The position numbers and the translations under genes were made by a program. The notes beneath the pieces were generated by a model that made no database searches, was not told where the DNA came from, and saw only the letters and a list, made by a program, of their open reading frames with translations. DNA of 63,808 nt, the filler included, from Basidiobolus ranarum (lineage: Eukaryota): assembly GCA_040143965.1 (NCBI GenBank). It is 11 parts of 11 records of this genome, joined end to end, with 100 filler letters (N's around TTAATTAATTAA, not from the genome) between each part and the next. Parts side by side here need not be neighbours in the genome. Positions count along the whole stretch, not along the records: positions 11,665 to 17,391 come from JASJQH010008392.1; 10 more parts are not named here. One strand, given 5' to 3'. This document shows positions 1-63,808 of this stretch, one piece after another. Each line of letters starts with the position of its first letter. Within the stretch, counting starts at the first letter, position 1.

Positions 1-3000
1 AGGTAGGTGTTATATTTCTGATACTTTATATTTTTTCCCTAGCTTTGTCTGCATAGGCAAGGAACTTTTTCATATCCTTGGATAAATCACTACTAGTGCA
101 TCCTTGTTCAAAATCATGCTGGCTGAGTTTGCAATTGTTTTTGATTGGATATGCCTTTTTTATCTGATCATTATCAAAGGACTTTGAAGCCAGTATATTC
201 TATTGTCAGGTGCCAGCATATTATTCAACAGAAAGCTGGACATTGCATTGTGGTTTATGAGTGCTTAGACATTTCTAGAGGCTTGATTCCCTTTCACCAA
301 GACCCAAAAATCAAGAGACAGACCCATATTACAGTACATTCCAGAGTTATTCAACCATGGATATTGCACCCTTTGAACACCTCACAAAAACCTAGAGATA
401 TTTCAGTGATAGTTGCTGCATACACTCTAAAACAACTACAATGCCACAATATCGCAATTAATGCAGCATTGAGAAGAAACTAGTCAGCAGTTAGAGAGTC
501 ACTCAACAATGATACAAGACCTTCAGAATGCTGTACCTGAGCTACAGCAACATGCTGCTCTCTCTATCCATTCTCATATGGGATTTGAATCAATCACACA
601 CCTTACATATAAACGCACCATGCCAGTCTAGCAGAGCACAATATGTGTCTGACCATTAAGCCTACACAACAACCCAAAATTGCTTTGGCACATAAAAGTA
701 GAAATCTTGTAGGAAAACCAGCAAACCAAAAGACTCTGAATGTTGGAGCTGCTGTCACTTGCTCTGATGATGAGTGGTTTAACATTTTGGAAACTGTGTG
801 GAATCTTGGACAAAATAAACTGGATTTGAACCAACTGTGGAAAAACCCAAAACCAGGCACTACTCTGAAGGTTCATGACTTATTTCATGTGGCTTATCCT
901 GGGTTTTGCAAGTAAATGGCAATTGGGCTGTTATAGGCCTATTCATGAACCAGCTCAAAGATATATGCAATTATTAGCTTGGAAAAGAAAGAAAAGCAGC
1001 TAAAGAAGTACTCAAGGAGCAGGAAGTTGATAAACCCAAGGGAAAAGCAAAGGAGCCAGTAAGTTCAGGCTCTACTCTCCCACTTACCCAATCCTTCACA
1101 CCATTACAAAGATCTGCATTTCCAGAGTCAGATATGCTGGCACAAAAGCTAAATTTCCCATGGAACTGTTAAAATATTTGAGAGCCTGTTGGAAGTGGTT
1201 TAAAGAATTATAGGAACTGGTGGATTTCATTTAATGATTTATTGAATAGAAAGTTGACATTTATAGTTTTGTCAAGATGTAAGGAATCTAACATATAGAA
1301 TACGTTAATACTGATTTCAATGCTCTCCCTCAACTAAATAGTCATATAAAGTATTCTTATTAAAGGTCTAAATCTCTCAAATTTCTGTCTATCTAATGGT
1401 TTGGGTAAAATATATCAGCAATCCTCTCTTCGGTAGAAAATAAGTCAAGTCAATAAGCTTATTCTCCACAGTCTCTCTAATGAGGTGATGCTAAATATCC
1501 ATATGTTTGCTCCTGTTATGAAATGTGGGATTTTCAGCTAGTTTGATGTGACTTAAAATATCTTGAAGTATTGTAGTTGGTAAATTTTGAGATTAACAAA
1601 AATCTGCTGAGAGTTTTCTTAACCACATTGCTTCTTTTGTTGCTTGATTGGCAGCCATTTATTCTGCTTCTGTTGTTGAAAGCACTACAGTGAGTTGTTT
1701 CTTTGAATCCCAAGAAATAGCTCTATTACAGCAAAGAAATAAGTATCCTATTATAGCTCTCCTGTCTTCAATATCTTGCCTCCAATTTGCATCTGATAAT
1801 CTCATCAGATCAAAGTTTGATCAAGAATAGATGTATTTCAGGTGCAGATCCACAGTACCTTTCAAATATCTGAAAATCTGCTTAACTGCTGTGATTTGAT
1901 CAAATTGGTAATCTTAAAGATATTGGCACATACTTCACCAAAATATGCAATATCTGGTCATGTTTCACCCACAATATATATATGAAACTACCAACCATAG
2001 AATAATAAGGAAATTTCTGGCTTTCATTCAAATTCAACACTGTCTTATTTGAGCCATTTTTGATCAAGTTAAAATTAGTCTCCATTGGGATAGACACTTC
2101 ATTATATTAAATCCATTGTAAACTTACTCAGTATATCTCAGATATGCTTGGACTGGTTTAAAGATATTCTTTTGGTAGTTCTATCTGTCTTAGCTGGGAT
2201 TTAAAGATAGCAAGTCAGTTCACTAAGATAAGCCAGTTTGAATTTGGCTGATAGGCTAAATTTGTTTTTTCTAAAACCTTCAAGTCATAGGTTGCTATAA
2301 TAAGGACATCAAACTACAAGGCTAATAAATTGAGTTTGCCTTATCTGGCCTGAAGTAGATACTATTGTGAGCATTACTCTTTCAATTTTTGAGTGTTTCC
2401 AAAAAAGCATCTATGAGGCTAATTCAAGCTTTTGGAGATTGTTGCAAGCCATAGAGTGTTTTCTGGAGTCTGCAAACTTTTTTAGGGTTTTCTAGGTCCA
2501 CAAATCCAGCTGGCTGGTTTATACAGTTCTCATCTGCAAGTTCACCATTAAAAAAGCAGTTTTACATCCATTTGATATATAATAAATTGATATTTAGCTG
2601 AAATTGCCAAAATCATTCCAATTGAATTAAACTTTGCTACAGCAGCAAAAGTTTCAGATATACTATTCTTGGTGTTTGGGAATAGTCTTTGGCTACTAGT
2701 CTAGCCTTGTAGCTTTCTCTATCAACATTGGAGTTGTATTTAACCTGAAACACCCATAGGGAGCCAATTAATTTTCAGTCATCAGGTAAGTTGGTCAATA
2801 TCCAAGTTTAATAATCCAACAAAGCCTAGTACTCATCAGCTATTGCAAATCTCCAAACTTTGTGTGAAGGCCATCTAGGGCCTCTCTTACAGTCTGGGGT
2901 ACATGTATTTGAGATGTTCAGGCATATGCTCAATCTATGACTTGTTGATATAGTAATTAGGGATATTTCTGATCTGATTTGATATCCCGGTTTGGGATAA

Positions 3001-3839
3001 AGGCACTACAACTTCTGACATTGTATTGGGCACTTCAGTAGGCAAAATTCTGGTGGAGAGGTCCACAGAAATGTTACTTTCTTCCTCTTTTAGTTTGCAT
3101 CAAGTTGAATGATTAGATCAGAAGAAAAACTGATATTGGTCATTTTCTGAGGGCGTATTGAGTGAATTATTTTTATCTTCATTAAAAAAACATGCCTGGA
3201 CCTGATTAACTTAAAAATTTGGGATCAGATTTAGACTGATTTTTGGGTGTAGTTTTGCTGTAAGCAATGCATCTAAAGATCCTCAAATGTTTTACATCAG
3301 GTTTAACTCAAAACTAAGCTTGATATAGTGTAGAGTTAGACAGACTTCAAGTAAAACGTCCATTCTTCAGATATACAGCTATAGCAACAGATTCCACGCA
3401 AAAGTTTTGAGATAAATGTTGTGCATTTATCATTGATCTAGCCATTTCCATTGCAGTCTGGTTGGCTCTTTCAGTACCTCCATTTTGTTGAGGTGAATAG
3501 GGGGCAGTGGCTTCTTGCTCAATTCCATGAATTTTGCAAAAGTGTCTGAATAGTGTTGTGGTTTATTCTTCAAGTGTGTCTTGTATACTCATCCATAAAT
3601 GTGATTAAATATCTTTTTCCACCTAAAGATAAAGTTTGCATACTTCAACACAAATCTGACAGCATTATATACAATTCTTAGACAGATATGATTAACCCAA
3701 GCACTTGAGCAGTTGCCTGGCTTGTTTTCCATATATGCTACCCTAATTTCCAAACTTGTTAATTGGTTCCATCCATTTTTCAGAAGAGTGAAAAGTTCCA
3801 TAGATTGGAGAAGTAGACATTACAGAGAGTGAAAGCTTG

Positions 3840-3851
3840 GGGCTCATAACC
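3840..3851 (-). promoter_or_regulatory. Primer-binding site complementary to the anticodon arm of initiator tRNA-Met (half-tRNA priming)
   Basis: GGTTATGAGCCC directly abuts the LTR end and complements GGGCUCAUAACC of fungal tRNA-iMet, as in Ty5 and Drosophila copia. Confidence 0.85.
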
Positions 3852-4200
3852 TGTTAAAGTATTTGGGAACCTGTTGGAAGTGGTTTGGAGAATATGAGGA
3901 ACTAGTGGTTTTCACTTATTGATTTATTGAGTCAAATGTTGACATTTATGGTTTTGTCATGATGTAAACAAACTAACATGTAGAATATGTTAAGGAAGGT
4001 CCCAGGAACATGTGTGCAAAGTTTGGTGCTTCTAGCAAGAGTTTGAAAAATCAATATATCTGAGAACCCCTAAGGTGGTAAAAATATTCCAAGTAAACTC
4101 CAATTGGGAATAATGGATTATATCTTGGTGAAGCATAAGATAACTGAGTACTAAGCTATATATGTGACTAAATAGGTGTTAGGCAATGCTAATATCAACA
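3852..4200 (-). repeat. Copia family A 5' LTR (~349 bp)
   Basis: TG...CA termini. Similar sequence at 1167-1322, ~35640-35779, ~35960-36090 and ~48080-48300. Confidence 0.88.
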
Positions 4201-4205
4201 GGAAC

Positions 4206-5014
4206 CAGGTACACCCATTGGGCAAGTGCTAATTTGGAAGTTTATCCAAAATCAGGCACCTCTAAACAAGCCAAGGCACCAGCAAATAAAACTCATGGCT
4301 CTCTAACCTCAACCGGTACTTTTCAAAGAGTTGAAATTAACCCCAAACTTAAAGGCAAGCAAAGAGCCACACAAACTGCAAAGCACCCTCCTTAATGACA
4401 CACTACAAGGATGGATAAAAATAGTCAAAGTGCTTGAGGCATATTTTCAAAAATATGAAGGGGAAACCCAGAGCAAGTATGCAGAAAGTGGCTTCAGAAG
4501 AAGAACATTTAACTTGCTATTCAGACTGGTGGTGACTGTGCAGATATCTGGGAAGAACATAATATCTCGTGGCACAATCTAGCAGGGAATCTGCCAGATA
4601 GGTGGAAGAATGTTGATTCAGCAACAGCAATACAATGGTGGGCTTTGATTGATATATTGATTTAACTTGTGTTGCATTTGAGTTAAACTTTGGGTATGAA
4701 TAACTCTATAAAAATATTCTGGAGAATGTATTAAAGAAACTAGGGATTTTGAAGATGACAAATTAGGATTCAAGTGGAAAATAAGTAAAATTTGAGTTAT
4801 GTTTTTAACATATGTGTTGTTCCAAAGTTCTCTGAGATTGTAGCCAATAAAGTGCCACTATTTTTTGAGATCTTCAAATTCCTCTCCTGAAATTGAAAAA
4901 ATGGATTAAAATCAAATCTAACTTGACAATTTTTTGATGGTAAGTAAACAGTCAATCCAAAAGGTATTAAAATTATGATTGTTTTCCTACAATAACAATC
5001 CTCAAATTTCTGTT
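4206..5014. repeat. Unclassified decayed interspersed repeat (target of the Copia insertion)
   Basis: 4206-4510 resembles 21240-21545, and 4590-5014 resembles 17492-17920 on another contig. CpG-poor, with stop-riddled ORF remnants. Confidence 0.65.
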
Positions 5015-5733
5015 TGGGATCAGAAATAGCCCTGGTTACTATATCAATGAACCTGAGATTGGGCCTATGCCTGCACAGCTCAAATGCATGAGCCCCAGAC
5101 TGTAAAAGAGGCCCTGAATGGCCCTCACACAAAATTTTGGATATCTGCAATGGCTGATGAGTGCCTGGCTTTGATTGATAGTCAAACGTGTATTTTAACC
5201 AACTCACCTGCTGCTAGAGAATCAATTGGCTGCAAATGGGAGTATAAAGTTAAATACAACTCTGGTGGCAAAATAGAAAGGAACAATGCTAGACTAGTAG
5301 CTAGTGGCTATTCCCAAACTTTGTTGCACAGCATATTGCTTAATTCCAGCTCAAAAACGCTCAAAATTGGAACCCAAAAGCAGAAAATGCATATTTCTTG
5401 GTTACTGTGATGGATCCAAGGCCTACAGACTGTTTGATACCAAAAATCAGAAGTTAATTAAGTGCAGAGATGTGATTTTTGATGAAAAAGCAAATTTTTC
5501 ACCTCAAATCACAGTTCTTGATCCAGAAAACACAATCAGCACTATTCAGGAAGTGTCTGACAAAATTCCAGCTCTATCTGAGCCCAATTCAACCGAAATT
5601 TCAGTCCCAATTACATCAAAGGATGATGCAGGACCCAGAAGATCATCCAGAAGGAGAAATAAGCCAGGAAACTGGTGGAACACTTCCAATGATGATGTAT
5701 ATGCTTATGCAGCATTCTGTGACAAGCCACAGA
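5015..5733 (+). mobile_element. Copia pol fragments (RT N-terminus fused to an integrase C-terminal segment), truncated by the contig end
   Basis: EPQTVKEAL...IGCKWEYKVK...ARLVASGYSQ (RT start) is followed in another frame by RSKLEPKSRKCIFLGYCDGSKAYRLFD...RDVIFDE (post-integrase SH3-like segment). Confidence 0.88.
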
Positions 5734-5833
5734 NNNNNNNNNNNNNNNNNNNNNNNNNNNNNNNNNNNNNNNNNNNNTTAATTAATTAANNNNNNNNNNN
5801 NNNNNNNNNNNNNNNNNNNNNNNNNNNNNNNNN
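5734..5833. other. Artificial contig linker (44N-TTAATTAATTAA-44N), first of ten
   Basis: Identical 100-bp linkers at 5734-5833, 11565-11664, 17392-17491, 23209-23308, 29024-29123, 34831-34930, 40635-40734, 46434-46533, 52230-52329 and 58022-58121. The 12-mer puts stops in all six frames, and contig lengths decrease monotonically. Confidence 0.99.
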
Positions 5834-7172
5834 TACATTTGACTGATTACTTGGGTACCACCTATATTTAGCTCTATTACACAAATGGCAGAAATGTTTA
5901 GAAAAGATAAAAATACTCAAACAAGTCCAAGACTCTTCACACCTAACTTCAAACTTTCTGAACTTCCTGGAGACACATCTTTTTTGTTATTTTGCCCATT
6001 TATGACAACATTACAAACACTCATTTTCAATCAAATGTAAGTTCAAATCACATTTTTTCCAATGATCTAAAACGCTGCTAGTTCAATGCAAAGGCACCCA
6101 GCAAAGCTAAGCTTGAGTTTAACTACTAATCAATGCTTGATATGAATTTCCTATTACTTTTTGACTAAATTCATTTGTTAGTGCTGATATTCAATATCTT
6201 AGTTAACTTTAGTCATGATGCATATATCAGAAACAAGAAAGCATTGCATCTATAGCCCCTATGTTCCAATCGGGAGTTTCTCCATATCTAAAAAACTAGT
6301 ATGCTTTGCTACCCCTGTACCTATTATATCTTATTACCCAAACTCTTAAGTGTCTTAAACAATTGATTTACTTCTCTGCTATGTATGTCACCATATTCTG
6401 TTAAGAATAAGCCAACTGAAACAGTATCACCATTTATCTCTATATAAGCAAGTTTATCTTCATTATGACTAGATCCTCCATTAGACACAAGCATACTGTG
6501 CATCACTAGTCTCTTGTACACTGACCATCATTTGCAATGCTACCCAAATATACGCTTGATAGCTAATAATACTATTCTCTGTTGCTTTAACAATATGATT
6601 GCATTATCTTGCTATTTCGATTCATAAACACTTTGATGACGAATCTAGCGCAATCACTTGACCTAGAAAAAAAGGGCTTGAAACCTGTTTAGAATCCCAA
6701 CTGCACTAAATATCACTCACTAATAATGATACCTAACTGTGGCTTATACTAAACCCATATGAACGAAATTACGCTTCATGACAGGGTAGAGTGAATAAGT
6801 GAATGGCACTGTTAAAACTTAGATTATCTGGATATCAGTAAGGCGTATATGATCAGCATGTATGCACAGTGAAACACTTCTAACATTTTCATCAAATACC
6901 GCGATAGTGATAATCCGTAACTACAATCCAGCTATATCTTGTAACACGTTTAGTATCTGCATGAAATATATATACGTAACAATGTATCATACACTACATC
7001 CTGAAACTGTGCGAAATAGTTAATGCACCTCAAGGGCTGAAAATGCAGGGCATTATGCATACGTGAAGACAAACACTTGGTTACGTACGTATATGTACTC
7101 TGTATAAATACACGTACATTTCCCTCATGTATCAGCACTCCCTCATTCAACCTTTCTTTTTTCCCTCATATA

Positions 7173-7892
7173 ATGCGCTGCCTTTATTCTCTGATTGCTC
7201 TGGTTGCCAGTATTCAGCTTGTACAAGGTAGCTATGGTGATGACAATGGAAGCGACAATGGTGGTGACAACTACGAAGCCCCTCAGGTATGCAATGCTCC
7301 ATCGTCCCAAGCTCCATTTAACAATAAGGCATTTTCATCCAATGAGAAAACCGACCCTGCCAACTTCGATAGTGTTGTTAGGGGACCGGGCTACACAGCT
7401 GCTTCATTGTTAAAAGCTGGCTGGGGGCCTAACAAGATGGTGCACGTTAATGGGTACAAATTCATTTTACCCAAATGGGGGAAAGGTATGAAAGACAACT
7501 GGATTGAGGGAGGACAGAAGGTGAAGGTCACTTCTGTGCCTGGTGCCACTCGGTTAGGGTTCCTACTATCAAGTGATATGGGAAACTTTGGAGGTAAATT
7601 CCATATCGTCTACACCGACTGCACTACTCAGGTTGAACGAGTAGGTGCAACTGATTGGAAATGGAAGATTGAACATGCACCTGGCAACACCATTGCACGT
7701 AATGGATTTTGGGCTACTAACGGAGGGGACGTTCGGATATACACCACTGAAGTAGACATTGATCCTAGTAAGACTATAGCTTACGTGCAGTTCCCAATGG
7801 CGAATGAAATCTATGACATCCATCCATATAGTAAAGGTACTAAGGGTCATGTTCATGTATTTGCACTTGCAACAAAAAAAGTAGGGTATTGA
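7173..7892 (+). CDS. Secreted 239-aa protein with a bacterial-type glycoside-hydrolase-associated beta-sandwich domain
   Basis: ATG at 7173 follows TATAAATA (~7103). Signal peptide MRCLYSLIALVASIQLVQG; intronless. Motifs FNNKAFS...ANFD...DN..GQ...RLGFL...YTDCTTQ...DW...DPSKTIAYVQFP...HVFALA match my recollection of the C-terminal domain of actinobacterial GH92-type proteins. Confidence 0.8.
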   Translation: MRCLYSLIALVASIQLVQGSYGDDNGSDNGGDNYEAPQVCNAPSSQAPFNNKAFSSNEKTDPANFDSVVRGPGYTAASLLKAGWGPNKMVHVNGYKFILPKWGKGMKDNWIEGGQKVKVTSVPGATRLGFLLSSDMGNFGGKFHIVYTDCTTQVERVGATDWKWKIEHAPGNTIARNGFWATNGGDVRIYTTEVDIDPSKTIAYVQFPMANEIYDIHPYSKGTKGHVHVFALATKKVGY

Positions 7893-10800
7893 TTGATCAA
7901 TCAGTTTCAATATGATCCTGATATTGTGACTGTGACTATTGTTTGAAAAATAAACTGTCTGTTATGATTGTCAGCCTCAACCTAGTAAATAATTGGCCAT
8001 GATGATAACGGTTAAATAAGAGTTTACAGGTAGACTTTGAATGTCTTGGTGTCAGGCTAAATATGCATGTAACTTTGATGGCCAAGTAAAAGATAAGCGG
8101 TTTTCGTCAAAAATGGAAGAAGCAGTCATCTAGGGAAATTTCTTTACCCATCAATGTGCAACGTTGAAATATCGAAAGACAGGACCAAGTTCAAAAAAGA
8201 GTAACGAAATAAAATGAACCTCAGCAAATAGCAAAAAATATCCTACTTCCCTTATATATATATAACCACATTATAAAGTCTCCGGCTACATGTCCTTGAT
8301 ACTAATAGACCTTGAATTGAGCTCCTCCAGTGTTAGTTTAGGTTGCTCCCAGAAGTCTATCAAACTGACCTCTCTTCCGGAGTTGATACATTGGATTAGT
8401 ATCATACCATAGCAAACCTTTGCCATCTCGAGACTTGTATTAGTCCAGATATGCCACTCGGTTAACATCTCTTACTTAAAGAGCTCTATTTTCCTGTATT
8501 AATATGTTTCTTTAATTCAACCATATTGAAGACTATTGACTACTTTTGGATATCCTCCTCTGCAGTCTCTATTCCACTGAATTTAAAGAAAACGTGCTCT
8601 CTTTTCCAATTGCTTGGAGATGTTAATGATTGAGAGGATTGCTAACAATCCACAGCATTCAAATCTTCTTGGAACCTGACAAGGAGTGTAGTGCTAAGGT
8701 ATACTTACGGAAATTAAGCAATGGTCTTGCCCAGTACGATATACATTGGCATTACTAGCGCTAACTGTAGTAAGCATACTTATGAATGTACATCATGCAA
8801 CTTGGGTTCTATTAATTCATGGAATTGAATTATAGAATATTTGATAGGTCAATGGTTGTATTTCATTTTTCACTGAGGATTTCATGCTTGCTCATTGATC
8901 TATCCTATCAATCAAGCAATCAGTCTTCTATGTTACCAAATTATCCATGTGTCTATCTATTTTGGCCATATGAATATGCCCATTATTCTATATCAGTTAG
9001 TAATCATTTGTTATTCATTGACTGGATAGCACGAAAGCTCATAAACTTACCAATATATTGTGAATTCAAATTTGAAATATTCCGTTGAAGATATTTGCCC
9101 ACAACATATATGTTAACTCCATATCTGCATATAATACATGTCAAATATATATTAACGATTTAATTAGACAAGGTTACTCTATCTTATGTTGGCCTGTATA
9201 TTGAGGATACCAAACTTTAGATAGATAGATATATACCTCTCATATCTAAATTATGTGCCTATCATGAAATCGTTTCAGCACATATTGAGTAATGTAATCC
9301 TTTTTCGATCTATATTCTTTGTGTTATATTTTTCGAGGTACAGATAAATGGCTGACTTCTCAGTTAAAATTGGATATTTGATGCTCATGTAGCATGTTCC
9401 TGACTGGAAAGGTGTGTAGATAGCTTTTCATTAAGCATAAGAAATTTGTGGAGTATATGAGATACGTAAATATCACAATGGCAAGAGCTTTGTATATTCA
9501 AATATATGTTTGCACTCAGCTATAGCATGCAGTGAAAAAACAAATCATGTTTATTGTTTGTAAGCTATTTATTGCCTCTTCAGCTTATCCAACCATATAG
9601 CTTTATATATGTAGTATATATTCTTTATTGGGACAAGTATAAATAGGCTCAACCTGTCTGAAAACCATTCATAGTGAATGATATTGTAACCCAGGTCAAC
9701 AAGATCATACATATATCAGGGCTTGTTGGAAGTGGTTGGTACTAATTGACAATGTTGTTCTGGTTCTTATGTTGAATCAATCTCACGTGCTTAGGCCAAG
9801 AGTGAGCAGAGTTGAAAGAGAGTACTATGTTGTTATGGTACTCAGGAAGTTGGGTCAGAATTATGGGAAGTTTTGAGAAAACAAGAATTTATTGTTTCCC
9901 ACATTGCAGAGATATATCGGGAAACATATGAAATGATTTTAACTTCAATTTTAAGACTTTCAATAACTTAACCTGCAACGTGAATATTTATGTTTCTAGC
10001 GCGAATATTTGAGCATTAATATACATATGGAAACCAGTGGATACAATGTTCACTTACAAAATAGATGGAATTATGCGCTATGTGAATATTGTAGTGCTTA
10101 ATTCTAGTACAACTAAAGCTGGTACAGTAGGAGTTTCAAGAAATCACCCAAATTCAGTTGAATTGAAGCCTCCTATTCAGGAACGAAACTAAGCTTGAAA
10201 GTTGGAAACTTCGATCTATAGCACACAATATTCTCATACTGGAAGTGGTATAGAAATGCAGATCAATCTACTATCGATGGATTTGCAGTTGCATGCTAAG
10301 ATTACCACTGTTACAAAAACAATTTGAATGCAAGGAACCAAGAACCTAATGGTTTTGAAAGATCGTTAGTGCGTAGAAAGATACCTCTTGGATTGACCAA
10401 TAATTCTTTAGAATCTTATAAAAATCAGGGAAGATACTTTCATAGAGCAATGCTAATCCTAGCATGCAACCACGTAGACAGAGCTACAAATATAGAAATC
10501 ACTCGGCTGGCTCGCTAACTGAGGTTGCGATTGATTGAAAATGGACATGAAATACTATATTTATGTTAGGATACAGCCACTAAGACTTACTTGAGATAAC
10601 TCTAAAGTACTACCAAAGGCAGCATAGTATTACGTAGTTGCAATGACCCAAACGCGGATTACTAAATTTGATATGAACTGCGCAATATCCAACTGAGCCA
10701 CTATCACACATATGTACAAAGCCGTATCTCCTATTGCTCAATGCGAGCTCCAAATGAGAATGAACGGATGTGTGTGCGTGAGTTATTCCAATTCTTTACT

Positions 10801-11309
10801 TGGCTATTGTACTATCAAATTTCCATATAGACCTATAGATAATACAATTCATCCACTTCCAACCTGTCTTGATACAAAGTTCTCGGGGTATGTGAGAATA
10901 AAAGTTACAAAGAGTTGATGCAAAGGCAACAAAGGACCAAATGGTGCTTTCTTTTGTGCCTATATATTACAGCAAAACGAGATTGAAGGCGTACCAGACA
11001 ACTAGTTAGTGCTGATCCCTTTAGAAAGAGGAGCCAAGATCACAGAATGGGCACTACTACAGTAATCGCACTATATGTTTGATGTGAAGGCGCTCAATGA
11101 GTACCCAACATAAGCTGGGCTATTTTTGTCATGGATTGCATAGAAACATTACAAATCAGAGATATGGACATCAACCACCTAGTGAACGCGATATTTACAA
11201 TATACATTAGTATGTTAGAATAGCATAATAAGTTCCTGTCAAACGCCGTGAATCCCAGTTAGTCATCCAGCCTCACTCACACATATCAGATGATTTCTGA
11301 AGGCCCATT

Positions 11310-11564
11310 CTAAACAAACAGGGAATGGAACAATGCCCGTTTGTACTTGTCTATGGGTCCTTCATGGGAATCATGGACCATTCCCCATCCTGCTTCAATG
11401 TTCTCTTGACGTCTAGTCAGCATATCTTGATACACAAGGGAAAGAAAAGAACCATCTCCAAGATGAGAAGACTCTTCCGTAGAATGACGACATTCGAGAG
11501 CCTGGCCCCAGATGCTTTTAGTTAGTTGGAAAAGGCTGAGGGATGGAACTCTACCCATTGGCCA
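11310..11564 (-). CDS. Possible 3' end of an unidentified gene, truncated by the contig end
   Basis: Open frame from the contig edge to TAG (WPMGRVPSLSLFQLTKSIWG...DKYKRALFHSLFV*) with gene-like GC content. No family recognised. Confidence 0.35.
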   Translation of the reverse strand, partial: WPMGRVPSLSLFQLTKSIWGQALECRHSTEESSHLGDGSFLSLVYQDMLTRRQENIEAGWGMVHDSHEGPIDKYKRALFHSLFV

Positions 11565-11665
11565 NNNNNNNNNNNNNNNNNNNNNNNNNNNNNNNNNNNN
11601 NNNNNNNNTTAATTAATTAANNNNNNNNNNNNNNNNNNNNNNNNNNNNNNNNNNNNNNNNNNNNA

Positions 11666-11803
11666 GCCCGTGAGGGATATCTTCGTGACACTTACTATGA
11701 TGAGAAGAGACGCCTGTTCCCTCCTGCCAATGAAAGAGAGCCAGGAAAAGATTACTCTTATGGCGGAAAAACCTACAACTTGGCCACTCCAATTGTTGAC
11801 TGA
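11666..11803 (+). CDS. C-terminal fragment of a PhyH-family Fe(II)/2OG dioxygenase, PhnY-like (5' part lost at the contig edge)
   Basis: Manual translation gives AREGYLRDTYYDEKRRLFPPANEREPGKDYSYGGKTYNLATPIVD*, resembling the PhnY-type tail (EGD.R..YY.DKR..FPP..ER..GK.Y). It is adjacent to a PhnZ-like gene and too short for the ORF track. Confidence 0.65.
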   Translation, partial: AREGYLRDTYYDEKRRLFPPANEREPGKDYSYGGKTYNLATPIVD

Positions 11804-12227
11804 AAAGGTTAGATTTGGATAGTTAATGAACTGTTAAAAATAGACTCCCACTCTTTTGCATACTATTCAATAAAAACCAGTTATAATTAAGAATATATGT
11901 CTCTCGTTTCCTTAATGATGGTACGCTATTGAATGGGATTCAGTGCTGAGAAGAAATAAGGCTTATTTGTGTTCGAACAATCTTGTATTAACAAGTGTCA
12001 TAGTGGCTGAAAGAAACCATACATCTGGGGTACGTAAAATGTGAAAGGCTAAACTTAGCTATGATACTCTTTAGAATTAGTGATCGTGGAAAACTTGATT
12101 TCCATACTATGGTAAACTTTCGTGTAATGTTTAAGTATATAATGTAAACTGAAGAGGAAATAGTTTATTGATAATCACCAAACTGCTAAATAGTGGTATA
12201 AGTAAAGGCATGATTATGGATCTAACA

Positions 12228-12854
12228 TCATTGTACACTTAAGCTGGCTTGTTGCCTTAAGTGATTGATAGCCATCTGGCGATAATGCTCCAACTCGGGT
12301 ACTTTCAAATCCACTACTTTGGCACCATCATCCCATCTTCTGATGGCAACCTTTTCATTGTAGTATGGTAACTTTTCAAAATCTGCAACTTCCTCTGGAG
12401 TATATGGACCACCTTGGTATTTCAGAGAGAGCTTACTAGCATCACTCAGGGTATCATAGTATTCGGCGTACTTTCCAGTCAAGTAACGCTTTACAGGTAC
12501 ATGGGCCTCTACCAAGGCAGTGACCTTCTTTGAAAATCCTAATCGAGTCAAATATTCCGCGCCAATACGCTCATGTCCATGAACACCAACACTAAATGGC
12601 TCCGTAGCCCCCGCTAAATCGGTAGCCTCCACAAGCATCGCTTTCGACTCAGGAGAGCTCACGAATTGCCCGATATCATGAAGTAAAGCAGCCAAAATAG
12701 TCTCCTCGTCAGCACCGTTTTGCTCAGCTGAGGCAGCAGCCTGGAGAGCATGATCTAGTTGAGAAATCGATTCACCAATGTAGCCGCGCTCACTTCCATC
12801 CTGGAGGCATTGAAATACGTTGTTGATCACTCGGGCACATTTATCATCTAACAT
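12228..12854 (-). CDS. phnZ: PhnZ-like HD-domain diiron oxygenase (phosphonate C-P cleavage family)
   Basis: Motifs YIGESISQLDHALQAA, ALLHDIGQ, HERIGA, HVPVKRYL, LSDASKLSLKYQGG and RRWDDGAK give the full PhnZ/TmpB motif set. Intronless; likely ATG at 12854 (208 aa). Confidence 0.88.
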   Translation of the reverse strand: MLDDKCARVINNVFQCLQDGSERGYIGESISQLDHALQAAASAEQNGADEETILAALLHDIGQFVSSPESKAMLVEATDLAGATEPFSVGVHGHERIGAEYLTRLGFSKKVTALVEAHVPVKRYLTGKYAEYYDTLSDASKLSLKYQGGPYTPEEVADFEKLPYYNEKVAIRRWDDGAKVVDLKVPELEHYRQMAINHLRQQASLSVQ

Positions 12855-13062
12855 TTTGGAAGGCAACTGGACAAAATATAGCTAACAGGCTGAAATACTG
12901 AAATTCATCGATTACAACTATATATACGAAACATCCCCACACCAATATCTAGAATAGAACTCCTCCCCCATTTTCTGCATTATTATTCAAGTGAGTTGTA
13001 ATACGTTTCACGGGCAAGAAAATGTGCTCTTATTTCACTTTCATAGTGTTGCTGCAACTGCG

Positions 13063-13137
13063 AGCACGTGCTAAATTCGTTGGATTCATTCTCATCAAGG
13101 GTCTTGAGTACCAGTGGTCACTTTATATCCGCACGTG
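13063..13137. promoter_or_regulatory. Two CACGTG E-boxes (candidate Pho4/NUC-1-type sites) upstream of the phnZ-like gene
   Basis: Palindrome AGCACGTGCT at 13063-13072 and GCACGTG at 13131-13137, about 210 and 280 bp upstream of the ATG. TATATATA at ~12919-12926. Confidence 0.55.
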
Positions 13138-16100
13138 ATCAATAATCGACAGCTTAGTAGAGCCGTTGCTATTAGCGCAGGCCACCTAATATCGAAAAGA
13201 ATATATGTAGTCACCTCTATCATAGTGTGGCTAAAGGGTAATCAATATTATTACCCTGCAAGAATAATCCTACATCAATGAATAGCCGCTGTGAATCAAC
13301 GGTATGTCCCAATACCTGGCTATGACGTTTAAAAAATGCCACGTAGATATCATAAGCTTATCGATAACTGTCTGGCTAATAGAGATGCTGGACGTACCAC
13401 GAAACCGGCTAAAACTTTGTCCCTTCCCTTTCTTCTGAAGCAATATATTGTTAACAGAAGAGAGTATTACTGCAACATGTATCAGGTTAACAGTGATTGC
13501 ATCATCTTTTTGTGATGGTCATCGATGAAACGAGCACAATCGATCTTGTTCTTTCCAATTGTAGATCCTAATTTCTCAGTTTACTGTCACAATAATATGG
13601 CAGCAACTATATTGGTGACAGTTCCTCCAAGTTGCTTCCCTAGTATGGCATTACAATCCAATGCACACCATCCAGTGGAGTCACGGCTCTAAATTGCGGT
13701 GTTACTGCAATATTTACATTTTCTCATCACGAAGTATGCCTATTAGAACAGATTTTTGTTGTTGACTAGATTGAGGAAATCTCGAACTGTTTGTTAATGA
13801 TGGAAGGTTCTTATTTAGTGCTTTATGTGTGAGATTGTGCCAAAAAAGGTACACGTATTAGATTAAAGTGTCTCGTTCGAGCTGCCTTGTTCATGAGCAA
13901 AACTATTCTTACATACTTGAACCTCGTCAAAGACCGCGTTAGATGTTCTTGTTCATTCTGTCTCTTAGACGAGACTGTAAGTAAAGTTCTGTCTACGTGA
14001 AATACAAATTTTTCTGCTTATAAAAAGTTTGAATCTACCAGATCTGCGAGTAGTTTCTTGACGCTATGTTCAGTCTACCGCACTTAACGAGTATGAAAAA
14101 TGACGTTTTGCCCGTAATAAGATAGTTTTAATAGACCTTAATGTTTGAAGAAGCTACTTTCACGTTAGGAGTAAGATGAAGGATCAATTACATTCTTATG
14201 ATATATTTACCCTTACATACAACTAGTTTATGACGACGGACTCTACAGTGACTCAGTTTAGGTAGCAACTCTAATGGCATTGAATTTTGTCACACTGAGT
14301 CTATTTAAGCATATTATAACTTTTAGGTGCAAGTATGTTTCCAGAAAGGGCATTACCGATTTAAGTTCATTCATGCAATCTGCTGCTACAGTTGGATACG
14401 CTATTGCATTTGTAGGCCTTGATATGAACTCAGTTTATATATGCGGAGAGGTATCACTTTGCTCTATTGGTAACATTCCATGTATTGAATAAAATATGAA
14501 AGCCATTCAGGATGCCCAAAGTAATACTTAGTATTGGAAGTTGTAGAGTGTGCAAAACGGATGTAGTATTTGTGCTGCTAATTTACAAATTGCGATACTT
14601 TAGCGATCACCTGGCTAGGTAAATTTAAACTTTTTGTGGTACCTTATATACCTTTGACCATTTCATACATTTAGCATTATATTGCTCTCATTTCTAGGTT
14701 TATGGTTTTGCATTTTGCAAATACTTGACTTTAGAATTGGCTATGAGTATAGAATGTTTAAAGTTCCTTTAAGTATAAAAAAAGGCATTTATAGCAATGT
14801 TTCTTGCTGAGGCTTGATCTTGAACCTTCTGGACTGTATTTTGGAACCCCTCTAATACAATTAGGCCGTTTGTTTATCGATGCATTGCTTAGTAGTTATA
14901 CTCAAAACATAAGTCACTTGTTTGCATAGAGTCAACTATATATAGTTGGTACTCATTTGGCATATGGGATGAATTTAATACTAGAAACAGCATAAGATTC
15001 AGACACGTGATGCTGAATATTAGATTTTAACACTTTTGTATAGGCTTAAATGAAGGGCATAGTTATTGACTAAGGCAATGAGAAAGCTTAAGAAGCATAT
15101 GGGTTCAAGTGCAGTACCACTGCCAAGGCTGGAGGGACATTTGCAGTTCAGATACTGATTTTGTGAGTCTTACCATTAGCTAGAATTTTTATACCATGTG
15201 AAGAGGAGTTTCACTAGGAGGCTAGACTTGGCGGCTTGAAAGTGCCTGATGAATTTGCTATAATATTGCTGAGATAAACACTAGATCAAAAAATCCGCTT
15301 GCACATATTGCTTTCATATCTCATATATGATGTAAGCATTCATTAAAAAAGTATGTACTAGATATAGAATTGGCGGGATATTTGGCCTTTCTCTGCAACT
15401 GATACCATAAGTGTTATCAAGCAAACTTATTAGAGGTGCCTTTAATATTATATTTTATTAGACTTTATATATAGCCAATTGTTCCATTTGTTGAAACTGG
15501 CAGTATAATTAGATAGCGAATCTTTAGCAGTTGACTTCTTTGTATGCTATTAGATTTGAAATCAAAGATTGTAGAATACAAAAATAATAGTACATGTGGA
15601 GATCAGGTATGGGCAGTGAGCTGTAGGCAGAGAAATGACATTTGTAAAATGCTATTGTGAAATGGGAATCCTATATATCTAGCAGTAAGCAAACTATTCA
15701 CATGACTTGAAGTTGATTCTGATTGGGTGAATAACTTGGTGATTGTTTTGTTGGCATATTCTGTAAGCATATAGCCAAAAGTGTATAATTACATAGTTAT
15801 CAAGCTTACATTGACAGTAAGGATTATGTGGACAGTGTATATGAGGCCAGACTGTCTTTAGATGACTGATATTGCGATATTTTGAAGTTGGAGCATTATG
15901 AGCCATTGTAATATGTATATGATGATCAGAATGAAAATTTTTATACTTTGGAGGATAACACCGAGAATCAAATATGGTGTTTTGCACTGAAAATCTGTAG
16001 GTGGCAAATCAACCAATATAGATGGAGTTGGATGGCTTTGAAATTGCAAGTCCAACTTGTTAATTCTTGATTAGTTGCCTATTTGTTGAATATGTGGTCC

Positions 16101-17491
16101 AGTTTTCAACCATGCGTTTTATTTCTAACAAATTTTAACCAACTTGGATAGGATATTTAAGATAATAGATTTTAACAGCTGAATTCTGTTTGTATATTCT
16201 AATTGCCATTAAGAACTTTAGCACATGGTATATGTAGTACGTAACTTGCATGAACATTTGTGATGTACTCCTTGAATGATGAATGAAAATTGGTGTGGAG
16301 AGTCAGACCAGTTAACATCAAAGGGAACTTCTCAGGTACCATGGGGAGGTATCTAAGATGTTGTAAACATATTATTAGAATATAAGGTGAGAACTAACTG
16401 GCAGATTAAGCCTCTGCTCCCATTATCTCATCTTCTACACAACAACACGAAATGAGTTTCAAATGAAGCTTCGCTTAATAGTTACTTTTATACATTATCA
16501 AGTTGACACTACTCGTGGGAGATGGGATATTTTTGCACTTGACTGGTCAAACCTGAGTTAATTTACTTCTTAATTTATTATGATAATGTCTTTGTCTCAC
16601 TGAGGTTGACTTTGTTTTACTCTTATTTTGAGCGAACCTGTTGTATTCCGAAGTGCCTCACGGACTTTAGTATATATAAATTTACTTCGGTAAGCTGATT
16701 TATCGCTATGGGCGTGGGAAATAGCAGTCAGCTTGACAATGAAAATAATGCTCTTTCGTTATGTCATTGATATGCGATACAATTAAATCCTATATACTGT
16801 AGATAGTGGTGTTAACTGACATTATATGGGAGAATTCGTTGGAATGCCGGTTGTTCATGTTATCGCCAAGATTCTTAATAGGATATATGGAGGTATATAA
16901 GTGTTACACAGCCGAATTCAATTGACAAAGTATCGGTCAAACTCCTATGGCTCATTCTCCATTCCTCAAAATCACATCAGGATTCTAGTATTCAACGGTG
17001 ATTCACGGACTGAGTTTCAAATGGTGAGAACTGACTTCGAAAATCCAATAATTAAGGTTGAAGACAACGTTCCCAAGGAAGCCCCATTGTCTAGGCATCA
17101 TGAAATAGAACTTGGATCACCTATTTTCTTAAGGATAGTTTAGATGGAGTAATCCATCATTTGAAGATTTATGTAGTTAAGAGCAAACATGAAGATTACC
17201 AATCCCCGTTCCAGCGTAGACCAACCAGTTTGAAAGTGATTTCTATGGAAATCGTTATATAAGGCCAACTGTCAGTTTATTCCAATTTCTATACAATAAT
17301 AATAGCAGTGCCAACCAATTCAACCGAGACTCGATTATCGCTATTGTACCCAGTCACTAAATCGTGTTAACTCCGAACAATCGAGTCAGAANNNNNNNNN
17401 NNNNNNNNNNNNNNNNNNNNNNNNNNNNNNNNNNNTTAATTAATTAANNNNNNNNNNNNNNNNNNNNNNNNNNNNNNNNNNNNNNNNNNNN

Positions 17492-19290
17492 CAAGGTATC
17501 CACCAGATAGCTGGAAGAATGTTGATTCAGCAACATTAATACAATGGTGGGCTTTGATGGAGATATTGATACAAACTTGTGTTGGGTATGAGCTAAACCT
17601 TGTGTATGAAGAACTCTATAAAAATGTTCAAGAATAAATATCAAAGAAAATATGAATTTGCAAGATGATAAATTAGTGTTGAAGTGGTAAACATCTAAAA
17701 TGTGAGTTACGTTTTTTGCACATATGTTGATCCAAAGCTCTCTGAGATTTTAGCCAATCATGATCAACTATTTTGCCAGATCTTGAAATTTCACTCCTGA
17801 AATTGAAAAATTGATTGAATTCAAATGTAACTTGATGATTTTATGAGGGTAAGTATATAGTCAATCCATAATCAATTAAGATTTGACAGTTTCCCTATGA
17901 TAAAAGTCCTCAAATCTCTGTCAATGTATCTCTGACAAAGAAAAAATTGATTGATCCACATTAGATCCATTCTTCTAAGGCACAAAACAATCAGAGCATT
18001 ATCATAATATTAGTGGCTGGCCTTGTGCTGGAAATTTTGATAGTAAATGGCACCCTCTTGATAGTATTATGATGATAATCATAAAAGGTGAATTATTGCT
18101 CCATGCATTTGGCATGCACTAATTAATTTGTGGCAATATTTGGATAAACCAATTTTTGAATGGTAAATTACAGGGTTTATTGCTATACATCCCTAATCTA
18201 ATATGCATGCCTATGCGCAGACATTTCAGGTTTTATATTCCAAACATGGTTAAAATTAAACACAGCTATAATCTTGTTATGCTCAGTCTCCACATAGACA
18301 CATACTTGACAGCTCAGATATAACTCCATAAAAGCAAATTGCCTTACTAGCAAATGAATGGTGGAAAATTGCTAAACATCTGAATTAGTGTAGGATGGAT
18401 ACTTTGTAAACAGCTAACCCTTCTTAACATGGGTACTTAGAATGAGCTATAGGATTTAGGCAAATATAACAAGCCACAATATCTCCAACCTACAGTAATG
18501 ATTATCATCATGGGAAGCTTTGGCTCCAGCTGATCCCCTTTAGTAGTAAGATCTTAGGCATGTGGCTAATCCCAAGTTTGATATTAGACTGACTATTTGG
18601 TGAATTGGTATCAGCAAGCATGTTGAAATCTGACTGGACTCTTGATGGTAGAATCATGGATTTTCATGTTGTATTTGGGTAGTAGTAATGCATGTACTTG
18701 ATAGAGTAAACTCCATTGATTTGACAAGATCTACAGCACAATAGTACACTGTGCCTGCAAAAACCTCCAAGTTTACTCCTAGATTCTGGCAGTTATATCC
18801 TTCAGCATATTGAGTACTTTGGTACCGATCAATAATCTATATTTGGATGATTTGACCTAAACTTTAAGAAAAGGAGTAAATTGTATTTATGCCATATATG
18901 ATCAGCATTTACCTGATCCAGCAATTGCCAATTGTAAGCAAACAGTATATGACTTCATGTTTTGTAGAACACAGGTGAAAGCCAAACATGCTTTTGAACA
19001 TGAATATAGCTTAGTTACTGAAGAATTAAAAGGCATATAACTGACAAGTGTTTTCCACTTGTTCTAGATTGGTGGCAAGAAATTGTTGCCAATCAAATGT
19101 GATAAAAGTGTAGGAAAACTATTGAACACCTTGTTGCTAACATAGGACTGAACTCTCCACTCCCCAAATATCAAAGCTGCTTTTTTACTAGAAGTCATAT
19201 TGCCCTCAGCTCAGTAATGATAACATTAAACATCTGGCAGCATGTCCTCAAAGTCTTCTGGACTTACTGATTTAACAAAACTTGCAACTC
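17492..19290. repeat. Unclassified decayed repeat with ORF remnants
   Basis: The first ~430 bp are homologous to 4590-5014. The whole stretch is CpG-depleted, with a long stop-interrupted frame on the minus strand at ~18900-19300. Confidence 0.55.
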
Positions 19291-19294
19291 AATA

Positions 19295-20300
19295 GATAAA
19301 AGTGTTTAGTGGATTTGGAAGTGCTTTGGACAAGATTTGGATTTATGAATTGGATGCTTAAGTTTTATTAAATTGAATTTGTTATTTTTATAGTTTACTA
19401 AGAAATAGGACTATTGGACATGCTTAGATCATAATAAACATGCCTGTTAAGCATGGGTGAAAATTTGATGTAATATAGAATAGCTTTGACAAATAGTGAA
19501 AATTGGTAAAAGTGATTGAATTGATATTTCTCTCAATTAGAGCAATAATCACATGTTTTTGAATGGTAGTGTGGAGTGCTAAATAATCAGAATATGCATA
19601 AACTAACTACTAAATAATGAGCTGATATTTACCTAATATCAACATTCTCATGCAACTAATTATTTTGTATTTCTCTTGAACCTGACTGATATCTATATCA
19701 CTCCCAATGTGCTTTAGCTAATGGTTTGGTTAAGATGTCAGCAATCATTTCTTCAGTAGCGCAATAGAAAAGCTCAGTTACATTGTTCTCTTTTACTTCT
19801 TTAACAAAATGATGCTGGATATCATATGTTTTGTGCTAACATGAAATGTAGGATTTTTAGCTAATGAAATACAACTTTGATTGTCTTCAAATACAGTAAG
19901 GATTTGGATTCCCGGAAAGTTACTTAATCACCCATATCTATCATCTGAAATTGGTTTGAGAAGCTACTGTTTGTCTCATTAAGTGCTTGTAGATTGTTTG
20001 TGGTTATGATCAATTCATACATATATAGTGCCAAGCTAAGGATCCCATTTCCAGATGTTTTGATGTACAGACTGTGATCTGCTGTGCATTTTCGGAATTC
20101 TTGTGACCCAAAATAGGTATATCCACAGTATCTTGATTTTCAGAAGCATTAACAAAACTTTGAGATAAATCACAGCCAATGTACTCAGGGGGCAAAAACC
20201 AGTTGTTTCTGTGAACTTGTTACTACTGATAAAAAAAAAGACCTGCAGACACCAAACATTGAGTTCACATGGAGTCAAGCAATCTGATATCCACTTTCAA
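19295..20300 (-). mobile_element. Copia family B 3' LTR plus deleted RNase H/RT remnant
   Basis: LTR ~19295-19644 ends in ...ATCAACA on the plus strand. The adjacent minus strand encodes the RNase H motif EMIADILTKPL. Confidence 0.8.
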
Positions 20301-20611
20301 AGATATTAACATACCAGGAATTAACTATGTATTGGTGAAGCATTAATCCATTTACTAGATGTGTTTCTTTCTAGCACCAGTGCAAGTGAAGAGATTATTA
20401 TCCCCCAAATATGTAGTAAATTAATAGTTGAATAAAGATAAATAGAGGCACCATCAAGACCATTGACTTCCAAATGCTTACTGTTTCAACTACTGAGCAC
20501 CCCTCAATAGGAAACTAGACACTATTAAGACTACATGGAATCTCATTCTGAGCTGAAAAGTTGCCATAAAGGCCATGCCCAGCAATGATGCAGCAACATT
20601 GCAATTAGTGC

Positions 20612-21237
20612 TGATTAAAGTGCTTACAGGATTTGAAAGTTTTTTGACAAAATTTGGATTGGTGAATTAGACATCTAGGTTTTATTGAATTGAATATGTC
20701 CTATTTATAGTTCACTATGAAATAGGCCTATTGGATGTGCCTATATCATAACAAACATGCCTGTTAAGCATGCGTGAAAATTTGAGGTGATTTGGAGATG
20801 TTTTTAGAAAAAAGTGAAAATTGGTACAAGTGATCTAACTAATATTTCTATCAATTAGAGCAATAAACACACATTTTTGAATGACAGAATTGAATGCTTA
20901 GGGGATATGGAAGTGTTTTGGACAAGATTTGGATTTGTGAATTGGAGACTTATGTTTTATTGAATTGGATATGTCCTATTAAGAGTTTACTATGAAATAG
21001 GACTATTGGAGGTGCTTAGATCATAACAAACATGCCTGTTAAGCATGGTTGAATATTTGAGGTGATATGGAGAAGTTTTGAGAAAATAGTGAAAATTGGT
21101 AAAAGTGATCTAATTGATATTTCTACCAATCAAAGCATTGAACGTACATCTTTGAATGACAGAATTGAGTGCTAAATAATCAGAATAAGAATAAGCTATC
21201 TAATAAATAATGAGTTGCTATTCAGCTAATTTCAACA
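20612..21237 (-). repeat. Two tandem Copia family B LTR copies
   Basis: ~20612-20895 and ~20896-21237 both contain CATGCCTGTTAAGCATG and GTGAAAATTGGTA and match 19295-19644 and 21546-21871. Confidence 0.85.
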
Positions 21238-21545
21238 GCACTCAGTCCACCAATAGGAGGAGTGCAAAAGTTGGATGTGTATCAAACACCGGGCATCTCT
21301 CAACAAGCCCAAATGCCATTAGATAACACTTCTGGCTATTCAACCTGACCTGGTACTTTTCAAATTGTCTAAATTATCTCCAAACTTAAAGGCAAGCAAA
21401 AAGCCACCCAAACACCAGAAAGCATGCCAGGTAATGTCATACTACAAGGATGTATAAGAATGGTAAAAGTGTATGAGCATGACTTTCAGTAGTACAAATG
21501 GAAAGCATGGCTCAAGTGTGCAGAAAGAGGCTTCAGGAGAAGAGC

Positions 21546-23208
21546 AAGTGTTATGGACAAGATTTGGATTTGTGAATTAGACATTTGAGTTTTATTGAAT
21601 TGAGTATGTCTTATTTATAGTTTACTATGTAATAGGACTATTGGACATGCTTAGATTATAAAAAACATGCCTGTTAAGCATGGGTGAAAATTTGAGATGA
21701 TTTGGAGAAGTTGAGAGAAAATAGTGAAAATTGACAAAAGTGATCTATTTGATATTTCTATCAGTTAGAGCAATAAACACACATTTTTGAATGACAGAAT
21801 TGAGTGCTAAATAATCAGAATATGAATAAATCAACTATACATAATGAGTTGCTTTTTATCTAATCTTAACACTCTTAAACCTAACTTATATCTTAATAAT
21901 TTGAATTGTGCTTTAGCCAAAGGTTTGGTTAAGATATTGGCAATCATTTCTTCAGTTGGGCAATAGACAAGTTTAATTATATCTGTTTCTATTGCTTCTC
22001 CAACAAAATGATGCCTAGTATCCACATGTTTTGTTCTTGCATGAAATGTAGGGTTATTAGCTAATGAACTACAATATGATTATCTTCAAATACAGTAATA
22101 GCATATTTTTGCATGTATCCTAAGACCATAAATAACTGCCTGAACCACATAGCTTCTTGTGTAGTAGCAGAGGCAGCCATCTACTCTGCTTTGGTAGTGG
22201 AAAGTACTGTGGTTGGTAGCTTCTTACTATTCCAACTTATGGCTCCATTACCATAGAGAAAAGTGTACCCAGTTGTTGATGTTCTATCATGAAGGTTTCT
22301 TCCCCAGTCTGCATCACCATAGCCTTCTCTGTGTGTAAGGAGTGGCAGAGTATTCCAGAACTAGATCTACATTATCTCTCAAATACTTGAATGTGCATTT
22401 TACTGCAGTTTTGTGTGCAGATCCTATATATTTGCAATATTGGCTGCCAGTTCCCACCTCCACAGCAATGCCTGGACTTATTCCAACCATTGTGTACATT
22501 AAAAGTACCCACCATGGATTGAAAAGGGAACTCCTGGCATTAATTTGAGTTGTTTGTGGCCAAATAGGATGAATTTTAATTGATTGCACATTAGGATCCA
22601 TTGGTTTTGATACAGGCTTGCTATTCTCCATTTTAAAGCATTTTAGGATGAATAGGATGTATCTAGAGTGATTCAGCATGATTTTCCAATTGGTTTATTT
22701 CTCTTGATTTGGATTCCATGAAATTTACTTAATTCACCCATATCAGTCATCTGAAATTGGTTTGATATGCAGCTTTTTGTCTGATTAAGGGCTTCTAGAT
22801 CATTTGTGGCTACCATCAAGTCATTAACATAAAGTGCCAAGATAAGGGTCCTATTTCCTGTTGTTTTGATGTAAATACTGTGATCTGCCGTGCATTTTGG
22901 AATTCTAGTGATTCTAAATAGGTTTCTATCTTGTTGTACCATGCCTTGAGTGCTTGCTTGAGACCACATAGCAATTTATGAAGCTTACAGACTATAGCAG
23001 GATGTTTTTGGGTCATTAAATCCGCCAACTTCTTCTAGATTTCCATTAAGAAAGGTTGTTTTTACATCCATTTGATGTAGATCAAGGTAATGCGTGGCTG
23101 AGAGTGCCAGGATTGTTCTAATGGAGCTAAACTTAGCTACAGTAGCAAATGTTTCATCAATATCAACTCCTGGTGTCAAGGAATACCCTTTTGCAACTAA
23201 CCTTGCTT
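21546..23208 (-). mobile_element. Copia family B 3' half: RT, RNase H and 3' LTR (degenerate, truncated by the contig end)
   Basis: Motifs PGVDIDETFA, HQMDVKTTFLNG, LCGLKQA, LALYVNDL (YVDD decayed), MTDMGEL and EEMIANILTKPL; LTR at 21546-21871. Confidence 0.92.
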
Positions 23209-23308
23209 NNNNNNNNNNNNNNNNNNNNNNNNNNNNNNNNNNNNNNNNNNNNTTAATTAATTAANNNNNNNNNNNNNNNNNNNNNNNNNNNNNNNNNNNN
23301 NNNNNNNN

Positions 23309-24361
23309 TGCCGAAAGGATATGGTGGGGGTGGCATTCCTTGGAAGCCGGAGAATGGCTGATAGATTGGTGGAGATTGGCAAAGTTCATTTTGAAGTGCG
23401 GTTTGGATGCCAACACGAAGTAACAAATGAAGCGTTTTGATTTCTCCATCTTCTTCAATCTCGATTTCGACAAAGAATTTATGGTACACTTTGATATAAT
23501 TGCTCTCACTATCGCAATAAGCGTATTTCGGAATCTGTATGTCCAGGTGACCTTCCCATGCGAGTTGTGTTTGTTCGTCGCAAATTTTACTGGTTTTGTG
23601 TAAATCGTACCATTTGGTAATGGGTTTGCTTCCTTTGAGACTGTAAGACACAAACTCGCGTAAAACAAGGTTCACCTTAAGAACTTTGAAATTGGGATTG
23701 AGTGAGCAGAAGTTGAATAAAACCGGGAATTGGTCTCCGACGGTATAGGTTGTATCTGGGGTAGAGATGTGGTAGGCAAGTTGGTCTGACCAGATTCCAG
23801 AGATCATAGAGGGTTGTAGGAAGTCGTCGGTGGATGGAAGGGGAGCCCGTTTAATTTCAACAGGACGACTAGCCTTCATATCAAAGCGAAAGGCCGGACG
23901 CTCTACTGTGGCGACTAGTTTGTAGACGATTTTGCCAGAGTTAACATCAACCGATTCGGGTAAATCGCCTTTGAGAGGAAGCTCGAAGTCGTAAACATAA
24001 TCCTTAGGGGCTAGTAGATAGGGATCATGGTTTGCTTCGAGGAAGGTCCATTTGTATTGGATCAAGTCATATTCGTGTTTTGGTAGATCTGGAATTTAAG
24101 AGATTAGTATCACGCAACAGGCAAGAAGCCTAATTGAAAATACGTACCGGCACCACCATTGATCTTGACCTTACCAGTGAATTTAAGTGTAATAGATTTT
24201 ACTTTCATGTACTCCACTGGGTTGAAATGTAGTTGTCCGCGTAGTATACAGCCTACGGATTCGTTAGGGGAACCGTACATTGTTAGGGCGTCGTCACTTA
24301 GAGTGATTTGGATGTGTTCTGTGGCTTGATCCGCCGAGTCTTTGTGTGGTAAGCTGAACAT
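23309..24361 (-). CDS. Alpha-arrestin (ART/Rod1-like ubiquitin-ligase adaptor), 3' end clipped
   Basis: Arrestin-N motifs (GSPNES.GC.LRGQL, YDFELPLKGDLPES, VYKLVATVERP), an arrestin-C domain and C-terminal PPxY motifs (PPIY, PPPPY). GT-AG intron at 24089-24147. Confidence 0.9.
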
Positions 24362-26688
24362 TTTAAGAGGTTATTGTAAGGAGAGCATTCAGTGGTTGGA
24401 GATGAATGGTCGTGGAGGCTATATATATGTTTTTCTGGAGAGCGGCATGCAGTGAATGTGGTGCAAGTACCACTGTACTTAATTTGTTACGGCCTGGATT
24501 ATTCTAGTGTTGGTTGGTATGATTGAAGATGAAGATGAGAAATACCCAAATAAGGAATCATTGTCTAGATTCTTCTCTCTCCGTCATCGAGCCTGATTTT
24601 TCACTACAGATCTTGAGATCAATACAGTTACATCCGCAATCCACAGGATCACATTGATGTCGAGTTGGAAGCGAATGTTACAGAGAAGAAACAGAACAAG
24701 TATCTATTCCGACAGACCCATAGAATGTCATCATGTTAAAGGAAGTTTCTAGATGGCCAAGTGTGTTCGGTGGATGCGTGATAAATTAAAAGCCATGTAA
24801 TGTTCGATCTAAGCCTTTCCATTATGATGACATTCAAAATGGTCTTTCGGTTACAAACAAGATGTGTCACTACCGATAATCACGGTTAGTCGATCAATTA
24901 TTTAGTAATCGATCAATCGATCATCTATATTTCGATATTCACAACATAGCATGCAGGAGATGAGAATAATGTCTCCATATAAGGAAGCATTCAGAGGTTT
25001 CGTGAGAACTGATTTTCTGACTGATTATGCAAATCAGTTATTATCCACACGTATTAGAACATCGGAGTCCACTTGAGAAGACTTTTTGATTACATTTTAG
25101 TGGTTAGTTGATCTATCAGCTCCCACCAGCTGGTTGCTTAAGGTTATCAGTATCGTAGCCGAATTCTATCAGCGATGGGTACAATCTGAATCTAGCCACA
25201 TGGTTGGATAGTAGCTTTCCTGCGGTCTCTCTAAATTTAGTGAGATTCTTATCTTAGCTTACAGCCAAAAAAGAGGGTGCTTTCAACAGTATATACTCTA
25301 AGTAAGTACAGCCTCATTGTAGCTATATTGTACATGAACATGACTTGAGGGAGGTGTAACCTGAATATTGAGATTTGAGTTTCGCGATGTTGAACTCTTA
25401 TGTTCACGTCAAATCCTTGATATTACTAAGCGCTTGCAACGAACTATCTTCATTCTTTATCCACCTTCATACCACGAAATCTTTTGCTTTGATTCTAAAC
25501 AGTAACATAAACTTCTATTACAAGCTTCATCATGTTCAGGAGATCTTAGTGAGGTAATTAAGAATCATAGATTTGCGTCTTGCGTCCATCATAGAATTTG
25601 CATACTAATCAATGATTCATTATATCTAAGTCGGGAATCGTGAAAAGTGCTTTTTCTAACGTTGAATGTCGATGGATTATAGATTCATTAAAATTTAGTC
25701 ACATATACTATGGGTATTTACGAGAGATATGCAGAATACTCAATTACTATTTAGGTATAATAGTATATTTTATATATGACAAATCTCCAAACTATATCTA
25801 TAAGGTACACATGAACATATCCTACTCTTTCACACATTCACTGCTATATGTCTAAACCTCTTGAACTTTACCTAGGTAATGCTCAATTGCAATTGTTTTT
25901 CCTCTGTATCAAGACCAACTTTAATATTCTGAATGGATGTGGTGTAGATGACGAATTACTTGCATATTTAATAAAAATATATAGACCGCAGATAATGTTA
26001 GCAAAAGTTATATGCAGATAATTGGAGGCTGACTAAACAATTATGTACTTTAATAGAAAAGAGTTTTTATGGCATACATTGAGCTAGAGAAAAGTAAGAA
26101 TAGGTGAACCAAAATATCAATAGTTTCACATCTTGATATTTGCATGTCAATGCATGATATGCTCTAATCACGTTCAAACTATTTTGGAGGTCTTTGTAAA
26201 GTTTTAATCCAACCTACTGCTATATCGTACAACCAAAGTAGGCTAAGGAAATCCAGTTTTCGATAGATAGAGCTCTGAGTAGGATACAGTAATAGAAATT
26301 CTAAGTAGGGATGATATTAAATCTTATAAGATAGAAGGTGGGGATTGACGTTTAGAAGAAGGGAAACAGTCCACTAACAAGAAACCAGTGAGACATTTTA
26401 GAAAATGTTCAGTTCTCTTACTAGAATATATATGTTCAAACTAAATTTCTTTAATTGTAAATTGGATGCTAACTCAAATCTTCGATAATGATCTATATAT
26501 TAATACATAATACTTCGACCTTCATCAAAAGATACTACTATAAGCACCAAGTGGCTGGTCTTCTGATACCAGATAATGCAAAAACTAAGATAAATGTATA
26601 TATGTATACAAGAGAACTCATGGCTATGACTTGAGGGAAAAGTGCAGTAAGTATTGGTAACAATAATACGATAGTATGAGCTTATGGA

Positions 26689-29023
26689 TCAGTACGTTTC
26701 CAACTTGTCATCCACAATAACAACATTCGAAGGCAGGACCTTTCTCTTTACAAATTTGTAAAGTTCAGAAGAAATTAAAAAGATGATGATAGATACTACA
26801 ATAATAGCCCATTCCCAAGTAAGGTACTGGTGCTTAAACACAGAAGTGTTGATATATGGTATGTAGAGAACTGGAATCAATAAAGCGCATCCTAGACATA
26901 TTGACCAGAAAAGTGGCTTGTTTGTGTAATAGTTTCTGATACCTGGAGCTAACCATTGAGGTTCACGAAGACTTCGACAGTTGTAGGCATGTAATAGGAT
27001 CAAGAGAGTTAGACAAGAGAATGCAGCACCGCGAGCACGGAAAACCAAATCACACTCGTCGCTATAGTTCGAATTGCAATCAATGCCTAAGTTTCCATCG
27101 CCAAAGGCGAAGATAATTAGAGCAAAGTTAACAAGAGATAAACTGCCCATTAAGGCACCGTATATTAAGATGTCAGCCATTATCTCTAATGTGAAAAGAC
27201 CACTTATAGAAGGCCGTGGAGGAAGACGCATAGTCAAAGGATCAATGGGCTCCATACCAAGAGCCATGGCTGGTGGGGAGCTTGTAACCATATTTAAAAA
27301 GAGTATTTGAACGGGTGACATTGGGATAACTATACGACCCATTTTATCCGCGAAACATAATCCAATTACCAGAGCGATGATCTCGGAGACATTACCGGAC
27401 ATCAAATGAAGCACAAATTTCTGAATATTAGTAAAGATACGACGGCCTTCTTCCACGGATCTAACAATAGTGGCAAAATTATCGTCGGTCAATATTATGT
27501 CTGAAGCCTGTTTAGCGACATCAGAGCCAGCCATTCCCATCGAAATGCCAACATTCGCAATTTTAAGACTTGGAGAATCATTGACACCATCACCGGTCAT
27601 AGCGGCAATTTTCTTTCTTCTATGAAGGGCTCTGATCATCTTGACTTTAGTATTGGGACTACAACGTGCTATGACAGATGGGAGTTCCTCCAGACTATCC
27701 ACTTTAGCATCAGTCAAAGAATCAAATTCCGTGGCAGTCATCACTAATTTGAGCCCCTCCTTGCCATTCTTGTAATTCGATGGAATTATCGAAACCTCAC
27801 GAGCAACGGCAGTGGCAGTAGCTGGATGATCACCAGTTAGCATGTGAACGCGAATGCCAGCACGAGTGCACTGTTCAATACTGTTCTTAGATTCTAAGCG
27901 AGGAGGATCATAGATTCCCACTAATCCAGCAAATATCATATCTTGCTCCACCTGTATGCGTGTCCAATCAGGAAGGGCATCCAAGTGTTGCGGTTCCACA
28001 TAACTGTACGCAAGCGATAGTACACGAAGGCCATTAGATGCCATTTTCTCTACTTGAAGACTGATTGTTCGGTGGTCTGATTTTGAAATGACTTCCTCTC
28101 TGTCTCCAAGCATAATACGCGAGCAACATTCGACAACACGTTCAGTAGCACCCTTCAAGTAGATAATATGTTTACCACTCTTCTTTTCCATATATACTAC
28201 ACTCATTCTTTTTAAAGTGGAGTCAAATGGATACTCTGTGCGAAGAAAGAATTCAGAATCTCCCTCCGCTGAATGCTTAGTAAGACTTGGCCTCCCCCTC
28301 CCAACTTTAGTGGCGAAAACTTGAAGAGCAGTTTCAGTAGGGTCGCCCACACCCACCCATTCGCAGGATTTTTTATCATATTTGAGAATAGACATATTGC
28401 ACAGAGCCGCTACTTCAACAATCCTCATTAAAGGGGTGGGCATATTATGAAAATTCACAGTCTGAGTATATGAGTCCGAGTTTCCAGATATTGCTAGTTC
28501 ATTGGCGGTGACTTCCCCCAGACGGATCACTTTTCCTTCCGGAATCAACCCTACACCAGAGATGTGGTAGTAGCCATCACCTGGTAGATAAATTTTTGTC
28601 ATTACCATCTTTGATTGAGTGAGAGTGCCTGGCTTATCAGAGCAAATATTTGTTACAGAGCCAAGGACTTCAAGGGCGTTAAGGTGTCTGATGATGGCTT
28701 TGTTTTTGGCCATGGATCTAACACCAGATGCCATAGTAAGAGTTACAACGGCTATTAAGCCTTCTGGAATTACAGCAATGCCTAATGAAATAGCGTAAAT
28801 GGCTACTTCAGTAGTGATATGAAACTTGTTAACGGCAAAGACAATCAAAGCAAGAATAATAGCAACAGCAAATAGAATATAGGCCATGAGATCCATACTC
28901 TTTTGTAACTTGGTTTTACTATCACTGTCGTGTTGGTTAATCCTTTTATGTATGATTCCTAATTCAGGTTGCATACCTGTAGGAATAATAAAAACACACG
29001 CCCGACCTATACTGACACAGATA
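26689..29023 (-). CDS. P-type ATPase, ENA/P2D Na+/K+ efflux type (5' part missing at the contig edge)
   Basis: Motifs IPEGL, TNICSDKPGTLTQSKM, GDPTE, PFDSTLKRMS, KGATE, MLTGDHP, MTGDGVNDSPSLK and FRARGAAF, plus C-terminal TM helices. Confidence 0.92.
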
Positions 29024-30204
29024 NNNNNNNNNNNNNNNNNNNNNNNNNNNNNNNNNNNNNNNNNNNNTTAATTAATTAANNNNNNNNNNNNNNNNNNNNN
29101 NNNNNNNNNNNNNNNNNNNNNNNAAATTGATCCATATATGCTTTGAACTGAACATTTTGAATCGAAAATAGGCACCTGCATTGAAGATCCAAAAAATAAC
29201 AAAATGCATTCCTATACCGATATGGAGTTATGGCCGAATTGGGAAATTTTTGTCTGTTCTCCATAATGTGGAGATATATCCAATATGTGTTGTCTTACTT
29301 CAATAAAGTCAGAAAATCAATATTCATGATATACAAATATTTAGGTGGCTAATTCCACTATTTCAGTAATCTAGTCTAGATGATGGTCAGCGTGGCTCTA
29401 GAGTTGATTCATGCGCACAGAGCGTTGTGTTGCAACTATTGCAACATCTGCCATACTGTGTTCATGCGGCTTTACTATCCTCACAGTTGTCATCTGTACA
29501 AACATACAAAATCAGCCATCGCATTCAATCTAATTTATTCCATACGAATGCTTTGTACTACTACTGCGTTGCACAGATCCAATAAGGCTGTAATTAACCC
29601 TATATTGCGATGACCACTTTCCACATTCTTTAAATGTTCAAATTCAGTCAGCGGTGGCTGTGGACGAACGGACATACATAGGAGCCAATTATAGCAAAGG
29701 TGGATATGAGTTAATATGGGTGAATTGAAAATCAAAATTGAATGCTCTTTTATCAAGAATGTTAGACTCAACTGAGAAACTACCGACAAACATTCAAATA
29801 ATACCAGGATATCACCCAATTATGCTTTCTGATCAGATCATATTAAAGCCAATTATAATTATTGCCAATACAGATGTACTGAGAAAGAAAAACAAGACAT
29901 CTATTGCACAACGGAGCATTAACATCATGCTTTAGCTACCTTTCATTGTAAACTGTGTCTACAACTGTTCAATTTACCTCACTAGCACAGGAGCTAGTTG
30001 ACAACTTTTTGCTCTCAACCACCCCTCGAACTGGCCAATTTGCACTAGATGTTAAAAATAGCTTGGCTAATTAGTGCTATTTCCATAACTGGCAGCAAAG
30101 CATTAAAATGATTTGCTGAGAATCTAAACCTGGTAAACCAGTGAAATAGTCAAGTACATTGAAAAATTCCTTTTGGTGGCTTCCATAACTATTCCCTTAA
30201 CAAT

Positions 30205-32997
30205 ATGACAGATAACCCAGAATTCAACATCATCGCCAATTTGGAAACACCAGAATCATGCTTAGAGTTACGCATCGCTTGCAAGTAAAGTATCTTTCTC
30301 CGTATTGTTGAAAGTATTCTTTTGAACCCCAGTAATAATCAAATGTCACGACTTCCCAAGGAACCTAGCGAAGATGGATATCTGTTTTCCTTCAGACCCG
30401 TTGGTTGTTTGCCAGGCTTACAAAGACGGTAGTTGGCAGGAATTTGGACGCACTGAATACATCCAAAACGACTCTAATCCAAAGTTTACAACTTCATTTA
30501 AACTTGAGTATCGGTTTTCGGATGCTTTACCTTTGAAGTTGGTTGTTGCTTTTTATAGGATATCGCTCGTAATTTCTAACATCTTTGGTTATAGATTTCA
30601 GGTATATGACATTGACGATCCAACACACTCCATCGAGAAAGCTGACTATATTGGCTGTCTCGAAACTAGTTTATCAGAAATTGGTAGTTACCTCTTATCG
30701 TATTTGTTAAGGTAGGAAGGAGACTAATGTGAAATTATTTAGTGAATGCTCCTAACCACGTATTGGAGAAACCTCTGAAAAACCCCAAAATTTCGAATCC
30801 CGGGTTCATTAGAGTTGTTGCAGAAGAGATTATTGATTATAAGGACGTGCTCAAGTAAATTGAAGTTTTTGACTCTTTTTTTTACAACACACCACTAATA
30901 CTTATATTACTTAACTTTCAAAAGTTTTCACTTGAGTGGAAAGGAATTGAAAAAGCCGGTTAGTATTTGAAAATTTAGAAACTGACTTTGCTTATGGGCT
31001 TAACCCCCGAGTTTTCTAGGGATTCTTTTCTCGCTCCAAGTTCTTCTACAGAATTAGTCGATTCCAAGATGGTATTGTCTTGTTTCGATATCTCAAGCAT
31101 GCGTCAAATGCTAACATGTTGTTTGAATGCTAGATGGCAGTTATGTATTAGTATATCAAAGCGAAGTACAGCATAAAACGACCAATCCCGGATGGGCTCC
31201 AGCATCAGGTTAGTGTTGCTCAGCATTCATGTAATAAAACCACAGCCCTAATCTTAGATTAATGCTATTTTGTAGTCCCTATTGTAAACATCTGTAACAG
31301 AGATTATGAGAGACCATTGCTTATCGAAGTAATGGATTGGAGTAGAATTGGGAGTATGTATAAATTCTTTAGTGAAGTGCCTGAACCTCGCAGAAACCTA
31401 ATACTATCCATGTTTACTAGAGCATTCACTGATTGGATATTGTAGCACAACTGTCCATGATCTTACCTCCACTATCGGCTCCGAAATACTTCTTAGTAAT
31501 TCCCACAACAAAAAGGGGGGAATCCCAGGGAAAATATTTGTTAGTGCATGTAGAATTGAAAAGAGTGATACGTAAGAACGTCGTTAAAATATCGAATTCA
31601 CTTGGCCTTTCTGCTAAACAATCGACACTAGGTTCCTTGATTACTTGCGCGCTGGTGCCCAGTTAAGTATGACTGTAGCCGTTGACTTCTCTGAATCCAA
31701 TGGTATGTTGTTTGCAATAGTGTGTACTTTATTCTCCCCACCTGATCTGTCTGTTAAACCAAATTGTTAGGAGAGTTCGGGAGTCCTTCCTCATTACATT
31801 TTCAATCGAGCAACCAGTGCAATCACTATCAGGATGCAATCATATCTATTGGTAATATATACAAGATTGCTCCTTTCACAATATGTTTGTACTTACTCTT
31901 TTGACTCAGGTGGTATTTTGGAACCTTATGATTCCGATCGCAAATTCCCAGTAAGTTCAAGTAGTTGCCAAAGTCTTATGCTTGATATTTAAGTGACTGG
32001 TTCTTAAGGTATATGGATTTGGTGCCAAATTGCCCGGCAGTTCTTGTCCACCATTCTTCGCTCTGAACGGAAATATTACTCAGGTAATTTGAGTTTCAAC
32101 GGTTAACACGATTCCTCCGTCTCGCACTAAGCATCTTTGATTTAGCCTGAAGTAATAGGTGCTAGAGGCATTTTCAACGCTTACAAAAATGTTGTTGGTA
32201 ATATTACTCCAACTGAGCCTACACACCTAGCACCCGTAAGTGACACTTCTTCCGCTTGTTAAGGGAAGAGTTCGTACGCTAACTTTACCTTAGATCATCG
32301 ATTCAGTCTGTGATAGGATCGGTAAAGACCTTGCTACACCTTCTATTGGCGGCGCTCAGAACTATCATATCTTAATAGTTATAACTGACGTAGGTGTTTC
32401 ATAGATTTTGACAATATGGATGGGTGTGTAACACAGTATTATAGGGACAAATCAACGATATGGAAGATACAGTAAAAGCAGTGATCCGAGGCTCAAAACT
32501 CCCTCTAAGCATTGTTATCGTTGGAATTGGAAGCAAGGATTTTACCAACATGGACATCCTTGACGCTGATGAGAATGTTTTGGAGGTAAGTGGACCCTAG
32601 CAACCAACATTCGAAGGCAATCACTTATATTTCTTAATACAAAGGCTCATGGTGTAGCAGCGGAGAGGTAGGTTCATGTTCAATACGATCCAACGAAGCT
32701 ATCAAATCTAAATTTGCCATCAGAGATATAGTGCAATTTGTACCTATGCGTGACTTCCATGACGGTGACCTTACTAAGTTGGCAAGTGAAGTGCGTTGTT
32801 TTTAATCAAAATTTTTGGGATTTGTTTGTCTAATATGGTTCTGATTTGTCAATTGTATGTGTTCCTATTTATCCAATCCATTCAAATATCAGGTGCTACG
32901 TGAAATACCTTCACAATACTTGGAATACATGAAGAGTCGCAACATTAAGCCCATTCCTGTGGTAGGCCCAAGGAAGACCAGCTGGAGACTCTATTAG
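30205..32997 (+). CDS. Copine (C2A-C2B-vWA), about 18 short introns
   Basis: Manual splicing gives LELRIACKNLAKMD..SDP, EFGRTE.I.NDSNPKF, VAVDFSESNG, EPYDSDRKFPVYGFGAK, ITDGQINDM, PLSIVIVGIG, MDILDAD, RDIVQFVP and VLREIPSQ. Introns are GT-AG, ~55-100 nt. Confidence 0.92.
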
Positions 32998-33902
32998 CCT
33001 TAGTATTACCATATTATTCTCATTACCACTCCCAGCTTCCTCCATAATGATACTCCCTGGTAAGGGATTTTTTGCTCGAGGTGGTTAAATTATTTACTGA
33101 ATTAAATATATATGCTCCTATATAAAGCATAATTTAATTTAAAGCATCAGCAGTATGGGCATGGTTTTTATATAACTTGGTACTCGTTCTCTGCTTTCAA
33201 CCTGGCATTTAAGAGATCATTAAACCTTTGGAGTGAGAGGGGCGTGTTTCAGCTTAACCCCATGCTAACAAAATTATTGCTCCCTCACAACCTCCCCATC
33301 ACTGTCTATGATACACTTTCATTACCATGCGTCCGATATGGGTTTGCCAGATTGGAGATACTCGGGTGACCGATACCGCAGTATGGTTGTAATAAGCAGT
33401 CTTGTGAAGCGGCATCAAACCTGAATATCTGGCGCACTATAAGCAAGTCATCTTAATATATGGCCACTTCACTGCGTTGAAATACCTCAAAGACCCTGAG
33501 TGGCTCTTGCAACTATTACTTAGACAAGCAACCAGAATGAAGCAGTGGCTTGCTTAATAGTGAAAGACTGACATATATCTTGAACAGTACGGTTATTGAA
33601 TGCATTTTTTTTTCAATGCTCATAAATGGAAATCCATATATGAGCTGAGACTTGTAACAATACGTAACAAATCGGTGAAATTTTTACTTCAAAGTGACTG
33701 TTCTAAGGCACTCAGTGAATTTATACCATAAAATTTGACAGTTCTTCCAAATACCATGTGATCTTAAATTAGAAAAAAAATGATCATTAAACAGATGTTA
33801 TCGCAGTGGAATTTTCAAAACTAGTATAGATATCTACTCCAACAAAAGTAGAACTTCGCGCTCTTTAGTTTCATGTTGGGTTCCTAATACCTTTGTAACG
33901 CC

Positions 33903-34830
33903 ATGAATGTTGTGCGACTGAGTCGTCCTAAGAGTGCTTTCAATGCCTCCATATACTCGATATATTTTTCACGCTTAAATTCGATATCTCGATCTCGCTT
34001 TGCTTGTCTCAAAATTCGGTTGAAAACTGACACTACTAAGTCGAGAGTTTCTGGTAATATTAATATTTGCAAAGCTCTATTTTCATTATTGATTTTCTTT
34101 TGCTTACCTATTTAAAAAAACCCTAAAAATTCCTTAAGACATTCCACGAAATGAACTTGGAATTCAGATGTTAAGCGATCAACTAAAGCAACAAATCTTT
34201 CCTGGCTCTAAAAGCTCCGTTCCAAAGATCAAGGCAGCTCTTGCTGTTGAGCATTTGAAGCGACAAAATATTTGGGGAAAGAGCGTACAGCCCGTGCCTA
34301 ATACGGGCTTTAAACTTCCACCATTACAAGGGGCAAATATTGAAGAGCATTTTAGAACCTTGGGTAAAAACCAATCTGAACCATACTTAACTCGAGCGAA
34401 ACTTTGGAGCAAGTCTAGAGCTTTACCACCACGTCCTAGTGACTGGAAGTTTGTTTCTGGTTGGACAAAGTATAGCGCAGATGGAATCATAGAAACTGTA
34501 AAATATCCAGAGGATGATTTTGTGGTTTTTGATATAGAAACCTTATTATCGGAAAGTAGTTTCCCTTTATTTGCCGTAGCTGTTGGTTCTTCTGGCTGGT
34601 ACGTCTGGGTATCTCCTCGGTTAACAGGAGAAAGTGAAAAGCTCAGCCATCTAATTCCCATGGGCAATACAGGGAAGGTTATTGTTGGACATAATGTTGG
34701 ATTTGATCGTGCTAGAATCTTGGAAGAATACAATGGGGCTGGCTCAAAGAATGTGTTTCTCGATACAATGTGAAACATTGTCATCTTCTGCGAGTACAAA
34801 ATGCTCTTCAGGTTTTGCTTCATTGTTCGA
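33903..34830 (+). CDS. MIP1: Mitochondrial DNA polymerase gamma, N-terminal/exonuclease part (truncated by the contig end)
   Basis: Arg/Ser-rich presequence exon, intron ~34053-34138, then PRNELGIQMLS, LPPLQGANIEEHF, ExoI VFDIET and ExoII VGHNVGFDRARILEEY...FLDTM. Confidence 0.9.
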
Positions 34831-34930
34831 NNNNNNNNNNNNNNNNNNNNNNNNNNNNNNNNNNNNNNNNNNNNTTAATTAATTAANNNNNNNNNNNNNN
34901 NNNNNNNNNNNNNNNNNNNNNNNNNNNNNN

Positions 34931-35112
34931 CCCCTTAACACTATATTTACATCCTCTGAGCTTGAATACATTGGTCATCAGGTTAAGTATGGATATGATC
35001 CAGTATTGTCACAATATCTTAAAAGATTGATGTCTTGATTGTCACTTTGTTTAGATTAGTATTTAAGCTAAATAAAGTCCACACCATCTGGTGCTTTTCA
35101 TCCCCCCCTAAA
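34931..35112 (+). repeat. End of an LTR-like repeat (family C)
   Basis: Closely similar to 40766-40944, with AATAAA and a CATCCCCC(C)TA(C/A)A terminus. Confidence 0.7.
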
Positions 35113-35117
35113 CCCTA

Positions 35118-35581
35118 ATCAAGCTTTTCAACACTTGAGTTAATAAAAGTGGTAGTAGTGGTTTCTGTCATGCTGTAAAGGTTAGAACACAGTGCTCATA
35201 ACCTATAGGGAAGAAATAGGCTTTTTGGAGGAACTTTACAAAAGTGGAGTTGTGAATAGCTTTGTGAGATAAATATTTATTGTCCAGAAATAAAGCATTT
35301 ATAGATTTAGATGGATATACAGAAAACTAACACTGGGGTTGTGTTCAGAACATCTGTGGGAGGAAAATGGGCTATTTTTGGGGCAATTTGAATGAGTTTG
35401 AAATTTCCAATATGGAATTGCTAATTCTCACATTTTTCACATATATATATAATATTTGTTCCGATTTTCAGCCAAGTGATATTTGACAAAGTAATGTTAA
35501 CTAACTGGTATGTGATATATGAAATAGTTAGGTGTATAAAGATAGAGATAACAAATATGATAAAGACAATAAACTTTAACA
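35118..35581 (-). mobile_element. Copia family D 5' LTR, PBS and gag start
   Basis: On the minus strand, LTR TGTTAAAG...CCCTATA (35581-35204), PBS GGTTATGAGCAC, then ATG at 35171 encoding MTETTTTTFINSSVEKLD, cut by the family C repeat. Confidence 0.72.
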
Positions 35582-35639
35582 CTCATTAGGTAAAACTCAG
35601 CTAAGTCCCCTTTCTTAGGGTTAGGTAAAAGCTATGTTT

Positions 35640-36090
35640 CTGAGAACTTTTAAATTGGAGTCAATATCCCAAGTCAATTGTGATTGAGAATCATGGCTAA
35701 TATCTTAGTTCAATATAGGATAACTAAATACAAAACTATATATGACTATATAGATGCTCAGGCAATGCTAATTTCAACACTCCATCTCAACTAAATAGTC
35801 ATATGAACTGATCCTAAGGAAGGTGCAGGTTTAGCCAAGATATTTTCTGATTGAAGTTTCTTGTTACTGGTTATTAATGTTCTAGATATGTAGAAGGTGA
35901 GCAAGAAAACACCACTGAACTAATCACCAATTTTGCATCTATAATCAGGATAAAGGTTAGGTATTTTGGGAGTCTGTTGGAAGTGGTTTGGAGAACCAGA
36001 GAAATTGGTGGTTTTCATTTATTGAATTTTTGAGTTGAAAGTTGACATTTATAGTTTTGTCAAGATGCAAACAAATAAATGTGTAGGTTG
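35640..36090 (-). repeat. Copia family A LTR fragments and PPT
   Basis: GGCAATGCTAATTTCAACA-CTCCATCTCAACTAAATAGTCATAT (35761-35804) matches 4182-4200 and 1323-1347. 35960-36090 matches the other LTR end. Confidence 0.75.
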
Positions 36091-36829
36091 GCTGGTTCCA
36101 TCCTTATAACAGAATTGGCAGTCAAGTTGCTCAAAGCTGAAAAACATCATTAGTAGCTGAAGTCCATTGCCTGACCATACAGCAAATCAAGTACATAGTT
36201 ATTCTTGTTTCATATCTAGCTTGGGATAGAACACAAGCTTGATTATTTACTAAAGAGGTTTCCAGCCTCTGAGATGGCTTATTTGTCTATAGTTAGAAAG
36301 CCTTATGACAAATATAGATCTTACCTTCATTGTGATTTCTCCCTAACCCGGAGGGAAGTGGTATATTAAGACAAGGAGAGCAACAAACTTCCAAGTAGCA
36401 TCTTGATTTCGAGTAATATACAACGATTACACCTACTGATATTTTCATTCAACTTACCATATGCCCTATCAAGTAGGCCACATATAAAAGAAATCAGTCA
36501 GAGACCTCTCTTACACTTGAATGGCTTAAGTATATATATAAATAATCCACCTCCCGGTCCCATTTATTCACCTTAACATATGCATACTGGGTAATCAAAC
36601 CTTTGGGGCATTACTAAACCAATGAAATTGAATCTGGCTGATTCGTTAACCCTATAGCAATTTGTCACCGCAGTAGAGTAAACTTATATATATATGACCA
36701 GAGCATCGGACTACGTCATTCTATCATAGCCAAACATCGGAACTGAACATTAACATTTAAATACAACTTGACCAGCTACCCAAAGCTCCTAAGATTCATG
36801 CGACTTCCCATATTTTAGTATCGTCTATT

Positions 36830-37414
36830 ATGCCTTGTTCCCGAAAATCTACCGTCTATACGGCCAAAGATTTTGTTGTTTCGGCCGGGTGCATCCTCTT
36901 TGAGGGCCCTGATCCACTGGGCGAAACGTCGTTAAATGTGTGCCTGGTTCAGAGTCAAAGTAGTGGCGAGTGGCTTTTGCCCAAAGGGCGTAAGGACTGC
37001 AACGAGGAGTTACCCGCAGCCGCAGTGCGTGAAACATTCGAAGAAACTGGTTACCATTGCGATTTATTACCAGTTGACATGGTCACCCGTGCTCCAACTT
37101 CGGAACTCGGAGATACATGCACCTCTCACCTCGTGCAAGACTGTAAAGAGCCATTTACAGTTCAAGTGCGACATAACTCCGATAACACCATCAAACTTGT
37201 GTACTATTTTGTTGGTTGCAGTGATGGGTCTTCAAAACAGGCGAATACGCAGATGGGTCATGAGGATTTTGAGTCGATTTTTGTTCCCGCTGAAGAAGCG
37301 ATTGACAAGTTATCATACGCGAATGAAGCTGAAATTGTTCGCGAAGCTGTGCGGCTAGTGCTTGCAACAAAGCAGCGGCGCTTGCAAAAAGAATGCAAGA
37401 CTAAAAGTGGTTAA
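36830..37414 (+). CDS. Nudix hydrolase
   Basis: SAGCILF and the Nudix box WLLPKGRKDCNEELPAAAVRETFEETG; intronless, 194 aa. Confidence 0.9.
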   Translation: MPCSRKSTVYTAKDFVVSAGCILFEGPDPLGETSLNVCLVQSQSSGEWLLPKGRKDCNEELPAAAVRETFEETGYHCDLLPVDMVTRAPTSELGDTCTSHLVQDCKEPFTVQVRHNSDNTIKLVYYFVGCSDGSSKQANTQMGHEDFESIFVPAEEAIDKLSYANEAEIVREAVRLVLATKQRRLQKECKTKSG

Positions 37415-38032
37415 ACAACCTGAAAATAGACTAAGTGTGGGTGATGGGACATTTCAGCAGCTAAAAGATTTGAAGTAAAAGGAGAATTGATCATTTCCTG
37501 AATGTTAGCCCACAAGATGCGGCATATATTATAGGAGTTATCCTTTACCTGCTTTTCGTAGACGTAATTGATAGAGTAATGTGTACAATCATCTGGTTAG
37601 TGAATTACACTACTAACCTTACATCCTCCGCATTGGATAAGTAGACCGAGTAGTAGTGGAAACCCATATTGACTAATTTGAATAAACTTACGTTACCTTC
37701 TCTACATCAGTTTCTTATCGAAATGGCAATCCTTTGAATTTATGATCCTACCTTGCAATTTCTAAATTAGGTATTATATTTCCATGATGCCAAGGCTTTT
37801 CACTCTATTGAAGTAGATACACTGTAGGTAATCCTGGTATCTTTGAAGCATGCCAGTAATAGCTTAGATTGTTGGTGACACTAGATTGTATATGTTGAGC
37901 TTCTACCAGATCTATACAGGATGGCAATGTGCAAGGCTTATCATTGAGTACATTGCTTTTTTGTCTATCTATTTGGATAATTCATATATTGTATCTATCC
38001 GATCGGCACTAAAACTAAAATGATCCTATGAC

Positions 38033-38084
38033 AAAGATCATCATTTGAGAGTGCACCTAAAAAGATCATCATTTGAGAGTGCAC
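38033..38084. repeat. Exact 24-bp direct duplication (period 28)
   Basis: AAAGATCATCATTTGAGAGTGCAC at 38033-38056 and 38061-38084. Confidence 0.95.
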
Positions 38085-38249
38085 GTAGGCCTATGACAGA
38101 CAAACAATAGTAACGAGATGCAAATACAACTGCCATGGCTGATTCTTGTATGGTCGATTCTTTCTGATTCTAATTTATAATTGAGACAGTTTATTGGATC
38201 CTGCAACAGAGTTACAATGCTTCAGATCCTTGAACTGAATTACAATGCT

Positions 38250-38528
38250 TTAGCAGTAAGTACTCTTGTAGCAGAAGGTTTTAGCGCCAATCTTGTCATG
38301 GCAGCATTTCGACATGCATTGAGAATAATCTTCATCGATGGTCCAGTACTTTTTCTTTGAATCATAGCCCGAGTTATAACAAGCTTTCCCGCAGTCGTAA
38401 GTTGGGTATTCTCCAGGTAAAGCGCAATCTGATTTCTTTGAGCACCAGACCATCATTGGACAGCCACCAGCTTCGATGAGAACGGCCAATTGAGTAGCTA
38501 CCAAGAGAAAAGTAAATCCAGTCTTCAT
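38250..38528 (-). CDS. Small secreted cysteine-rich protein (paralog 1)
   Basis: Signal peptide followed by a 70-aa region with 10 Cys; paralog at 39150-39422. Confidence 0.9.
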   Translation of the reverse strand: MKTGFTFLLVATQLAVLIEAGGCPMMVWCSKKSDCALPGEYPTYDCGKACYNSGYDSKKKYWTIDEDYSQCMSKCCHDKIGAKTFCYKSTYC

Positions 38529-38881
38529 CTTTGAGTTTGTTTTTTCTCTTTTATGATTTCATGCTTGTTATATAGTATACCGATAGTTACACCAACCAAC
38601 GAAGTGGATCCAACAAGGTATCTTCTTTACTCTTGGTTTGGGTTACGTTTTGTCATCGGGTCACACATATAGTAGGACGCTTTGGGTAGCATATATTAGT
38701 AACGAATGATACAAATGAAATGGTGCACATCGCCTCCGAATATAGCAAGTAAAGTTGGTCTAATACACTGCGGATATATATATCACTTGTGTTTATGATG
38801 TCACAAAAGTTGTGTGCATTATCTTTACCCGATAATGGTGATTCAAGTACAGTATACCATTGGACGAACTATTGAATCAAG

Positions 38882-38997
38882 CACACAGATGAAATACAAC
38901 ACACAGATGGACCGTTAGATCAAGCACGCAACACACAGATAAAATACCACACACAGATGAACCTTCCATATACAACACACAGATGAACCTTCCATAT
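38882..38997. repeat. Irregular array of five CACACAGAT(G) units
   Basis: Copies start at about 38882, 38900, 38932, 38950 and 38976; the last two share an extended AACCTTCCATAT tail. Confidence 0.85.
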
Positions 38998-39149
38998 ATT
39001 TTCATGCAAACACAACCGATACTAATAAACACAACTGATACTAATGGAATCAAGTATTAAAAGATTCTAGTTATATAGCAATTGATGTATTTATTACTTC
39101 ATTCCAGTCAGTGAATGATTTTGTGGTTAGGTTAGCTAAAGCACTTTAT

Positions 39150-39422
39150 TTAACAAGAAGAACTTTTGAAACAGAATGTGTTGGCACCAATCTTCCTGTG
39201 ACAGCAATCGGACATACACCCAGCATATTCGTCAATGATATTCCAGAGCTTTTTATCAGAGTCATAGCCAGAGTTGTAGCAATACTTTCCGCAATCATAA
39301 GTAGGGTATTGTCCCGGTAAGGCGCAGTCGGACTTTGTGGAGCACCAAACCTTCATAGGGCATTTGGCTTGGGCCAGAGCAGCAATGCAGAGAGTAAATA
39401 TAACGGCGAATCCAGACTTCAT
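39150..39422 (-). CDS. Small secreted cysteine-rich protein (paralog 2)
   Basis: Signal peptide MKSGFAVIFTLCIAALAQA and the same 10-Cys spacing; 52/70 identical to paralog 1 over the Cys-bounded region by manual count. Confidence 0.9.
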   Translation of the reverse strand: MKSGFAVIFTLCIAALAQAKCPMKVWCSTKSDCALPGQYPTYDCGKYCYNSGYDSDKKLWNIIDEYAGCMSDCCHRKIGANTFCFKSSSC

Positions 39423-40734
39423 TGTTGATTTTAATAGCAGAACTTCATTACCATTTATATAAGTTGACCGATTACCCCAATAAGGGAATTTTGTCGCTCA
39501 CAATGATAGTCAAAATAGAGTTTCCTACGCATCATCAGGTCAAAGCTGATCTACCAATACAGTTAATTCTGTCATACCATGACCTGGCTGAACGAGTAGA
39601 TCATTTCTAAATTGATTGAGAGGGAAACATAGTGAAAGAAGGACCTCTTTCCTTCTTTTGGCTGATAATTGACTTTGCTCCAGTAGGCTTGCGAGTAAGC
39701 CGTATCTATAATGTGTAACTGCCTATCATATGCTTTTCCCCATGCACAAGATGTAATATAGGAGTATTGTCAGGGCGCCCAGTACACGGGTGCAAAGCAT
39801 TAGTTTTAAAGAAATCTCTCACAAGTTTTCCATATTTTGAATTTTCTGGTTATTGATGCCGAAGCTTTCTCTGCAAGGATTTGTGTTTCATTAGAGTTGT
39901 GCTATATGCAGATTTTTCATCATTGGTGCAATTTACGAAATACACTAACACCAATTGCCCAGTTGCCTCACTGGTTTGAGGAAATGTAATGCGACTAGAA
40001 CTGTACTAATAATTATGAAGTTATAGATAAACATCTGAGAACATAGTTATACACTAATAGCAATTATTTATATTAACTTCCCTGATATATATATATTACT
40101 TTATTAACCCTACCTATATACTAAAAGTAACTATTTCTATAGTATCTATACTCCGAGCAGCACACAAGAGAGCAAGGATAATAATGGTTGTAAATTATCG
40201 AAATAACATAATTACTTTTAAAATCATCGGCATTAAGATCAATGCTATTATATATATATATAAAAACTGAATTCATTTTCACAAATAACCCTGCTAAATC
40301 GAACACGTATATGTCAAGTACCTGGCAATGACGATAAGATTGATAATATGTATATAGCTGTTACCTGTATAAGACTCTTATATCTATTATGATTTATTGT
40401 ACGCTGATCAATGTGAAACAATAACTCGAAATTAACTACACTGGAGGTTAGTAAAGTTAAAGTAGATGTTAAGGGATTTTAGAAACTATACATTTTAACC
40501 CAAGAAACTTATATTCAGGGATAAACTCCAAAAATGAAGTTAAGCACCATGGCACTGCAAGGAGGCATTGTTATTCTTCAACCAAGCAGGAAGGTTCACA
40601 AAATTACCTGTGTAGTCCACGGCCCAGGCTCTGCNNNNNNNNNNNNNNNNNNNNNNNNNNNNNNNNNNNNNNNNNNNNTTAATTAATTAANNNNNNNNNN
40701 NNNNNNNNNNNNNNNNNNNNNNNNNNNNNNNNNN

Positions 40735-40944
40735 GAATATCTTCCTATCTCCTTACAACCTTTACCCCTTCACACTGTAATTACATCCTTAGAACTGGAT
40801 TATATTGGTCATCAAGTTAAGTATGGATATGATCCAGTTTTGTCACAATATCTTAGAGGATTGATGTCTTAATTGTCACTATGTTTAGATTAGTATTTAA
40901 GCTAAATAAAGTCCACACCACCTGGTGCTTTTCATCCCCCTACA
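40735..40944 (+). repeat. End of an LTR-like repeat (family C)
   Basis: Homologous to 34931-35112; ends in CCCCCTACA. Confidence 0.7.
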
Positions 40945-41020
40945 CATTAGCGAGACTACCTGTTACCCAATTTAAGTTGCTACTTGCACGTATTGCTGAA
41001 AATAAGGCTGAACTTCAAAG

Positions 41021-41475
41021 TAGATACATAACTTTAATAATAGCACGAAGGAGATATTGGGGAAATATGCTCATGTCGAACCTACATTCAGCAATAACTA
41101 TAACCCAAAACCTCTTGAGTTACCTTTATGGAGAGAACAAGAGAAAAAATATGAATATGATACATTCAAGCAGTCTATTGATAATGAATTGAAAGATATC
41201 CCTCCCGCAAGTCGAAAACAAAAACGTAAAGAAATGCTGCATATACACAAGATATCTTGGAGGATCTAAAATCGACAGTATCATTAACTGGAAATCAGAC
41301 AAGCATGATCGCGATGAACAGAACAACAGGCATGACTGTGCAATCCGAATTCAATTTAACTAATCCGGGAGTACCACTTGAGCTTAGTCCTCGTGTTTCT
41401 GTCCTAACTGCAAGTACAAATACCACAGATGATGATGTCCACCAAGAGGTAACTAAACCTAGGCGATCTAAGTGA
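41021..41475 (+). pseudogene. Possible frameshifted gene remnant
   Basis: Two overlapping protein-like frames (41057-41269 and 41257-41475) lie immediately downstream of an LTR-like end. No family recognised. Confidence 0.3.
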
Positions 41476-44400
41476 AAGAAATGAGAATTACTCTACAAGT
41501 CACTAGGCATTAGATCAAAGTGTGATAGTGGACATCATTGAAGCAATTGTCAGTGGTTTCACATACGAAACTCATTTAATTGAGAATTAGGTGTTGAGAT
41601 TAGGCTGTGTAAAATTTTCCCAGTACTTTTCTTGTGTATAATTACTTCAGCCCCATGATACACCTCTCCATTTCGTATCAGCCTACATCTAACATTCGAG
41701 ATGATCTTTACTGATACATTTAACCTTTACCTTTTACAAAGCGAATCTATCAATCAATATGGCTCGAGATTATCAACCCCACCACCCTTTGTCCATGATA
41801 AATAATCTCTTGCAGTATCAGAACGCATAATTATCACATAGATGCAAGCCGAGTTTGTAAAGATAGAGGCTTGTATAACAAGTCGGTGGCGCTTGAGATA
41901 TCTAATCACCGTATGGAGGTCATTAGAAATAGCTACACTAGAGAGAATATGGTACGATATGTAAAACATTTGCATGATATAAGATACGGAGTTACATTGT
42001 ACCGTTTGAATTATTATCCGACCATCCTCCCCAAGTGCAAGATGAATCTGTGAAAGCAAATACAACACAAGAGTAACTTTGACTAACTATAATGTGTGCT
42101 TCTTGGCTTTCTCCCCAATCTATTACTGCTGTGTACAAAGAAGCTGATCATTGCCATTCTGATATAGACCGAGAGCCTGACTTCCAAGTTAGATCGTTAC
42201 CGGGGCTCAATCTTTGAGTTTAATGTATAGCACCCAATTAGTCTCTTTTTTACGGAGATCTCGTCAGTACAGAAATATTGTGGACGTTTGGTTGCACCGT
42301 TAGGCCCTTTGAAGTAACCAATGTTGTGTTGACTACTTAGTCTTGCATAATCAATGATATTAAATATTTACTTCAAGTGCTTGGCCTATATGATCATTAC
42401 CGGAGTTTGGTATAGCAAATGTTACGCAAATTTGGTTACTTCAACACAACTTATCTCCAGCTGATGATATCAAATCACTACTTTATTTCATAGATTAACA
42501 ATAAGCACCGGCAATTGGTGCCATCCGATGTAGACGTCGTGTTTTTGTTTCTACATGCCATACATTTTGAAATCGGAATCCCAAGCAGTGTCTTATTTGC
42601 TATAGTTAACATCAAAATTGAGATGATCGCAAGTAGATGCAATATAAAGTGTGAGCGTTGCTGTCAATAATTGGCTCTACTCCATACCTGCCTCCATTCG
42701 ATCCAGTCCTGCTTATTCGAGCAGCTTTCTTCAATACCGAATACCAGCACAGAATATTCGTTCAAATTCCCATGGCGTAGAAATGACGTTACCTCTTATT
42801 TTATCTTGATTAGGCTGTACCTGTCCCCAACCTCATCCTGGTTATGATTAGCGTTTTACCATTAGACATCGTTTAATGCTGCACACCATTGAATATGCAA
42901 ATTAGAAGATCTTGAGTATATTAGTGTTAGCGATTAGCCAATTGGGAATCTCCTCCATGATCTACAGAAGGCTACAATGAATCATGTTTGGATCTAGTGC
43001 TAGGTTACCTATGCTCAGGGCTTAGTAAAGCAAGAAAGCAATGAAGCACCCAAGATGTAACATCCACGGTCGAATTCTTTATGATTCCGGATCTATATGT
43101 GTTGTCTTGTAGCAGGCAAGAGATCCAGTTTATGTAACTTAAAGCTTCATTCTGCGAAAGCACTCAAGGAAATCTTTTGCGTTGATCTGCCCAGATTCTC
43201 TATCTTGGTGTACGGATGGTAACATGATGCACATATCTACGATCTAACTAGTCAGAGATTCAAACACTAAAGCAAGCGGGTGGATTGGTTTTTCATTTGA
43301 TATGGAAAATGGTCACATGTATGTAGGATGCTCGACTATAGATAGCTCAGGATTGGATCTTGGGAACGGAGGTTGTAACCGAGTCATGTGATTCGACAGA
43401 AACTACGTTCGAAGGAGCTTACAATATAACTAAATTTAACCAGAATACTAGTAAATCACTCGACTTGGAGCTTGAACCAAACTCGTGATGGCAACTGATT
43501 CCTATTTGGTTCTTGGTACCATGAATCAATGGGTCCATCACATAATGGATTCGTGCGTTAATTCGCAAGTCTTTAGAAAATTTTGCAGATGTTGTCACCA
43601 AAATCGGTGTTCGGGAATGATATTGGGCTGCTCGAACCATCAGGTTACACAATCCTAACTTCCATAGGATGTGCTAGCTGAAGCTCAAAGCCGTGGAACA
43701 AGAATGAACGTTGGCCGCATTATCTTCGGCTTATGGGAAGCAAACGAATGATTGGAAAGGTTTGTGAGGAAAAACATTAACGAATCGCCTGGACTGGGAT
43801 TTGTTGAATTAACAGAGAAGATTTAACCGAATCCTTCTGAAACCTAAATGTTTGTAACTCTATTTGTACCTTAGCACATGTCAACATACAGTGCCATCTC
43901 ACATCAAATGATTGAGTCCATCTTAACCTGAGACCCAGGAAAAACTTTGCAAATGAATATGCAAGGCCAAAAACGCATGAGTGGCAACTAATGCTCAGTA
44001 TGATGGACAGGTAATATATTGCTAATCAGTAGCCTCACTAACGAGTAATATCAACCACCAATATACGAACCCTAGGTCTCTCACCGTTGTTGTACAACGT
44101 AGCATGTGTTGTAAATATTGATACCACTTAATTATAGAATTCGATGTAGATTCGATGAAATTTCATTTAATATTTCCTATTTTTTCTGTTCCTTATTCTA
44201 CCAACAAACTAGTTTTCGAGTCCGAAACCCCACAAATTGTGCTTTGAGGTGTCTTTATTTACATTTAGCTTCGAAGTCCGGTTTGTCAACTGAAATCATG
44301 CTTTCAGTACCAAACACAATCTTCGTACCTGAATGATTGAGTGGATGTGACTCCAATATTGGGTTGAACCTACAAATCCGATTTCCATTATTGTGGAATT

Positions 44401-44522
44401 CACTGCAGCACGGCCACTACATAAATCCCGGCTGCGATAGATTTGGCCGCCAAATTCCAGAAATTTTCATTTCATCAACTTTGTATCTTCACCTTAATAG
44501 CCTCCTACACTATTAGTACACT

Positions 44523-45654
44523 ATGGTATCGTTGCAGGAGAGTGAGCTTACACCGGAACTTTCCAAAGTAGTATTTGAGCAATTTCAACAGGCCAAGCTT
44601 TTCACTTTCATATATGCTGCGATGTTTACCGCTATGGTTCCTAATTTTTTCTATGCCACTCGACTAATCATAAGACGAGGATGCAGTACTGCAGCGCCAG
44701 TGATTTGTTTCTTTCAGTCTCTTTGTGCGTTGGCACTCATGACAATTGCTCTATTCGCATATATTTATCCTATGTCAAATTGTCAACTCCAAGGTCGAAT
44801 TATCGAATCATTTGTAATAGCGGTTCTAATCGGGCTTCATTCTCTCCTGTTCGTCAAAGCTTACTTTGCTGTTCAAAAACCCTTTTGGTTGTTGGTTGTT
44901 CATGTGATTCTTGAGGTAGCTTTTGTTGTCTCTGTATTAATGGCTGCTATTGACGAAAAGCATATCCGTTTGGAAGTGCAGAAGATTTGCATTAGTGTAT
45001 TACCTGAGGACTGGCTGCTTGTAGAATTGGTATTAGATATTGTATTCAACGTATTTTATTCTGGCATCTTCCTGTGGGTCTTGAAGGTTCAACAGAAGCG
45101 TACCAAAGGGACACATTGGGGATCGCTCATTAAGGATGGTTTGATTTACATGTTTGCCATTACTCTCTCAACCACCATATTGGTTGTCATATCTATTATC
45201 AATGGTCCGGCTAAAACGGGAGTACTTCTATTTGCTGTGGCAGGTAAAGCATCGCTATCTCTGAATAGACAACATCGGGTTTGTCAGATAATTGATAACA
45301 GACACTAACAGTCGCGTTGCCATTATAGCTGTAATTGGGTCTTGCTTAATGACAAGTCAATTGTGGAAATCTGCCACCAGGACCACCCATATCACCGCAA
45401 GCTTTTTGACTGATGAGGCTTCTAAGCGATCCAACAATAACGGAAGCTCCTCGGGCCAAGCCACTCGGCATGATCTTTATCATAACATAGAGAATGGACG
45501 TCATGAGTCTCACGAATTGAGAATGGTGAAATCAAAGACGGGGTTATCATGTGATTGTGATGCGCCTAATCATTCTCATGATTGCTTTTGTCAACCAAAT
45601 CCCGGAGGAAGTCGGCCAGAGAGTGTTCTTTTAACAGTGAAAAACTTGAATTAA
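44523..45654 (+). CDS. Multi-pass (7TM-like) membrane protein with a cytoplasmic tail; one intron
   Basis: About seven hydrophobic segments, with Cys in predicted extracellular loops. Intron 45244-45328 (GTAAAG...CTAAC...TAG) joins the two ORFs in frame. Confidence 0.78.
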
Positions 45655-46533
45655 TCACTACTTTCACATAACATAACAGCGCCACATTTTCATTAACATA
45701 TATATGCTATGGCCTTGCAAATTAATAACTAGTTTCTTTTTACTAAAGGATAGAGGTTTGCGCTTCCTAACTCTTATACAACTACCATCCATTATGCTAG
45801 ATAGCTTCATTGAATTTTCTCCTTAAAAGTACTACCTTACCTTCTTCACCACTTGTATATTTTGTCTTGACGTTTTAGAAGCCATACTAATTAAATCTAA
45901 TTTATATGTGGACTATGTTAATTAATAAAACTACGATATTTAAGGTAGTCACATCAAGAAATTTGACTGCCTCACCAAGCATAAGGTCAATAGTAAATTG
46001 GCAAATCGGCAAGATTTCAATTGTGAGTTGAATCGCATTGCCGGTGATTTACCGAATTATAATATCTATGCAGTTAATTGCAAAAGAAACAGAGAGGATA
46101 ACTCTATTTGGTACAAATCCAACATTCATTTTGACCATGCAATTCTAGGCTCTATTTGTTGACAACACCCACCAATACCTGGCCAATCCTTTCAAGTGTA
46201 GCACACCATATAGATACATGGTAACATGTGTGTGTGTGTGTGTTGTAACTCGAGAGAAAAATCTTGATTTGAACTGAATCCAATAAGATTTCTGAGACTT
46301 TAGGGCACGCAACCCTGGTTGGGAGAATCCTCATAGGCACCGAGAGTTTTTGTACCCAACCATCCCCAAAACTCTTTTTATTGAAGTAGGACAGAATGAT
46401 TTCACCGTCTTTTTAAACCTGAACATTTGCCAANNNNNNNNNNNNNNNNNNNNNNNNNNNNNNNNNNNNNNNNNNNNTTAATTAATTAANNNNNNNNNNN
46501 NNNNNNNNNNNNNNNNNNNNNNNNNNNNNNNNN

Positions 46534-48300
46534 CTTTCCGTAAAGTAGACTCTAGTGTATCTTGCTTAAGCATCATTGAATGTGATAAAATATTTTTTTC
46601 CACCTAAGGGTACATTTTGTATAGGCTCACACAAATCCAAATGAATTAGATCCAATTTTTTGACGGATTTGATTAAACCAGAGCTCTTGAATGGTTGCCT
46701 GGCTTGTTTTCCAGATATATAACCCTCACATATTTCCATTTTGATTAGGAGGTTAATCTAAGTTCCAGAAATTAGGCAAATATTAATTATTTTGCTCAAA
46801 TAATCAAATCTGATATGACCAAAGCTCTTATGTTATAATTGAATAGTTTCTTAATTGGAATAACTTATATTTATACATAAACCTTGTGGATTAGATGTAT
46901 GTTTGTATCAGTTCTGATTCATTTCTCCCAAAGCTAAATAATTCTAATATTGATCTGTGATTGTGCATCTTGACTTATCAAAATTGAATCTTAGCCCTTC
47001 TGAGGTGGCCTTGCACACCAATAATAAATTCTTGGCAATATTTAGAACTTGTAGTACATCCTTAAAATTATACACTTTCTGTTCAAAAGCTCTGGTTATC
47101 CTAATGGCATCAAATGTGCTGTCAATTCCTGTGAAAACCTTTCTAACTGGGATTTCATCATAATCCACAAACCAATGTTTTTCATGTGTGAAATGTTGGG
47201 AGGCTCCAGAATCAATATACCACATCTAAGACACCATGTTGGTAGTCATAGATAGAACAGATATGAACAAGTGATCTTGTGTTGTAAACACATTTCCAGA
47301 TTCAGTATGTTTTTCTTCTTTTGCAATTCTTAAAAAGCAATTTTTGCTTAATGGCCAGTTCTGTTAGAGTTATCACAGAATGTGTTATTTTTCTTCTTGA
47401 AGTGATTTTGACCTTTATAGGAAGGTTTCCCATGGCCAAGTAGAACATTTTCATCATTCTTTTGGTTGGATCCTGATTCTCATAAATCTTGATCCAGAGG
47501 TATGCAAAGTATATATTTTAAGGTCACATTTTCAGTTCTTCATTCTAGAGCCATTGCTAGGCTCTAAACTTGTGTGGCAGGCTATTCAGGACTGTAACTA
47601 TGATATCTTGATCAGTAGTGTGTATTCCAATGCATACATCTCATCCACTTAAATAGTGACTCCATTAATTAGTGATTTAATGTTTTCTCCTACACTCATC
47701 TTTAAGTTAGAGAATTGTCTTCTTGCAAGCATCTTATTAGCAGCAGAATAAGTTTGGTAAATGTCTTCCAATGCTTTCCATATGTTCTTTGCAGCTTTAG
47801 CTCTTGAATATTGAATTAGCAGTTTGTCTTTGACATTAAGCCATATTCTGTTAAAGGCACTTTATTCTTTTTTAGCCTGAAGTGACACTTTGGTTTCATA
47901 CAGTTTAGGATAGTTTTCTTCTTCTACAACAGTGTCCCAGAGTTTCTTTTCTTGCAGCAGCATTTTCATTTCATTTTCCAAACTTGATAACTGGTTCCAT
48001 CCAGATTTTCAGAAGAGGAAAAAGTTCCATAAATTTGAGAAGTAGAAATTATAGGGAGTGCAAGATTGGGCTCATAACCCATCAAAGTAGTTGGGAGCCT
48101 GTTGGAAATGGATTGGAGAATTAGTGAAATTGATAGTATTCACATATTGATTTATTGAGTAGAAAGTTGACATTTATAGTTTTGTCCAGGTGGAAACAAA
48201 CAAACATGTTGAATATGTTAGTAAAGGTCCCAGGAACATATGTGCAAAGTTTGGGGCTTGTACAACAAGTTTGGAGAATCTATATATATGAGAACTTCTA
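46534..48300 (-). mobile_element. Copia family A 5' half: LTR, PBS, gag, protease and integrase start (degenerate)
   Basis: LTR ~48080-48300, PBS GGTTATGAGCCC at 48068-48079, gag LDGTSYQVWK, decayed zinc knuckle ~47337-47385, protease WYIDSGASQH and integrase GKQARQPF...LIHLDLC. Confidence 0.92.
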
Positions 48301-50058
48301 AGTAAATTCCTGATGACCTATGCACAGCATACTTTGACTTGATGAAAATGGAATGAACAAAATTAGAAAAGTTGATAGAAAATCTATCAGTTAGAAGTAT
48401 AATAGACACTCTGACTTGTCAGCACTTTATCCTCCTGAAGTGAACCACTCTATTGAATGAAGTCAAGGAGCATGCTTATAGTATGACTTTTGGCCAATAG
48501 TAAATTTCAAGTGCTCCCTGTCAGAGGTAAATTCCTGGCGAAGGTACTGAGATTAGAATCTTGATATTAATATCGAAGGTCTATCGTTAACTAAGTTATT
48601 GGTACAACTCTGCAGTGGTTCGGCTGGGGGAGTATCTCTTTCAGTTTTGCTAATGATCGACACTGTTCAATTTCTATACCTGGCCAATTACGAATCTTTT
48701 TAGTTTGTACGGACCTAGAAGACAGCATTAGCTCGGGATTTGTATCTACAGGTTCCTTTTTCTATCACCAATCTAACTATACTTTACAAAAATCAAAGGA
48801 GAGTAGAAAAGTGGGGATTTTCGTATTACTGTGGATGAGGAATTCATACATACCCTCTTCATAGATAGCACCACCATAAGGAATGAATCATTCTTTCATT
48901 TAAGTGAAGAAGCAGTATTCTCATATCGATTGAAACCATGGGGCAGTATGCTCAGTTCCTCTCTATTCCCTATATTGTACCCTCTACTAACCATCCTTGC
49001 TAGGGTCTTTTCATCCCGCCACTACCCCAACTCTTCCACATGCAGCTTGCTTCTGCTGTTCCCATTAATAGCAATCTTCAGTTGAAGCTCTATTGCCTGT
49101 CGAAAAGGCATATCTTATTTACTGGGGACAGGGTATGGCCAAACTTAGGCATACTTTGTGTGAAGGGTAGTATTAAGATATTGAGTAGATCAGAACCGCT
49201 GCTCCGCCACGTTGTGAATGAATCTTATACCAAGCCGTTAGTATATAGTGTATTGTTGATTTTGATTGGCCAGTTGTCGAATATTAAATTAAAGATAAAC
49301 TCATGAAACAAGAAAATTGCCTTAATCAGCCATTTATGGAATCCTGAATGCTTTGAATTATAATTCCAATATTCCCACCATCTCTAGAAGGCCGATTCTA
49401 TAGTGGGAAAGGGAAAATCGATGGATTCCTTATTGCTAATCCAGATCAATATATCAGGAAAATCTTCCCAGCTGGACATGGAAATGAAATTTTCGAAAGG
49501 ATATTCCGGGCATTCATAGATGTATTTGTTATCACCGTGCTCACTAAAATTATCAATTATCCCGTTCATGTAAACGAATTATGAGCATATGCATCACTTT
49601 GACGTCAAATCACCCGAAATCGTTGTATTCTAAGGCGAGACATTACAAGCATGGATATATACAGTCGAAGATCTACCAAAGAAGGGAATTGGTGCTTACC
49701 AACTGGACATACATAGACAAGTGAACTGCCAAGGCTCTAGTATCCTCCGTCTACAACGCGTTCTTTAGAAGCGCTAAACTAGACCGATCATCTGAATGTT
49801 AATCAGAGCTATAATGGGGATTTATTTTTTATTTGATCAAGTGGTGGTGGGATAGGAAGAATAAACAGACAAAATGTAGAAACTATAAATTCGATAAAGC
49901 TCTCTAAGCGATCGTTGGTATCAAAAGTATCATCGGATAGGTGAGATTAAAGGATACAAAACGTCCCACCTTACTCAAATGATATTTACACGTAATTCTA
50001 GTACATCGCTATTTTAGGAAGTGTTGGGAACAGGTTCTAGTTCTGGTATTTCGAATGT

Positions 50059-51894
50059 TTAGTTCATGGTCATCAGTGTGGTGAGACCAAAAACTAGACT
50101 GATTGAGATTCCACCATAGCTTAGGGAATTGGCATCAGAGACATTTTTCTTTTCTGTGACCTTACCATTACCGCTGACAGCTGCGGTGTTACTAGGCTTC
50201 TTGGCACAGTTGGTGTTGCATGTGTGATAGCAATCGTCCTCTGGGTATTGTGGTTGTTTACCAGTAACGTTGGCATGACCCCAACCAAGATCTAAGTTAC
50301 AATCACTGTAAGCATGGAAATTGGAGGCACCGTACCAGTCCATTAATCCAGCGAGTGCCCCTTGGAACCCTGCATTATAATCTTGTGTTACTTCAGTATA
50401 TACGTAATTCGTGCGATCATCAAAGAAAGTATCATCAGTATCAGGTCCTCCAACCAATGCTCCGTAAAGGATGAATCGGTTCTTGGTCATACTATTCAAA
50501 AAATCATCACCAACCACGGACTGAGCTTTTCCTCTCAGTGGGTACTCAATGTAGGAGTTGTAACTACCCTTATGATAAGGTCTCTGGGGGTAATCTTGGC
50601 CAAATCCGACCACCCACGATCTACCACAGTCACCTAGGATGTAATTCATCTGTTGTGTGGCATGATTCAACAATTTCTTGGAGTATGGATCATTATATCC
50701 AAGGTCTTTAGCATGGTAAATCATTCCAAAGGCAGTGTTAGCAGAGTAGGATAGAGAACCCCATTTTTCATAAAACGATAGCCCCCGTGGGGTTTGTTTC
50801 ACCTTCTGCTGTGGCCCAGGGAGCCAGCTATCGAAGAATTTCTGTGCATTGGTCTTATAAACTTCCTGCTTAGTGATATGATACAGGAGGACATGGCAAG
50901 CGGCACCTTGATCATCCCACGACCATTCAGAGCCTGCGTTGACAGCAGCGTTATACCACTTGATACCTTCATCAAGATATGTCTGGTTATTGGTAGCTTG
51001 ATACAGGAATAAAGCGGCTAAGGCGAGTTCGTCTCTCCACTCAGTAGAAGGATACCACTCCTTCACGGTAGTCCAATTGGTGTCTTTGGAGGTCATGAAG
51101 GTTCCGGGATAGGAGGAGCCGAAGTTGTAAAGTTGGGCTGCGTGATCAATTAGAGTTTTGGAATAAGTGGGATCAGAATCTTTGAATATCATAGCGGTGG
51201 CAGCCATGGCAGCCGATGCAATACCAACAATCTCCGACGATGGATTTTCTGGGGTTACATAGAATGCGGTGTGCATGATTCCCAGAGGGACATATTGCTC
51301 ATAAAATTCAGGTGGCCCGAAATAGCCAAAATCCACGTCAGTCGTACCAACAGCAGAGGTACCAAGCTGAGCAACGAAAGCGAGAGGCTGGGGATGGGCA
51401 TTGATGAGATAATCCGTACCCCATTTGAGATTCTCCATAGCCTCATTCTTTTCGTTGACACTCTCCATGGCATCTCCAAAGGCCAAGATATTAAAGGCCA
51501 GCTGCATCACAGTGTATCCTAGTGGTTGCGACCACTTCATAGTATTAGCGGCTTCGTACCAACCACCACTGAGATCCTCACCATATTTACCCTTGCACTC
51601 GAAGCAAGAATCAGAACGCCAGGCTAGTCGTTGGTATGGAAGCTTTCCTGAGCTCTGAGTATGGTAGAAACTTTGCGACTTGTGCAAGACCTCGGAATAG
51701 TCGTATTTGGCCTTTTCGGGAGCGACGTAGTTAGGCGAAGCCAATGGTCCGGGGGGAGTGATACGGGGATCTTCAGGAGTGCCATTTTTAGGGCTTTCTT
51801 GCTCATCGAGCTGAAAAACCCTACGAGAGTCGGCTAGTTGAAAGGAGCATAAAGAGAGAACGACGGAGGCGGAAGCAAAATTCGAAAGCTTCAT
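50059..51894 (-). CDS. Glycoside hydrolase family 9 protein, secreted and probably GPI-anchored, with a non-canonical catalytic motif
   Basis: Signal peptide; motifs YSEVLHKS..FY..Q.SGKLP, WRSDS, DLSGGWYEAAN, KWGTDYL, WRDELA, GALVGGP and DDRTNYVYTEVTQDYNA; hydrophobic C-terminus; intronless. Confidence 0.92.
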   Translation of the reverse strand: MKLSNFASASVVLSLCSFQLADSRRVFQLDEQESPKNGTPEDPRITPPGPLASPNYVAPEKAKYDYSEVLHKSQSFYHTQSSGKLPYQRLAWRSDSCFECKGKYGEDLSGGWYEAANTMKWSQPLGYTVMQLAFNILAFGDAMESVNEKNEAMENLKWGTDYLINAHPQPLAFVAQLGTSAVGTTDVDFGYFGPPEFYEQYVPLGIMHTAFYVTPENPSSEIVGIASAAMAATAMIFKDSDPTYSKTLIDHAAQLYNFGSSYPGTFMTSKDTNWTTVKEWYPSTEWRDELALAALFLYQATNNQTYLDEGIKWYNAAVNAGSEWSWDDQGAACHVLLYHITKQEVYKTNAQKFFDSWLPGPQQKVKQTPRGLSFYEKWGSLSYSANTAFGMIYHAKDLGYNDPYSKKLLNHATQQMNYILGDCGRSWVVGFGQDYPQRPYHKGSYNSYIEYPLRGKAQSVVGDDFLNSMTKNRFILYGALVGGPDTDDTFFDDRTNYVYTEVTQDYNAGFQGALAGLMDWYGASNFHAYSDCNLDLGWGHANVTGKQPQYPEDDCYHTCNTNCAKKPSNTAAVSGNGKVTEKKNVSDANSLSYGGISISLVFGLTTLMTMN

Positions 51895-52329
51895 TGTATT
51901 TTACTTGATAGTTGATTTTCGAATTGATTGATTCGCAGAAAAGGCCAGACAATTATTGCAGAGTAGAATCGCTTTCTTTTATACACTTCTTGGTTATCCG
52001 ATTAGTAGGATCAATCACGCACACGTCACAAGTATTGGAACTCCGGTTGGATTGAAGGGGATTATGTTTTACTATATCGATGTTCCCCACTAGGATATCT
52101 GGCGCGGATGTATTTTAATTTTTCACTTGGCTCCAGATGGTCTATTTATCACACCAGAAAGACACGATTCATTGATGTGAATCGATGCAACTGGCTGTAG
52201 ATGAAATTTGCAATATCAAAAATTTCGAANNNNNNNNNNNNNNNNNNNNNNNNNNNNNNNNNNNNNNNNNNNNTTAATTAATTAANNNNNNNNNNNNNNN
52301 NNNNNNNNNNNNNNNNNNNNNNNNNNNNN

Positions 52330-52465
52330 TTAGTATATCTTCCACATCTATGTCCTCTACATCATAAGATTTACTGTGATAACGACCAGGAGTAGCACTC
52401 ACTTGATTAGCGATCAAACTGGCACTCAATATAGCAAGAGTAAGAATACTATGAGAGAAGTACAT
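52330..52465 (-). CDS. N-terminus of a secreted protein (truncated by the contig edge)
   Basis: MYFSHSILTLAILSASLIANQVSA is signal-peptide-like, and the frame is open to the contig end. Confidence 0.55.
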
Positions 52466-53318
52466 GATTGAATATATTAATGCCAAGAGAAATCTGATTT
52501 GATTCACACCAGGTGAGTTGTAAAGAAAGAGAAGAGAAATGGAAGTGAAAATGGAAATGGATTGGAAGAATGGTCAGAATGGAGGTGAAGTGAAATGTTA
52601 GCAAATCTTCATTCCATTTATATTGTTATTCTTGTTTCACTTGTGATGTAAGTAGGGTTTCATGGTAAAAATAAATCTGCCATGTGGATGGGTGCATGCT
52701 TGGTTGATTCAATATTTTCATGTCGTTTGGGTGATGCTGTTTGGTTTATACATTGGAAATGGATTCCTTGGAATATACTTGGTGTTTACATATACTGTAA
52801 CTGCATCCCTGAATCGGACAAGGATCTGAGGAAGAGGGAGTGGAGTGAGGACAGTGTTGATCAGGAGTGGTATCATTTGGTGAAACATATCTCCGATTAT
52901 TTTGTTACGTGTTCACATGTTACGTTTGATAACATTCACGCTTCACGCAAATCAACATGGTTGAATTCTATTGGATATATATACCCCATCTATAACTTAC
53001 GCTTTCTTTGAAACCAACAGTGAAAAGATGGAATTCTTGAGTGATTTTAATGAGTTAAATTCTAATATCCATGAATATGGAGGACTTTGGGATGATTAAA
53101 ATTGAATGTTCAAATCGATTGGTCAAGATGAATATTTTATATTTAAAGAAAGAAATCAAGATGAATGGTAGTTGCACTTATACCATAGCAGTAGTGGTGA
53201 CAATGACAGTGTAAGGGGGATTAAACAAATCTTCAATGGTTCTTCAAATGGAATGGTGTAGAAGAAAAGTGAATGGCTTTGAAGAGAGTCTTAACGATAT
53301 CATCTCCTGGAATACTCC

Positions 53319-54787
53319 CTACCAAGAAGTGTGATATTCTTTGGCGTTGTCTCCAGGCTTGGAACCATCAGGAGGAATCACATCGAAGAGTGAAGGATTT
53401 CTGTACACACGAACAAAGGATAAGATAGTATCTTCAATGGTACGGGGGATAATACCAAGATCATCGAAAGTCTCTCCCTCACCAGATGGAAGATTATCAA
53501 GATGAGCACGAATCACCTCATCAGGTGACAAATACAATGGCCAAGGTGCATAATCTAAGATTTTGGCTGCGAGACTGGCAATGGGCTTAGGTACGTTAAC
53601 GGTTTTGACAGTTTCCTTTAATTGATCGGAAACTTGGCTGACAAGCTCCTTGTATTCATATTCCTTGGGACCGTACAATTCGTAAGTCTTTCCAATGGTA
53701 CTTTCATCGTACTCCATTTGGTTCAACGCCTTGGCAACGTCGTTAACGAGAACTGGACGAAGACGTTTCTCACCTTGACGATATAAAGGTAACATATGTT
53801 TGAAATAGCCAATATCACTCAATAATTTATCTTCATGTCCGAACACTTGAGCGGGACGAACAATAGTAGCGCCTGGGAATTCTTCACGTACGACTCTTTC
53901 ACCTTCAGCCTTGGTACGAAGGAATCTAGAAGGGGAATCTTTGTGAGCACCCATGGCAGAAACTTGAATGAATCTAGAGACTCCGTGTTCACGAGCGGTT
54001 TTGGCAAGTACATAAGAAGTGGCGACATTCAAATCTTCATATTTGAAGTTCTTGGTCTCGTAGTCTTTTCCGATAAGATTGTAGACGACGTCAGAGTGTC
54101 TAATACATTGAGCGATCTTCTCTTCGTCACGTAGATCGAATTCTAAAGGAACGATAGCTCCCAAATCACCCATAGGCTTTAAGAAACGCTTGGTATCTTC
54201 ATCACGATAAGGAATGATTACCTGAGTACCTCTTTGTCCTAAAAAATATCCAAGCTTAGCAAAGGCTTCGTATCGAAGTAGACACAACTGAAAGAAAAGT
54301 ACCAAGTTTGCTGACTAAATAACGACCCAAGAAACCAGAACATCCAAAGACGGTAACAACTCGGCCAGATGTGGAACTTCTACCACCTGGACCAGCTCTT
54401 ACATACGTATTACCGGTAGCCTCTCTGACAATAACATCAGAAGAGTATCTCTAATATATTGAGGAAAATGGTAAGAGTCTGTGACGAGGGATGATACCTG
54501 ATGTTGAGTCAAACGTAGTCTCTAAACATTCCAGGCTATTGTACTCTAATCGAAATAATAAATTATAAGCTTACCTTCTGTCCACAGAAGGCAGCAGAAC
54601 TTTTCAAACTCTGGTGAAGTGTCGACTTAGCAACCTCTATGTATTCAAAAATGTGAGTTGACGAAATCCAATTAACCACTCATGTTGAAAAAGAATGAAA
54701 TCGGTTGTATAGAAAACAAACGTAGGTATGTGTACTAGAAAAATACTTACGTCCTCGCAAGGTGTTGAAAGTAGAAATCGCGCTCAT
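53319..54787 (-). CDS. NDUFA9: Complex I 39/40-kDa subunit (SDR fold)
   Basis: Four exons. Motifs [50 protein letters not shown] and ATIVRP. Confidence 0.95.
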
Positions 54788-55400
54788 GGTTTAGCTCGAC
54801 GAAATAGAATGCGAAGAGGGGTAGTTTGAACGCTTTACAAAGACAGTAATAGATGATTAGTGGGGCTCCAACTTTTGAGATTACAATATGCTAATTCCCA
54901 AAAAAACCGCCTGCTCGACCCAATTTCTGTTCTAGTTTGAGCTTCATTGGGGATTGCAAGGGCAGGGGTAGCACAACTTTCCTCATACTTTTGTTGATAT
55001 CTAATCCTATAGATTTCAAATGGAGATTGAATTAAATATGTATATATAAATGAAAATTTATTTAGTAAGTCTCTTTACCCCAGCATTTTTCGTCAACCGT
55101 AGATTTAAGTATTTGTTGATTGTTCAGGGTTTAAACTCACAGAAAGTGTTTAAGTTTATTCACTCGCAAGGATACTAGAAATCAGTCAAGAGCTGGGAAA
55201 GGAAAATCGATGGATTCTGTTCGAGGTTTGCAGAGTTGATACTGAGCTAGTTTTGGTCTTTGTGAGCAGAGAGAATGGTTCCAGACTGATTCTTTTGCTA
55301 TTCTGACCCCAACTTTAATGTATACGTACGCTCTGTGAGGCGCTCTGCTTCTTCACCTCGTTAAACCACCATCTAGTACTTGAAAGTTCCCAAAAATATT

Positions 55401-56500
55401 ATGTATGCGCTACGCAAGTTTGCCTTCTCAAGACAGCCTTTTATTAGAAACATAGGCCAAGTGTTTAGTAAGGCGTCATTTACTAACGCTAGCATCTTGT
55501 ATAATGCTGGTCCTTCTGTTCCGCCTCCGGCACCGAAAGAAACACAGACTCATTTTGGATTCAAAGACGTACCTGAGTCTCAAAAAGAAACTCTAGGTTA
55601 GGACAGGACTCTTATTCTAATTTTTAATGCCCAACTTAATTTTTATTTTCTCTGTTAGTCGGAAAGGTATTCGCCAATGTAGCGTCCAAGTATGACGTGA
55701 TGAACGATGCCATGAGTGCAGGTATCCACAGAGTTTGGAAGGCCCACTTTATAGAACAAATGTCACCCGATGCTGGTACCAAATTGTTGGATGTCGCTGG
55801 TGGTACCGGTAAGAACCATTTTTTATTGAAATATGGTGAAAAATAAGCTGAACAATTACTACGTCACATACACCTAGGAGATATCGCACTTCGTTTTCTT
55901 GATTATTGTCGGGACAAGAACAAGGACCACACTGCACATGTTACAGTTCTTGATATTAATCCTGAAATGCTTAAGCATGGACGTCAACGATTTGGTATGA
56001 CCAACTACTTCAATAGTAAGTGAATCTTTACTTTCTTTGGATGTAAGTTTTTCTATTCTTAACCTTTTTTACAAGCACCCCAAGTAAAATTTATGGAAGC
56101 AAATGCTGAAGACCTCTCGGAAATCCCTGATAATACTTATGACGTATACACCATCGCTTTTGGTATTCGTAACTGCACTCATGTCGATCAGGTCCTCAAA
56201 GAGGCCTACAGAGTTCTCAAGCCAGGTGGCCGCTTCATGTGCTTGGAGTTTAGCAAAGTGGAGAATCCTTTACTTGCTAAAGCTTACGACGTCTACTCAT
56301 TTGAAGTGATCCCACGATTAGGTGAGGCTATTGCCAACGACCGAGAATCTTATCAATATTTGGTTGAAAGTATTCGCAAGTTCCCAGACCAAGACACTTT
56401 TGCAAAGATGATTAAGGAAGCAGGATTCGCTACTCTCGGCAAGGGATACGAGAACCTTACCTTTGGCATTGCTGCCATTCATACTGGAGTTAAATATTGA
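55401..56500 (+). CDS. COQ5: Ubiquinone biosynthesis C-methyltransferase
   Basis: Motifs [56 protein letters not shown] and [12 protein letters not shown]; three GT-AG introns. Confidence 0.96.
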
Positions 56501-56769
56501 GTATGAGCTGCCTCCTCTCCCTCCCCCCCCCACTTAAGAGTATGCGGACCATTATATTCTATCGATATCTTGTCTATCTTCCTTTATCCCCATCCCAACT
56601 GTTTAGATTTAATACACGCTAAACCAATCCACATCCATATAAATATGAATTGACTCAAGTCTTGCGTACAAGTAGGTGAAAAAATGGTTAACAGTATTTT
56701 ACTAAAGTGACGATATGTAAACAAGAGAGAAGATACTTTGATTATCTATCAAAACACATTTCAATTGAT

Positions 56770-57570
56770 TTACTTGTACAGATCGGAGCGACCGAGGCAT
56801 TTTGGGATAGTTGTCACCTTAAACCCTTTGCTCACGATTGCATTAATCACTTCATTAACACTTTGTGTACTGCTTTTGACAATGTCATGTTCAAGTGATA
56901 TATAACTATCCTTCTTAGAGTCAGCATTCTTTAGTGCCTTGGTGAACACATTGACTGTCTTGGGACCGTTTTTTGTTTTCCAATCAAGTGTGTCTAGATT
57001 CCAAATGATCACCGTGTACCCCATATCCTTGAGAACTTTAAGTGCCTCACTAGAGTAAGAACCAAATGGCGGTCTCATATACTTCGGCTTCACTCCAATG
57101 GCCTTTTGTATCGCATCTTCTGTCTTTTTCATCTCTTCTCGGACTTTTTCTCCCGAAAGTTTTTTTAAATTTGCATGGGTGTAGGTGTGTGAGGCAATGT
57201 GGTGACCTTCATTATACGCTCGCTGTAGTATTCTCACATTCTCTGCATTTTCAAGCACTAAAATGAAACATTCGTTGAGAAATTCATTGATTGAGTGATT
57301 TAGAGTCACATGCCACTTACTCTGACCAACCACGAAAAATGTCAGCTTCACTCCCTTGCCTTTAAGGCTGTCAAGTAGGGTTTCAGTGTTCTTTCCATCT
57401 GGTCCATCGTCGAAAGTTAATGCGAATGAACCTGCTTTGGTACACTTACTAACCACACCTTTATCCTCGGCCAGTTTATGAATCGGTAATTTCTTATGGT
57501 CGATGGGAAGGGTCGCCGCATCGGAGGCGGTAAATATGACGGCGTATAGTACAAGTGATGAAAGTAACAT
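56770..57570 (-). CDS. Secreted CE4 polysaccharide (chitin) deacetylase
   Basis: Signal peptide; motifs TFDDGP, HTYTH, RPPFG, DTLDWK and LEHD. 63-nt intron at 57258-57320; ATG at 57570. Confidence 0.93.
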   Translation of the reverse strand: MLLSSLVLYAVIFTASDAATLPIDHKKLPIHKLAEDKGVVSKCTKAGSFALTFDDGPDGKNTETLLDSLKGKGVKLTFFVVGQSKWHVTLNHSINEFLNECFILVLENAENVRILQRAYNEGHHIASHTYTHANLKKLSGEKVREEMKKTEDAIQKAIGVKPKYMRPPFGSYSSEALKVLKDMGYTVIIWNLDTLDWKTKNGPKTVNVFTKALKNADSKKDSYISLEHDIVKSSTQSVNEVINAIVSKGFKVTTIPKCLGRSDLYK

Positions 57571-58448
57571 TTTATTGCTCAAGAAATCCAGTTATGAGTA
57601 TGTGCAACTTCTTGGATAAAAGTCTCTTCTTATAGTCAATATAGATTCATGCGCATGTAATGGGTAAATTAGGTGACGTTAATCTCAGGTCCACCTTCGC
57701 ATAGTACGCGCCTCACATTGCGGGATTCACGATGATCTCTTTGGATTGACAGCCACTCGATGTGATTCGATGTATTTCACATAAATTAATGTTCAGTAAT
57801 GATTACCAATCACTTCATTCGCTTCATTTACTTAGTAGAAATGATTACTTTTATTTACAGAAATATGATTAAGAACGAAGCATGATACTAATAACTAAAT
57901 AAAAGGATGTTATCTGTTCTCGACAACAACGTTCTAAAAATCAACGATGATATGCCGCTAGATAGGATGATACGAATGTTCGCTACGTATAAAATCTATA
58001 GGTTGACCAAATGCTTTTGAANNNNNNNNNNNNNNNNNNNNNNNNNNNNNNNNNNNNNNNNNNNNTTAATTAATTAANNNNNNNNNNNNNNNNNNNNNNN
58101 NNNNNNNNNNNNNNNNNNNNNGTATTTGAGGAGGCTGTGACAGGTGCGTTCCTGTAACGCCGGGTGTGATCGCGTATTTTTGTGACTTGAATGTTACCCC
58201 TTGAAATGAATGAATCTCTTTCATCATTAATATCCGGCGTCCATTCAAATAGTCAGGTTGCTCCCTTTTTGAGCTTGTTTATTTCCTTTCTTTCAGGGTT
58301 TCTTTGTGGACCTAACAACCTTTTATCTTGGATTCTATCCTGTATTTATTTAGCTTATTTTACCCTTAGACTGTCGCTGGCCATTTTGTCATAAAACTGT
58401 AGATATAATCTCTTTTCCTGAATATTACCTTCCTAACTACTGAAGAGA

Positions 58449-61400
58449 ATGGGGGACTTTCATTTGCTGGAGGTTTACGAGAAGGTACCTCGCCCCATTG
58501 AGCTCTATTGCCACAGCACCATGATTAACTTTTTTCTTTCATCAAAGGACACTCAGGTATGGTTGCAAGACCAAGAGGAGGGCTGGGTAAATGGTCAAAT
58601 AATCTCGAAAAAGATTGAAGGAACTAGTGTATATTTCGAAATTAAGAACGATAAAGACCAGGTAATTCCGTCAATTGCTAGTGTTTCCTGATGATTGACC
58701 ATACTTATAGAATCCTGCTGTTGGTTTACTATCCAGATTATAAATCAAGAATACAATCTGGAAAAAGTCCAGACCAAGCAAGTCGAACTACCTCCCCTGT
58801 GTAATCCCCCGATATTAGAAGGGATTGACGACCTGACGAACTTGAGTTATCTCCATGAACCAGCAGGTATATTGAGTTTGCACTATAAGAAACCATATAG
58901 GATTTCATTCATTAATCTCGAAATTGTTAGTTCTCCACAACATTCGCACTCGTTATACACAACGCGAAATTTATACGTATTCTGGAATAGTGTTGATCGC
59001 ATGCAACCCATTCCATAAAGTTTCCTTGTACTCTCCTGAGGCAATTAAGGAATACTCGGGGAAATCCCGAGGTGAACTCAAACCACATTTGTTTGCCATC
59101 TCAGAGGATGCTTACAGATGCATGATAAGAGAGCAACAAAATCAAACGATAGTTGTTTCTGGTGAAAGGTTAGTGGGAAATTTATGAACCTAATCTCCTC
59201 CTACTAGACACTAATTGGTGAGATAATTTGTTAGTGGAGCTGGTAAAACTGTAAGCGCGAAGTTTATCATGCGTTATTTTGCTTCAGTTAAAGACTCAGA
59301 AGGGAATGGTAATATACGATAAATATTGACTTGAATTTCTGAGAGTTTAAATTAATCATTGTCACGCAGATGGAGGCTCCGACCTAAGTGAAGTAGAAGA
59401 ACAAATTCTCGGTAAAATATTCATTCGGTATGAGGCTGAAACCATGGCAATATCTAAATCATTGAATCTATGTTAGCTACCAACCCTATACTGGAAGCAT
59501 TTGGCAACGCTAAAACCACTAGAAATGATAATAGCTCTCGTTTTGGAAAATATATTGAGGTATGTACTTTTCTATTTCTGACTCCATATTTGAATAGTTT
59601 CTGACACCTCTTTGAAAATAGATTCTATTTGATAAATCAACAAATATCGTTGGAGCACGTATCCGTACATATCTTTTAGAGAGATCCCGTCTGATTCATC
59701 AGCCTTACTCTGAACGTAATTATCATATATTCTACCAGGTAAGTGGTCAATATCCTGGTAATCCAACAGCAATCACTATATTGACTTTCGCCTAATGTAG
59801 CTGTGTGCTGGTGCTTCTTCGGAGGAAAGAGAAGAGCTTTCAATAAGCGACTATTCAGATTTCTATTATTTAAATCAAGGAGGACTGGGAACAATTGCCG
59901 GCGTAGATGATAACGAGGAATTCTCTCAAACAAGAAAGTCATTAGAATTAGTTGGGGTAGCCATGGATGCTCAAAAGGATATTTTCAAGATTTTGGCTGG
60001 AGTGTTACATCTCGGTAACATCCACATCGGTGGATCAGAAAAGCATGGTGCTGCGTTGGATGATGGTGATAATGCTTTCATAATTGCCACGTCCCTGCTA
60101 GGACTTGATCCGGCAGAATTTCGAAAATGGCTGATGAAGAAACAAATAATCATGAGATCAGAAAGGATAACAAATTCTTTATCTCCTTCTGAATCCATGG
60201 CAGCACGAGATGCTGTATCCAAGTTTATCTATACCAACTTATTCGGGTGGCTGATAAAGATAATCAATCAAAGCTTATGCAGCGAAACCAATCCTAACAC
60301 CGTGGCTTCATTCATCGGAGTGTTGGATATATATGGATTCGAACATTTTGAAAAGAATTCTTTTGAGCAATTCTGTATCAATTATGCAAATGAGAAACTT
60401 CAGCAGGAGTTTAACAAACACGTCTTCAAGCTCGAGCAAGAAGAATACATCAAGGAAGATATTGGTTGGCAATTTATTGAGTTTAGTGATAATCAACCAT
60501 GTATCAACATTATTGAAGGGAAGCTAGGAGTATTGGCTTTACTAGATGAAGAGAGTAGAATGCCAAAGGGCTCCGATCTTTCCTTGGTTTCCAAGCTCTA
60601 CAAACAGTTGGATGTCCCGGAGAAAAATGCTTTCTTTAAGAAGCCCAAATTCTCCAATGAAGCTTTTACTATATGTCATTATGCCCATGATGTTACATAC
60701 GAAGTGGATGGATTCTTGGAGAAAAACAAAGATACCGTCTCGGAAGAGCTTATTCAAGTCTTACTTTCCACTAAGTTTTCATTCTTGAAAGACATCATTA
60801 CGGCTAACGAAGAGCCCCCGTCCAATTCCCCGAAGAACGGGAGAAGCCCAACTACCGGAAACGTCAAGAAAACACTAAGTTCCACGTTTAAAGGATCCTT
60901 AATTAAGCTGATGGAAACCATTAGCTCTACCAATGTCCATTATATTAGATGCATCAAACCGAATGAAGAGAAAAAACCTTGGCATTTCGACTCACAAATG
61001 GTACTATCTCAATTAAGAGCTTGCGGTGTCTTGGAAACCATCCGTATTAGTTGTCAAGGATATCCATCTCGAAGATCTTTGGAAGAGTTTGTAGAACGGT
61101 ATTATCTGCTCGCCCCATCTTCGCAATGGAACTTCAAAGATTCAGCCAAGTTCTGTACAATGCTTCTAGAGTCAACTATAAAGGATGCAGAGAAATATCA
61201 ACTTGGTCGTACTAAGGCATTCTTTCAAGCTGGGCAGTTAGCTTATTTGGAGAAACTAAGATCATCAAAACTGAATAGCTCCGCATGTAAGATACAAAGT
61301 AACATTCGTCGATATAATGCTCAAAGGTTTTACAATGAGTTACGGATCAGCACTATCATTTTACAATCTTACGTACGTCGCAAACAGGCCACGCAATTTA

Positions 61401-63631
61401 CTCAAAGGTTACGCGAAGAGCAAGCTGCTGTACGTATTCAAAAGAATTGGAAAATGTCGCATCAGAAGCAACTGTTCCATCAAAATTTAGGATTTGTGTT
61501 GAAAGTTCAAACAGTTGTGAGAAGATATTTTGCCGTCAAACAGTTATTGATACTTCGACAAGAGAAGGCTGCCATTACTATTCAAAAGCATTACCGTCGC
61601 TGGGCTGTGGAGCGTGTATATAAAAGACAAGTCCAATTAATGGTACTCCTTCAATCATGCATTCGCCGTTGCCTAGCTGAAGCGAAACTGAAAGAACTCC
61701 GAGAAAATGCTGAGATCGCTAAAAATACTACTGTACCTCCAGAAACGCTAGAGCGTTCAACTTTGGAACTGGATCCTATCCCCCTTGATGAAACTCCAAG
61801 TATAGTGGAAACTCCAAGCTGTGAGGATACCTCAGAACCTATTCAGGAAACCGATCACGCTGAGTATTGGAAGGAAAAATTCGAAGAAGCTGAGGCTAGA
61901 AATAGTGAATTAGAAGCTCAGATCATTGCATATGCTGAAGACAACGGTTCTCTTCGGAAAGAGAATTCTACACTATCTGCTGAACGGGAAGCATTAGTTG
62001 AGAACCTTCGAGTGACGGAAGAGGAGTTGAATCTGCTGAAAACTGAATGCACCAATATTAAGAAGGAGCTAGTGAAAACTAAGAGGATGTCCGGTATGAC
62101 TGGAGACTCCAGTTATGAAAGTGTTAATGGTGTGAATGGCCAAGAAGAAGTATTAAATTCGGAAATTCTTCATGAGGATCATAATTCATGGCAGAGTACT
62201 TCAACAAAATCCACCAAATCTGGTCAAGATATAGTTCTCCCCGAGTTTAGACACCCTCAAATAGCTGCCTTGTATAACGAAGAGATTGCCTCCGCCAGAA
62301 GAGCGACGTTTGGTACCCTTAGTGGCGCTAGAAATAGTGCCCATACAGCGTCAATTTTGGAAAGCGAAGGTTTGGTCAATGAAATTGAGGAATTGCTAAG
62401 AGAATCTGAACTCCCAATTCAAGATGGACCCCGATCTGCACTCTCTCGCTCGGAAATCCTGTACCCTGCTCACTTAATATGCACTTGTGTAGAACAGTTT
62501 TGGGCATACAATTTAGGGCTTGAAATGAGAAGACTGCTTACTCAATCTACTCAGACCATAGAGTCCTTAATAATGAAGGCAGATCCAGCGAAATTCGAAA
62601 ATGTGGCTCATTACTGGCTTGCAAATAGTGTGTATCTGCTACAAGGGATTGTTAATATTGATCAACGCTATCAGAGTCAAAACTCGGGCTCGGTAAGATA
62701 CAGCTCCGACTACTTGGACCCAGGCAAGGTTGTAATCAAGCTAAAGGAGACCTTAGAAGAATTGATTGTAAAGATATATAATCTTTTAATGCATGAATTG
62801 AAGAAACGTATAAATCGCCTTATAGTTCCTGGAATCATAGAGAGTCAGCCTTTGATGGAATACTACGTCCAGGAATCGGGATTCTTTAAGAAAATGATGA
62901 CCAACGCTAGAAATAGTATGATGCCACCGACAGTAAAGATTGTCTCGGAGTTCTTGGAGCACGAGAGGAACTTGTTAGACTGCTATTTTGTCGACTCTGC
63001 TATTTCGAAACGTATCATTGAAGAATTACTCAATTACGTTGGCGCTAGTGCATTCAATAATATTGTAACAAGGTAAGTCTTATAGTTACATATGGTATAT
63101 CGACCATCTGCTGATTTTTCTATGAGTAGACGAAATTTCTGTTCGTGGAAACGAGGAACACAAATCCAAGCCAATATCACTCAATTACAAGAATGGTCTT
63201 CAAGACTTCCTTATGAACAACTAGAATTGCAACATTTAGATCAACTTCGCCAAGCAACGAAGCTTCTGACACTGTTAAACACAGTTCAGGACATCGATGT
63301 CTTATTCCAAGCGTGTGAACAGTTAAGCCCCAGTCAAATCAAAAAGATCACTTCATTATATTCAGTTTCCGACTATGAAGAACCTCTGCCAGCAGCTCTT
63401 GTAGCGGAAATTACTGAGTGTTGTGAACTGTCAGAGAAGCCGGATGATATACTCTTACCTGTAGATACACCCATAGATACCTATGGCATCGCCAAGTTGG
63501 TACAAAAAATGACTTTCTCACACACAGAAGAATATATACCAGACTGGCTACAACTTCATTTACTTAGATATGTAGTTGCCTTTAGCCAAATAAGCTACGA
63601 ACCACCCACTCAATTTACCCTAAATATCTGA
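58449..63631 (+). CDS. Class V myosin (motor, 6 IQ motifs, coiled coil, DIL tail), about 9 introns
   Basis: Motifs [20 protein letters not shown] (spliced), [16 protein letters not shown] and [14 protein letters not shown]; six IQ repeats; DIL region [18 protein letters not shown]. Confidence 0.96.
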
Positions 63632-63808
63632 TATGCTTTGTAGTCAAAATGTGTAAATAGAGTGCGTTAATATTATAGCTTATCCGTCCATTGATGCTGT
63701 TTATTTCTTACATATCTTAATCATTATATATGTTGGAAATCCGCTCGATCTGGATACAATTATTTCATTCCTGTTGTATATCTACTTAATCCCATACTTT
63801 CTACATTC

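Follow-up and report, generated by a model that had tools for sequence, protein, structure and literature searches.

The locus examined here raises the question of whether a short intronless gene of Basidiobolus ranarum encodes a bacterial accessory module that now exists as a free secreted protein, and what such a protein might do. The window, meaning the whole stretch of DNA that was analyzed (63,808 nucleotides, filler included), consists of separate contigs of approximately 5.7 kb that are strung together with spacers of N44, 12 nt and N44. Genes on different pieces are therefore not neighbours, and the surroundings of the gene are those of contig G000:C8391 alone (positions 5834-11564, 5731 bp, GC 36.9%), on which no other clear protein gene was found. 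Myosin, P-type ATPase, GH9 and further genes of the window were considered as neighbours of the gene and rejected, as they lie on other contigs. The open reading frame (P0001; 7173-7892, plus strand) runs from ATG to TGA without internal stops and encodes 239 aa. Its full-length colinearity with annotated Basidiobolus proteins makes an intron unnecessary, and the intronless gene proposed in a preliminary description of this DNA was thus upheld. The TATA box named there was found as TATAAA at 7103-7108 (plus strand), 70 nt 5' of the ATG. The same motif was present 5' of four of the five paralogues examined, so that five of six family copies carry it within 130 nt upstream, the background frequency across the window being 0.51 per kb per strand. 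An AATAAA motif 57 nt 3' of the stop (7949-7954, plus strand) may serve as a polyadenylation signal. The GC3 value of the gene (0.41) falls within the range of ten other ORFs (0.33-0.47). Upstream of the gene, a host interspersed repeat of approximately 295 bp (6188-6480) links the contig to the fungal genome; 925 first-look candidates were obtained genome-wide, of which 40 were scored, and full-length copies are 77-83% identical and spread over dozens of contigs.

The encoded protein has the layout that had been described for it. Residues 1-19 (7173-7229) are hydrophobic, with Kyte-Doolittle means over nine residues of 1.1-2.5 in the first windows, and form a predicted signal peptide in a layout that the paralogues share; cleavage would occur after G19, and the protein is probably secreted. 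A short G/D/N linker follows (residues 20-39, 7230-7289) with a net charge of -5 and, unlike most paralogues, no dibasic pair. The remainder, estimated earlier at about 195 aa and measured here at 200 aa (residues 40-239, 7290-7889, pI 9.3), is a predicted beta sandwich.

Three other features of the window were recorded. An intronless gene of the GH9 cellulase family (50059-51894, minus strand; 611 aa, Pfam E 4e-108) has a start that resembles a signal peptide and a hydrophobic C-terminus. At 12228-12854 (minus strand) lies an intronless gene for an HD-domain protein with weak MIOX similarity, which we take to resemble PhnZ-type phosphonate oxygenases and which is a possible further bacterial acquisition. 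The preceding contig contains a reverse-transcriptase remnant (5084-5410, plus strand; RVT_2, E 1e-4).

Searches with the single protein returned near-length matches only from Basidiobolus (7 of 232 candidates). The preliminary description had named best hits spread broadly over the fungi as the outcome that would speak against it, and this is not what was found in the sequence searches: the named matches listed outside Basidiobolus were bacterial. The paralogue count that it had proposed gave family matches on 10 contigs of the B. ranarum genome, and at least eight copies are distinct in overlapping sequence. Three are intact, namely the 239-aa protein of 7173-7892, a 258-aa protein and a 388-aa protein with an extra N-terminal region; one is frameshifted after the signal peptide, one is degraded with stops and five are partial, four of these truncated by contig ends and the fifth being C9312. 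B. meristosporus has seven gene models of the family on contigs of 49-194 kb. The B. meristosporus proteins ORX65550.1 / ORX91142.1, ORY02148.1 and ORX99193.1 and the B. ranarum protein KAK9763472.1 have the same layout and are 54-78% identical. Family members are annotated as hypothetical, apart from one cluster that was automatically labelled 'Concanavalin A-like lectin/glucanase'; no ConA-like chain was present among the 50 structural matches listed. Copies of the two species are interleaved in the tree, which places the duplication before the split of B. ranarum and B. meristosporus. Of 19 pairs compared, 13 are saturated in dS; the six in which dS was measurable gave dN/dS values of 0.07-0.15, and the family is kept under purifying selection.

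Several paralogues deserve separate mention. The frameshifted paralogue and the degraded paralogue with stops were seen at L002:1225-1908 and L009/L010. In the former paralogue the break lies between signal peptide and domain and no TATAAA is present, yet its dN/dS is 0.07-0.09; it may represent a recent loss or an assembly error. The 388-aa paralogue (P0012, L012:2086-3306, minus strand) carries an additional region of approximately 170 aa ahead of the domain. A likeness of this region to leaderless bacteriocins was considered, but Pfam and Atlas searches of it returned no match. Next to the C631 paralogue, a gene for a bacterial-type solute-binding protein occupies two open frames (L013:5103-6292, minus strand) and is probably split by an intron.

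Pfam and NCBIfam searches gave no family match to the 239-aa protein, catalytic or otherwise, in line with the reported absence of a catalytic GH domain. A profile built from seven Basidiobolus proteins nevertheless reached 737 clusters (50% identity) at E <=0.001. The best 150 of these 737 comprise two Basidiobolus clusters and a remainder with approximately 24-36% identity in the rows displayed and up to six domain copies per chain. Partner domains were scanned in 139 top matches outside Basidiobolus, nine short ones being left out. Glycoside hydrolase domains occurred in 26 of the 139: GH92 (15), GH3 (4), GH76 (2), GH5 (2), GH113 (1), GH27 (1) and a beta-galactosidase domain (1). Other partners were PQQ-type propellers (11), GDSL esterases (4), M4 peptidases (2) and kinases (2). 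In some bacterial chains four to six domain copies occupy most of the length and no enzyme family is matched, so that use of the module apart from enzymes is older than the fungal gene. The profile searches bore out the proposed homology to the domain that bacteria append to GH92 mannosidases and to further large secreted proteins. The C-terminal domain of the Ktedonobacteraceae GH92 protein MBV9258041.1 is 33% identical to the fungal domain over 193 columns, and the likeness to the domain appended to a Streptomyces alpha-1,2-mannosidase, which had been noticed by motif, amounts to 31% over 198 columns (pairwise E 8e-13). GH92 alpha-1,2-mannosidases of Streptomyces, Micromonospora, Kribbella and others carry such a C-terminal accessory domain with all core motifs in common; Mycobacterium, also named at first, did not appear among the matches listed. 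A GH92 query matched the B. ranarum genome solely via the appended domain. In three bacterial genomes the domain was matched 26 (G002) and 9 times (G004), both Dictyobacter, and 14 times (G005, Micrococcales), many matches lying in tandem or in frames of 1400-2100 aa.

The fold was modelled from an alignment of 59 sequences (residues 40-239, pLDDT 88.8, pTM 0.88), which replaced an earlier model from seven sequences with a pLDDT of 62. Structural neighbours in the Atlas scored TM 0.72-0.82, and their matching part is labelled PF28606; the accession is a label on these neighbours only, as the Pfam search of the protein itself gave no match. When the model was compared with 48,161 solved chains, a single one exceeded Z 8: AziU2 (Azi28) of Streptomyces sahachiroi (PDB 7WUW, 7WUX, 8GS1), which shares the fold (Z 16.1, rmsd 2.6 A, 169 aligned residues) and is likewise a stand-alone single domain. 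A deeper profile also matched AziU2 and Azi28 in the PDB at E 2e-21. The next structural neighbours were mostly sandwiches of the CBM35, CBM6, CBM29 and CBM36 type, jelly rolls that likewise have a beta-sandwich core and are appended to glycoside hydrolases, and their scores (Z 4.5-6.0 over 100-120 residues at 4-14% identity) do not rise above the tool's background. A homodimer prediction scored 0.00, which weighs neither way. Weak sequence matches to IcmE/DotG and to alpha-carbonic anhydrase were rejected, being confined to low-complexity or N-terminal sequence and disagreeing in fold. Narrow patterns gave 92 matches in viral contigs and 192 in metagenome contigs, none of which was confirmed as a relative. 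Whole-domain profile homology and fold together identify the domain as a member of an uncharacterised bacterial AziU2-fold accessory module, of which a bacterial chain often has two to six copies in tandem. The AziU2 relative, the enzyme-free bacterial chains with multiple copies and the ascomycete fucosidases in which one part matches by structure (discussed below) had been missed in the preliminary description.

Conservation across the module provides the starting point for its possible function. In 506 bacterial domains the residues conserved are N51 (87%), D66 (96%), D108 (88%), N109 (93%), Q115 (96%), Y147 (95%), D149 (97%), D161 (92%), the Trp that follows (99%) and H228 (98%). The 239-aa protein retains N51, D66, D108, N109, Q115, Y147, D149, D161, W162 and H228, the Trp match being W162 or W164 depending on the alignment. 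The Trp of the DW motif is kept in the fungal copies, and D66 is found in nine of the ten copies that reach that position. Judged from the strand topology of the model, most of these residues, D66, D108, N109, D161, W162 and H228 among them, would cluster at one end of the sandwich, and sugar sites typically combine Asp, Asn, His and Trp. Repeated copies in tandem and fusion to a wide range of secreted enzymes and sensors are what a non-catalytic binding module would show, and on these grounds the protein is read as a glycan-binding one. Counted against this are the background level of the CBM matches, the fact that AziU2 binds a protein, the many partners that are not carbohydrate enzymes and the bacterial Y-x-N motif, which is not clearly retained in the fungal domain. 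The fungal protein is also stand-alone and does not form part of a carbohydrate-active enzyme chain, as a CBM in the CAZy sense would. On balance, binding of a glycan by the domain is slightly favoured, and for the full reading of a secreted, non-catalytic glycan-binding protein the chances are about even. According to this reading an accessory module of bacteria, closest to the one at the C-terminus of Ktedonobacteria GH92 mannosidases, would have been transferred once in an ancient event, would have been fitted in the fungus with a signal peptide as well as a TATA promoter, and would have been duplicated before the two Basidiobolus species split and then held by purifying selection. The secreted protein would act non-catalytically by binding a surface glycan, with contacts made by D66, D108, N109, D161, W162 and H228 at one end of the jelly-roll sandwich.

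The fungal domains differ from their bacterial relatives in ways that could point to a more specific role. Bacterial accessory domains are fused or in tandem and acidic (median pI 4.5, net charge -6, 3.4% above pI 8.5 in the 506 domains), whereas the fungal domains are single, secreted and cationic, all 11 having a pI of 8.8-9.7 and a net charge of +3 to +11, with a median of five Trp compared with two. They also contain a pair, C40 and C150, that is specific to the fungal copies and absent from the bacterial domains; the two cysteines may form a disulfide. Linkers are acidic in nine of 11 fungal copies, and in eight of 11 they terminate in KK or KR, at the first Cys or adjoining it. These observations would suit an antibacterial surface lectin, in which the module has a polymer of the bacterial envelope as its target and cationic free copies agglutinate or damage bacteria in gut, dung or litter; the acidic pro-piece would restrain the cationic copies, and in bacteria the module would tether secreted proteins to the surface of the cell that makes them. 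Partner proteins that are unrelated to each other, here enzymes and sensors, are usual for envelope-anchoring modules, and acidic pro-pieces occur on cationic antimicrobial proteins and on gut RegIII lectins, to which the layout of the fungal linkers is similar. Basidiobolus dwells in the gut of frogs and lizards. However, four of five control proteins of the B. ranarum genome, secreted-labelled or of CBM type, likewise have a pI above 8. The charge of the fungal domain may thus be a general trait of the secretome, helped by low GC, and for this reason the antibacterial reading was graded low. The copy at 7173-7892 moreover has no dibasic pair, and a killing domain is absent. We regard an antibacterial lectin as unlikely. 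It is a little more doubtful still that the AziU2-fold module constitutes an undescribed class of bacterial envelope-glycan-binding domain that Basidiobolus rebuilt into cationic, cysteine-stapled lectins with an acidic pro-piece, which bind or kill gut bacteria. If this were true, a bacterial part would have become the fungal counterpart of gut bactericidal lectins.

The clear match to AziU2 suggests another role, that of a partner or scaffold subunit, the part that AziU2 plays for AziU3; it would stabilise or target another secreted fungal protein. AziU2 is the only clear solved relative, and it too stands alone. As far as the available parts of three reports describe it, AziU2 is the partner subunit of the AziU3/U2 complex of azinomycin biosynthesis, which makes the aziridine by elimination of sulfate (PMC9570651, PMC11168924, PMC12865890). 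Against a corresponding role in the fungus, identity to AziU2 is 16-20%, compared with 24-36% to the accessory domains, and D66 and W162 of the fungal protein, which agree with the accessory class, are replaced by Asn and Phe in AziU2. The fungal domain is therefore nearer to the enzyme-appended copies than to AziU2. A BtrH_N model, used as a stand-in for AziU3, which it probably covers going by the accessible portion of PMC12865890, found no match in the fragmented B. ranarum genome. In addition, a signal peptide is present and no gene for an AziU3-type partner, or any other neighbouring gene, lies on G000:C8391. A partner subunit is accordingly considered quite unlikely. Through the relationship itself, the 'novel fold', as the available part of PMC11168924 calls it, becomes one member of a large family, and a source for the subunit is suggested.

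The same conserved Asp, Asn and His residues could form an active or metal site, in which case the domain would bind metal or would be a small enzyme in its own right. D66, D108, N109, D161 and H228 are conserved at 88-98% in the 506 bacterial domains, as such a site would be, but arrays of up to six copies and diverse catalytic partners suit a binding module better and no enzyme family was matched. This explanation appears improbable, and glycan binding is preferred to it.

The origin of the gene was approached through the relatives outside the genus. Most profile matches are metagenome proteins without a name; every named one outside Basidiobolus is bacterial, and no other fungus was named, among the matches listed in the sequence searches. 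Nineteen top clusters outside Basidiobolus were looked up; an organism was named for seven, in each case Dictyobacter, Ktedonobacteraceae or Chloroflexota. The fungal profile matched 36 of 61 Ktedonobacteria genomes at E <=1e-12 with a best score of 94.8 bits (35 of 60 without the unpublished G210), and four of 151 sampled Actinomycetota genomes at E <=1e-8 with a best score of 68.3 bits, a thin sample of a far larger group. A tree was calculated from 79 domains, nine of them fungal and the others the 35 best-scoring non-redundant rows per phylum (655 domains were extracted, and 488 unlabelled ones excluded). The Basidiobolus clade received full support (100/100) on a stem of 1.02 and was placed among bacterial domains without a supported sister; deviant composition was flagged in seven fungal rows. 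In constrained tests neither actinobacterial nor Ktedonobacteria sisters were rejected (p 0.45-0.69), the top likelihood being obtained with five GH92-linked domains of Ktedonobacteria. The fungal clade (four rows) was then placed on all 137 branches. The best position was beside a Ktedonobacteraceae GH92 domain, 77 placements were not rejected, and the likelihood weight was 0.71 for Chloroflexota and 0.28 for Actinomycetota. Nesting within Actinomycetota, as first expected, was thus not recovered. A bacterial origin is well supported and a transfer from bacteria to Basidiobolus is very probable; for the donor, the sequence comparisons give a hint of Ktedonobacteria, and an actinobacterial donor would also fit.

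A different history would dispense with an independent transfer and derive the domain by splitting from a GH29 fucosidase of the common ancestor of Basidiobolus and Ascomycota. It draws on a pair of Atlas clusters of GH29 fucosidases, 95-96% eukaryotic and for the most part from Ascomycota, one part of which matches in predicted structure (TM 0.73-0.75). The same part, however, also matches in a cluster of actinobacterial fucosidases of equal length, which makes a separate acquisition of the whole gene likelier. GH29 was found in none of the 139 scanned top matches (the nine short ones again left out), from which it follows that GH29-linked proteins score below approximately 68 bits; bacterial domains reach 101-106. 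The B. ranarum genome itself gave no GH29 or GH92 match. Descent from a fungal fucosidase is therefore very improbable, and transfer from bacteria remains the preferred history. The contig is short (5731 bp) and has no other clear gene, as a bacterial contaminant might, but contamination is excluded by the host repeat, the GC of 36.9%, the TATA box in five of six copies, the orthologues in a second species and the lack of any bacterial sequence above approximately 36% identity in the rows displayed. The gene is a genuine fungal gene of bacterial ancestry, as had been proposed, with host-like GC3 and B. meristosporus orthologues beside its bacterial relatives.

Capture of bacterial genes by Basidiobolus is well established, and the finding is less surprising for that reason. 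The accessible text of Tabima et al. 2020 (PMC7466969) gives bacterial-gene candidates as 2-5% of the genes of Basidiobolus, 61% of them intronless. As far as that text goes, the transfers described are likewise intronless and of host-like composition; they differ from the present gene in their focus on secondary metabolism and in their donors, which are Proteobacteria, Firmicutes, Actinobacteria and Bacteroidetes. According to the available portion of a further survey (bioRxiv 10.1101/2021.12.02.471044), xenologues in fungi are commonly secreted and have sometimes lost domains. Six accessions of the Basidiobolus family are absent from the two supplementary files of its journal version (PMC11291939). 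In a literature search covering few subscription journals, no paper was found on the Basidiobolus family or on PF28606, or that gives the module a ligand.

The gene at 7173-7892 is real, and its product is a conserved, probably secreted stand-alone form of a bacterial module that is known yet uncharacterised and is widespread on the secreted proteins of soil bacteria, as the 737 clusters illustrate. The small single-domain fungal copies offer an easy route to the ligand of this module and could define a new family of binding modules. For Basidiobolus, the finding adds one conserved secreted family.

Follow-up and report, generated by a model that had tools for sequence, protein, structure and literature searches.

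The characterised enzymes that cleave the carbon–phosphorus (C–P) bond oxidatively are bacterial, apart from a single fused one from a fungus. Four versions are distinguished in PMC10574752: PhnY*/PhnZ, acting on 2-aminoethylphosphonate (AEP); GmPhnY*/GmPhnZ, acting on methylphosphonate; TmpA/TmpB; and the fused fungal PhoF, acting on AEP and 3-aminopropylphosphonate (APP). For example, the PhnY*/PhnZ pair of the uncultured marine bacterium HF130_AEPn_1 (PDB 4MLM, 4MLN, 4N6W and 4N71) converts AEP to (R)-HAEP and then to glycine and phosphate. PhoF, from Fonsecaea multimorphosa, joins the PhnY and PhnZ parts in one protein (PMC10574752). Unfused neighbours have been predicted from the genomes of two ascomycetes, Penicillium psychrofluorescens and P. 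antarcticum, where phnY* (K21195) lies beside phnZ (K21196) (PMC12422055). In the literature covered, the pair is unreported for Zoopagomycota, Mucoromycota and dictyostelids, although the primary PhoF, PhnZ and TmpA/TmpB papers may cover them; the main text of a paper on gene transfer into Basidiobolus (PMC7466969) lacks the word ‘phosphonate’.

Here we describe such a pair in Basidiobolus ranarum, a Zoopagomycota-type fungus and thus unlike the Penicillium hosts. The original prediction for this DNA was of a PhnY/PhnZ pair. It had the right enzymes under the wrong names, since in the glossary of PMC8154272 the AEP dioxygenase is called PhnY*, and the unstarred PhnY stands for phosphonoacetaldehyde dehydrogenase. 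Its attribution of methylphosphonate to PhnY* holds only for the Gimesia enzyme (PMC10574752), and to the fused ascomycete form that it names must be added the unfused Penicillium pairs (PMC12422055) and the convergent Dikarya-type loci described below. The pair itself is real and belongs to a pathway known from bacteria and other fungi; its chemistry is not new. We consider it probable that this is one of several copies of a fungal PhnY*/PhnZ cluster, whose task would be phosphate-starvation-induced, AEP-type C–P cleavage.

The analysed stretch, hereafter the window, spans 63,808 nucleotides and joins 11 contigs of ∼5.7 kb with N spacers between them. The pair sits at the left end of the contig at 11665-17391. 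On the plus strand, 45 codons and a stop (11666..11803) form the 3′ end of a PhyH-family Fe/2-oxoglutarate dioxygenase gene of PhnY*-like type, which is truncated by the contig edge at 11665. On the minus strand, a PhnZ-type HD di-iron oxygenase gene (12228..12854) is a complete, single-exon open reading frame of 208 aa. The two stop codons converge across 424 bp, and both the length of the tail and this spacing measured as predicted. The genes occupy opposite strands and each has its own stop codon, in contrast to the single polypeptide of PhoF. Possible poly(A) signals (AATAAA) lie ∼65 bp past the hydroxylase stop (11869..11874, plus strand) and ∼59 bp past the phnZ stop (12164..12169, minus strand); they are weak evidence for two separate transcripts, since the hexamer is frequent in the window (38 on the plus strand, 51 on the minus strand).

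Beyond phnZ, 10 open frames of at least 60 aa overlap 12860-17391, the longest of 104 aa, and counting open frames by size found no further cluster gene on the contig. An Rfam search of the contig gave zero matches, and its repeats are weak and chance-like. The rest of the window holds no second piece of phnZ or of the hydroxylase gene.

The minus-strand protein matches the Pfam HD domain (E 1.6e-7), and a PDB sequence search with it returned four matches, three of HF130 PhnZ (4MLM, 4N71 and 4N6W, E ∼1e-42) and one of TmpB. Among curated families it scores 175 bits on TIGR03276 (Phn-HD; E 1e-51, cut-off 214.6), 155 bits on NF052439 (GmPhnZ1; cut-off 300) and 132 bits on NF049941 (TmpB; cut-off 300). 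It is not assigned to any of these bacterial equivalogs, and five eukaryotic homologues likewise score too low. These matches, with the intact frame, bear out the prediction of a complete minus-strand PhnZ-type oxygenase. A protein search gave 1050 matches among 1345 candidates; the closest named relatives among the best 120 of the 1050 are from Basidiobolus (85%), followed by Mucorales, dictyostelids and Kickxellales. The 40 records from a plasmid search are all below 60% identity, with the best 20 of the 40 at 29-38%.

PhnZ and TmpB have in common an H...HD...H...H...D ligand set and a YxxE loop (PMC8177086). In the window protein, the di-iron ligands H35, H59, D60, H94, H118 and D175 align with H34, H58, D59, H80, H104 and D161 of 4MLM, and none of them varies across the 21 aligned rows; the loop is present as Y25-I-G-E28, matching Y24/E27 of HF130 PhnZ. 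K122, S140 and R172 stand at HF130 positions K108, S126 and R158, which we take to be the phosphonate-binding residues, and Q133 is conserved in the alignment. Other positions differ: Thr129 is replaced by Ser, a 13-residue insertion follows the HD motif, and His62, presumably a second-sphere residue, is replaced by Gln63. This Gln is common to the fungal and dictyostelid rows and an Exophiala fusion, whereas bacterial rows have His.

The locus resembles that of HF130_AEPn_1 in placing a separate PhyH-type hydroxylase gene next to an HD di-iron oxygenase gene that keeps the metal ligands, the YxxE loop and the equivalents of K108, S126 and R158. This comparison is drawn from the PhnZ side. The two differ in that the Basidiobolus genes are eukaryotic, convergent and preceded by an E-box promoter, whereas the bacterial genes form an operon. 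The proposed order of action, a 2-oxoglutarate hydroxylase followed by an HD oxygenase, is also the one used on methylphosphonate by Gimesia maris (GmPhnY*/GmPhnZ1) and on TMAEP by Leisingera caerulea (TmpA/TmpB). Unlike those systems, the Basidiobolus proteins lie far under the NF052437, NF052439 and NF049941 cut-offs, and Gm-like proteins form another clade.

The hydroxylase is represented in the window by its tail. By itself, the 45-aa piece matched no Pfam or NCBIfam model, and it lies beyond the domain boundary of PF05721. Against longer proteins, four of eight candidates passed, all of the PhyH family (PF05721; E 2e-22 to 3e-12), and every match falls at the C-terminus. The tail is identical at 45 of 45 positions to that of P0003, an annotated 121-aa B. 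ranarum protein encoded on another contig of 2866 bp, 93% identical to the full-length paralogue P0004 (267 aa), and 87% identical to P0126 and P0005 (B. meristosporus); P0006 of Heterostelium is the fourth PhyH protein matched. Full-length paralogues, of which the genome has at least two (P0004 and P0126), carry H122-x-D124, H202 and R213 in alignment with human PHYH. An AlphaFold model of P0004 (pLDDT 92.5) resembles PhyH-type 2-oxoglutarate oxygenases and has their double-stranded beta-helix, and TmpA is not among the three PDB sequence matches of this protein. Because of this tail identity and the triad in the full-length paralogues, the analysis supports reading the fragment as the C-terminus of a PhyH-family, PhnY*-like dioxygenase. 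The earlier identification of a PhnY-like tail is upheld by a protein search whose four passing matches were all to PhyH C-termini. Its description as hidden and unannotated was partly right, as the identical tail stands in the annotated P0003 on a different contig.

Whether the window copy is whole bears on which hydroxylase serves this PhnZ. Its HxD...H triad and 2-oxoglutarate-binding Arg fall outside the contig, which holds 45 of ∼267 codons. P0003 carries PF05721 (37 bits, cut-off 22), but its model begins at an internal Met past the HxD motif. It is without the first 147 residues, retains the second His and the Arg, and is not marked partial in its source. The system could therefore be as we describe while the window hydroxylase is a decaying duplicate, with PhnZ partnered by the hydroxylase of the intact paralogues. 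The shortened P0003, the sole protein with an identical tail, would fit such decay, as would the full-length paralogues elsewhere and the slightly longer branch of the window PhnZ relative to its paralogue (0.095 versus 0.062). Nonetheless, we regard a decaying copy as unlikely. The 120 residues of P0003 are 84% like B. meristosporus, compared with 82-83% for the full-length paralogues, so no faster decay is seen, and phnZ is intact, with all its ligands and two E-boxes. In B. meristosporus, two hydroxylase genes only three accessions apart are almost identical, and with copies of this kind an assembly from short reads would come apart within the gene. From these copies and the unremarkable divergence of P0003, we prefer to read the contig break as an assembly broken at near-identical duplicates, and the window copy would then continue intact beyond the edge.

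The adjacency recurs: PhyH and HD proteins bear consecutive numbers in B. ranarum (K7432_007440/007441), twice in B. meristosporus (ORX91261/91262 and ORX96328/96329), and in the slime mould Heterostelium (PPL_05239/05240). They also occur in all five pairs from Syncephalastrum, Zychaea, Thamnidium, Martensiomyces and Absidia cylindrospora; this is not an unbiased rate, since the five were preselected for having both proteins on equally sized contigs. Helicostylum and Absidia repens have consecutive pairs too, among the cluster members, and Umbelopsis nana and Apophysomyces have the pair with consecutive locus tags. The PhyH and HD numbers of Synstelium lie far apart. Adjacency in these genomes is read from consecutive numbers rather than from gene orientation. 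With that reading, the predicted unfused two-gene arrangement proved to be conserved in related genomes, across Basidiobolus, Mucorales, a kickxellalean and Heterostelium, and across several fungal subphyla.

Metagenomic and other loci (174 in all) point the same way. Among homologues with the same type of tail, 29 loci extend at least 1 kb on either side, and in 27 of these phnZ is the neighbour or the fusion partner; the set contains near-duplicate loci, three Dikarya-type loci and many bacterial fusions in the PhnZ-PhnY order. When the 1-kb flank filter is dropped, the figure is 41 of 56. The YNLATPI-type tail thus marks homologues that mostly adjoin, or are fused to, phnZ. Another 92 loci (L003-L094), nearly all of a large bacterial sister subfamily ending in Y-x-F-R/K-V, have no phnZ within the flanking sequence, which spans up to 4 kb, or ∼1.5 kb in the case of L081-L094. 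Among the Dikarya-type metagenome loci, four (L133, L142, L144 and L145) are unfused and convergent, as in the window, and one (L136) has a divergent pair.

Several side observations concern the same two families. Fusions with PhnZ first and PhnY second, the reverse of the Exophiala/PhoF type, are common in metagenomes and occur in at least three lineages (L106-L128, L132, L139, L140, L153 and L167-L174). A Spirochaetales genome has a divergent phnZ/hydroxylase pair and, two genes away, a gene that by eye resembles a BCCT transporter (L002:765-2447). The Bifiguratus protein P0162 carries a cwf18 splicing-factor domain along with the hydroxylase and is probably a merged gene model.

The likely substrate, to judge from relatives, is AEP. 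JGI labels several close homologues ‘2-aminoethylphosphonate dioxygenase’, and the second Atlas cluster is named as AEP dioxygenase. The paralogues have a phosphonate hydroxylase model as their best NCBIfam match (203-221 bits). Like PhoF, the Basidiobolus proteins are fungal; both fall in a clade with Dikarya homologues that include the Exophiala (Chaetothyriales) fusion P0083, our proxy for PhoF, and share its Gln at the His62 position. They differ from PhoF in being encoded by two genes and in having a hydroxylase C-terminus of the YNLATPI rather than the YGFGSP type. The suggested specificity for AEP is drawn from automatic labels and from the PhoF proxy P0083.

Methylphosphonate, cleaved to formate and phosphate, or some other phosphonate is an improbable substrate, with some points in its favour. 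The only curated model strongly matched by the hydroxylases is that of the Gimesia methylphosphonate hydroxylase (GmPhnY*, NF052437). Members of the wider family vary in substrate (PMC10574752). The change from His62 to Gln may also alter the PhnZ pocket. However, NF052437 calls for more than 500 bits and a match to the model end, whereas Basidiobolus scores 203-215 bits and the match stops at ∼238 of 260. Among the 47 proteins scanned, the top scorers (349-360 bits) reach 256-259 of 260, but they differ in their C-terminus and group in a clade of their own. The sister fungal clade has the tail type of P0083, the proxy for an enzyme that acts on AEP and APP. A class-wide genome search for Gimesia PhnY* found none over the cut-off in 401 genomes and recovered the sister subfamily only, so the metagenome loci L134, L146 and L148 served as proxies.

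The preferred reading of an AEP-type, phosphate-starvation-induced cluster also draws on the promoter. Two GCACGTG sequences, E-boxes of the Pho4/NUC-1 type, lie at 13064..13070 and 13131..13137, so placed that their CACGTG cores precede the phnZ ATG by 211 and 278 bp. The window holds four CACGTG in all, two of them within 500 bp upstream of phnZ. Dinucleotide shuffles of this 500-bp stretch gave two or more in 18 of 10000 trials, a test chosen after the motif had been noticed. The Neurospora factor NUC-1 has GCACGTG as its consensus (PMC12506109), and RiPho4 of Rhizophagus (Mucoromycota) binds CACGTG/T (PMC9895418).

An independent test used eight de-duplicated fungal-type loci. Of their 14 gene starts, 12 have CACGTG in the preceding 500 bp, and the next-best palindromic hexamer reaches 5 of 14. 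The two starts without it belong to open frames that begin inside a gene, and some further starts in intron-bearing loci may be misplaced. The upstream regions hold 16 copies in 6.7 kb (2.4/kb), against 10 in 44.7 kb elsewhere (0.22/kb; p 1e-8). In 15 bacterial control loci, CACGTG lies upstream of 5 of 28 genes. Since CACGTG is recognised by many bHLH factors (PMC12506109), Pho4-type control of the pair is something we infer from these boxes.

A mechanism can be proposed in three steps. Phosphate starvation would lead a Pho4-type bHLH factor to activate the genes through their CACGTG boxes. The PhyH-fold enzyme, with Fe(II), 2-oxoglutarate and O2, would then hydroxylate C1 of an aminoalkylphosphonate, most likely AEP if relatives are a guide. 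Finally, the HD enzyme, with its mixed-valent di-iron site and YxxE loop, would use O2 to cleave the C–P bond, releasing phosphate and an amino acid; PhnZ chemistry yields glycine from AEP (PMC8177086).

Both the motif and the adjacency bear on a more radical alternative, that the substrate is an alpha-hydroxy compound other than a phosphonate or that the adjacency has no functional meaning. A 2-oxoglutarate oxygenase paired with an HD oxygenase is known to cleave C–C bonds (SmaO/SmaX; PMC12186529), and the window's HD protein scores under all curated cut-offs. Yet the retained Lys, Ser and Arg and the YxxE loop, the phosphate-starvation-type boxes and the adjacency maintained across several fungal subphyla all count against it, and we give this alternative very little weight.

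As an aside, the supplement of PMC12506109 lists the Neurospora PhyH gene NCU04845 as up 4-fold on phosphate starvation and down 3.6-fold without nuc-1. Its promoter is listed there as NUC-3-bound, through a peak common to the neighbouring NCU04844. The two genes may or may not be a PhnY*/PhnZ pair.

In maximum-likelihood trees (37-38 rows hand-picked from the matches, model LG+G4), both proteins join those of Mucoromycota, Kickxellales and Dikarya in a fungal clade that is separate from the bacterial rows. Support for this clade is 99/97 for the hydroxylase, 99/96 for PhnZ and 100/100 for the joined alignment, six rows of which each combine two species of a group. A recent transfer from bacteria into Basidiobolus alone is rejected, because both proteins group with other fungi and away from bacteria.

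Copies from the dictyostelids Heterostelium, Synstelium and Acytostelium fall inside the early-diverging fungi, with nesting supported at 98/87 and 99/94 for PhnZ and at 98/93 and 95/94 in the joined tree, which places them as sister to Basidiobolus (90/78). Transfer of the cluster to dictyostelids is therefore possible, but old inheritance with losses remains the alternative, since a fungi-only clade without dictyostelids is not rejected by the AU test (p 0.34 for the hydroxylase, 0.20 for PhnZ and 0.065 joined, with sets that omit unnamed metagenome rows near the fungal clade). A bolder account, in which the pair is an old Pho4-controlled fungal cluster whose genes stayed side by side in Zoopagomycota, Mucoromycota and Dikarya and that moved whole from an early-diverging fungus near Basidiobolus into dictyostelids, is one we put forward tentatively, at somewhat short of even odds.

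What this work adds lies in the promoter boxes and in the slime-mould copies. A conserved unfused pair with starvation-type boxes would extend the range of eukaryotes known to use phosphonates as a phosphorus source, and with the slime-mould copies nested among fungi, transfer of a gene cluster from one eukaryote to another can be put to the test. If the bolder account is true, fungi and social amoebae would be overlooked soil phosphonate degraders with their own PhnZ variant, marked by the change of His62 to Gln.

Other features lie elsewhere in the window. An intron-free frame of 613 codons on the minus strand (50059-51900) has a glycoside hydrolase family 9 domain (363 bits), a likely signal peptide, a hydrophobic C-terminus and a GC content above that of the window. 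Two apparently secreted proteins, one from a 283-codon frame at 7041-7892 (plus strand) and one small and cysteine-rich at 39150-39497 (minus strand), have no Pfam match, and the same is true of a membrane protein at 44517-45308. Degenerate Ty1/copia-type retrotransposon pieces lie at 5057-5733 (plus strand), with a weak RVT_2 match and a retroviral SH3-like domain. Between 23253 and 63631 are ordinary fungal genes or gene pieces: an arrestin, a P-type cation ATPase, a C2 domain, a mitochondrial DNA polymerase exonuclease, a NUDIX protein, an NAD-dependent epimerase-like protein, a COQ5 methyltransferase, a polysaccharide deacetylase and a myosin with a DIL domain.
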